DNA of 64,000 nt from positions 168,144,001 through 168,208,000 of the forward strand of contig OZ024740.1 in assembly GCA_964016885.1 (NCBI GenBank). The letters are read 5' to 3'. The notes under the pieces are model-generated. The model saw only the letters and a program-made list of their open reading frames with translations, did no database searches and was not told the origin of the DNA. This DNA comes from Eledone cirrhosa. Taxonomy: Eukaryota. This document shows positions 1-64,000 of the stretch, piece by piece (the stretch's first letter is position 1; every line of letters begins with the position of its first letter). Made by a program: the position numbers and the translations under genes.

Positions 1-119
1 TTTGTGTTTCATGTATAGGGGGTAAAGGAATTGGGTATAATACCAGTTTCTTACCAAATGCGAAGAAGCTCGATATATTAGCCCCTTAGGATCGGGTACA
101 GAACCTAATTATTTTTTAG

Positions 120-167
<48 letters not shown>

Positions 168-490
168 GTGGCGGTGGAACTGGAGGGCATGCCCTGTCCC
201 CATCCTAATAGTTATATTTTTCTCCCCAAACTACCAAAAACACACAACTATTTGGTTATGCGCTACAATTTGTGTACATATTATGTTTATCCCATATTGA
301 AATGTTCTGACCATTTTAGAGAGCAAAGAGCTAAACTAATCAGTACAAGGAAATTGACCAAATTTGCTCCCACCCCTCCCCCAATTCAAAGATGCTTCCA
401 CTACACCTGCTCTGTGTGTGTTTTTGTTTGTGCGTGTATGCGCATGCGTGTGTGTAGGGGTGTAAATAAGATCTCTGACTTCGCAATTGT

Positions 491-508
491 TTCTTCTTCT
501 TCTTCTTC

Positions 509-550
<42 letters not shown>

Positions 551-675
551 TCCTCCCTCTTCTTCTTCTTCTTCTTCTTCTCCTCCTTCTTCTTCTTCTT
601 CTTCTTCTTCTCCTTCTCCTTCTTCTTATTCTTCCCTCTCGCCCTTCTTCTTCATCTTCTTCTTCTTCTTCTTCT
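491..675. repeat. Compound trinucleotide microsatellite (TTC)n-(TTA)n-(TTC/TCC)n
   Basis: Directly visible. It explains the spurious poly-S/Y/L/R ORFs at 168-728. Confidence 0.97.
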
Positions 676-841
676 CCCACTAATTCCTGAGAGGTCCCTG
701 TCCCGAGATCCCAGTTGTTTTTCTCCAATAATCTAAAGGCTGGTGTTAATAGTTTGATGGTTTTTTGTCAACTCACGATATACTTGTTCTATTTACTGGT
801 TCTAACATGTTATTTCAGTATAACCCTCTGTCTGTGTGCCT

Positions 842-895
<54 letters not shown>

Positions 896-1989
896 ATGTA
901 AATGTGCGTGCATGTCTATGTCTCTTTATGTTCACGTGTGTGTGCGTGTGTTTATGTTTTTCTCTGTTCTTGTTAGTGTATTTGGGTACGAGAGTACGGG
1001 TGTATGCTTCTCTTTATGTGTTTCTGATTTTACATAATTTCTAATAGATTTCGACGTGTGCGGTCATAATTTAGTAATTGTCGCTGTTATATTTACTCTC
1101 TTTGTTTAACCTTAGATTAGACCTGTTTGAAATGACGTATGATGAAAGATATTCCGGCTCTGACCTTTCAGACCTTATATAGTTAACTAAGAATTTACAA
1201 TTTACATTATCTAATGTATCCTTCTTATGTTTATCTTAATGCTATATGATTTGATTATGCATTATTTCTTGCACACCGAGTGACACCCCAGTCACTGATT
1301 TAACGGTAGTTATTGGGTTGGGTTGGGTGGGGATATATCTTCGGAGATTTGAGTTCATATTTTTCTTTTTTTTTTCCTTTTTTTTTAGATTCACTGCTAT
1401 AAATATGTGGTTGGTTTACGTCACTAGTTTATTTAGAAGGGGAATAAGAAAATCTTACTTTCCTATTCTAATAGCTTCCTTGTCTAACAACTCAATGATC
1501 ACATGCTTATGTGGATTATGAATAAATCATAATAATGATATTTTAAAAACTTTTAAAGGATTTAAGCCGAACGTTTGGCAGTTCGTATCGCGTTATTGAT
1601 ACGTTGTTTCCATGTTCCAAAACAATCAACTGAGGTGTCCAGTAAACTCGAATATCCCCCAAACTGAAAGGTTCATTGGGAGCGGAGCTTGGTCTGTGTT
1701 TCATGATGTTGAGAGTGAAATCTCCCCTAACATTCGATACATAACATTAATGTTACATTCCTAGATGGTGTGTTTTAGAAGTAAACGAGAAAGCAGATCA
1801 CATTATGGGTCTCTCAGAGGACTAGTAAGGTTGATGTTAAATTTGAACAGTTATAGATTCATGCCGGAAATCATAGAAGAGGAGGGAATTTCGTAGAGTT
1901 GTATGTTTGTGAAAGAAGTGGGAAAAATTATTAATGTGGGATTAAGGATACAAAGAGAGGAAGAGAAGCAGGAGAGAGATGACTAGGTC

Positions 1990-2950
1990 ACATAGGCCTT
2001 AATGAAGAAGATATCCAGCTAATTGAGTCATTAGAAATTGTTGTAGTGGCGTTGGAATAACGATAGAACAAGCATGGATAGAAAACAGTACATTTTGTGT
2101 TGGTGACTAAATCTTGCCAAACTGTCGAATGACTTTCAACAGTAAAAGCAGACGCAACAACTGTAGCAGCATCCTTTAGATGTGAACGGTACATTGAACA
2201 ATCTCAACCAGATCTCAACTAAGACTTGAAAAAACTACTTCACCTTCTGGCCACCCCACTTCCACTGGCTCCACTCAACAGAGGTTCTCGCAGTTCTCTT
2301 AGTGGGCATGAATAGCTCGTGACCGAGTATCTTCCGTCGTCTTACAGTGATGGTATCCGGCAAATTTCTCAAACTTTCCATAACCTCTTCATTCGCGAGA
2401 ATTTAGAAGGTTAACAATTGTTCAAAGGTGAAATACTACTTGACTCGCAAGTGAAATCCTAGTCTATGTGGCAATCTTACTTACGTTGAGTTCCTATAAA
2501 CGATTATCGGTTGAAGTGAAGCCTAACATTTGTAGCAACTTCGTAGATTTTAGTTGAGTTTTGTTCATAACAAGTATGAGATGCAACACCGTTTCTTTGA
2601 TATGTGTAGTGACTATGTCTTTACGATGGTGAAAGACAAGATTTTTGTGTTCCAATTGAAGGCAATATTATGTATGCGGAGATCGTCATTGATGGTGAGG
2701 ATACCTAATACTTGAAGAGAGTTTAGAGGCTTTAGTTGTGCATAATTAATGTGTAGAGCGGGAAATTTACAGGATGCTTTCTTTGATATATGTTAGCATT
2801 TGTGACTCTGTGTTAACTATAGAAATTATATGATTGGTCCTCACTGGAAGATGTTCTCAAGATCTCTACTTATGGAAGCAATGCATATGTGGTATGAAGT
2901 GTTTAGATTTCCAATAGATGACATTTGTGTGCGGGAGGTTAATGAGGTAA
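1990..2950 (-). mobile_element. Heavily decayed CR1/L2/Jockey-type LINE ORF2 C-terminal fragment, interrupted
   Basis: Minus-strand translation gives pieces such as LKPLNSLQVLGI-TINDDLR and CLFYRYSN, resembling the post-RT region of CR1-group LINEs. Many stops and frameshifts. Confidence 0.5.
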
Positions 2951-3260
2951 TTGAAGGCTAATATTAACCGCGCAGGCGTGTGTGTTTTTGCGTGTGAGTG
3001 TGTGTTTGTGTGTGTGTCCGTTTGTGTGGCTGGATACGCATGCATATGTTTATGTTGTTAGCCATTATGAGTACATGAGAAAGGATTTAAAAGTTGAATT
3101 CGTCACGTATAACCCGGTAATTGATCAATTGACCTCTGTAAAAGTGGGATCAACACTGTAAAATTGGCATGTATTTCATTAGTACTGCAGTACTGCACAG
3201 AATTCAGCCTGTAGGAAAAATCTACTTCTGACAAATCAACATCTTATCCAATGAGGTGAG

Positions 3261-3307
<47 letters not shown>

Positions 3308-3767
3308 ATGAATGAATGAATGAATAAAAGAAGGAAAGAAGGGGGGAGAGAGAGAGAGAAAATGAGAGACAGGGGATTTAGCACTCAAACACTCAATGCT
3401 AGAGCGATTATACTTAAACATCGAAACAATGATATATTCACAAATACTGGTGATTTAGAAAGGATCATCGTTTTTCTTTTTCTTTTCATCTTTTAAAATA
3501 TACTGGAGGTATGTAGACATATGTGTACTTACTTTTTATGAGTCTCAGCAGAATGCATTGCAAAATAGTCTCTTGTGGACATTTGAAATTAACGTCAGTA
3601 TCCTTTTCTCATCACGACATACAAATCTCTCTAAATTCTCCATTTCACTAAATCATTTTAGGTAATGTATGCTTAACATATTTAACGTACAGATCATTAG
3701 AAACCAGACAAGAAACAAATAAATATATAAGAAAAAATATTAGTCGTAAATGACCAATATTATTTTC

Positions 3768-3945
3768 GGATCGGTAGAGGTTCGGACGCCATGCTTTGCA
3801 GCATAGAGTTACGGCCCTTTACGGATAGAGTTCAAGTCCTACCGAGATTCACTTTGCCTTTCATCCTTACAGGGTCGATAAAATAAAGTACCAGTAATGA
3901 ACTGGGATAATTGCTGGCCTTGTGCCAAAAGTAGAAAGAATTATT
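3768..3945 (+). mobile_element. tRNA-derived SINE copy, 5' truncated
   Basis: B-box-like GAGTTCAAGTCC followed by CTTTGCCTTTCATCCTTACAGGGTCGATAAAATAAAGTACCAG and tail GGCCTTGTGCCAAAAGTAGAAA. Same family as 4005-4192. Confidence 0.9.
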
Positions 3946-4004
3946 TTCGGGTACGAACGGGTGATAACTTCAGACATGTTTCCGTCTTATTATAACCTTA
4001 TTAT

Positions 4005-4192
4005 GGGTGGTGGATTGGCAGTATCGGTAGAGGGTCTGACGCTATGCTTTGCAGCAAAGAGTTACGACCTTTTATGGTCTGAGTTCAAATCCCGCCGAAG
4101 TTAACTTTGCCTTTCATCCTTACGGGCTCGATAAAATAAAGTACCAGTAATACAGTGGGATAATTGCTGGCCTTGTGCCAAAAGTAGAAACA
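4005..4192 (+). mobile_element. Full-length tRNA-derived SINE with Meta-domain-like core and 16 bp target-site duplication
   Basis: A-box-like TGGCAGTATCGG, B-box GAGTTCAAATCC, core GCCTTTCATCCTTACGGGCTCGATAAAATAAAGTACCAG. Flanked by direct repeat ATTATAACCTTATTAT at 3989-4004 and 4193-4208. Confidence 0.93.
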
Positions 4193-4274
4193 ATTATAAC
4201 CTTATTATACCAAATAAGGGCAGATCAGCATATTGGCGAATGTGGTGACGAGAGAATCATTAAGTAATTATACA

Positions 4275-4442
4275 ATATCGAATGTTTATTGACATGAAGT
4301 GAGGATTTGTTCACAATACGACCTACCACTCCTGAACCCCGACGACAATTCTTCTTGTAAATGATCATCAACTGCTTTCTTCAGGCAGTCAAGGAAAACC
4401 CTGCTGAACACTTTTCCAGGGACTGTCAGCATGGTTATTAGG
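4275..4442 (-). mobile_element. RTE-clade LINE reverse transcriptase fragment
   Basis: Minus translation ITMLTVPGKVFSRVFLDCLKKAVDDHLQEE..GFRSGRS matches the RTE RT motif ITLLSVPGKVF...EEQAGFR. Confidence 0.8.
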
Positions 4443-4674
4443 CGCGAGTTGATGTAGACGCTTGGAGCTTTTTTCTTGGGTGATGTTACTAATAGTCCAT
4501 CATCCTAGGCTTCTATATAACTTCCTCTTCAAGCTCCCAGATCTTCCGCCGTTTCATCATTTCTATGTTTAAGTAGTCTCTCAACTATTTCATCGAGTTC
4601 TGCGCCCATATTGTTCTCCATATGACGAGTGGTATTGGAAACTTCTTTCGTTGAGATATTCTCATCTGTCACGA

Positions 4675-5150
4675 GCATGGAATCGACCAGCACACGCCCA
4701 TCTTGGTCCAGCAAAGACAGAAATTTGGCTTTGTTTCCACACTGCATCTCAGCCACATGGGCCCATCGAGCAGCTTTCCTTCCCTCGTTTCTTAGAGCAC
4801 GTGCCTTAGCCCTGACAATGCAACCTTCGTGTTTCGTATTGAAGAAATGGTTTACTGCCATTCTCACATCGGTTGCAATGTCACTTCTAATTTAGCTAAT
4901 CCCTCCTCTTTTTCATTTTTTTTCAATCGTTACTTCATTACTAAATACTATCGATTCTTCTCTAATCGCTCTCGTGAGACAGCCCCCACCACATTTTCTT
5001 GACAACTGCCCCTGTCGACTGGCGTTTCACTAATGTGCTAACCCGGTCGCTGAAAACGCTACGCACCTGGAACGATGTTAAGCTCCTAGTAACCGGGTCT
5101 CTGTCTACGTGTTCTATCTAGCGCAACCATGCAGATCACAAATTTGTGGT
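4675..5150 (-). mobile_element. L1/Tx1-type LINE ORF2 fragment (EN-RT linker)
   Basis: KHEGCIVRAKARALRNEGRKAARWAHVAE..GNKAKFLSLLDQDG resembles the GA.IRSR..W...GE linker of L1/Tx1 ORF2. GC content is like the L1/Tx1 pieces at 58140 and 60738. Confidence 0.65.
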
Positions 5151-5359
5151 CTAAACAGGCGAAGGTAATAATAAAAACTATTTCTTTATTATTTATCTAT
5201 TTATTTAATAATATTAGATACTTCAATATATACATTTCCTCATTACAAGTAGCTAGATGGTTCTCTAATTTGTTTTGTTGTGGTAGATATTTCTTTTTAT
5301 TTATCCTACCGGAAATTAATAAGTTAATCTAATCCCAGTATGAGGGAAATCGATTGCGC

Positions 5360-5431
<72 letters not shown>

Positions 5432-6861
5432 TGTGTATACTTGTGTTTATTTGTGTGTGTGTGCGTGTGCTTGTGTGTGTGTAGTGTGATGAGAAAGTAA
5501 TTACTCCAGATAAGTGGAGCTTATTGTTCCAACGAATGTTAAATATCGTTTCTGTTTGTTGTTTTTTTTTTTGTTTTTGTTTTGTAGTGTATGGTTAACT
5601 CCGTTTATTTGTTATGATGAATATTGGTGTAGCAATGGAGTTTTCTTAATTGCAAGTGTATCATATCAGTTCATTACTTTATCCCTTTGGTGTAGTGGCA
5701 ATATTAAAATAACAGCACCAGTTGTTCTAGTTGTCTAATTTCAGGTCAGCTCTGATCAAGTAGAATATTACAGTCGGGCAAACGACTGGGTTGCCAGTTT
5801 CGAATCTGTTGTTCCTGACAGACAATGCTGCCGTGCAGCTGAGAGCTTGTGGATGGACTGCTAACAAGTTCGCTTCGTGTGGACCCCCATTTTCTCATAG
5901 AGATGGGGAGGGCGGGAGAGACGGCGTTAGTGACAGTGGGAATTTCGTTCTTTTGTGTTCGGACCTGGTGTATATGTAATTGTTTCACGAGCACACAATA
6001 TAGTTGGCACACATCTAGTTGGCACACAATATATATCCTAGTTGTAATTTAAGTGTATCATAAGTTCCCGGGTTCAATCTATTCCTTCCATTCCTAACTA
6101 ATAACCATACAACACACTGTGACACACAGTAGTTAATCATATAAGGTGTATTGTGACAACCTCGACAAGCGGTGAATTAGTAATTAGAGGGGCGGACAAA
6201 ATTCCTTATGGTATTTGCTCCAATTTTCTATGCACTGAGTTAAAATTTCGCTGTTATTATCTTAACCTTAAATCATTATCTTTACCTTTCATCTTTTCGG
6301 AAGCGATAAAATAAAATACCAGTGTAGTAGATGAACGCAATTGTTAGAAAACAACACCTGGCAGTATATGTTCCAGTTTTATGCGGTCTAAGTTTCTTAA
6401 TGCTAAACCTAATCTGTCATCCGTTTTAACACGCTTACACCTGGCCCTAAGATTCCTTTGACGGAGTTTACTCTGTTGCAAGCATTCAATCTAGGTGCTC
6501 GGTTTGAGAAAAAAAATTCCTTCCTTGCTTCCACGAGTCACACAGACACTAACGGTGTATAAATGGTCATAGTGACAACCCAGCATATCCTCCACTATTT
6601 TGAAGGAAATATCGGCATCAGTAAAGGGAAATTACTTCAATTGAAACCAGGACGCATTTTCTAATTTCTACAAGCTTAACACCCACGTCATCATTATCAT
6701 CATTATCACCAGCATTACCATAATAGTCATTATAATTTGAGTATTATTTTGAAATGAACGTACTAATTTCATATAATTAGCACTCGTGTTGGAAGTTAAT
6801 TAAGATATATACTAAGAAATGCGCTAACAGTCGAACTATACGATAAAGTTATATCAGTATA

Positions 6862-6901
<40 letters not shown>

Positions 6902-6947
6902 TTTTTATTATATATAGCATACATAGATGTGTCTAGGATACTAATTC

Positions 6948-7025
6948 ATCACCCACTGATGAGCCTGGATTAGTATTTCTATTCAAAATTAATTTTGCGA
7001 AACAACAACAAGTTGTCTGGGTGAT
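6948..7025 (+). ncRNA. Type I hammerhead ribozyme, canonical core
   Basis: Stem I ATCACCCA/TGGGTGAT (8 bp), CTGATGA, stem II closed by GC..GC with internal hairpin CAAAATTAATTTTG, GAAA, stem III CAAC/GTTG, cleavage triplet GTC ending at 7017. Confidence 0.85.
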
Positions 7026-7278
7026 TGGGAGTTACCACAATTCCGGTTTGTATTTATTTTCTTAATTTTTTCTTAAATTGAGACAAGCGAACCCAATTGT
7101 CTATAGTTAGTATTATTTTCACCTTAGCGAATAAGGTCCCTTACGATTTGAACACATATATCTATATATCTGTGTTCGCTTTTCTTTTATATTCTATTAT
7201 AATATACGGCTCAGAAATATCTCTTTCTTAGAGCTATTTTTTTGTAAGAGACTATTTTGAGTTCCAAACTCAATATAT

Positions 7279-7728
<450 letters not shown>

Positions 7729-7889
7729 CTACACGCCGGAATACAGAAGGATCAGAAACTGAATTTTTCCGACTATTCTTCCATAACTCGTTGAGTAACA
7801 CCTCACCGTATGTCATCTCTATCTAGTGTAGTAATTAACCATTACTGCATTCAGGATAACCCTAAACATTTCTTGCATAACCTAATATA

Positions 7890-9530
7890 TATTGTTATAC
7901 TTTGGGTCATGTTACCAATAAGAAACACACCCGCCAGTTGCTTTCACTCCAATTTATTATAAATTAAATTATAAATTTAAAAATTTATAAATTTCCGGTT
8001 GGTTGGTCGGTTCCACAACCGGACGGTTGTTCATATATTGTCAAAGTTCTTTCGTCACACATTCTGTGACCTCTTCAGTGATTGGGGATTTTTTTCTTTG
8101 TTTTGTGCCTCTCCTTTGTTCTGTCCTACGCGATCTTGTTTTTGTCTGTGTTGTGTGTTTAGTTTGCGCATGTGTTACACCCGGGTGTCTGTGTGTGTTT
8201 TTATTTGTTTATTTATTTGTTTATTTACATGTTACTGGTTGGTTGTGTGCTCTATGTGTGTGTGTTTTCATTTTGTCCTTAATTGTAAGTTGTGATGTTG
8301 CTATTCCATTCATGTTTTCTATTTAATTTTGGTTGGAGTTCATTTATGTTTATTGCCTCTGTGATTTGTCTAAACATTGCGTCTTTTCTGTGTGTAGATT
8401 TTATTTTTATTTCTATGTTCTCTAATTTGCCCTTATGTTCTATTTTAGCATGTTGGTGGAGTACTGATGATTATTTTCTATCTTGAAGCTCTCGCCAGTG
8501 TTCATTTAATCGTTCTCCTATACTACGAGCTGTCTCACCTATGTACACTATATTCTTATCCTTACATTGTCCTTCAGTACATCTTATGCTATATACTATG
8601 TTTCTAATTTTGCAGTTAGTTTATAGATTATGCATTTCTTATCTATTTCTTATCTATACAGGGAGGTCTTTGAAAAGGGTATGTATTATTAATAAGTGTT
8701 TTTATGGAGGTACCTGGTCTATCTACTATCTTAATATTTAGTTTAAGTTTATCTAGGGCCCTTCTAAATTTGTAAGCTAGTTCACCTCTAGAGATTGTAT
8801 TGAACATTACACTCTGGTATTTATTGATATCATACCATGAGTTTATTCTATTAAACTTATCCTAGTTCTTTCTATTCTATTCCAAAATTTGTTCCTATAC
8901 AAGGAGCAGGTCCCATTTGTATCATTATTTACCATTTCTTCCCGAAAATAGGAAACATGGTAAATAATGATACAAATGGGACCTGCCCCTTGTTAACTGC
9001 AAAACTCATATTAACTGCAAAACTCCAACCAAAAGTAAATAGAAAACATGAATGGAATAGCAACATTACAACTTACAATTAAGGACAAAATGAAAACACA
9101 CACACATAGAACAAACAACCAACCAGTAACATGTAAATAAACAAATAAATAAACAAATAAAAACACACACAGACACCCCGATGTAACACATGCACAAACT
9201 AAACACACAACACACACAGAAACAAGATGGCGTAGGACAAAACAAAGGAGAGGCACAAAACAAAGAAAAGAATCCCCAGTCACTGAAGAGATCACAGAAT
9301 GTGTGACGAAAGAACTTTGACAATATATGAACAACCCTCCGGTTGTGGAACCGACCAACCAACCGGAAATTTATAATTTTTTAAATTTATAATTTAATTC
9401 ATAATAAATTGGAGTGAAAGCAAGTGGTGCGTGTGTTTCTTATTGGCAACATGACCCTCCCAAAGTATAACAATATCGGTTTCAACACACGTTTTCAGAT
9501 AAAGAATCTTGCTAAACAAATTCAGAAACG
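7890..9530 (-). mobile_element. 5' truncated Penelope-like retroelement: GIY-YIG endonuclease remnant plus inverted pLTR
   Basis: Minus 8620-8300 reads CKIRNIVYSIRCTEGQCKDKNIVYIGETARSM/ERLNEHW...KDAMFRQITEAININELQPKLNRKHEWNS. 7890-8342 is repeated inverted at 9019-9477, with a small hairpin at the junction (8900-8992). Confidence 0.9.
9279..9321 (+). ncRNA. Minimal hammerhead motif in pLTR (second copy on minus strand about 8040-8083)
   Basis: GTCA-CTGAAGA-GA-TCAC agaatgt GTGA-C-GAAA-GAAC-TT-TGAC. Stem I is GTCA/TGAC. Confidence 0.65.
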
Positions 9531-9542
9531 ATATATATATAT

Positions 9543-9668
9543 ATAGGAAAATGTATAACCCCGACGGCAGGGTTATACATTTTCCTATTACCCACTCTAC
9601 TACCCTATGTATTGAATACTCTGGTGCGTTATGGTCCATCTGGTTCTTTACCACACTTCCTTCGTTAT
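9543..9668. mobile_element. Tiny Penelope pLTR fragment with fold-back junction
   Basis: Hairpin TAGGAAAATGTATAACCC..GGGTTATACATTTTCCTA. The remainder is the reverse complement of 48626-48710, with a related piece at 14905-15003. Flanked by TA runs. Confidence 0.75.
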
Positions 9669-9681
9669 ATATATATATATA

Positions 9682-10495
9682 CGAGGTGTGTCAGAAAAGT
9701 TCCAGCACGATGTCACAAAAGATTCATTTCAAACACAAACTTCACACTAAGAGTTTTCTCCTTCAAAGTAATCCCCCTGGAGTTTAATGCACTTTTCCAT
9801 CCTTTTCTGCCACGCTTGCATGCACTTCTGGAAGGATTCTTCCGGGATCCTCCGCAGTTCCGTCGTCTCGGCCTTTATTATGACTGTCCCTAGCAAGTCT
9901 GGTTCGGTTTCAAGACGCTCGAGGATGTCCTGGCACACTTGAATGCGTCGACCCTTCTGGTCATCGTTCAGCAGTTTTGGTACCATCTTCGCGCAGTCTT
10001 TCCGCATGTCTAAATCTTCAGTGAGAATCTTCCAGATGCTGTCCCGATACATGCCCAGCTCATTTGCCATCAGTCGAATAGTCAGCCGACGATCGCTACG
10101 CACCATCTGCCTGACGCGTTCAACGTTGACCTCAGTCCTGGTTGTTGAAGGCCTTGCTCCTGGGGGTCATCTTTCACCACTCAAAAACACGTGAGCTTGA
10201 CATAGTTTCATCTCTATACACTTACTGCAGCAATCCTAGTGCTTCTGACAGTTTTTTCCCCAACCGTAACAGAAACTTCAAGTTTGTTCGTTGCTCTGTG
10301 CTCATTGCTTGACGACCTGAAACAGAGGACATGTATATAAAATTATGAAGAAAAAAGTGTGATCGCTGCAGAGAGCTAAGATTACAGTTACATACTCCAG
10401 GGGGATTACTTTGAAGGAGAAAACTCTTAGTGTGAAGTTTGGGTTTGAAATAAATTTTTTGTGACATCAGTCCTGGAACTTTTCTGACACACCTC

Positions 10496-10496
<1 letters not shown>
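9682..10496 (-). mobile_element. Non-autonomous mariner transposon, internally deleted, about 103 bp inverted termini, TA target
   Basis: Termini CGAGGTGTGTCAGAAAAGTTCCAG / CTGGAACTTTTCTGACACACCTCG, flanked by TA within (TA)n. Confidence 0.96.
9747..10305 (-). pseudogene. Mariner transposase pseudogene (HTH region plus extreme C-terminus, catalytic DDD domain deleted)
   Basis: [17 protein letters not shown]..., DRRLTIRLMANELG, AKMVPKLL (WVPHEL equivalent), then jumps at about 9880 from LLGTVI to [30 protein letters not shown]. Contains stops and a frameshift. Confidence 0.93.
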
Positions 10497-10570
<74 letters not shown>

Positions 10571-12328
10571 TATCTATATATATATATATATATGTATGTA
10601 TGTGTGTGAGAGAGTGAGTGTGTGTGTTTATTATATATCTATGTCTGTATCTATGTATATATATATATATCCATATTTCACACCTTGATGTCAGCTGATC
10701 ATCTCCAGCTTTTTTCTCTTCTCTTAACTTCTCCCCCCCCCCCCCTCGTTTATTCCCTGGTGACAGACTAACATCCGAAACATTGGAAGCACTCTATATT
10801 TCCTTTTATCTTAATGTTAATTTAATAAGATTCATCGCAACTTGTTATCTGTGTCGGTTTTTGTTGTTTTTACTGTTTTTATTGGTATTAATTCATCTGG
10901 TAGCTACACACCGTCAAACAAAATACATTGAGGTTGATTGTAGCCTGATGACGTTCGTTTTCTTAGTAGAGGGCTGGCTTTAAATTTCTTTTTATTTTAT
11001 TTTACTAAGTAGTTGTATTTATGTGGCGCGTTTTTGGCTAATGTATTTTTGTATTTAATTATCGGGTGGGATTCTGTAAATACAAAACCATATATTGTAT
11101 CGTGCTTCTGATACTGTGTGAACTATGGCCTTTCCCGTTGAAAGGTACGAAGGGACTTTCTATGGTGGCTTTAAGTTTAATTTTATTTTACTCGGTAATT
11201 ATATTTGTGTGGTTTGTTTAGACTTGTATATGTTGCTTGGTAGGGCTGTGTAGAGAAAACATACATCTTGTACCATCCCTCCAATACTGTGTGGACTTTG
11301 ATTCCAGCTGAAAGGCTCTGATACGAGAGCTTTTTGAGGGGGTCTTTTCTGTTGATATGATTAAGCACTTAGTGCAATACGGAGTGATTAGTACGACATA
11401 AACCAGATATTTATGGTGACTGTATCCTGAAGAAGATTGGTTTTAATTTTATTTAACTGAATAATTGTATGTCGTGCGGTGTGTTTTAGAACTAGCTTAT
11501 GCTTGCTGTATTGTCGAGTGGGGTAGTGTAAGAAACAATTATATAAACAAAATTTCCATTATTTATAAAACAACATTTATTCGTTTTACTTTTGATGCAC
11601 TGTGCTTCTATTTAAGAGATAATTATTTTTATCATAGTCATCATAAGACACTGGCTTTGACAGGTTGATATAGTCGATTACATCGACATCAGTGTTTAAC
11701 TTGTATTTCATTTTATCTGCTTCGGAAAGATGAAAAAAATGTCAAAACCCATTTAGAAAGCATTGGACCCAATGTGTAATGGGACCTAACCAAATGTATT
11801 AAGTCTGTTAATTGTGTCACTCTTCAGCCGTCATAAAATAAGGATTTAAAACTAGAAATTTTGGAACGAAAAAATGGTGGATAACTACAAGAATCCAGTA
11901 CTTGACTAGTACTTCATTTTATCGACCCCGGAAAAATAAGATGTTTAAGTCGATTTCACTGTAATTCGAACCCATCTTGCAAATGACCAACTCCATTCTA
12001 ATTGTAAAATGTACGGAAATGTTCCTAGGGCCCAGGACGCAACATATTTTCACTGAAGAGTGGGCGGTAATTTGTCATTTAGCGCTCATCAGCCTGTCGG
12101 GCAACATACTCATGAATAGGATATGTTGCCCAAACGATATTTGATAAATGAATTTAAAAAACTTTGATGTAATTCACATATTTTAATTGGTTAATTAATT
12201 TATATTTATTAAAATGTCAGTCATCTTTCTGCGGCAATCCTCGTGCATTGCCTTCCACGGTTTTAGCCATGATATCAACTCTAGTATATATGCCAACCCT
12301 TACCTATGGTTATGAATCTTGGATAATG

Positions 12329-12572
<244 letters not shown>

Positions 12573-13673
12573 CCTCAATGTGTCCGTCTGCTGAAATCTA
12601 CCCACAAAACATTTATCAACTCGATAGATGCTATCGTTGAAGATACTTGCTGAAGGCGGCACGCAGTTATATCAAACCCGAAGCCATGCGAATTTCTTAA
12701 ACATATGGCTATGCCTGCGCCTAAATGTGGGTGTGTGTGTGGTTGTGTGCATGGGTGTATGTATGCGTATATGTTAGCGTGTGCGCGCTGAGACTTGTGA
12801 TATACGAATTTACTTCACTAAAATACATCTTAATATAAAATTAGATATACATGGATCATGCCCTTAGAATCATACACACACACTCAAACACATGCACTCA
12901 CACAAAACATATAAACTCGTTTGTCCATTAAGAAACGTCACATATAGACAGGTACACAAATACATATAGATGCATGCTCATCAATTTTAAACAAAATTCA
13001 CCTTTACACATACAGACAGACCTGGGCATACGTACACACAAAACATTTTCGTACATATACGAAAACAAATAAACACGCGCGCGCACATCTCGCGCCCACG
13101 TACCTACGTCTCAACAAATACTCATGTGGTACCGTAAACACAGATACATATATAGAGAGACGCTCTGACATATGCACGCTCAAACTTACTTTCTTCTCTC
13201 TTCTTTGTCTCTCTTTCTCACGCATACTTACAAACACAATGCACTGCGCATATAGAAATATATACATACATGCAACAGCAGTCATTCATCTCACAATAGC
13301 AGACGATATTTCAACGAACCTAGAAAAGTAATTCATATAACAACCATAAAACTAGACGGTTCAAAAAATAAGAAAACAAACTTATTATTGTTATTATTTC
13401 AAGAAAAATTATTCGAAGGTAAGCTATCAACAATTTTCACAGATTATTTTAAAATATATTTTCATCAGTTACTGTTTTTGTTTTTGATTTTTGATGTTAT
13501 TATTTTGTTTTGTTGACATAAGTTGACTAAAGAATTAATTTTTATACAAGAATTCCTTGCGTCAACAAAATCAATTTAAAAATAAAGAATTACAAAGTAT
13601 GACGGTGAACTTATGAATATAAAGATTCGAACAAAAATCTATTTACAGCTCTTTATGTTATTTCCACTTCATG

Positions 13674-13766
<93 letters not shown>

Positions 13767-14376
13767 AAGTATATATGTAAAACAATATAAACGTATGAAT
13801 GAATTTATCACAACTCACTTATCAGTGACACAGATTACAGACTAAATTGATGCTCCCTCCATTATATCGTTATTGTTTAGTCCCACTTCGGATCAAATAG
13901 ACTTATAGTAAGAGACGTTCCAGCCATTATAATTCTTTTTTCGTTTTTGTCACCTACGATTTGAGTAAGATTTTACTGCTATTTCTAGCAGGTCGAATGG
14001 TCACGTAGAGGCTCCCTCATTGTCTCATAAATCAATTTGTCTGAGACAATAGCGTAGTCTTAATCCGTTTTCTCCCGTAGTCCATTCAGCCGGTAGATAC
14101 CTCGTGTGGTGGAGGTGGCGGCAGCGTCGTTGACGCCGTCGTCGCCATTACCCCTTTGTTGTTTAGTCTTAAGTCAGCCCTGATAAAGCAGATCTATGCT
14201 CAAGCGCATACTAGTTATGACATCCGGGGTTGTTTTTTCAGACTCCTCCTGCCATCTTTTGAAATGGTAGCTTGTGATATGAGGGAGAGTCTGGTGCCAT
14301 TTCGTGCGGTCATATTGATATTCTCTCGAAGGCTCAAGTACCTTGTGACCTTGATTCACTTTGATCCAATGTTACA

Positions 14377-14440
<64 letters not shown>

Positions 14441-15000
14441 ATCTATTTATCTATCTATCTCTCTCTCTGTATATATAAACTACAATAAAGGGAGGAGTGC
14501 GGGACAGCGTTCAGAATATATTTTTTATCCCGTTTGTAAAATAAGTTGAATTACTTTGAATTACTTTGAATAAATAATGAATGAATATTACATAATTTAT
14601 CTACTAAATTTCGTTATTCTTGATTAAATATAAATAATTTTGTCACTTATTTTAAAATTTTCAAATGTTAACACTTCCGGTTAGCGATCGCTTAAATAAA
14701 CAGTCATATATTTCCGTCAATGGATTACGTTACTGATTACATAAGACAGTGTAATGCAGTCTTCGTTCAATTTCTGTGTATATTGTCAATTACGATTTTA
14801 TTTGATGTATCATATCTACATGTATATATACTTGCGTATAATATCAATATACACACTACACAGGCTAGCAGAAAACCACCTGAGGGTGGTTTTTCTGCTA
14901 GTATATATAATAAAGGTGTGGTAAGATACCATAACGCACCAGAGTACGGATCTAGCTGTTGACACGGCCGGAGCTCGGCTGTCGGGATCCTGACACTTTT

Positions 15001-15093
<93 letters not shown>

Positions 15094-15222
15094 GTGTGAG
15101 TGTGTGTGTGTATGTGTGTGTGTGTGTGTGTGTGTAAAAGGTAAACAGAAATAACAACACAATCGGTACAGTATATCGAAGGAATATTTTAGGTTAACGC
15201 ATATATATATATATGTGTGTGC

Positions 15223-15253
<31 letters not shown>

Positions 15254-15699
15254 CCACTATTATACATATATAATTCTTTTCTAATTATTAAATTAAGATG
15301 TTATTAAACTTACTGAAGGGTTTAAGCTCAACTTTGAGCACTACAAGGAACGTAGTTTTCCAGTGTCTCCAATCTGTGCTCATTGCATCCAATGAAGTAC
15401 TGAACAAGCGAGGTGACCGAAGAAATATTTCCCATAGTTCGTTCTTGTATTTCCCTGTGATATGAGATGTTCTGGAGTACTTTTTCTCTGAGGTTATTAA
15501 AATTATCGTTTTCGAGCTTTGGTCTGAAATGGTTGCGACGAAAAACAATTACCGAGAATCAAATCATTTCATTTGACGTAAACGTTCAAATTCAGTGTTC
15601 GAAACATAAATGAAGGAGTGTCAGCTCTTATTGTAAATGAATGACTGCCAGCCTTCCGCCAAAATATACCACAAGGAACCTCATTCATTCAACATTCAG

Positions 15700-16190
15700 C
15701 TCTCTGTGGAGTATAGACCATTGTACACGAACTAGACTGCTCTCGCCACTCCATTCCAGTCGGCTTCCAGTTTTCTTAATTCAGCCTCAGTGTCACGCCT
15801 CCAGCTGCCACGGGCTGAACTCTTCTCCTCTTACCCTGCGGGTTTCAGGTCAGAGCTTGGCGTGTGATGCTGGATGCTAGTTCCCTGAGGGTATACCAAA
15901 TCCAGCTCCACTTCCTCTGCAGAATCTTCTTTGCCACTGGTTCATGTCCCGCTCGCTCCCACAGATCCGGCCATTTGATGTTGTAGATGAGCCTCAGACA
16001 GGTGTTGAAAATAGTCTGGATTTTCTGCTGCATCTTCTTTGTTGTTCTTCATGTTTCACACCGGTAGAGCAGTACTGCCTTCATGTTGGAGTTAACGATG
16101 GGAAGTTTAGTTCTTGAACAGTTCTTTTTTGATACCCAAACGTTCTTTAGCTTGATGGAAGCTGCTCTTGCTTTGCCAATCCTGGCTCGA
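15700..16190 (-). mobile_element. RTE-clade LINE 3' end fragment
   Basis: RARIGKARAASIKLKNVW..., QKIQTIFNTCLRLIYNIKWPD-LWERAGHEPVAKKILQRKWSWIWYTLR..SSITRQALT..PQGKRRR is the typical RTE C-terminus. Confidence 0.9.
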
Positions 16191-16947
16191 TCGGAAGTAA
16201 AAATAATCATTTCTTAGCCTTGGGTAAGCCTGGGTTAAGTTGACCTTTAATCAATGGCGTTTCGTCTGTGACCATCCTATCTATTTGTATATCCACAACT
16301 ACATTGTTCAATGTGTCCTTTTTTTTCTTTAAGACGGTATTGTGATTTCAGGTAGATTTGGTAGCTGTTTCTGGCAGGTCAAGTGACCCCATAGAGATTT
16401 CACGGTACTTTTGTCCCGCGTTGCTTTTGTTGATGTTATTGTTAATCTTCTTATATTTTCTGCTGCTGATGCTGTTACTGATAACGACGATGATAATTAC
16501 GACGATTATGATGATGATGCTGTTACAAAACGTTTGCTTTGTTATATGCACATTTCTCTGGGTGGTGCTTTGAACTGCACACTGACCAGTTCTCTGTAAT
16601 CCACCACAATGAAGAAAAAGGTGAGGGAACCTCTATATGCTCATACGATCTGTTAGAAATAGCAGCTAAATCTCTCTGAAATCTAATCCAGCCACCATAT
16701 AAAAACATTATGAAAGAGTACATTGGATACAATGTCTTTGTAAAAATGAGGAAATTGTTATGATTGGAATGGCTTTAATTCTGAAGTCTAGTTCAATTAA
16801 GGTCGACTTGGAGCAAACAATGATTTTAATCTGGGCATAAGACCTGCAATTTGTTGGGGGAGGAAAATCGATTGTAGTGACCCCAGTACATGACTGGTGC
16901 TTTATTTTATCGACTCACGAGGAATGGCAATAACAACAACAACAACA

Positions 16948-16997
<50 letters not shown>

Positions 16998-17289
16998 CAT
17001 TCTCTTTTTTTTAAGATGTCTTAACAATCTTTGGCAACATTCCACTAAACAAGGAAGTAGGAGTCAGTATTCGAACAGCCATTGTTTAACACCAGCTCAA
17101 TTCTGACAGAACAGGGAGACTTATGATGAAAGGCGTTTCAGAAATAATTATTCAGGTTATTGTTTTTCTTTTTTTCTTTCTAGCTTAGAGTATCTATATG
17201 TGCTATGTGCTGAGCCTCCGGTCGTGCTAATGAATATGACCCAAACTAAATAGAACACTGTCAATTTCGACGAAGCATGTTCCAGTTTT

Positions 17290-17545
17290 CGATCAATGAA
17301 ATACCTAGTTCATAAAACTAATGTGCAAGTGGTTGAGCATTCCATAGACACGTGTACTCTTAATGTATTTCTCAGTATGTGACAAATCTGTCTCTTTGAA
17401 TTACAGGTACAACTCATTTTTACAAGTTGAATGGAAAGATGCAGCATGAAATAAAATGTCTAAGTCAAGGACAAAACGCACAAATGGAAATCGAACTCAC
17501 CTTACGACCGTGAGCCGAACACCTAATCGTCTAAGCCACGCGTTT
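17290..17545 (-). mobile_element. Old tRNA-derived SINE (second family)
   Basis: Minus strand starts GCGTGGCTTAGACGATTAGGTGTTCGGCTCACGGTCGTAAGGTGAGTTCGATTTCC (A/B box-like). Its body is related to 17760-17900 and 36860-36990. Confidence 0.6.
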
Positions 17546-17579
17546 ATCTAGGACAACATTATGTAATATGATTTTTTTC

Positions 17580-17730
17580 CGGCATGGATGAAGGGTTAAA
17601 ACGCTCGCTTCAAAACCATGGGGTCCCGAGTTAGATTTTATTGTATGGCATCTTAGGCAAGTGTCTTTACTATAGCCTCGGGTTCACCAAAGACTTGTGG
17701 ATGAAATTGTGTAAACGGAAACCTGTCGGA
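17580..17730 (+). mobile_element. Old tRNA-derived SINE (third family)
   Basis: GGCATGGATGAAGGGTTAAAACGCTCGCTTC..GGCAAGTGTCTTTACTATAGCCTCGGG..GTAAACGGAAAC. Related copies at about 20623-20770, 21712-21850 and 36680-36810. Confidence 0.6.
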
Positions 17731-19266
17731 TGGGTTGAATCTGTAATTTATAAATCCAGCTTTATCATATATTTTGTCACGCTGATTCAGAATGTACGTT
17801 AAGGGTACACGTGTCTCTAGAATAATGAACCACTTTCGCGTTAATTCACAAGCTGGACTTTCAGTTGATCGAACAACTGAAGACTCATTGTTGAAACCAC
17901 CATACGGAAATTCCACCATGTCTTTCCTTTTTCTAAGAAAGTGGCGTATGGTTTTCATGGATATTCGACCGCATGTTCGGAAATATTCAGGGATATTTTT
18001 TTAATGTTTATTCATTATTTTTCTACACTACCAAGTGATTTAATTAAGTTTATTTCTAGGTTATTTTTGTTAATATCTTTTATTACCCCGCCACAAGCTG
18101 TAAACAGCTAATTTTTTCTTAGTTTCTTTAACTCAACAATTCTTATCCAAGGAGTAACTTCCTCCACACACTACCCAAGAGTTTCAGGATTCTAAGTGAA
18201 CTTTTTGAGATACTAGAAAAGAGATTGTTTTAGGTTGAAAAATTTCTATTTTATTATCATTTGTCACGTTTGTAAATTTCTAAAGGATGACCGACAGCTT
18301 GTTCAAATAACAGTATAAGGCCTCTTTCTCTTTTTCCCTCCCATTATCTCCCCCCTCCCCCTCTCTCTCTCTCTCTCGCTCTCTCTCCCTCTCACTCTCT
18401 CTCTCTCCTTTTCTCTCTATCTCTCTGAAGGGATAAACGACAGATATAGAACAACGGAAGTTTTAAAGATAGATAGGAAGATCCCCTGCACAAATAAATG
18501 CTCTTTTAAAGTTTTAAGTATTTATTAGATGTATATATATATCAATAGGCCGTGAGCTCCTAGTAGAGATGCAAGGACATTTAAAATTTGACCTAGCTCA
18601 TTTCTTCCCTTGTTTGAATACAGCCGATTTCTGCAGAGGAGGAGGGGGTGAGAAGAAGAAGAAGAAGAAGAAGAAGAAGAAGAAGAAGAAGAAGAAGAAG
18701 AAGAAGAAGAAGAAGAAGAAAGTTAAACAACTGCTACAAATTATTATTAAGCAAGATGGATGAGGTGGTACACGAAGACATGATAAATCCGAAAGGAAAC
18801 GATGAATAAGTAATAAAGGGTGATCGGAGCTAAAGTATGAAGAAGGAGGTAGAGGAGAAAAGATCATATTAATGAGAGATACTGATTGTATTAAGTTATG
18901 AAATCTCTTTATGTCCACACAGTTGTATTAAACAACAGTGAGTGTCTCTATATGTGAACACCCAACCTACTAGAAATAGCAACCAAATTTCCCTCAAAGC
19001 ATACCTTAACATATTAAAGTGGAAGGGCACATTATATATATAATGTTTTCTCAGATACACTGTGTCTAAATGATAGATGGAATGGTCACAGCTGGCACTA
19101 ACAACAGTTATATTACGCTACGGCAGAGCCTATAAGAGATGATTTCAGCAAGTAGATTCATCAGGGACCCGATGAACGATAGAGGAGTTTGGGAATATCT
19201 GATGACACCTAACCCAATAATAAAAAGAACGCCTATTTCCCTTGAATATTTAGAGACGGGAAAATA

Positions 19267-19594
19267 CAGTGTACCCCTGCATTCACGGTCCCGGTTATTC
19301 GCGGAATTTTCCTCAGAACCTAACTAATAATTGTTCGTGGAAACCAGCGCATATTCGCGAAATCGTAAATATCTTCCGCGATTTTGTTATGGCTTTTTTC
19401 GTGGCAATATATATTTTTTCACCCGTTCTAACGCTAAATTATTAATAACAATATACAGTATTTGCCGGCCTCTATTTCACGTTATGTTTTGACGTTTATA
19501 ATGATTTTTATGGACCACTTTCAATATTCGCGAATTTTTCACTCTTCGCGGGTACTTTAGGAACGAAACCCCCGCGAATACCGGGAGACAACTG
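19267..19594. mobile_element. pogo/Tigger-like MITE
   Basis: TA-CAGTGTACCCCTGCATTCACGG at left and CCGCGAATACCGGGAGACAACTG-TA at right (imperfect TIRs, TA duplication). Internal repeated TATTCGCG motifs, no ORF. Confidence 0.8.
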
Positions 19595-19727
19595 TATTCT
19601 TGTTCTGCCTCGCAATACCCTGGGCTACGAGTAAAGCTGAAAATAAACCAAACTAAAGGGCCGAATTCGACACTAATCTGTGATCATTTTACTTCTCTTA
19701 CATTAAATATTCTGGGAAAATGTATTA

Positions 19728-20614
19728 TCTACATATATAAAACTGAGGATGTCTGTCTGTGTGTGTGTGAGTTTGAATCCCTAAAACTCGAGAACCACCT
19801 AACCGACTCTTTTCAAACTTTACACATGTAATACTTATGTTTCGGGGAGTGTTCTGAGCAAAATAAATTTCAAATTTTCAATGCCCTCTCTATAATTTTT
19901 AGTCTTTCTCTTTTTAGATAGATACATACATATAACGTCGCGCCCTTATAATATCTGTCTGTATGTCTGGCTGTCTGCATTACGGCACTTCTCTAAGGAT
20001 GTCTGTCTGTGTGTATGTGTGTGTGTATGTGTGTGAGTTTGAATCCCTAAACCGATATTTTTCAAACTTTACATGTGTATTACTTATGTTTCAGGGAGTG
20101 TTATGCACATAAAAAGAATTTAACACGTTTATCTCCTAGGGCCCGCATTAGGTGAAAAACTGCGTTTTTTAAGCTTTTTATGGGTTTTTTGAGGCGTTAC
20201 GTCAAACCGATTTCCTTGAAATTGTAACTATGTATTAGTCAGTCTTCTTTATACCGTGAGCAAAGAAAATCCCACTTTTTTATGGCCTAGGGCCCGCATT
20301 AGGTGAAAAACTTCATTTTTTCAGCATTTTAGGGCTTTTTAGAGGCATTACGTCTAGCCGATTTTCCCGAAATTTCAAAGCATATTATGCACATAAAAAA
20401 AATTCATTTTCTTGATCCCTAGGGCCCGCATTAGGTGAAAACCTGCATTTTTCCTGATTCATCGAGGAAAATCTTAAAGATTATCTAGCCATCAGAGTAT
20501 TCGGTTTATTTTCTTTACATAATGTCCAGGCATGCAGTTTTTCCACGATTAGGTCTGTTGGCAACCCGCGTTCCAAAATACCTTATCCCGTGCAACGCCG
20601 AGCACCACTGCCAG
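19728..20614 (+). mobile_element. Non-autonomous Helitron, copy 1
   Basis: Starts A^TCTACATATATAAAA, ends GTGCAACGCCGAGCAC (hairpin) CACTGCCAG^T. No TSD. Internal repeats CTAGGGCCCGCATTAGGTGAAAA. Colinear with 37468-38405. Confidence 0.88.
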
Positions 20615-21037
20615 TATACAATAAGGCATGACTGCGTGGTTAAAGAGTTAGCTCCGAAACCACATGGTTTCGGGTTCAATACTACAGTGTGATACTTTCA
20701 CCACTTTGGAAACTTATGGTTTGGGGTTGAGCACTGTGGAAACTTCTGAATGAAATTTGGTAGACAAACTATTTGACTGCTCCTTTATTTTATTGGAGAA
20801 TACAAGGTAAAGTTGACATTGTTGGTATTTGAATTCAAAGCATTGTCCAACTCGTTTATGATTCCATAATTTACCGCCTTTGATGTAAGCTAAATAGTAA
20901 ATTACTCTTATAAATTTCAGACCTTACGTCTATACAAGCTATCACCTTTCTTCAAAGTTATGTATAAAGTCACATTTATTGGCAAGGAAACATTAAGTTG
21001 CACATGTCCGAACTTGAAACGAAAATGATACACATAT

Positions 21038-21114
<77 letters not shown>

Positions 21115-22809
21115 CACACACCGACAGACACACACACATACACATATATATGTGTGTATGTTTATATAAATATATATACACACATCTGTATATATATGTG
21201 CATGTGTGTGAACGTGTGTGTGTATATATTTACTGTTTGCTTATGTCTCATAACATGTCGGTTCCAAAAAAATAAAAATAAAATAAGACATCGATAAAAT
21301 AAGTACGACGCATAAAAAAAAAAAAGAATTACTGGGAAAGGGGAGCACCAGCATTGCCGTAGTTTAATGACTGAAATAAAGAAAATATTAAAAAGATTTT
21401 TTAACATGACTATATATATGATATTTGAGCTTGTAATAGTTTGTGTTAGTATGCAGGCATGATTAAGTGGTTTTGCCTTTCATCCTTTCGAGGTCGATAA
21501 AAAATAGTAGCAGTCTAGTACTGGGGTCGATTCTTCCTCTATATCTCTTTCTCATTTCCTCTCTCTCACTTTCTATCTTTCTCTGGAAGAAACCTGCTCT
21601 ACTCAGGCCTGGAGAGGGATGGGCTCCACCTGGTTTTAAAATGCCCAAGAAATGCTGTATATCGATACGGTGCCCCTACGACTCTATCGGGAGTTATGGG
21701 ACCATACGTACATACATGATTAAGTGGTTAAAGAGTTTGCTTCACACTGAGATGGTTCTGGATTCAGTTCCGCTGTATGGCACACTGGAACACCTCAGAT
21801 TGACGAATGTCTTGTAAGTGGAAATTGGTAGACGTAAACCGCAAAAGCCCATTATATATGTATGTCTGCCTGCTTTAAAGTCCCGTAATATAACGGTTTC
21901 GGGAAAAAATGAGATTAATAACTAAGTATTAGACTTTAGAAAATAAGTATTGGGGCCCATATAATTGAATAGATCAAGGCGTCACCCTAGCATAACCACA
22001 GTCTTCTGACTGAAAGAAATAATAAAATAAAAGACTATCCTTGCGTAAAGACATTAAATTAATTTTAGTGATTAATTCTTTTACATCCTTACATCTTCTT
22101 ATAAAAATGTTTCTCTTCATTAGAATATTTATGGATGCATATGAATGTTTACGTACAGACGTGTGTGAAAAAAATGAAAGTAAAAAGAGCGGTTAACTGT
22201 AAAGTAAGATGCATAACCATTAGGCTAGGACGAACCTTTTTGGATGAATGCATTTGTACCTTTATGTTTATGTAAATAGATGGTTGATAATTCAATCCAA
22301 TACAGATCTTGTTGGAGGAACCGTTCCCTTGTTGACTTCTACCATTTTCTGTCTGGTTTTGGCCTTGTCAGGTGTGTAGCCGTACTCACTATGCTAGGCT
22401 GATTGCGGGTTGATGAATCTATTTAACCTACAGTTGGGGTGGATGGCCGTTGACTGAGCAGTTCATTCACCCCTTTGGTGATACATACATACATTTGAAA
22501 ATATGGCAACCAATATGTATATAACTAAAGTAGTAGCTGAATAGATCGGGTAAATTACTCCTGGAGACGGATAAAGTGGATAGAGACGAAGGGATATATA
22601 TGTGTGTTGTTTCAGCCAACTAGAAATAGCAGCTAAATATTCCTCGAATTGCACCCTACCGTCTTAACAATGTACTGATGCATTATCCATATAATCCAAG
22701 ACACCCCATCCCCAAGAAAAATGGAACGTTCATGGCTGGAACGCCTTTGATTGTAGGTCTGGTCAATTCAGAATGATCAAGGGCTAGACAACAACAACTA
22801 AATGTTTGG

Positions 22810-24870
22810 AGGTTTACCTACCTATTCTATTTATCAAGTAGCTTTTTGCCTCTGTCTGAATAGCGAAGGCATTTTCTTTTAGTTGGAGTGTGATGTATCT
22901 CTCACAGATCCAAAAGAACTTAAACTTTGTTTTAATGCTTTTGGTCCACTGGCTTGTCGGATATATACCCATGCATAATTTTCTGCAGGTGTGATGTTTC
23001 TTCGCTATGTTTCTGTTTAAGTCATATAAAACAGCTGTACACACCGAGCTTTTCTCTTACATCCAGAATATTGTTTTTACTGTGCCTCTGATTCCATCCC
23101 TTCGTTTTATTTAGATTCTGTGAGTGTCATTGTTGATGTAGAAGTCACTCTAACTTAATTCACTGCAACGACGTATATAATTCCAAGTTCTTATAACATT
23201 CGCCATTAGAGATATGGGAGATTTATGTTATTTATATTCACAGTCCTCATCTAGTCAACAATGTTTCTTCGATTGACAACTAAATATGATCTCTTATCCT
23301 GTTCAAACTCTAATCCTACATTCTGTGAGAATATCGTGCCTACCTCTGACTGTCTCAATCAATCCCTTGTCTTCCCTCGATCGGACTAAAGGATTAACTG
23401 CTTGGACCAACTGCGTTACAGACTATATTTCACTCTGCAATATTCTCGTCAATAAACTAATTGTATTTCTAGCGGTAGTAGTTGTTTCCCTTCTTAATGT
23501 TGTAATCAGGCTTTTAATGGCTTATACTATAACAGATGAGAACTTGTCATGACCAAGTGATTCTAGTATCCATCGATGGAGACAGTCGAAGAATGCCTTC
23601 TTATAGTCTAGCCATATACTTAGTAAACTTCAGCGATATTACTTCAATGCTTTGAGGAACTGTACATCACTGCCACATATTCATTTCTTTCTTCCTTCCT
23701 ATTCATTAGCCAACACGTCATTTTATTTCATAGAGAACTTGAAAGAATACATTTAAATTAACAAGAGAAACCCTGTAGAACGGGAAGTACATAAACTAAT
23801 AACCGACTATCCAAGCGCTTTCTGGTGATTTTTGAGAAAACTTTCACTTGTATTGGTGTCATGTGTTTTATGAGTGATGTTTAGAGAGTACACTCTCCGC
23901 TTCTCCTTTAACGGTTGGCTGTTTATTTACATAGCAGATTCTCGTACAGAGTAACTCCAAATCATCCCACAGAGGAGCATTTACAGCCTTAATTATATAT
24001 GCTACCATGTACAGTTTGGGTTTCATATCAATTTATAGTTAATAATCCCGCTCTAGTGTAATTTTTTACTGTAACAAAGTTTTTTCTTGCCATTCGTATT
24101 TTGTATTTAAGGATGGTGGCGAGTGTAGTTTACCAGCGGGTGTACATTTTGGATATTCTATCACAATGAGACGGCTAAGGATTCGTGAATTAATTATTTA
24201 CTTTATTTCTAATGATAATATCTACTTGTCGGATGATTTTCTATTGTATATCGATATTCTATTATAGGTCATTTATTTTGGTTGTGTTATCATTTCAATC
24301 AATTTCTGATATTTCCTTTTGTTGGCAACTATAACATAATACAGCAGGACATTCAATGTCTAAAAACTGGGTGTTTCCAATAGCCCTAGGTATTTGATAG
24401 CAGCTTGATCGATCACTAATAACATCAAATTAGTATATTTCATTTAGTGGTTTGTTGATGTCAACTGCGAAGGTTAAATCAAATTTCGCTGTGAGCTGTA
24501 TGTTTCCCTCATTTCACTTTGTTTGTAAATGTGTACAAGTTATAGCGACAGTCTTATCTTTATGGTAATGTAAACATGTTTGTTTTGATCGTGATTCCAG
24601 TTTTCAGACATTTTCTAGAGGGCAGAATTCACTGGGCTACAAACATTGTAATTAGCTGTGCATTTCTGAAGGTTGGTTTTGACATATAAAGTAACATTTG
24701 TTTTCCCAACGGCCGTAACCTGCTGGTGTAATTGCTTTGCACAGATATGTGAGTATTTGTGATATTTTACAGTCCAGTAGCTCCTCATCCATGTATTGAT
24801 TCAATTTAACAACTCACTGGAATTTCTGTTGACAGTTCTGTGACCTGCAATGACTAACCCTGGTTTCTTT
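22810..24870 (-). mobile_element. Decayed R4/Dong-like (restriction-like endonuclease) non-LTR retrotransposon fragments
   Basis: Minus strand near 23720-23580 reads NDVLANE*EGRKK..SLLSIWLDYKKAF, matching EQKGC...LSMAWIDYKKAYD. Near 24590-24530, with a frameshift, HVYITI/KDKT..TC resembles the RPDI.IKDK RLE motif. Confidence 0.6.
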
Positions 24871-24994
24871 TCTTGTAATTCAAATGTTATTTATCAGTTT
24901 CATTTCACTGCTTGATTACTGCTCTGATCTTCTTCAAAAATATACTTCTTTACATTTATTTAAAGGGGATTACCCTTTTTCTTTAACAATATTA

Positions 24995-25185
24995 ATTGTT
25001 TCTACTTTTGGCACAAGGCCAGCAATTCTCCAGTGCATTACTGGTACTTTATTTTATCTACCCCATAAGGATGAAAGGCAAAGTTCACCTCGGCGGGATT
25101 TGAGCTCAGACCATAAAGGGCCGTAACTCTATGCGTCAAAGCATGGTGTCCGACCCTCCACGGATACTGCCAATCCACCGCCCCT
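24995..25185 (-). mobile_element. tRNA-derived SINE, full length (family of 4005-4192)
   Basis: Reverse complement of the same consensus. Possible TSD ATATTAAT. Confidence 0.92.
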
Positions 25186-25643
25186 TATATTAATGGCAGA
25201 AGTTTTAGGGTATTTTTTTTTTATCGGATATTCAGGTGAAATGTGGTGCCTATGACCCTTTAAAGAAGAGTATTCAAGACTGATAGCGATAGGTGTATCT
25301 CCGAACCGGAGACAATCAAAATGTATACAACCGAATGGAATCCGCTTAAAACACATAAGAGGCAAGTGTTGCTGTGAGATGGATTAGGTTTTCCACCGAA
25401 GTAGGCGACGGCAGAATTTCAAGCCAGAAAAAAATATCGTAAAGCATTCTATCTAATGCTCTGACATTTTCAACAGATAGTACTTTATTTATCTACTCCG
25501 AAAGGATGAGAGATAACTTCAGCGATATCTGAACCCAGGACTCATGAAGCTGTATTAGATATAGTAATACACTTTGTTCAATTCTCTAATGAAATAATGT
25601 CTAGTCCTCCTCTACCGACACAACTGACTTTAACTTGTTTATG

Positions 25644-25725
25644 TATGTACGTACGTAAGTATTTATATATATGTACGTACGTAAGTATTTATATATATGT
25701 ACGTACGTAAGTATTTATATATATA
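25644..25725. repeat. 26 bp minisatellite x3 (ATGTACGTACGTAAGTATTTATATAT)
   Basis: Three consecutive near-identical units. Confidence 0.9.
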
Positions 25726-27140
25726 TTTTGTAAGTTCGTATTCATGTATGCTTTAGTGTTGGAGATAGGATAGGAGAGTATACATTGATATACATATATG
25801 CATGTATTCTGAACGCATCAGCAAACATGTCTGCACATGCCCTAATATATATTCTTTGAAGATCAATGCGGGTTTTATTAATCTCGGTCTGTGCCTAACC
25901 TAAGATAGATGACAAAAGAAAAGGGGAATTAATATAATGTAAAGAATATCTTCAAAGGCATAATACCTTCTTTTAAATATTTTACTATGGGTGTCAAATT
26001 TATTATTTATGCTCTTAGTTCAAATCCTTCCAAGATCAACTTTGTATTTCATCCTTCCGGGTACGATAAAATAAAGTACTAATCAGTATCTGGAGTCAAT
26101 CTAATCAGCTTTCATCTCCTCTTAAATTGATGGTCTTATGCCTAGATTAGAAAAAAAGCAATTAATATTATTTCTAAAATTGTGATATTATCCATACTGC
26201 GCAATCAGTTACGTAACGATATACTAATATTTAGCGAAAGGACTGGAAAAATAATTAGAAACAAAAAAATATTATCTTACGTATGTAAAATATCTGCAAA
26301 ACGATATAGTAATACGTTCTAAAACGTCACTCTCTGCACTCAGTAGAACATGTACACATGTATATATCATACACACATTCGTACATTTACATAAATATCG
26401 CAAGAGCCAATGACGATACTACTGTGTGATCGTTTTATCTCCTCTAAATACCAACCAAATCTATCATTATAGCACACCTTATTTGAAGGCCCTCTTCGGT
26501 CTTGGCTGAGACCAGAGGAAGATGTTTTGAGCAAGATAGGCAAATGCCCATGTATTTAGAAATTAGAAAGGGAAAGGTGTCTATAGCTAGACACCAATGA
26601 CGTCACAGGCGAAATCCGAATATAAAAGGTCGAACATTATACTGCAAGGCATCATGTCAGAAACTATAACAAATCTGCCAATCCACTGCTCTGGATTGAT
26701 ACTTTATTTAGCGACCCCAAAAGGTGAAATGTAAGGTTGATCTTGGTAAGATTTGAATTCAGTAAGCAGAGAGTTAGAATAAAGATCGCGAAGCATATTA
26801 ATCCGACACTCTAACGACTTTGCCAATTCGCCACCGATAATCTTGAGGAAAAGGAAATATAGATTCGACAATGTCTTAGATATACAAAAAACTACGACTG
26901 TCGTAACTGGAATTATTTGGATCAAAGGTCTGTTCGACCAGAGTTGTCCTAGGAATAAACAACAACATATTCTTTATTACAAAATCCTAGCTTAGTAGAT
27001 CTTTTGTTAATAGTTTAGTCAGGGTGATGGTGGTGGTGCATTTGCGTGTGTAGCAGATAATTGTAAATGTTATTGTAGTATTTGATCATTTAACTTACTC
27101 ATGAATAATTAAATGTGCTAGTTATTATTCACCTGGGAGA

Positions 27141-29120
<1,980 letters not shown>

Positions 29121-29121
29121 A

Positions 29122-29309
29122 TGCGGTGGATTGGCAGTATCGGTAGAGAGACAGACACCATACTTTGAAGCATAGAGTTACGTCCCTTTATGATCTGAGT
29201 TCAAATCCCGCCGAGGTTAACTTTGCCTTTCATCCTTACGGGGTCGATAAAATAAAGTACCAGTAATGTACTGGGTAATTTCTGGCCTTGTGACAAAAAT
29301 AGAAACAAT
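29122..29309 (+). mobile_element. tRNA-derived SINE, full length (family of 4005-4192)
   Basis: Matches the family consensus end to end. Confidence 0.92.
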
Positions 29310-29320
29310 TATATATATAT

Positions 29321-29351
<31 letters not shown>

Positions 29352-29678
29352 GCAAAAGTTCTATTTAAAATTGTTGGGATACAACAAGTAAATATTTTAT
29401 AACTGATATAAAGCACTCGACAAGTTTTTGGAGTAGATTATACGATATTAAATAAATGGAAACTATATTTATAAAACCATATTTATTTCATTATACATAT
29501 TTCAGGGATACCAAATTAAAATATGGTGTGCCTTCATCAGACAAAATACAATATATAAACAGTTTTATAAATAATTGTGATGAAGGCATACCATATTTTA
29601 ATTTGGTATCCCTGAAATATGTATAATGAAATAAATATGGTTTTATAAATATAGTTTCCATTTATTTAATATCGTATA
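29352..29678. mobile_element. Penelope-type pLTR fragment with palindrome (about 100 bp arms) and hammerhead-like core
   Basis: 29439-29540 is inverted at 29579-29678. Core (C)TGATGA-AGG..CCT-GAAA-TATG-TA. The same family is present at 44972-45160, both between TA tracts. Confidence 0.75.
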
Positions 29679-29850
29679 TATATATTTATATATTTATTAA
29701 AATAACAGATTAAAGTTTAAGCAAAGAATCGCTGCTTTCACCCTTAACGGGATCTTCTGAAACTAATAAAGTCAATCTGTAAACGCAGAAGTGGATATTT
29801 CAAAAAACGTTGCAACCAGAGGAAGACAGGAAGACGATACTTTGGTTCAT

Positions 29851-30120
29851 GGAAACGTTCCCTGGCAAAGAACGGGAAAAACGAATATAATACGTCATTA
29901 ATAGGAACGGTGAAAAACAATTACGCGCAAAGACAGAACCACGTTTATGGTATAATAGTGGTCGTAGACTAATGTTCTCTTAGGTGGTTCATAGAGACGT
30001 TCTCTGACAATGAACGAAAAACACGAAGATAATACGTCATATGTGGACTGGGGAGAACAATAGCACGCAAAGACAAAACCACGTAAATGGTATAGCTGAA
30101 ATCGTAGACTAAATTCTAAC
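29851..30120. repeat. Diverged tandem duplication, about 143 bp x2
   Basis: GA(A/G)ACGTTC..ATAATACGTCAT..CGCAAAGACA.AACCACGT..ATGGTATA..TCGTAGACTAA occurs at 29851 and 29994. Confidence 0.85.
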
Positions 30121-30408
30121 TAGGAAACCGAATGAATCTCCACTACAGAGTTAAGAACAAAGTAAATAAATACAATACAGAAGTAATAGAAATAAATAAA
30201 TACATACCCGCAAACAAATACGTACATACACAAGCATACGCAAAACACTTACCATAGGTATACAAAACCACGCAAATATAAATATGTGTGTGTGTATGCG
30301 TGTATACAAATAAATAAATAATTAAATAAACGCATATAAATAAATAAATACGTATATAACAAGCGCACACACATACCTATATATATATATATATATACAT
30401 ATATACAC

Positions 30409-30462
<54 letters not shown>

Positions 30463-32010
30463 ACAGGTAGAGAAATATATCTTTTTTCTTTTTATTTATT
30501 TCTCTCTTTTTTCTTGGTTAGAAAATGATTAAAACGAAATATTTTACTTTGTGCGAAGTGTCAAGGTATCAGTTAATTTATTTATTAATTAACAATGGCA
30601 TTTATTTATTTATATATTTAATAATTGTCTATTACCAGTTTCAGCATTTTTATGCATTATCAAATGATAATAATATGTATTGGTGTAGAATGGTGGTGTT
30701 GGACATGTTAAAGAAATGGTGCAGAAAGAATAATATTATTTATAAACAAGGTTTATGAAGTGAAAAGAAAAAAGAAAAAAGGAACGTAATGTGGAGCATA
30801 ATAAGGCAATGTGAAAGAACAAATAATGTTATTTACAGGCATAGTTCTTGAAGATAAGCAGATCAAAATGTGTTAATATAGCAAGAGTGCTTAGTTGATC
30901 CATGATGGAGGCAAATGGTGAACTGGGGTTTGATATGATTTCCCTTTTTAGAGAGTTAATATGCAGGGGGAGGTAATTCAGGGTGGGAGAGAAATGGTGG
31001 ATGGTATTTAATTTATTTAAGAAAAAGGATTAGGTACGGTGTAACTCTTTAGAGAGACATAGGTATTTGTAAATGTTTCATTGTTCGTTCCAGTTTTAGT
31101 TTAGTCCGAAGTTTACTGCATTAAGTAGAGGTTGAAGATAGGATCAAATGAAGATAGGATCAAATCAATCCACGATGAGATTAATCAAAATTATTTTTGA
31201 AAAGCATTAGAAATGCGCAACTGGTAAAACTTAAAACCAAAACTTAATACTAACCAATACTATTACTAATTCTCACTTATTCCTAATTAAACTATTTTTC
31301 ACTGTGGACAATTTGTCAGCATTTTCTATTCCGTTTACCAATATATATATATATATATATGAGACATATCAAGCCTGGAGTCAAAAGATTAAATACATTC
31401 AATGCTATTGCCGTCATGATTGAGGACACGAATTAACTTCTAGTGTTGTAAAACTCTTAAAAATCTCAGAAGACATGCTTTCTTTTACGCAATCATGTTT
31501 ACGATCAGATCAGTCATATGAACAACCATCTCGTAATTGAATGTTAACTGTATATGTTTCAAAAATGGAGAGTGTAAACATATATACCAAAATAAACTTC
31601 ATCTAGACTTTGTAGATAATGAGAGGATAAAACTAAACTAAAACTATAAGAAATACTTTCAGATACAATGTTATTGATTTTATAGTGTGTATGACTCTGT
31701 GTCCACAATAAATACTAAATTGCATTATTTTATTTTCTCTCAGTGTACACACGAAGCATTAAGTTTGCTTTTAATCAGCACAAGGCCTGATATTTTGAGT
31801 AATATGGGTGTCGTTTTATGATTATTTTAACTGATGATTGATAACTAATGCATACCTTAAAAACTTCACAGTGAAATGTTGTTTTGCTTTAATGTTCATT
31901 TATATACTGTGTGTACAGCAGGAGTCGTCAACATCTTACTGACTAATATTAAATTACATTGTGTCTCGAAATATATATATGTAAATGCAATGATGATTGA
32001 TTATGCAGGC

Positions 32011-32065
<55 letters not shown>

Positions 32066-32519
32066 TACAAACGCATTGCACAACTTTCATAGATGGGTCA
32101 AGGACATTAGATTGTAAAGAATTATAATATATTTCCACCGGCAGCTATATATTAGTCTAACTCTGTATTTCACTACTTATACACACAATTGTATGTTTAT
32201 AAAAGGATGTTTTTTTATTGCAGTTTTATGGAAAGTATAAAAGATAGTGCGTTTTCTAGACGGTCACAGCATGCAAATTGGACAATAAATGCTCAAAATA
32301 ACGATAACGAGGTTGTTGGAATGTTAACATGTCATTATTTTCTAAAATTTAATATGCCATTTGTATTGCTGTAGCCCTTAAAAAAACACTGTTTTTATAT
32401 GTTTGTATTTCAGAGTTGTCTGGCAAGTGACCTACTCTTTGACTATGTGTTGAAACTAAAGCAATTACGTCGTAAAAGTGTAATTTTAGCCATTCAAAAA
32501 CACAGACGAAATGTGTATC

Positions 32520-33210
32520 CTTTCAGATTCGACAGAGCTGTGTTCTGTCTCCATCACTTTTCAGTTATGACACTGATTGGATTGCAGAGCAAGCCCCTGA
32601 CGCAAGGCCTTGCTGTTTACGAGGCTTCAATGTCACAAATTTTCAATATGCCGATGACTACAACGATGTTCAATCAACGATGTTCAATTGAACACTTCAT
32701 TGTTTACGGCTTGCATGATGCATTGAAAGTCAATGCAGTCAAAACGAATGTACCAAAGGCACGAAATCCCACATCACCAACAAACGCAAAAGCCTTCCAC
32801 CTTACGGCTGCTCATGCAGAAGGACAGAGACATGCTCCTAGACCAACAGTGTAACACTCTAGTAGTGATATATGAAGCAGAAGTGACCTCTACCAACCAA
32901 AACCATGAAGCTGAAGCCGGGATTTCTGTAGGAATGTTTGAGAGCCGGTATAAAACCGTTTCCTGAACCACAAAACGACGTTCAGACATTCTGACAAAAA
33001 ACATAGCACTCAGCTCGCGAACCGCGTGTTGAACTCAAAGACAAACAGTACATCATGCTCCATTACATAGAGGATACTGGAAGGATCCACCTTGTACGAC
33101 AATGGGGAGAAATTTTGTCAACTTTGTGGGTCTGAGATGTGGAATATATTCTCACAACTGTCATGAAGGAAACGCTGCTTAAATACGCGACTTGACTGCT
33201 TCAATCGTAG
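32520..33210 (+). mobile_element. Decayed RTE-clade LINE RT and C-terminal fragment
   Basis: In a frame not listed in the ORF track: IRQSCVLSPSLFSYDTDWIAEQA..FNVTNFQYADD (RT motifs RQGC.LSP.LF and YADD), followed by NTLVVIYEAE (YG.ETW equivalent). Confidence 0.8.
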
Positions 33211-33536
33211 TCCTCATGAAGCAAACTTTGTTCTAAAAAAATGGTCTAGATCAGATTAATTTAATTTACATTTTTCGACATTTCAAATTAACCCTTGGCT
33301 CCCTGTGAAACACAAGTCACCTATCTTTGTTTTATAGTTACCTTCCTTTTGATTTACAATATTTTTGGTATTTGTCTAATCAAATATTTTCGGGATTCCC
33401 TTCCCTTAGAACTTTCCAATACTTTGTAAAATCTTCAGGGATGGAAGCCATTTTTCTTATTATGACAGGCTGAATGAGTTAGGGTAAACAACCCAACGAA
33501 ACTTAAATGCCTCTATATGTCACTGTTGCAACTGAT

Positions 33537-33662
<126 letters not shown>

Positions 33663-34016
33663 CGTGCGTGTGTGTGTGTCATTTTTTAATAAATGCTGAA
33701 AATGTATGTAAGTACATCCTAGAAATAAATTATTAAAACACCATTCTTATCTTTAATCCCTTCTAAGTGTCAGTAATCAGCATAAACTATAGGGTTTCTC
33801 TCATGCAAAGACTTTATTTATTAAAACTTACGTTTTCTTGTTTGTATGGTTGCTTATAAATCTGGTAATTGGTATATATGGCATACCAATCCTGGAGTCC
33901 AGAAATTAGATACATTCAATGGTATTGCCGTCATTAATGGCGGCACAAGCCCTCTAGAATAGAAATAAATATATATGTATACGTATATATATATATACGT
34001 ATATATATATATATAC

Positions 34017-34178
<162 letters not shown>

Positions 34179-37100
34179 GTATATATATATATATTTAGAG
34201 AGAGAGGGAGAGAGAGAAAGAGAAAGGGGGAGAGAAATGTATGTGTATGTGATGTGAATTCTCTTATTTTTGTCTACATGGTAAACTATATTAACTACCT
34301 ACGTTTCTATGTGTTTATATAACCAAGTGTGTGTGTGAGTGAGAGAGAGAGTGACAGAGAGAGAAAGAGAGAGAGAGAGAGGGAGAGAGAGAGAGAGCTT
34401 GTTAATATGTTCTTTGCCAGCAGAACGGAACTAAAGCACATGTCTTAGTAAATGCCGAGTAAATATGTTTTCATCACACGCAACCGGTACAGTTTGCAGC
34501 TGTCAAGTCCAGAGTTTGTATGCAAATCAAAACACTCAGTAACCAAATCTAATTTCCAATTCAATTTATCTTCAAACATAAATGAATTGCAAATCTTTTG
34601 ATAGCGTTTTCTTCATTTTGTTTTAATGTCTATGTTTATTTTCGTCAATAATATGCTAAACCTTCATCAACAATAACTATGGCGTGTGAGACGGGATATT
34701 GGTAGCGAGTATAATGTAAATGAAATGTCTTACCTGCATGTATTAATTAAATGTAAAATTACAGTAGATTGGGATTAGATTGGTAGAATCTTTCAGACGT
34801 TGTAGGTAGAGGATGGACATTTATATAACTTGCTGTATTACTTACGACTATTTACATTCATGCGTCCATGATTTCAAATCCTACCCGTATCGACGTTGCC
34901 TTTTGTCCTTCCACAATTGATTAAATAATTTCTAGTTCAGTCAGTATCTCTTGGTGTCGTAAACATGATTCCATTCATGGTGAGCTTCATAAAAATGCAG
35001 CAAAATTAAACAGTGAAGATGTGGAAGTAATCCAATGATGACACCAATATATATGGCTAAGAAGTTTATTTCACGAATATCTACGAACGAAGAAGGTAAA
35101 AATGATAGACAAACAACCTTGAACGAAACAATATGTAGTTTGAATGGATGTATTTACAGTAGTAAAGACAGGTCGGCGTGGGGAAAGTAACGCTCGGCAT
35201 GTCCAAGAGTGTTGTAGTCCATGTGTGTACGATTCAGTTTGGTCACACAGAAGTGTGAGGCGTTTCAATATTCCTGGATAAGCAAGTGAAACATCCGGTG
35301 ATTTGCTTTTTCCAGTTGCATCTGAAAACGGAGCAAACCCAATATATTTTCGATTACAAGTTCTTTCGGTATCTAATACAAAAAATGACCTGGAAGGTTA
35401 TAATTACTAACGACGTAATTAGGCCATTTTTCGGCAAAAGTGGCCAACGACTACCCTCCCTTATCGATCTGACGTCACTTTCCCCTCTCACATCTGGTCT
35501 CATAACATATTACACTGCAAGAACGACGTTGAAAAGAAATTTTAAATTTCCGTAATTCAGATTTTTAGAGAAATAATTTATATGTCGAGAGTAAATAAAA
35601 TAAATCGTTTATTTTGCTTTCTTACCTTATGTTCATGTCTTGTCAGTGTTACATTGCTGCCTGTGTCTAAACTGTGAGTTCTAACTCAACACTTAAACAT
35701 TGATTGCACGGTAGAAGTCATAGGTGATTTGCTAGTCTGTTCAACTCCCTCTATGGGAAATACTGCCGCTATCGAACGACAGTGTCTTCAGGGGGAGGGG
35801 GGGTCTCATCCTCGTAAATACCTGGAATCCATAGAGAAACAGATAAGCAATGTCCTCGCGTTTCTTTTCTTTTTTACCTTTTATTTTATTTATATATTTT
35901 TTCCCGTTATTTGGAAATGGATTACTTTAAATCGGTTTTTATTCGTTGTGGTGATGCAAATGTTGATGACATATGTGTTTGACATCAACAATATGAAATG
36001 TGTATAAATAATATAACTAATAATTAACAGACAGTATACATATTTCTATATTGCAGCTTTACTAAATATCTGGACCCGAATGACAGATTTCTTATCTTCG
36101 ATTGCCTTGAAGATGCGTAAGAGGCTGAAGGTAATAATACTTTCTCTCAATTCATGAACTATTAGTCGTGGATGTTGACATTCTACGGTTAGTATTTGAT
36201 ATTCAGAGTTTAACTGTACTAAGTCCAAATTCATCTTTTTTTTTTAATGCTTAGTCAGGGAAAGATAGGCAGCGCCCAGGATACTATATTTTTCAGAACT
36301 TTAGATATAGGTGAGAGGAAGGGAGGAAATTATCCACAAATTGGGGACCGGATCTGAATGCTTGCAACAGAGTGAATTTTGCTAAAGGCACTTCAAAATC
36401 AGGTATGGTTGTTAAACCAGGCAACGGACTAAACCTGTGACCTACGTATTAAGTATGCAAAGAGCCGTGACAAATACCACAAAGCATTCCGATCAACGTT
36501 CTAACAATTCCACGGCCCACTGAACAGGGCTGGTACTTTATTTTATCGACCCTGAAAGGATGAAAGACAAAGTTAACCTGACTTCGGTGTGCATAGAAAT
36601 TAAACTAATATTGTAAAGAAGGTTGCTCCACGCTCTTACAACCTGCCAGTTCGTCTTTGTGAGACTCATAAAACAGTTTACGAAGTAAATAAACATTCTG
36701 ACGTGGACGCATTCATAAGGTTCGTGGCCGATCCCACTGTGTAACGTCTTAGATAAATATAATTTACCATAGCTTCGATTCGACCCAAGACTTGGGAATA
36801 AAATTAGAAGCTTGTCGAATGTACTGTATTTGTTATTCAAAGGGTCCGCCATGTTTCGCAGTGTGTATGATGAATCTCCCTGAAAAATACGTTTAGGATA
36901 CACGTATCTTTGGAAAGCTCAGGCCCGGTAGTTTCACGAGCAGGCTATTACGTTGATCGAACAATTGGAACACTCATCGTCGAAACTGACTGAGGTTCAT
37001 TTCAGATAGTCTCACAGAAATATGATTATATTAATTCTTGTCATGGTTTGGTGCGGGGTAGAGGTGATATATGTAGAATGTTAGGGTTCTTATCCTAAAT

Positions 37101-37467
37101 ATGTAATTTCTCCATTTCATTAAGGTGGAAAGTTATGGTCAACGAGTTGATGGTGACGGTCAAGTTGAAAGCATTCCTCATTCAATGTCATTCGATCCAG
37201 AATCCCCGACTTCAGCAAAGTATTCATACCAAGTGTCGAACAGAAGTGAAAGAGGTAATCGTGATAGTTAAATTTTAACTTTCTTTCGTTTGGCGAGCGC
37301 CATAGAAAAAAGTAACTAGTGATAAGCTTTTTTGAATCTGTTTGAAGCCAACTCTTATTACTTTCACAGTGTATTTCTTTAAAAAAAGACTTGAATAATA
37401 TCACTACGTTTCTCTATAAATTGGTTTTGTTTTGTACTCTCAGTAAAACGGCATTATTTCGAGGTAA

Positions 37468-37773
37468 TCTATATATATAAAACTGAGGATGTCTGTCTGT
37501 GTGTGTGTGAGTTTGAATCTCTAAAACTAGAGAAGCACCCAACCGACTGTTTTCAAACTTTACACATGTAATACGTATGTTTCAGGGAATGTTCTGAGCA
37601 AAAACAATTTCAAATTTTCAATGCCCTAGGGACCACATTAGGCGATTTAGCGATCTCTCTATATAATTCTTAGTTTTTCTCTTTTTAGATAGATACATAC
37701 ATATAACGTCGCGCCTTTATAATATCTGTCTGTATGTCTTGCTGTCAGCATTACGTCACTTCCCTGAGGATGT

Positions 37774-37804
<31 letters not shown>

Positions 37805-38405
37805 AGTTTGAATCCCTAAAACTCGAGAAGTACCCAACCAATTCTTTTCAAACTTTACATGTGTATCACTTATGTTTCAGGGAGTGCTATGCACATAAAA
37901 AAATTCAATTTTTTTTTTATCTCCTAGGGCCCGCATTAGGTGAAAAACTGCGTTTTTTCAGGTTTTTAGGGGTTATTTGAGGCGTTACGTCAGACCGATT
38001 TCCTTGAAATTGTAACTATGTATTAGTCAGTCTCTTCTTCATACCGTGAACAAAGAAAATCCAACGTTTTTATGGCCTAGGGCCCACATTAGGTGAAAAA
38101 CGTCATTTTTTTCAGCTTTTTAGGGGTTTATGGAGGCGTTACGTCTAGCTGCTTTTCCCGAAATTTCAAGGCATATTATGCACAAAAAAAAAGAATTATT
38201 TTCATGATCCCCTAGGGCCCGCATTAGGTGAAAACATGCATTTTTATTGCTTCATCGAGGAAAATCTTAAAGATTATCCAGCCATCAGAGTATTCGGTTT
38301 ATTTTCTTTACATATTGTCCAGGCATGCAGTTTTTCACGATTAGGTCTGTTGGCGACCGCGTTCCAATATACCTTATGCCGTGCAACGCCGGGTACCACT
38401 GCTAG
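37468..38405 (+). mobile_element. Non-autonomous Helitron, copy 2
   Basis: A^TCTATATATATAAAA start, subterminal hairpin GTGCAACGCCGGGTAC, canonical CTAG^T end, inserted between A and T. Confidence 0.92.
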
Positions 38406-39357
38406 TACGATATATTTCTCCTGAAATTAGTCAAGGATTTTATTTTGATTTTTAATTGGAATTATTTCGCGAATTTTTTTGATGAAATTTCATACACCAA
38501 ATCATACAAATATATACGAAATTGATATTATTGTATCTTATGTCTTTGTTGTAGTTACTATTTTAACGTATGTATGTTGTGAGGAACCATTTTTTCCACG
38601 AAAAATCGACCCCTCATTACAGTTCTGATTCTCAATTAGAACAGTTAAACTTACAATGCTACCACCGTCCATAACAAGGGCATGTTAGGTAATATAGTTC
38701 TCAATAGGAATCCTAGGGGAACAGTCACAGACGAAAGATCACAAGCGCGGTAAAGCCACAAAACATAAGTCACAAGAGAAACAAAAAAATTAAATTAAAT
38801 GACAGGAGCGAACTTCACAGGTGAACTAGCCCAATACAGAGTATACATACATACAATTATAAATACACTCTTAACCCTAACCGAAATTTGCGTGCTTTTG
38901 CTGCATTTTTTTTTTTATATGTTTATAGATATGTTTGCACACTTTTAAATAAATTATCTTTTTTATACTATTTAAATAAAATATGACATCTTTCCGTGAC
39001 TTTATTTCCTCCCATTGTATTTCCGTTCATCCTCGATACATATATCTTAAACAAATAAACCGGATAGAAATCCTTTGATTATAGGCTTACTTCATCAGGG
39101 CCTACCTGGAACTAAACAACAATAGCTTATTTTTTGCCTTAAATAAATAAGCTAATTTGTTTGACGAAGCATATGTCCAAATGTTTCAGAGGGGCTATGA
39201 AGTCAATGGTATATATCTTGTATATAACTAGTACTTATTTTATCGACAGCAAAACCATGAAAATCAAAAATTATTATTTTCTTATTTACCTACTTCAGTT
39301 AGACAATGTTTCAGTTTTCCTCTTTTTTTTTCTCTTTTTTTTTCCGTTTTTTTTAAG

Positions 39358-39470
39358 CAATGAATTTTTTCCGAAGAGAACACGGCCAATATACCAATTA
39401 TATAGACAGTAAGACGACATCAAAAGAAGGAGCCACGTTTTTGGCTGAGACAAAGCAACTCAATGACATG
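39358..39470 (+). CDS. Candidate exon A of host gene (possible start ATG at 39360)
   Basis: Long pyrimidine tract plus TTTAAG acceptor. Open frame MNFFRREHGQYTNYIDSKTTSKEGATFLAETKQLNDM. Donor ATG/GTAAAA, phase 0, matches exon B. The donor is weak. Confidence 0.5.
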
Positions 39471-40887
39471 GTAAAAGACATTACTTCTGTTTGCAACAAA
39501 CCATTTGAAGTGTCAATGATCCACTTCACGGTCACTCAAGCTACAAGAAATAGTAACAACATTTTAAATTGCACCCCTCTTTTTCAATAAAAAAAGATAC
39601 ATTGGATAATGTAGCCATTGATGTAATAAAATACGGGATGGTCGGTTGGAATGCTTTTAATCATAAGCTCTACTCCATTAGAGATGATCTGGGGATAAAC
39701 AACAACTACTGCAACAATACACCTGCCAAACACCTTAAATGATTCAATTCGCCTATCTATTAATTACCCAAATACAAAGAGTATGTGTTGTCATAGAAGC
39801 ACTGTGTAATTGGCCAGTGTTGTATCGTTTTTCAAATCTCATCTTAGGCTCCCAGTAGGCAAAAACGGGAATCCATTTCAGTTTATCCCTTCACCCACCA
39901 TACACACGAAAGATCCTGAAATCAACAGGGTTAGTGAGAGTTCAATATATCCATTATACTTTTAATAGTATAAACTAATGTAATTCAACATCAAAAACGT
40001 TTTAGTGTTGTAGGAGAAGAAAACATTTTCAGAACAATATATACGAATATCTATTCGAGGTTATGCGAAACAACGCCCCTCATTGACACTATAGAAGCTC
40101 TGCGAATTGGCACAGTCGTTAGAATAACATCGGGTTGAATGCTTTGCAGTGTTCATTCCGGTTCTCTTCGCTCTGAGTTCAAATCCCGCCGAGGTTAACT
40201 TTCCCTTTCATCCTTCGGAAGTCGATAAAACAAAGTACCCGTCCAAGTACTAGGTTCCATTCTTTTATATCTGTCTCATCTTCTCTCGATAACTATCTCT
40301 ATAAGAAATCGGCTGTGTTCAGACCTAGAGAGGAGATGGACTCCGCTAGGTTTTTAAAATGCCCAGGAAATGCTGTATGTCGCTACAGCGTCCCTACGAC
40401 TCCACGAGGTGTTACGGGTCAGGAAGAAAGATTTACACCACGATGTTTTTCACCAGCTTAATAATGCGGACCAAAATTACTAGTTTTGTGAGCTTTACCT
40501 TTCTTCATGCCGAAGTAAAAAGACTGTGATCTAATCTTAGGCGTTTATTATCAGAACGAGACTATAAAAATGACTACGTTTATTAAATAATTTATCATCA
40601 ATTCTTTTTTCACAGAACGCTATATCTTTCGGGGAGGTAACTCTGTGTAACAACTACCAGAGTTATCCTATTCATCCGCATGGAAGAAAATATAACGGGG
40701 TAGATAAACCAGTTAGAATTGAACCAAACAGGATGTTTAGAGTACAGCAGCCAGCAAATAGTGAAAACAATTTAAAATCAAACTCAACGCCGGTAAGAGA
40801 GAAAGCAAAAATTAAATTATACTGGTGATAGAATGTGATTGAGATGTCTGCGCAATAGTTTAAGTTGCAGTAACGTTCAAACAACTA

Positions 40888-41045
40888 AAGTTTTCACTTC
40901 AATTTATTATAAATTTATAATAAATTGAAGTGAAAACCATCATGCATGTGTTTTTATTGGCAGCATGACCCTCCCAAAGTATAACAATATCTGTTTCAAC
41001 ACACGTTTTCAGATAAGAAATCTTGCAAAACAAATTCAAAAACGA
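40888..41045 (+). mobile_element. Solo fragment of the pLTR of the 7890-9530 Penelope family with terminal palindrome
   Basis: Matches 9400-9530 (CATGACCCTCCCAAAGTATAACAATATC..CACACGTTTTCAGATAA). Begins with palindrome GTTTTCACTTCAATTTATTATAAATTTATAATAAATTGAAGTGAAAAC. Confidence 0.85.
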
Positions 41046-41267
41046 ATTATATTATTTATTACATATAAATTAACGATTTTATCTATTATATATTATTTAC
41101 AATTTGCGTGTAGGCATGTCTCTCTGGAAATAGGGTAGGGGGCGCTGAGTGTATTACATGGCCTTGAGGGAGGGCGGTGGCCCAAAAGGTTTGAGAACTT
41201 CTGTCGTGAACAATGTCATCAACCTTTATCTGTGTGTGTGTGTAAATAGTTATGTATATATATATGC

Positions 41268-41310
<43 letters not shown>

Positions 41311-41667
41311 CTCACAAACAAATAGAGAGATAGTGAGAGGTAACACCGTGGCCAGACAATGATGGCACGAATGAAAATGTTTCAGAACTATTTTCTCAAA
41401 TTATAGCGTTCGTGTTACACACACACACACATATATATATATGAGCACTCATGTACGCACACACATGCACTCACACACATACGCACACACATACACATGT
41501 CCCTGTGATGTTGACAGGGGTGAAAATGAGTTCTGAATACCGAAGTAGAGTTTAAATATCCTTTATTATGGCTAAATAATGAGTCTTGTTACTCTGGACT
41601 TTCACCTGTGTACTCACAGGATCAGCAGCCAAGACACCTATGGTCATTATATATATATATATATATA

Positions 41668-41801
<134 letters not shown>

Positions 41802-41803
41802 AA

Positions 41804-41835
<32 letters not shown>

Positions 41836-41862
41836 CCAAAAACGGTGCTTCATAGAGATAAT

Positions 41863-42048
41863 TGTTTCTACTTTAGGCACAAGGCCGGCAATTATCCAGT
41901 GCATTACTGGTACTTTATTTTATCGACCCCGTAAGGATGAAAGGCAAAGTCAACCTCGGCGGGATTTGAACTCAGATCGTAAAGGGACGTAACTATGCTG
42001 GAAAGCATGGCGTCCGACCCTCTACCGATACTGCCAATCCACCGCCCT
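41863..42048 (-). mobile_element. tRNA-derived SINE, full length, 14 bp TSD
   Basis: Family consensus in reverse. TTCATAGAGATAAT at 41849-41862 and 42049-42062. Confidence 0.94.
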
Positions 42049-42670
42049 TTCATAGAGATAATGTTATGGATACAACATTAATATCTTGTAAAAAAAAAAA
42101 ACATAGAATCAAGCAGAAACATTAAACATGTGTGTGTAATGCATGTCTATATGTGTGTGTGAGCATGTATTATGAATTAAATCCTTGTAAAACACTTAAA
42201 ACAGTTGCCCACTCCTCCACACACGCATACACACACCAATTTATGTTGTATTCATTTCTTATTTTTAATTGTATTTTATGCATTCTAAATAAACAAAAAA
42301 ATATCAGAACGATTTTGTGAGATTCTAGCGTTCGTGTGACAGACGGACAAAATGTCCACTATAGCCATAATGTAGATTATAATGTGTATGTGGGCTTTTT
42401 GATGTTGCTGTTTTGTTTTTCCCAGATAGTAATGGTAGCTTTTATATTTCCAGATAATCAATGCAATTGATACCCAAGTAGCACAAAACAGACATATAGA
42501 CATGAGAAATGGAAAGAATCAATCTGCTCTAGGCCCTGATCAAGGATATCCGAAGGTGATGATTTGAAAGTCCTTATCAAGAAATTTAGGGCAGTATATA
42601 TGTATATAATAAATAACGTGACACAGTGAATTGTGGGGTTTCATTACCGGAGTATTGTCTAAGTATATTA

Positions 42671-43305
42671 CACTGGTCAACAAAATTTTGCTTTTTTCTG
42701 CTGACCAAAGTTTGAGACACTTTTTTTTGAGAAATTTAGGACTGCTGAGTTTTAAAATAACATTAATTTATTTCTATCACGTCAATTTTTTTTTTATCGT
42801 GGGTTGGTTCCTATTGGCCCCACCCATGGCTATAAGAGATAGCACACTGGTCAACAAAATTTCGCTTTTTTTCTACTGACCAAAGTTTGAGACCCTTTTT
42901 CTTGAGAAATTTGGGACTGCTGAGTTTTAAAATGACAATACTTTTTTTTCTATCATGTCAAGTTTTTTTCATCTCTGGGGGGGGGGGGGGTGTACATAAT
43001 GGTCCCGCCCATAGCTACAAGAGATAGCACACTGGTCAACAAAACTTTGCTTTACTTTTTTTTTTTCTGGCCAAAATTTGAGACCACTGAGTTTTATAAT
43101 GGCAATACCTTTTTTTCTATGACGTCAAGTTTTCACTTAGCCAACAAGGAGAGTATACAAAATATACGTGTTTCCTGTGTTTATGGGATACCCGAGCGAA
43201 AGACTGATGTGTTGGGGGGAAATGGATGCCATATTTGAAATCAGCACCTCAAAATTAGCTAAAAACAACAACAAAACCTAAGTCAGCAAAACGTGTTGAC
43301 CAATA
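42671..43305. mobile_element. Non-autonomous DNA transposon, Chapaev3-like, left end triplicated
   Basis: TTA-CACTGGTCAACAAAATTTTGC at left, GCAAAACGTGTTGACCAATA-TTA at right (imperfect TIR, TTA duplication). The left unit recurs at 42845 and 43030. Confidence 0.65.
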
Positions 43306-44146
43306 TTAGTTATCAACTTACTAAATGGTAATTACCGCGCTGCACTTGGGCAATATATAAAGGCTCTATAACTATGGTTGTCGCATTTTACATAACGAAC
43401 AGGATCTACTCACACGTCTTTGTTGAATTTTATGGAGGGACATGGGCATGCAAACAAAAATGCACCCACAGGGAATGGATGCGTAACAAAAGAGTAGAGA
43501 GAGGGGGAGTTGTAATTATATGCTAAATATGTTCACAAATATTGGAAATTTATGTAGAGTTATCTACCTTCTCTATAAGTACAACATAGTTTATAGTTGC
43601 TTCAACCATTGTAGGTTAAACTATATTAGTGAATTTTCAAGTTTCATTTATTATTATTAGAAATTCTTTTAAATATCATCATTTATAATCCCTTCCCTAT
43701 ACCATTAGTATATATATCCCCAATTCAATAATACTTATAAAACCTTAGTTCACGAAAGCCTTTCATCACGTACAAAGTAACCCACGAACAATTTTTACGA
43801 ACATCAAACGTCTCGGACAACAATTGGTGTCTTTAGTAACGAACACACAAGCCGGCAACAACAGTTGGTGACCAGCTGTAAGTACCGGCGAGAAAGCGTC
43901 ATTTGCTGTGTAGTTAGTTACTACGGTGATATCTATCTATCTTTCACACACAACCTCTCTTTCTCACTGTATTCTCTCTCAGCATTTCGTATAGAAAATA
44001 GTTTCGGTATCCGAACATTTCGGATGACGAACGGCCTTCAGGAACGAATTAAGTCGTGAACCGAGGTTTCACTATTTTAGCTTTATCATTAAAAACAATA
44101 CAATATGAAAGGGAAATATAACCAAACATCTTCACTTTTTTAGCAG

Positions 44147-44301
44147 ATTTTAAGAGGATCATCTGAGAGTATTGATATGGAGCACAGACGACATGGTGAT
44201 ACCCATCCAGAGTTAAAGCTAACTCGTCCATATCAGACAAAGGTATCTACAGTTGCTGATGGTGATGATGATCGTCAGAGATTTATCAACAATCCGCAAC
44301 G
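44147..44301 (+). CDS. Exon B of host gene
   Basis: TTTTTTAGCAG acceptor, open frame ILRGSSESIDMEHRRHGDTHPELKLTRPYQTKVSTVADGDDDRQRFINNPQ, donor CG/GTAAGA, phase 2 matching exon C. Confidence 0.7.
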
Positions 44302-44715
44302 GTAAGAGCAAATAAACCTTTAAATTTGTTTATAACTATTTTAATAAGAATGTCCACAATTATAGTCCATTGTTGTAGTTAGTGGGGATCATTGTTGTTG
44401 TTGTGGTGGTGGTGGTGGTGGTGGTGGATGATTTTGTTTTTGTTTTGTTTTGAGGTTGATATTTTTGACTGCTTAAAACGAAAAGACTGGCTTTGGTGCT
44501 CTGGAAGAAATACACGTGATCTTTAAAAACCCTTTTGATACTAAATCGCCTGAAATCGGTCCTGTTTCTATGATACAAAGCTGTTTAGTTTCAAGTGTTT
44601 ATATATATTTAAAAAGCTTCTACAGCATCCAAAAGCATCTTATGGTTCAGAGCATCAATAGTTCAAATTTAAAAATTTGTTTCTCAAACGATATATGGTT
44701 CTTTCTCTTACTCAC

Positions 44716-44777
<62 letters not shown>

Positions 44778-44803
44778 GTAAACTTGACTGTCACCACACA
44801 TTA

Positions 44804-44842
44804 TGAACCTGAAGATTGCGAAAGCATGAAAGTATTTGTTCA
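44804..44842 (+). ncRNA. Minimal hammerhead motif
   Basis: TGAAC-CTGAAGA-T-TGC gaaa GCA-T-GAAA-GTAT-TT-GTTCA. Stem I is a perfect 5 bp. Follows a (CT)n(TA)n tract. Confidence 0.7.
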
Positions 44843-45155
44843 ATTAACACTTAACATTTAATATTCTATCATACTATTTCATTATAATACCATTATAAAT
44901 TTTAAAGGATTGTAAATAAAACGAGTAAATCAGACAAAGTTGGAATTCCTCTTATTAATATATATATATCCAAAAGTTCTATTTAAAGTTGTTGGGATAC
45001 AACAAGTAAATATTTTTATAACTGATATAAAGCACTCGACAAGTTTTTGGAGTAGATATAAGATATTAATAAATGGAAATTTAATGTGATATCCCTGAAA
45101 TATGTATAATGAAATAAATATGGTTTTATAAATATAGTTTCCATTTATTAATATC

Positions 45156-45197
<42 letters not shown>

Positions 45198-45299
45198 CTC
45201 CAGTTCCTCATAGAAACAACAACCCAAGCAGGAACTGGGCATATCAGAGTATTGACAAAGTTAACACCATGTGTACTCGTCTCTACCACACTAATTCGG

Positions 45300-45354
45300 A
45301 CTGCCTGAAGAGGTCACAGCCAAAGATGGCTGTCACCGAAATATATATAGCAGT
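45300..45354 (+). ncRNA. Minimal type I hammerhead ribozyme in non-coding pLTR fragment (45192-45500)
   Basis: ACTGC-CTGAAGA-GGTCACAGCCA aaga TGGCTGTCACC-GAAA-TATATA-TA-GCAGT: perfect stem I, long stem II with G10.1-C11.1, palindromic loop III. Confidence 0.88.
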
Positions 45355-45504
45355 AATAAACGAAGCTAAATTTTAAATATTTGACTTATTTATTTTAGTT
45401 TATTTTACATAACTCCGGAGTAACCAAACCAACCTGCGCACTTCGTCGAGTGCTCCAATCTGCATACTAAGGTGTCGGCAAATAACCAACATGAACTCAA
45501 AATT

Positions 45505-45594
<90 letters not shown>

Positions 45595-45647
45595 CGTGGA
45601 AAAGTAAGAAACGGAGAACAGACCGTTAATACATGTTTATTTAAAAC

Positions 45648-45690
45648 ACCACCTACGTACGTTTCGCCCGGTTGGGCTTCTCAAGGGCAT
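45648..45690 (-). ncRNA. Hammerhead variant (U3:A8) at the 3' end of the Naiad element
   Basis: Minus: GCCC-TTGAGAA-GCCC aacc GGGC-GAAA-CGTACG-TA-GGTGG. Perfect stem II, palindromic loop III, weak stem I. Confidence 0.72.
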
Positions 45691-46490
45691 AAATAACCAA
45701 AAGTGTTCCTTACATGGCCCGGAAAGTGTTTTTGAGGGTAAGTTCAAGTCATAGTTCATTCTTCGCAAAAAAAAACGTGTTTTGATTTTGCAGTAGGTCA
45801 AGGGAGGTAACACTGGTTACTACTCCCCTTCCACAATCACCAAATCTCTCATTGGTATTGCTAAGCTATAGAAAAGTTTAATAGGTGGAGAAAAATACTA
45901 AATACGAGATTGTAGTGAAAGAATTTTATAAAGCCGACTTTACGGGGGGGGGTCTAACACCACTGCTATAGTTAGTTAGCAATCAGCCAATGCTATCTTA
46001 CAATGACAGGTTCAAAACAAAAATAATAAATTAATACTACAAAAATACTAATACGAAATATTAATTCAGAATACTAATACAGAAATACTAATACAAGAAT
46101 ACTAATAAAAAAATACCACTAAGAAATTTAAAAATCACAGAAATGGAGCAGCACCCAGAAATAAAACAATTTACTGGGGTCTAACACATCTGGTATAAAA
46201 AGCGTAATCGGCCAATTCTATCTTAAAATTAGGTGGGTGGGGGTACTGAGGCTACAGAGGACCGATGGGCTGCATCGGGGTAGGCGAAAAGGTGAAAAAA
46301 GATAAGGAAGGAGATCTGGGGTGGAAGGACTAGGAAGAGATGGGGAGAAGAAGGAAAAGATAAAAGAGTTACGTCTACCTTTGTAAGCAGGGGTAACCCC
46401 TTACAAAATCGGCAAGTGGGGTGTTTCAGCCCTTGTCTCCCCCCCCCCCCCCTCCACGGGTCATTATGGGGTTTGAGGGCGAGGTAAGTC

Positions 46491-48540
46491 CTACGCAATC
46501 TGTTTGCATGCAGTTACCAGTTCGTCTTTCTTATTTAGGAGTTGGTCCTTTGAAAACAGCATTTGTAATATTTCCTCTGAGCATATGTTACACGGACGGC
46601 GTCCTCCCGTGTAAGAGTTAGCTCTGGACAGTAAGCTCCAAGTGAGATTGTAGGTTATATTATTATCTTTGAGGTCCCAGATGTGGCCCGAAAGTGTAGT
46701 GGCATGACGCCGAGCCGGGTTTCGGAAAGTATGTCGGTGTAGGTAGAGCCGGGTCTTGAAGTCACAAGCGGTTAATCCTATGTAAGCTTTGTTGGGGATG
46801 TCCGTCCTCACGTTGCACTGGTACATCACATTACGATCAAGGCATCGGTTGTTGAGGGGGCAAAGGGATCTATCAGGACAGTTACACCTCCACTGCCGTC
46901 TAGGTTATTTCATCGATAGGGGTTGAGTTTTTTGTTGTTAGAGGAGACGATGTTTTGTGTGAAGTTAGGTGTGGTGCTGTAGGAGAGTTTGGTGGTGTTT
47001 TTGTTGATTATGTTGTGGTAGCGGTGTTGTAATGGGAAGTGTTTTTCGATGAGCCTAAAGAAGATTTTCCCGATAGGTGGTGTAACCTCGGTATTGTGGG
47101 GAGGATTGAACCACGTTACGATGCGTGAGCGGCGGTGTCGCCGCTGGTTCGGCTTATGGAAGCTGGATAATAGGATATTTCCACCCGGAAGCCACTCCGC
47201 TTGAGGTCCTGGTTGTAATAAGGCGCGTGTTCGTCGAATATCTGCTCATTAGCGGACAAACGAGATATGCGCAGGGAGATGTTTTTAACCAGGTTATTGG
47301 TGATGTGTCTAGGATGGTTCGACCGTTCGGTTTCCTGTATGGGTAGTACAGATCATTATCGAGGTTAAGGATAACGTCCAGGAAGTTTACTCGGGTTAGG
47401 GACGTTTGTAGGGTTATTTTAAATCCACAGTCGCGGAAGAAGCTGATTAATTGTTTACGGACCCGGTCTGTACTACTGTACCCGGTCTGTACTACCTTTT
47501 GAGGGTAAGGAGCCCATCATCAAGGTACAATCCACCGCCGAATGCAGGAAACATTTCGGTGAGTTTAAAAAGTAGGAATAATCCTATAAGATCTGTGACC
47601 TCAGCCGAATCCGTCGCGCCCATACTGACGTCGAAGGGGGAGTCAGGAGTTCTCTTTATCCATTTGGAGTTGTCGAAAAGTAGGACTGTCTTCCTGGCGT
47701 GGAGGATGATATTTCTTTCTTGGTCGGTGATGGGGGTGAGTGTTTCGGCAAAGTCCAAGGCGGCCGTAAGGAGCGGTAAGGTAATTGATGCATAGTAACT
47801 CTCTATGTCAAACTGGATTAATTTTGTGTCTCATTTGTCCTCCATATTGCTGAACCATGAGATTACTTCCTGGGTGTTGACCCATAAGCTAAGTCTCGCG
47901 TTTTGCTTAACTTTTGGTATAACGCAGTCTAGGATTTTTTTTACTAATTCTCCCTATGTCGGACTTCGTTGGGTTTACGGTCGAAGTCGGATTTGTCCTT
48001 CAGTGTGAAGTAGGAAGTCCGTGGGTCTAGGGGTTCAGTGCGGTCGGCGACCCCGAAGCTGGAGGTAATTTGTTGTCCATCTCGATTTATGTCCTCGATA
48101 CTTGAATGGTTAGCCTTTTTATAGGTGGAGTTTAGGCTGCTCCTGATCAGTGTGTGGTATCTGTCGGGGTTGACGAATTAGAGGTTTCCAGTTTTATCCG
48201 AGTGCACCATGATGTCGTTGGTGTTTTCATACTCTGTTAAATTGCTACGGAGTTTTTGTAGGAATCTGTTGTGTCTGGGTTTGAATATAATGCTCTTGAC
48301 CAGTTGGAAAAGGTCATTCTCGAAGGGTGAGAGCATAGGGTTCGGAGGAGGAGATTTGTAGGTATTAAATCCGAATCTCTCCTTGGTATCGAAGTCCTGA
48401 TTGTCGCAATATCTGTCGTAGAAAAAAGTTCTCCATCTTAGTCTTTTCGCAAAGAGGACGATTTTTGCATGAGCATCCGAAGGTAAAGTTTTCTGGGATG
48501 TTCTGGGTGGAGAAGTCAATGTTGTGTTTTCGGATGGTGC
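46491..48540 (-). pseudogene. Penelope/Naiad polyprotein pseudogene (RT plus C-terminal GIY-YIG endonuclease)
   Basis: FSTQNIP, KRLRWRTFFY, FGFNTYKSPP..LSPFENDL, SDKTGNL, IQFDIESYYASI, FDVSMGATDSAEVTDLIG, GLYLDDGL, IVTWFNPP, CNCPDRSLCPLNNRCL..VMYQC..YIGLTACDFKTR..TTLSGHIWDLK..CNICSEE..LNKKDEL. Several frameshifts and stops. Confidence 0.93.
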
Positions 48541-49732
48541 AGGTTAAAAAACTTGAGCTTGGCGGAAAAGTCTGGTAAGGCGTGGCAGGGTCGGAAAGTG
48601 CTCTGTTACGGAGGTAGGAGCTAGATAACGAAGGAAATGTGGTAAGGAACCAGATGGACCATAAAGCACCAAAGTACTCAATACTTAGGGTAATAGGAAC
48701 AAGTAAGACCCCAACGGCAGAGCTCAAGCCGTTTCGACGGCTAATTCTGGACTAAATAAGAATTTTTAGCCTGGTAAATAAATAGCCGAACTTCTCAGGG
48801 TTTAATTCCTTATATTGGAAGATAGTAATTGTCAAAAGGATTGGTAACAAATTTGTTGTAAAGACATGATTCTATCATGGCATTTGGTGGGAGGTAGAGG
48901 TAGCTGAACAAAGAGGGAGTGGGGAAAACCCAGTCAAGCGTTGAAAGTGAAATCTATACAGAAGATTCTAAGGATAGTGTATAGAAGGTCGAGAAAAGTA
49001 TACTGGAGAAGGGGAGGGAGCGTTGAAAGAATAGGTAAATCGAAAGGGAGTAAACAAAAAAAAACATTATAAAAATAAGGAAATAAATATATTAAAAAAA
49101 AGATATTTCTGGTTACTACTCCCCTTCCACAATCACCAAATCTCTCATTGGTATTGCTAAGCTATAGAAAAGTTTAATAGGTGGAGAAAAATATAAATAC
49201 GAGATTGTAGTGAGAGAATTTTATAAAGCCAGCTTTACGGGGGGGGTGTCTAACACAACTGCTATAGTTAGTTAGTAATCAGCCAATGCTATCTTACAGG
49301 TTCAAAACAAAAATACTAAATTAATACTACAAAAATACTAATACGAAATATTAATTCAGAATACTAATACAGAAATACTAATACAAGAATACTAATACAA
49401 GAATATTAATACAAAAACACAACTAAAAAATTTAGAAATCACAGAAATGGAGCAGCACCCAGAAAGAAAACAATTTACTGGGGTCTAACACATCTGCTAT
49501 AAAAAGCGTAATCGGCCAATTCTATCTTAAAATTAGGGGGGGCGTACTGAGGCTACAGAGGACCGATGGGCTGCATCGGAGTAGGCGAAAAGGTGAAAAA
49601 AGACAAGGAGGAGATCTGGGGTGGAATCACTAGGAAGAGATGGATGACGTGAACTTATCTTCAAAAACACTTTCCGGCCCATATATATGTATATATATAT
49701 GTATGTATATATATATATATGTATATATATAC

Positions 49733-49769
<37 letters not shown>

Positions 49770-49826
49770 CATATGTACATATATATATATATATATACAC
49801 ATATATACATACATGTATATATACAC

Positions 49827-49863
<37 letters not shown>

Positions 49864-49936
49864 TATACTTATATTTATACATACATATATATATACATAT
49901 ATATATATTTATATATATATATTGGAAATTCATATA

Positions 49937-50038
<102 letters not shown>

Positions 50039-50222
50039 TTTCCAATCTTTTGATTAGTGAAACCGTCGGTAACGGCAATAGAACAGGTGAATATTTAAAT
50101 GGTTTTTAAATTTATTTAAAAGATTGTTTGATGATTACTTGTGTTCCACTCATTTTTACATGTATATATGTGTGTATATATATATATGTTTATATATGTA
50201 TATATATATGTATATATACATG

Positions 50223-50285
<63 letters not shown>

Positions 50286-50479
50286 TTTTTTTCTGAAGAC
50301 AGCATATATATGTGAAGGTATGTATATTCCCTCTGATAGTTTGTATAAGTATTGTACATAGATCTATAGAATATGCATACCAATTCTAACACATATATAT
50401 CCTAGAAACGATCGTAAAATAATGAATTTTTTTTAATATAAGGAACTGTTTCTCTGTTTATTCATTATTTTTTTTTATA

Positions 50480-50510
<31 letters not shown>

Positions 50511-50725
50511 AGTGGTTACACAACAGTTAGTTTCACCTTAGCGGATCCTCATCTCGTAATGGACATGGTTATACGTATAACCATGTCCATTACGAGCTGA
50601 GGATCCGATAAGGTGAAACAATTGTTCTCTGTATGGTGAACTAACTGTTGTGTAACCACTTCTACCAACCTCGTCCCATGGACTGAGTGCTCTACCACTA
50701 CGGATATTACCTTCCAGTTTTCTGC

Positions 50726-50730
<5 letters not shown>
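50511..50730 (+). mobile_element. Short fold-back pLTR fragment containing a minimal hammerhead (50594-50629)
   Basis: Palindrome CCTTAGCGGATCCTCATCTCGTAATGGACATGGTTATAC/GTATAACCATGTCCATTACGAGCTGAGGATCCGATAAGG. Hammerhead GAG-CTGAGGA-TCC gataa GGT-GAAA-CAATTG-TT-CTC. TA tracts on both sides. Confidence 0.75.
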
Positions 50731-50813
<83 letters not shown>

Positions 50814-50820
50814 GTGTGTG

Positions 50821-50973
<153 letters not shown>

Positions 50974-51444
50974 ACGCATATATGAATATATACACGTGTA
51001 AATGCTAAGCTCTATTCGATCCTGAGCTCTTCACTCTGAGTTCTAATCCCGCAGAGCTCAACTTTCCTTTTAATCCTCTGGTGGGTTCAATAAATATATA
51101 TATAATTGTTGTTTCAGCCCAGGTTAGTCTTCTTTGAGCAGACATATGAACAACGGTGTTCCAGTAGTGATCATATCTTCTTTTTATATATCTAGGAGTA
51201 TATTCATTGTCCAGTGTGTAGTTCCCCTTTCTGGTAGTGTACTATTTTAGTGAATGTGGCTTCTATTTCTCACACGTCGAGCAATCACGTAGAAGTTACT
51301 TCCTTGGTTAAGAATTATAAATCAATAGTTTGTTGAATATCCAAAACATTTACTTTATATTTTATTCGAAATTCTATTTTTAATTTAGAGATTTTTTAAA
51401 ATCTTATTTTCATTCATTCTTGTCCTCCCTGTATGTGATAAAAG

Positions 51445-51568
51445 TCTTGAAAATAATAATGAACTGAGAAAAACCTGCACCAGATTATACGGGACAGATC
51501 CTACTATTACAGAAAAAATGGTATTGCCTGCTAGCAATAAAGTACAGCTACCTTTAAAATCTTCCTTA
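51445..51568 (+). CDS. Exon C of host gene
   Basis: Pyrimidine tract then ATAAAAG acceptor. Enters in phase 2. LENNNELRKTCTRLYGTDPTITEKMVLPASNKVQLPLKSSL. Donor GTAAGT, phase 0. Confidence 0.68.
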
Positions 51569-52871
51569 GTAAGTATTGTTAATTTATATTCTTTATACAT
51601 TTTAATTTAAATATTTAGACTTGCATATATTGCTCTATGGTTAAGGGCTTCGCCTTTCAACCTTTTATTTCCGACTTTGATTTCACTGCACGCGGAAGGG
51701 AAATTGTGTTGTCGGAATTATCGTCGTTGGCATCGTGTATGTATGTGCATATTGGTGAAATATTAAATAGCTTAAATTGAATACAAACCAACACGGAATG
51801 AGTTTTCTTTGATTTTTCCTTCCTGTGGATGAAATAGTGAACGGAGAGAAAGTTACAGGAGAAAAACTTTTGCAAAGAAAAACAATCTCGTTTCATTCAA
51901 ATATTATAAATGTTAATGTAATTGATAATATTATAAGTCACTTAAATGCCAAGAGTTGCGACCGGTAGGTAATATCAGCAATGGGAAGACCAACGGAAAC
52001 ATACTTTCCATGGTCCGATTTGACGAATTCCAGCTCACCCGGTAAACGAATGAGGTTGGAGATCTTGTCAATCGTTAAAATTTAAATACAGACACATACA
52101 TGGCTTGTAGACATGTACACTGATATTTATATGATAGCATTACACGAGTGTGAAAAAAATGTCACGTTTAATTCAATAATAAAATAATAGAATAAAACAA
52201 ACATTGAATTGGTCAAAAGTGTTCTTTTCTAGATCATTTTATTTCATGTGATTCCCTCCTCCCCCGGATTACATCAATTAAGTACCTTTTATAAAACGGG
52301 TGTGACTATGTGTGCACCTTCACTTTTGAAAAACTAATTTTTTCAAGGAAAGTGTTGTAGTTTGTTTGAAGCATTTTTGAATGCTTAGAATATAGTGTTC
52401 TAGAAGGATATAGCATTGCATATTGAATGTCAATAATAATTGTTTCTAACGTATGTGTAAGGCAATCGATTTAGGAGGAAAGGAAAGTCGATTAAATCAA
52501 TCTCAGAAATTTACTGGTACTTTACTTTATCGACATCGGAATGATTAAATATCAATAATTATTTTTTAAAAATAGCAAATATATTGAAATGTTACCTAAA
52601 AATACTTAATTGGTCTTTATATTTCTCTCTTTCTTAATTTCACTTTCTCTCTATCTATCTATCTCGTTTTATTAATACTTCGTGAAGAAGTATTTTACTC
52701 GAAATATAAGGTCCAATTAATTATTTCTAGAGTGGATTTCAATAACCTTGTTATTGCTGATATCTAATGTTCAAAGCGATCTGAATTGCTATAACCTTCT
52801 ATAACGAACTGAATTCTAACGTTTTGTTTATTTAACTATTTATTTGCTTATTTATTCAAATTTGATTTCAG

Positions 52872-53079
52872 GATAAGCAGAACTATAACCAAGAAGTTCT
52901 TCCCCAACAAAGAACTTCAGCAATATACGAAAATAACACTTCTTCAAAACAAGGAGTAACAAATGCTTCCCACAAAACATTCACTCGAAGACATGCATAC
53001 TTCTATTCACCAAACAATAACCATAATATTTCAACTTCAACTGGGGAATTGACACCAAATTTGATGACAAATGTGCTTG
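52872..53079 (+). CDS. Exon D of host gene
   Basis: TTTCAG acceptor, open frame DKQNYNQEVLPQQRTSAIYENN...TPNLMTNVL, donor G/GTAAAG, phase 1 matching exon E. Confidence 0.8.
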
Positions 53080-53872
53080 GTAAAGAAAAGAATCTCTTTA
53101 TTCGTATTACAGGAGAGAACAGACTGGGGCTATACAATAGTGGTAATGAAAAAGGATTAGAACTGAAATTTTGATGGGAGAGTAAAGTCCATTTAATAGA
53201 CCCCAGTGCTTGACTGGTACTTTATTTTATCGACCCCGAAAGGATAAAAGACAAAGTTGGCCCCGGTGACATTTGAACCTGGAATGTAGAAAGCCGTAAC
53301 TAAATGTCGCAAAATATGTTGTCCGACGTGCTAACGATTCTATTAATCCACTGCCCTTATAGTGGTAATTAATGAAAATTAGATATACGCTAAAGTTGAT
53401 TTCAAGAAACCTAAGTTAATTAACTTTATGTAACAGAGGTAAGAAAGGAAAGAAGCCGATCGCCAGATCGGACCAAGTAAACAATGTTTCTATTCACATT
53501 TCCATTGTTGACATTATCTATCGGCTGCATCTCCGAGCAGGAGGTGGGATTTGAACTCACAACGCACATAGTAGGATCTCATACTGCAAAGCATCCCGTC
53601 AGGCTCTTTAGATATTCCGCCAGTACAGCCCCTGAACTGATAGTTTATTATAAGCGGAAAATTGATAGAGTCGTTAGGGCGTCAGATTAAATGCCTCGGT
53701 ACTTGTTCAGACTCGCTGTGTTCTGAATTCAAATCCCGTCGAAATTAACTTTGCCGATACTTCGGTAGACGTGTGGAGCCGGTGGTTGTTATTAACCCCA
53801 GGTCATCACTTATTAAGCACATGTATTATCAAAGACAATCCAATTGTCACCGATTCGTTTTTTTTCAGTCAT

Positions 53873-54052
53873 TATTGGCAGTATCAGTAGAGGGTCGGAC
53901 GCCATGCTTTCCAGCATAGTTACGTCCCTTTACGATCTGAGTTCAAATCCCGCCGAGGTTGACTTTGCCTTTCATCCTTATGGGGTCGATAAAATAAAGT
54001 ACCAGTAATGCACTGGGTAATTGCTGGCCTTGTGCCTAAAGTAGAAACAATT
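53873..54052 (+). mobile_element. tRNA-derived SINE (family of 4005-4192)
   Basis: Matches the consensus, slightly 5' truncated. Confidence 0.92.
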
Positions 54053-54636
54053 AGTGAAGAAGTCCTTCATTTTTTTAAAAGTAATACCTAAATAATAGAG
54101 TAATGTAGTTTACTTCTCTCTATAATACATTTTTCCTGTCTTACACCTCTCTCAGCACAGCCACTTCTCTCTCCTTCTACATTTCCAAAACGTAGGAGAA
54201 AGATAGAATCAGGCTAACAAAAAAATGTGACAGAGGCTTTATAGAGAAATTTTAATTTACAAACCAGTGTTATAGTAAATACGGAAGATGTCTATATTTG
54301 AATTCTTTCTGTCTCTCTTATGCCTATCGTTCTATCTAGCTATAAATATATACGAAGATAAGCATCTTATTGCTATAAACTGTGGTATACCTGCATAATT
54401 AACTAGAGTTTCGTTAACTTGCATTGCTGAATTAAACTTCTAGTGAGAATGGAATTAGGCGAGGTATGAATGAGAACTAGCCACAAGCCTGACATATATA
54501 ATACACTACACAAAAATACTAGTATCGACCTATGGTTTTACCTTAGCAACGACTCGTGAATTATGATCTCTTCCTTCCTTACTAATGATTTATGTGTCTT
54601 GTATTCAAAGAATATTTTCCTCTTTAATTCATAAAG

Positions 54637-55065
54637 GAAACCATGGTGAAATAAACCAAGCTTACCAAACCGAAGATTCTCACCAAACAATGTTAGACAT
54701 AAACGACAGTATTTTCGATTATTCAGTAACTGCTAGTGTGAGTGATCTTTCATCTGCACGCTCAAACCAACGGCCTCATCCAAACCTGTCATCAAGTGCA
54801 AGTAGTTGTGACATCTCAGAGACCGGCTCAGTACTTAAACATACGAACGGTGTTGATACGGTTGCAAATGAACCGTTGATGCATACAACAGCAACCACAA
54901 CAACAGCACCAACGACAACTGGCAGTCACTTATCAAACAACTTAAATGCCGGAATAACCCACAAGCAACAAACACCAATTGCTAAATTTGATAGTAAGGA
55001 GTCAGTTAAAAACATTAACAAACTCCAAATACCTCAGTTTTTTCTTCGAAAGTTTCGACGAAATG
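54637..55065 (+). CDS. Exon E of host gene (Ser/Thr-rich)
   Basis: ATAAAG acceptor, 429 nt open frame [16 protein letters not shown]...[12 protein letters not shown], donor G/GTAAGT. Phase 1 at both ends. Confidence 0.88.
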
Positions 55066-55175
55066 GTAAGTTTGTTTTACTTTCTTTGTCTCTCCCCTTT
55101 CTCTCTTTCTTTCTCTTTTTCTTTGTATACACACACACACACACGCATACACATACACACGCACACACGCGCACA

Positions 55176-55245
<70 letters not shown>

Positions 55246-55313
55246 CTCTCACACACATATGAATATATATTATAATATAATTAGGATTTAGCTTCATGCA
55301 TAGCTGTATACAG

Positions 55314-55357
55314 ATGATCCTGATGAGACCCAGTGAAGTTCGAAATGCATCGACGAT
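55314..55357 (+). ncRNA. Degenerate minimal hammerhead motif
   Basis: ATC-CTGATGA-GAC ccagtgaa GTTC-GAAA-TGCA-TC-GACGAT. Intact core and palindromic loop III, but poor stem I. Confidence 0.6.
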
Positions 55358-55481
55358 TGTCCCCCGTTGCTTCTGATGGACAAAACTAGAGGGCGTTAGC
55401 CCCGGCGTTTTGCATAGCTACGGCTTTCTAAATGTTTACCTGTAAACATACCGTATTTCTTTAGAAATACGAAATTGTAAT

Positions 55482-55550
<69 letters not shown>

Positions 55551-55874
55551 TATTGAAGTTTGCTTGAAGCATTGTGGAATAATAAAAAATGTTGGTCGTT
55601 TTGGAAGCCTCAACAATGTAGATTGGTAAATCTCCGGGTAACAGAATCCGGTGGTGAAGAGAGAGGAAATGTAGAATGAGATGTATAGTGTGTAGAAAAG
55701 AGCGTAAAAAATAAAAATAATAACACGAGATAGAGTTACCTTAGGAAAGATTTAATTGTCCCTATATTTCGGATTTCGCATCCATCAACTGGGGGGTTTT
55801 CCGATGGGGAAAGTTATCTGTCGGAGAGGAACGGTACGTGGACTCTGTGTTGTCCGCCGTTTGATATATATATG

Positions 55875-55938
<64 letters not shown>

Positions 55939-55945
<7 letters not shown>

Positions 55946-57721
55946 AAGTTAAATAAAAAGTCAAATGTTTAAAATTTAGCTTCGTTTATTACTGCTATAT
56001 ATATTTCAGTGACAGCCATCTTTGGCTGTGACCTCTTCAGGCAGTTTGAATTAGTATGGTATAGACAAGTATATATGTTGTTGAGGTGTATAATATTGTC
56101 AATACTCTGATATGCCCAGTTCCTGGTTGGGTTGTTATTTAACTGAGGAACTGGAGTCATATGAATTCAAACAAACGAATTTCAGTGTCAAAGGGCCTCT
56201 TCTCTTCTCATTGGTCAGTTATTAGAACATTCCTCATTCTAAGTGTTGTTATTGTTGGAGTTAGCTTAACAAATTGATAAAATGGTAGAAGGGACAAGGT
56301 GTTAAAGGAACAAAATAACAAAAAAGGTGTCAAACCTCCCATTGGTCAGTTCTGAGAGCATTCCTCAGTCAGAAGTCTATAGAACTCTTTCTGGGGTGAG
56401 GCTCCCTGTAGTGTTTGTGTTTTCTATTGTTAAGTACATTTGACCTCTACCATTATTTTGGTAGTGTTGTTGGTGTTGTGGTCAGCTTATGTCTTGCTGC
56501 TGCTAACAATTTAGAAGTATCCAGTGTGTGTTTTTTCTTCATCCCTCCTACCACAATCTCTCATAGTGGTGGTGGTGGGGGGGGGGGCTTCTTCCATGTA
56601 TATGAAGAAATATAAGGCAATAAATGAAGAAAACAGAAAATAAATAATATAATAAAATAATTAATATAATTTGTATAATTTGAAAATAAATAAATAGAGA
56701 ATAAAGAATAAATGAAAAATTGGTGAAAAAGTAATATGGAGAAGTGAAAAATAATGTAGGATAAAGTGTGTGTGTGCTATAACCAATCTCAAGGTCATAA
56801 ACTATTTATGACCTTGAGATTGGTTATAGCACACACACACTTTATCCTACATTATTTTTCACTTCTCCATATTACTTTTTCACCAATTTTTCATTTATTC
56901 TTTATTCTTTATTCTTTATTCTTTATTCTCTATTTATTTATTTTCAAATTATACAAATTATATTAATTATTTTATTATATTATTTATTTTCTGTTTTCTT
57001 CATTTATTGCCTTATATTTCTTCATATACATGGAAGAACCCCCCCCCCCCCCCACCACCACCACCACCACCACCACTACCACCACCACCACCACTATGAG
57101 AGATGGTGGTAGGAGGGATGAAGAAAAAACACACACTGGATACTTCTAAATTGTTAGCAGCAGCAAGACATAAGCTGACCACAACACCAACAACACTACC
57201 AAAATAATGGTAGAGGTCAAATGTACTTAACAATAGAAAACACAAACACTACAGGGAGCCTCACCCCAAAAAGAATTCTATAGACTTCTGACTAAGGAAT
57301 GCTCTCAGAACTGACCAATGGGAAGTTTGACACCTTTTTTGTTATTTTGTTTCTTTAACACCTTGTCCCTTCTACCATTTTATCAATTTGTTAAGCTAAC
57401 TCCACCAATAACAACACTTAGAATGAGGAATGTTCTAATAACTGACCAATGAGAGGAGAAGAGGCCCTTTGACACTGAAATTCGTTTGTTTGAATTCATA
57501 TGACTCCAGTTCCTCAGTTAAATAACAACCCAACCAGGAACTGGGCATATCAGAGTATTGACAATATTATACACCTCAACAACATATATACTTGTCTATA
57601 CCATACTAATTCAAACAGCCTGAAGAGGTCACAGCCAAAGATGGCTGTCACTGAAATATATATAGCAGTAATAAACGAAGCTAAATTTTAAACATTTGAC
57701 TTTTTATTTAACTTTATTTTA
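55939..57721. repeat. 1.8 kb near-perfect intronic palindrome with 3 nt loop; non-coding Penelope-type fold-back element
   Basis: Centre ..GGTCATAAA cta TTTATGACC.. at 56802-56804. Arms match out to 55939/57721. Hammerheads at 55991-56045 (-) and 57615-57669 (+). The right arm extends to about 57815, colinear with 45192-45500. TA tracts on both sides. Confidence 0.96.
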
Positions 57722-57815
57722 CACTACTCCGGAGTAACCAAACCAACCTGCGCACTTCGTCGAGTGCTCCAGCCTGCATACTGAGGTGTTGGTATACAAC
57801 CAACATATACTCGAA

Positions 57816-57887
<72 letters not shown>

Positions 57888-58139
57888 TCCCAAACAATTA
57901 TATACACATTTCAACACCATTCTAATAAATATAGCCTGTACAGGTAATAACAGTGTGTACACATTTTTAGTCGACACCTGTATATGTATATAAAACATCT
58001 TCGGTCACGAATAGCCAAGGGTTTTGCATCTAGATGTTCCCCTCCGAGGCACAAGTCCGAGCAAGGTGTTTTTGTGGAAAACATGTAGTGGACAATACAA
58101 AGACAGAGACAATGGGAGGGAGGGGGTTACAATAACATT

Positions 58140-59255
58140 TAGTCAAAATTGCACGATAACAAAACCAATTTAACAATGAAAAAAAAAAGTAAATAAAATA
58201 TATATGAAAAACAACAAAATAAATTCCCCAATAGGGGGTGTGAACCACCCAGGGGCGACTCAGGTACCCCCACTAATCCTGAACCACCCGACGCTTCGGG
58301 GGTACCCGGGGAGGGCACCCCTGTACTCCTCAAACTAACCGGCCTACAGGCGCATGATCAGAGTAGGCCCACTGACACAGGCCATTCTTTAGCAAATGTA
58401 CTGGTGGGGATCACCTTCTCTCTCCACCCTCACCTTCCTTTCCAAGTGTAACTTAAAAAGGTTGATGAGGAATTGGTCCCCCGGTAGCACTGCCAAGCGA
58501 GGGATTTCTGGAAGTTATCCATCGTCCCCGGATCGAAAGTCCTCTGGAACAGACTGGTCAGTTCGACTTCGTCGACGCCCAGAACCTCTCCGAGTGCGTT
58601 ATCGCACTTGCCCGCCACTAATCCTCTATAGAACACGAGAGTGGAAGTTCCACTGACAGCATTACCCGCCTGGTAGAGGGCAGTGAGTGCCTAGCAATAT
58701 TCCAGATGCTAGGCACCTGGTCTCGGTCTCTTCTTGACCCAGGACTTCAGCTCAGTCGAAGAAACGAGCTGAGGAAAGGCCCGTCTGACAAACAGCGACC
58801 ACACCTGTTCACCGTTTAAGCAGACTATCTGGAGATACCACAGCCTCAGCGTATGTTTGCGCATTATTAGCCACGGCATGTCCAGCCCTCCACGTAGAGG
58901 GTGCTGGCAGCAAATAGACCTCCTCACCAATGGAACCTGTCCCCTCCTCAAGTATTTTGAATAGGAGCCGTTCCAATTTGGCGAGGCGCGAAGGACAGGC
59001 GGTGGTAAATGACAGAAGCGATGTACGCGTTCGCCACCTGACCTTTCAGTGATATCTTCCTCGCGTCCCGTTTCTGGGTGAGAGTGGCTACTCTGATCCT
59101 CACCTTGTCCCAATTCTTATCCACCTGGAGATCTAGTCCTAACCAAACCCCGAGCAACTTTACTGGTCCGTCGACGCTGTTAGTCGGCTTGGACTTCCTT
59201 CTCCAGATGCCGAGCTACAATTCCACTGACTTTTCCGGGTTAAGTTTCGATGCCG
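58140..59255 (-). mobile_element. L1/Tx1-type LINE ORF2 3' fragment, decayed
   Basis: KLLGVWLG..QVDKNWDKV..RKISLKGQVANAYIASVIYHRL, HPLRGGLDMP, DNFQKSLAWQCYRG. A diverged relative of 60738-61719. Confidence 0.9.
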
Positions 59256-59262
59256 TAAACCA

Positions 59263-59298
<36 letters not shown>

Positions 59299-59301
<3 letters not shown>

Positions 59302-59545
59302 TGTTTCTACTTTTGGCACAAGGCCAGCAATTACCCAGTGCATTACTGGTACTTTATTTTATCGACCCCGTAAGGATGAAAGGCGAAGACCGTAAAGAGA
59401 CGTAACTATGCTAGAAAGCATGGTGTCCGACCCTCTACAGATACTGCCAATTCACAATAATAATAATAATTATTTCTACTTTAGGCACAAGGCCAGTAAT
59501 TACCCAGTTCATTACTGGTACTTTATTTTATCGACCCCGTAAGGA
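59299..59545 (-). mobile_element. Two adjacent SINE copies (one internally deleted, one 3' fragment) within (AAT)n
   Basis: Family consensus in reverse at 59299-59452 and 59471-59545, separated and flanked by AAT repeats. Confidence 0.88.
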
Positions 59546-59642
59546 CAATAATAATAATAATAATGGTTTCTTTATTAGCCATACTGAGCTGACATTAAGT
59601 AAAACGACAACTGTATTTATCAATACACTAATAATATTTCAG

Positions 59643-59982
59643 GCGACATCAAGGAAACTCTTACTGATGACGGCAGCATGTCTTTTGACATCGATGATAC
59701 TATTTTGACAGTAGAGTCTGTTGAAAGTGATGCAGCTCATATGAGAAGGCCACCACCATCTAAGAGAGGTGCAACAGGCCAAATAAGGAGTGTCGATGAA
59801 ATAAAGAAACAGTTAGATAACCTAACGGTTATGTACTATGAGATGTCACGTATGGTTAATCAAAAGCAAAGCAGTCACGCCCGAAGACCATGGAGCATCG
59901 CCAGTTCGGAGGCCAGTTCATTAATACGAGAAAATCAAGTACAAAAGAATAAATCTGTACGAAACAAAGTCTTACTAACACG
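59643..59982 (+). CDS. Exon F of host gene
   Basis: TTTCAG acceptor, phase 1. DIKETLTDDGSMSFDIDD..EIKKQLDNLTVMYYE..RRPWSIASSEASSL..KVLLT. Donor CG/GTAGGT, phase 2. Confidence 0.9.
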
Positions 59983-60324
59983 GTAGGTATGTGTAGTAAC
60001 TACCTTGATTTCCATTATTATATATTTCTATCAATATCAATGGTGCAAGTTCTCGGCGAAGGGAGCACATGGCATTGATTTTATTGTGTGTGTGGGGGGG
60101 GGGGGGTCTGCCTGTTGTAATATACATATGTAAGTGTCTAACTTCTTTATGTGTTAAATTGTCAGTCTGGGAACGAGCTTCTTTACATTGGCAATCATCT
60201 CTACATGTCACACATCTTGCAATGTGGACATTTTAAACTGTTTTGTGCATTCTGCTTTTGTACTGGGGTTTTTTTTTGGGGGGGGGGGGGGGGTCAATAA
60301 AAGAAATCATTATAATTATGATAA

Positions 60325-60712
60325 TAATTGTTTCTACTTTAGGCACAAGGCCAGCAATTATCCAGTGCATTACTGGTACTTTATTTTATCGACCCCGTAA
60401 GGATAAAAGGCAAAGTCTACCTCGGCGGGATTTGAACTCAGATCGTAAAGGGACGTAATAATAATGATAATAATGATTATTATTATCAATATTAGGGTAT
60501 TGGATTGGCAGAATCAGTAGAGAGCCGGACACCATGCTTTGCAGCATAGAGTTACGTCCCTTTGCGTTCTGAGTTCAAATCCCGCCGAGGTTAACTTTGT
60601 CTTTCATCCTTACCTTACGAAGTCGATTAAATAAAGCACCAGTAATGCACTGGGGGTCATTAAATCGATTTCCCTTCAAATTGCTGGCTTTGTCCCTAAA
60701 GTAGAAACAATT
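60325..60712. mobile_element. Head-to-head inverted SINE pair
   Basis: Minus copy 60325-60457 and plus copy about 60495-60712, separated by about 40 bp of AAT/TAT repeat. Confidence 0.88.
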
Positions 60713-60737
60713 ATTGTTATTATTTAGTAGTAGTAGT

Positions 60738-61719
60738 CGTCTCCTTGACGGAACTGCAGTCCTGGGTCAAGCGAAGCCCGAGAGGGAGCGCTTGGAGACT
60801 GGAATGTCTTCAGGCCCTCACAGCCCTCGACCAGTCGGGCAATGTGATCGGTGGAAACTCCACCTTGGCGTTCTATAGAGGATTAGTGGAGGGGAAGAGC
60901 GACGACGTACTTGGGGAAACTCTAGGCGTCGACGAAAATCAACTAGCCAATCTCTTCAGAAGAACTTTCGAGCCGGGGCCTATGGACAACTTCCAGAAAT
61001 CCCTGGCCTGGCAGTGCTACCTAGGAGCTTTGCCAGTTCGGGATAAACTCTACAGGCATGGAAGTGCCGTCAGCCGGGCATCTCCGAGATGCGTGCAGGG
61101 CGACGCAACCGTCCTTCACGCACTCGTCCAGTGTCCGAGCATTGCTGACTTGTGGGTTTATGTCGAACACTTGCTGTCGCGTGTAGGACGGATCCGGCTA
61201 TCAGCTGAGTCCATCGTGAGGATTGCCCCGCCCTCTTCCTTTAGCCAGGAAGGGCAGGCAGTTTTTATCTGTCTGGTGGCCATGGCGAAAGAGATAGTAT
61301 GGTGGACACGTTTGAAAGGGCTGAAGACGAGCACTTACCTCTTCGGTGATGCCCTGATAAAACTTTTTCATCAGGGCATCAGGGTAGAGAGGGAAGTGCT
61401 CTCAGGGCATCAGGGTAGAGAGGGAAGTGCTCTCTTCCCAGCATTTTGTTGAAAGATGGGTGAGAGAGGCAAGAATGGCTGGAAGAGGGCACTTGCCCTG
61501 GTGGTCAGGGTCACCGTGGCTTTTTTTAATGGGCTTTCTCCACGAATATCCCTCGGAAGTCTCCCTCCCTATTGGAGAATATTTCATTGTTTCTTTTTTG
61601 TTACATCCTCTGTTTTTGTTTTTTTACACGCAGAAATGCCCATTTGTACCGTCCTGTATTGGCCTGTATTGTCCTTAATGTCTTACTTTGTGTAAACCCT
61701 TGTGGTTAATAAAGAAAGC
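60738..61719 (+). mobile_element. 5' truncated L1/Tx1-type LINE with zf-RVT region, 3' UTR and 19 bp TSD
   Basis: NFQKSLAWQCYLGALPVRDKLYRHG..SPRCVQGDATVLHALVQCP. AATAAA near the end. ATTATTTAGTAGTAGTAGT at 60719-60737 and 61720-61738. A 31 bp tandem duplication at 61371-61432 shifts the frame. Confidence 0.93.
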
Positions 61720-61725
61720 ATTATT

Positions 61726-61794
<69 letters not shown>

Positions 61795-61865
61795 AGTTTG
61801 TTACTACTTACAACATCTGCTTCATTTACAATTCTTCTGTTTCTTCCGATTCAATTAAATGACAG

Positions 61866-62192
61866 ACACACAAAAAGAAAGGTACAGCGACTTGAATCGA
61901 ATATTGTCACTCTATCACATAATTTAACTAGTCTGACATCACAAGTCCGTTCCTGTAGCGGTCTTCACAGACAAATCGATACATTGAAGCAAGAACTGCA
62001 AGAGATGAAGACTTCTTTCGAGCAATTTCACATCAATAACAAAAATAACAACATCGTCAACAATACGAACAACAATAACAGTCACAACAACAACAATACC
62101 AACGAAACACACGTCAGAAAAATAAGTTTTGAAAAGTTTCGTTGCTGGTTGCCTTCGTTAACTAATCGAAAACGTGTGAATAAATTGACAAG
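61866..62192 (+). CDS. Exon G of host gene (coiled coil, poly-Asn, conserved PSLTN..RV.KLT motif)
   Basis: GACAG acceptor, phase 2. HTKRKVQRLESNIVTLSHNLTSLTSQVRS..RQIDTLKQELQEMK..WLPSLTNRKRVNKLT. Donor AG/GTGAGT, phase 2. Confidence 0.92.
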
Positions 62193-62272
62193 GTGAGTTT
62201 TAAATCGAAAACAATGATCGAACTTATTTTCTATATATATATATATATATATGTGTGTGTGGGGGGGGGGGG

Positions 62273-62348
<76 letters not shown>

Positions 62349-62493
62349 GTATATACATATAAATATGTACGTATGGGTTATATCGAACATCAGTAATACT
62401 GTTCGATTCGTTTATAAACAAACTGACCGATTTGAAGCTGTGCCTTACCGGTGATCGATCATCACCTGTTTGTTCAACACTGGCTTTGAGGAA

Positions 62494-62534
62494 CAACCAA
62501 CATGTTTCTGGGTCATTATCCTTCATCAGGACTG
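62494..62534 (-). ncRNA. Degenerate minimal hammerhead motif
   Basis: Minus: CAGTC-CTGATGA-AGGATAATGACCCA-GAAA-CATG-TT-GGTTG. Palindromic loop III, stem I with two G.U pairs, weak stem II. Confidence 0.6.
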
Positions 62535-62715
62535 TATACCTCTGTCAGTCTGTTGAACAGTTGAAAATATATAGTGTTTTCGTAAGTACACTTCGGCTGA
62601 GTAGCCTCATTTGCATACCAAGCGACTTACGGTTGGCCTTGCTGAATATTAAAAATAAAATTAGAATTTTATTTCTTGCCCTAGCACAGCTGATACAAAC
62701 ATTTAAGTATGCACA

Positions 62716-62755
<40 letters not shown>

Positions 62756-63644
62756 AATGTACGTATTTTGTTCGATGTTCTAACAAGATTTGCCAATCCA
62801 TCCTATTTTTGAGGGCAAAATACGAACTTTGACCTTGAAGTTGGTTGACCAGTTAATTATGAATTCAGTTTAGATATAACTGACTTTATTCGTGTCAATA
62901 ATGTCCTTTGCAAAGAAGAGGAAGTGCTTCTTAGATAAACACGGAGTACAGATAATATATCGATATGTCGGTCCAAGTCTCGACAATAAATCTCGTCCTG
63001 TTATCGTAGTAGGTATTGTGATATGGTGATACGAAATAGTCGACTGGATATGATATTGGACTATCTGCTCAGCATTTGGCAATTCAAGTCGACAGAAAAC
63101 ATTTCGGTACTTCTCTGGACAGGATATTGCAATTTTATAGTCAGTCTCAGTTTGCGTATATTGTAATAGCCTGTTGACTATCTTATCGGGAACAGCAAAA
63201 ATTTGTCATTCATCTATTTAACGCTTCAGTTAGAACATCGAATTAAATACTTAGTGATATTTGTTCTGGCCCTTTCTTTATGAAGTTTATATGAAGCCAT
63301 GGTCAACTTTGTCTTTTCTCCTTACCGAGTCAATAAATAAAGTACCAGTCTAGGGCAGCAGATAGGCGGAACTTTTAGAGCATCGGATAAGATACCTTGT
63401 TGTATCAGTTCTGACACTGTGCCTTTCTATGTGGTGATATGGTAGGACTGGACCCCTATCATTAAAACACCCAAGATACCTTTTATAAGTACAACCTCTT
63501 GAAAGGCTGCTTAAATCTATGGATAACTTCCCACTAATTATAATATGCAAAGCACAATGACAATGTATAATCATAAGAAACGTACTTAAATTGATTTAGT
63601 TCCTTCCATATATGTTTATTTCAAAATGAGTTTCTAAATTACAG

Positions 63645-63702
63645 ATTCTTTGGGGAAGAGCCACCGCTTCTGGAAATATTTTTACAGAAATTAGGTTATG
63701 AA
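63645..63702 (+). CDS. Exon H of host gene, start of probable SAM domain
   Basis: TTACAG acceptor, phase 2. (R)FFGEEPPLLEIFLQKLGYE, donor GTAAGT. FL..LG.E is the typical first helix of a SAM domain. The gene continues beyond the window. Confidence 0.9.
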
Positions 63703-64000
63703 GTAAGTAATATTTGTGAATTTATACATAAATAAAATTTAGTGAGACTTTGAACGCTACTAAATATTATTGCTGGTTGTATCTGCTATTGTCAAACATT
63801 TCACTTATCTTAAACATACATTTTTATCTTGATTAATCGCAAACTCTTTATAATTTGAAGAGAGGAAAAATTCTAGGACGTGATGCCCATATCCACCCCG
63901 AGGTAAGCGAGATAAGTGAACTGAAATGTCTTCAGCCAGAGGTTGAAACGTTACTTGGTCACTGACTTACCAGGAACATATATTTTACTCAAGGGCGCTA

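What the first reader, a model, noticed from the sequence alone, without database searches (positions are those of the whole stretch)
55939..57721. 1.8 kb intronic hairpin with 3 nt loop, capped by a hammerhead at the base of each arm
Seen: about 870 bp arms differing by only a handful of substitutions, a short TTCTTTA-type indel and microsatellite length. No coding capacity. A hammerhead lies near each outer end. It sits in the intron between exons E and F, so the pre-mRNA would form a very long dsRNA. Established: inverted pLTR junctions are a hallmark of Penelope integration, and long dsRNA is an ADAR and Dicer substrate; coleoid cephalopods edit heavily. Inference: a recently formed non-autonomous Penelope fold-back that could be a hyper-editing or endo-siRNA source and a cruciform-prone fragile site.
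Basis: partly seen in the sequence, partly recalled or inferred. Interest (0 to 1): 0.72.

Follow-up and report, generated by a model that had tools for sequence, protein, structure and literature searches.

The report
Penelope-type retrotransposon palindrome in an intron
This 1.8-kb intronic hairpin is one long, non-coding insertion of a very common Penelope-like jumping gene, likely built by two DNA copies of one RNA started at two fixed sites and joined head to head; it would make a long double-stranded RNA if the intron is transcribed, but editing or small RNAs were not shown.

Summary
The hairpin is present: arms 55939-56801 and 56805-57721, loop CTA, 10 substitutions, 33- and 21-nt microsatellite indels, and a minimal hammerhead near each outer end. 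It is the non-coding 3' end of a 4.2-kb Penelope-like element with Hydra-clade motifs and at least about 2,000 insertions here. The pairing of a tail-less inverted arm with a tailed direct arm is this family's common form and is published for Penelope-like elements. The fold point is unique to this locus, so it is not a replicating non-autonomous family. Both arms share one lineage. Junctions across 31 loci favour two primings on one template over one self-folding cDNA; this scan reached that reading before, on other DNA. Only one hammerhead lies on the host's sense strand; it carries a private stem I mismatch and would be buried in the duplex. Editing, small RNAs and fragility are untested. 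Arm length is unusual, the kind is ordinary. Open leads: variants mirrored in both arms but found nowhere else, and new (CT)n runs at tailed ends.

The parts
55864..55938 (.). (TA)n left flank, the insertion target
   Evidence: (TA)n at both ends of nearly all sampled copies
55939..56801 (-). Inverted, tail-less arm: 3' UTR plus pLTR of the element, ending at the family's fixed internal end
   Evidence: same end joined to TA at 2,093 exact matches genome-wide
55991..56045 (-). Minimal type I hammerhead motif, intact 5-bp stem I, antisense to the host gene (core 56040-55996)
56802..56804 (.). 3-nt apex loop CTA, at an ATAT self-complementary site of the family sequence; unique to this locus
56805..57721 (+). 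Direct arm: 5'-truncated 3' UTR plus pLTR, no RT or endonuclease sequence
57615..57669 (+). Minimal type I hammerhead motif, sense to the host gene; private T>A at 57617 breaks stem I; predicted cut after 57664
   Evidence: (T in 29 of 29 other copies)
57670..57675 (+). AATAAA directly after the hammerhead (function untested)
57722..57817 (+).
   Evidence: tailed junction at 1,985 exact matches
57818..57882 (.). (CT)11 then (AT)n right flank; the CT run is in neither the template nor the left flank
54637..55065 (+).
   Evidence: a 281-nt contig of run X4 lies wholly inside it
59643..59982 (+).

Best explanation
The hairpin is a single non-coding, 5'-truncated insertion of an abundant Penelope-like retrotransposon with Hydra-clade motifs, likely formed by two reverse transcripts of one template, primed from the two cut strands of a (TA)n target and joined head to head. 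Shown: family identity, (TA)n flanks, two fixed outer ends 96 nt apart (tail-less 57721, tailed 57817), variable inner ends, and a common lineage of both arms. Inferred: the left target end primed at the internal site and the right end at the tail end; the trailing enzyme displaced the first cDNA; both stopped near 56805 and were joined through the ATAT palindrome. The arms have since drifted by 5 substitutions each. If the host intron is transcribed, the + strand would fold into a duplex of about 860 bp, an expected ADAR substrate and a by-product rather than a selected device. Its one sense hammerhead is predicted to be inactive in that context.
For: Long copies are 4.2 kb with RT and C-terminal GIY-YIG sequence, an upstream partial pLTR and inverted 5' pieces. 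There are 2,093 tail-less and 1,985 tailed ends. Of the first 100 listed tail-less ends, 45 have an inward-facing tailed end within 6 kb by exact match (one of these pairings is spurious). Arms within a locus differ by 1.6% (15 loci) against 4.0% between loci (136 pairs), and share rare variants 14 times more often. Window arms differ at 10 of about 807 sites, against 21-30 differences to each of 29 other copies. Of 31 simple junctions, 12 are symmetric, 9 have the direct arm longer, 7 the inverted arm longer and 3 no overlap; the last 10 cannot come from one cDNA folding on itself. Overlap of 2 nt or more at 17 of 31 junctions, against 16% by chance. PMC11167929 shows in vitro two RT start sites bounding the tail, with both strands cut and extended. 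PMC8557442 describes the inverted 5' copy and one-sided tail.
Against: This locus is itself symmetric, so self-priming fold-back (PMC3846280) fits it equally well on its own. Seven substitutions and a 10-nt deletion shared by both arms are rare or absent in the family. Three were searched genome-wide and no locus carried two of them, so the source copy is not in the assembly; post-insertion arm-to-arm copying could explain part of the arm similarity. The 31 junctions mix loci picked by similarity and by position, and BLAST boundaries may inflate overlap. No uninterrupted full-length ORF was seen among 20 long copies. Pfam GIY-YIG scored 20 bits, under its 22.6 cut-off, and no Pfam RT family was hit.
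Confidence: 0.72

Rival explanations
1. Same element, but the palindrome was made by self-priming: one cDNA folded at the ATAT site and copied itself back to the internal end, where the endonuclease resolved it.
For: Symmetric apex at a self-complementary site; 12 of 31 junctions symmetric. It is the published reading for head-to-head Penelope palindromes (PMC3846280 passages). It would mirror first-strand errors in both arms.
Against: 10 of 31 junctions have inverted-arm sequence that the direct arm lacks, or no overlap. Seven mirrored substitutions in about 810 nt is high for one round of RT (own knowledge of RT error rates).
Confidence: 0.13
2. The perfect palindrome is partly secondary: an older insertion was homogenised, or one arm rebuilt from the other, by gene conversion or cruciform repair midway through its life.
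For: Mirrored variants are locus-private. The 57237 29-mer has 4 hits (this locus twice, a non-sibling fold-back twice); the deletion 22-mer has 3 hits (this locus twice, one non-sibling); mirrored variants of L031 and L086 have 2 hits each, their own arms. Shared singletons: 9 in 3,081 nt at symmetric loci against 11 in 8,766 nt at asymmetric loci.
Against: A lost, unfixed or unassembled source copy gives the same pattern. Most private changes are arm-specific (145 against 20 shared). This can coexist with the best explanation.
Confidence: 0.1
3. Assembly or chimeric-read artefact.
For: No listed contig bridged the apex in three runs of one sample (24 of 62 pieces shown; inconclusive by the tool's own warning).
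Against: An artefact would mirror the tail and flank; instead the left arm stops exactly at the end seen 2,093 times. The arms carry 5 private substitutions each, with the other arm matching the family majority.
Confidence: 0.03
4. A selected regulatory hairpin that controls the host gene through editing, siRNA, splicing or ribozyme cleavage.
For: Intronic and near-perfect duplex. Octopus hyper-editing is high, and Penelope is heavily edited in lizard (PMC5625713 passages). The sense hammerhead, not the antisense one, has the stem I mutation.
Against: Even decay of both arms, no compensatory change, unique apex, hundreds of similar by-products genome-wide. The stem I mutation is one event.
Confidence: 0.04

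Closest known systems
Hydra clade of C-terminal EN+ Penelope-like elements (PMC8557442; Hydra-1_Obim and Penelope-13_HM in its File S1)
   Same: RWK, DKT, CxCX5C, flanking CxxC/CxH, (TA)n target and hammerhead; Penelope-13_HM has a 5'-truncated inverted copy of 966 nt.
   Different: This family is 4.2 kb with a 3' UTR of about 1.2 kb (Hydra generally under 3 kb). Its hammerhead differs from the one listed for Hydra-1_Obim, so it is likely another family.
Inverted-pLTR insertions with a one-sided tail in EN+ Penelope elements (Adineta vaga Penelope, PMC3846280; overview PMC8557442 Fig. 2 legend)
   Same: Head-to-head inverted 5'-truncated copy, palindromic junction, tail on one end only.
   Different: Tail 96 nt rather than 30-40 nt; arms about 860 nt covering 3' UTR, not only the pLTR; no TSD can be read in (TA)n.
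Poseidon of Anolis carolinensis in vitro (PMC11167929)
   Same: Two fixed ends bounding the tail, AT-rich targets, hammerhead upstream of the tail.
   Different: That paper tests a different clade, and in the parts read it does not model the inverted arm.
L1 twin priming (recalled, not checked in a call)
   Same: Two primers from opposite target strands on one template, inversion, junction microhomology.
   Different: Here the second start site is fixed, and the two cDNAs usually cover the same sequence, giving an inverted duplication.
Non-LTR retrozymes (bioRxiv 10.64898/2026.07.22.740005, part 1 of 5 read)
   Same: Type I hammerhead derived from a PLE pLTR, no coding sequence.
   Different: Retrozymes are head-to-tail tandem arrays; this is one head-to-head pair.

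Membership tests
EN+ Penelope-like element | RT plus GIY-YIG endonuclease in full-length copies | tested here: met
   YRDD-type RT region with 10 homologues at E<=1e-20; GIY-YIG E 8.8e-4, below Pfam's cut-off; ORFs broken in the copies seen
EN+ Penelope-like element | Partial-tandem pLTR upstream of the ORF | tested here: met
   L038, L040, L041, L047
EN+ Penelope-like element | Inverted 5'-truncated copy and one-sided tail | tested here: met
   tail 96 nt, longer than the published 30-40 nt
EN+ Penelope-like element | Hammerhead motif in the pLTR | tested here: met
   custom scan and fold; Rfam did not detect it
EN+ Penelope-like element | Hammerhead self-cleavage | not testable with these tools
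   needs an in vitro cleavage assay
EN+ Penelope-like element | Target-site duplication | tested here: inconclusive
   both flanks are (TA)n
Hydra clade | RWK motif and DKT in place of DKG | tested here: met
   RRMRWKAF and ADKTNN in L033; criteria from PMC8557442
Hydra clade | CxCX5C linker, no CCHH motif, CxxC and CxH around the conserved E and N | tested here: met
   CNCRNPESC, CKLC..E, N...CRH; only one Cys between VY and YIG
Hydra clade | (TA)n insertion preference | tested here: met
Hydra clade | Generally under 3 kb | tested here: not met
   about 4.2 kb; a typical trait in the paper, not a diagnostic one
Hydra clade | Placement in the Hydra clade by RT phylogeny | not tested
Replicating non-autonomous fold-back family (MITE-like or retrozyme) | Other copies share the fold point and both termini | tested here: not met
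   apex unique; ends asymmetric; fold points vary
Non-LTR retrozyme | Head-to-tail tandem units each with a hammerhead | tested here: not met
   head-to-head pair on opposite strands
ADAR or Dicer substrate in vivo | A-to-I edited reads or 21-23 nt RNAs over the arms | not testable with these tools
   no RNA holder listed

The most novel reading that the evidence does not exclude
Hydra-clade insertions record two undescribed behaviours. First, the telomerase-related RT stutters at the tail start site and writes a new (CT)n run of up to 30 units at about four in ten tailed ends. Second, the arms of long palindromes keep copying each other after insertion. Together with twin priming this would make the family a factory of hundreds of self-maintaining dsRNA substrates and new microsatellites in a heavily editing animal.
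Probability: 0.2. Interest if true: 0.6.

Novelty: new member of a known kind. Interest (0 to 1): 0.27.

Why it matters
How Penelope-like elements make their inverted ends is stated as open in PMC8557442 and PMC11167929. This family offers about 2,000 insertions with two fixed outer ends and variable inner ends, a ready test set for twin priming against self-priming. If intronic copies are transcribed, such palindromes could supply part of the unusually high dsRNA potential reported for octopus (PMC5625713). This single locus adds little beyond being a long example.

Tried and rejected
Rfam: no hammerhead hit; the miRNA-family matches at the apex are far below gathering scores and reflect the perfect stem. 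Run search: no RNA holder listed. Run X4 (kind not on record) had one 281-nt contig inside exon E, too little to show expression or splicing. Apex test: no bridging piece among 24 of 62 listed, filter active, inconclusive; X5 gave 0 contigs, which may be false. My first guess, Penelope/Poseidon clade, was dropped after the motif check. ADAR marks copied from the template: 3 of 17 listed mirrored singletons are A>G, and of 10 arm differences 2 are A>G in element sense, so no editing signature. Source or sibling copy: two candidate loci were non-siblings. Spacer versus duplicated-region singleton density was uninformative because few copies cover the spacers. (CT)n as TSD: rejected, 0 of 9 left flanks; as inherited subfamily trait: no clustering, p=0.58; correlation with age: none, rho 0.15, p=0.40. 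Paper searches. 'twin priming' with 'Penelope' gave 3 listings, none on this by title or abstract start; most subscription papers are not searched. bioRxiv supplements were not seen.

Full report
Observation. The inverted repeat is at the stated place. The left arm is 55939-56801, the loop CTA is 56802-56804 and the right arm is 56805-57721. There are 10 substitutions in about 863 aligned nt and two microsatellite indels of 33 and 21 nt. A custom scan found type I hammerhead motifs at 57620-57664 (+) and 56040-55996 (-), among 4 sites in the window against 0.1 in simulations. Rfam did not detect them. The hairpin lies between predicted exons 54637-55065 and 59643-59982 of a + strand gene. Its splice phases agree through to a final SAM-domain exon (Pfam SAM_1, E 5.7e-9). 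Splicing was not observed.

What it is. A search of the window's own 3.0-Gb genome with the right arm gave 2,909 first-look candidates; 40 were scored, and the best other copies were 95-97% identical. In 27 of the 29 other fetched loci the match reaches the apex position; one folds back 44 nt further up and nearly all the rest run on into shared upstream sequence. Twenty of these loci were extended. The longest define a 4.2-kb element: partial upstream pLTR, RT and C-terminal GIY-YIG sequence, about 1.2 kb of 3' UTR, pLTR with hammerhead, and a tail. No uninterrupted full ORF was seen. The protein has RWK, DKT, CNCRNPESC and CKLC/CRH motifs and lacks the CCHH pattern. These are the criteria for the Hydra clade in PMC8557442 (passages read). 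Its supplement lists an octopus Hydra family with a different hammerhead, and a Hydra polyp family with a 966-nt inverted 5' copy (rows read). Two of ten protein homologues are named from Argonauta, which fits an octopod host; I did not establish the species.

Architecture. The window copy contains only 3' UTR and pLTR. Both ends are fixed in the family: 2,093 exact matches of the tail-less end joined to TA and 1,985 of the tailed junction. Of the first 100 listed tail-less ends, 45 have an inward-facing tailed end within 6 kb by exact match, 32 of them under 500 nt away. Of the first 30, 9 are short symmetric fold-backs. Inner ends vary, with a hot spot at the palindrome TCATATGA near window 57495-57499. 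The window's apex is unique at <=2 mismatches. Long arms with a tiny loop are uncommon but not alone: L048 (about 940 nt) and C1:387.7 Mb (about 1,690 nt, 10-nt loop); L091 has arms of about 1,970 nt with a 95-nt offset. None of the 10 widest pairs among the 45 was of the tiny-loop long type.

Mechanism. Arms at one locus share a lineage: 1.6% apart (15 loci) against 4.0% between loci (136 pairs), with 14-fold more shared rare variants. The window arms share 14 changes against the family majority and have 5 private substitutions each. Of 36 junctions, 5 complex ones were set aside. The other 31 split into 12 symmetric, 9 direct-longer, 7 inverted-longer and 3 non-overlapping; 17 of 31 overlap by 2 nt or more, against 16% by chance (mixed sample). 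PMC3846280 reads such palindromes as self-priming (passages), but one self-folding cDNA cannot give the 10 inverted-longer or non-overlapping cases. Two primings at fixed sites explain all four classes. They match the two RT start sites and two-strand extension shown for Anolis Poseidon (PMC11167929, parts 1-3 of 4 read). Strand displacement and the joining step are my inference. I noted this reading; the scan's earlier notes, seen, reach the same reading for other elements and are not independent proof.

Unexplained. Variants mirrored in both arms are private to their locus. Three window variants were searched: 4, 25 and 3 hits, with no other locus carrying two of them. Mirrored variants of L031 and L086 hit only their own two arms. 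A lost source copy or later arm-to-arm conversion would both explain this. Separately, 662 tailed ends carry five or more CT units against 966 with one, although the template reads on without a CT run in 4 of 4 tandem copies. The run is not a TSD and not clustered by lineage. However, 14 of 73 CT-seeded edges of other AT runs are also long, against 13 of 36 here, so replication slippage is not excluded.

Function. On the host strand only the right hammerhead is encoded. It has a private T>A at 57617 (T in 29 of 29 others); its predicted best fold is not the hammerhead, and the constrained fold is -7.5 against -12.6 kcal/mol for the left copy. In the full intron it would pair with its own complement. 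Editing is expected if the intron is transcribed: PMC5625713 reports high hyper-editing and dsRNA potential in octopus, and heavy editing of Penelope in lizard (passages). No RNA run was listed, so this is untested. A perfect AT-rich stem of about 100 bp around a 3-nt loop can extrude a cruciform (own knowledge), yet the centre has survived 1.2% arm divergence.

Artefact. The contig test at the apex was inconclusive. The precise family ends, the one-sided tail and the balanced private substitutions make an artefact unlikely.

Verdict. A real, long example of a published insertion form, from what appears to be an unlisted Hydra-type family. Interest 0.27.

Noticed in passing
window 45192-45503 (+): Second, older copy of the same family (87% identical), pLTR plus tail only, starting at the family's inner-end hot spot, flanked by (TA)n, with an intact hammerhead at 45305-45349 on the host gene's strand.
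   Followed up: partly
window 7889-9476: Another Penelope-like inverted insertion of a different family: arms about 450 nt at 95%, spacer with a decayed Cys-rich GIY-YIG-like frame, hammerhead-like core at 9283 (+) and 8078 (-), extension on the right end only.
   Followed up: partly
window 27452-28862: Inverted repeat of about 575 nt at 97% with a short extension at the right end only and (TA)n flanks; no hammerhead core found; a related piece lies at 31185-31361.
   Followed up: partly
window 46491-48543 (-): Decayed ORF of a second Hydra-type element (37-52% identity to L033 pieces, CNCPDRSLC linker), between direct repeats 45813-46343 and 49109-49643.
   Followed up: partly
window 57818-57839 and genome-wide: (CT)n run at tailed ends only: 662 ends with five or more units against 966 with one; possible RT stutter or slippage.
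   Followed up: yes
family position equal to window 57495-57499: Hot spot of inner arm ends at the palindrome TCATATGA (16 arm starts in one 10-nt bin); may mark the pLTR transcription start (inference).
   Followed up: partly
window 29540-29492 (-): Unrelated type I hammerhead-like motif with a similar TATGTA stem III, inside a short inverted segment shared with 44958-45179.
   Followed up: no
window 58483-59116 and 60700-61452: Two fragments of another retroelement family in opposite orientation (75% over 285 nt) on either side of exon F; they could also pair in the pre-mRNA.
   Followed up: no
L081-L082 (just downstream of the window): Tandem array of a roughly 1.95-kb unit repeated several times after the SAM gene.
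   Followed up: no
L006, L010, L011 (G000:C2, 10.6-12.7 Mb): Three near-identical loci with the same insertion and flanks, about 1 Mb apart: segmental duplication or assembly duplication.
   Followed up: no
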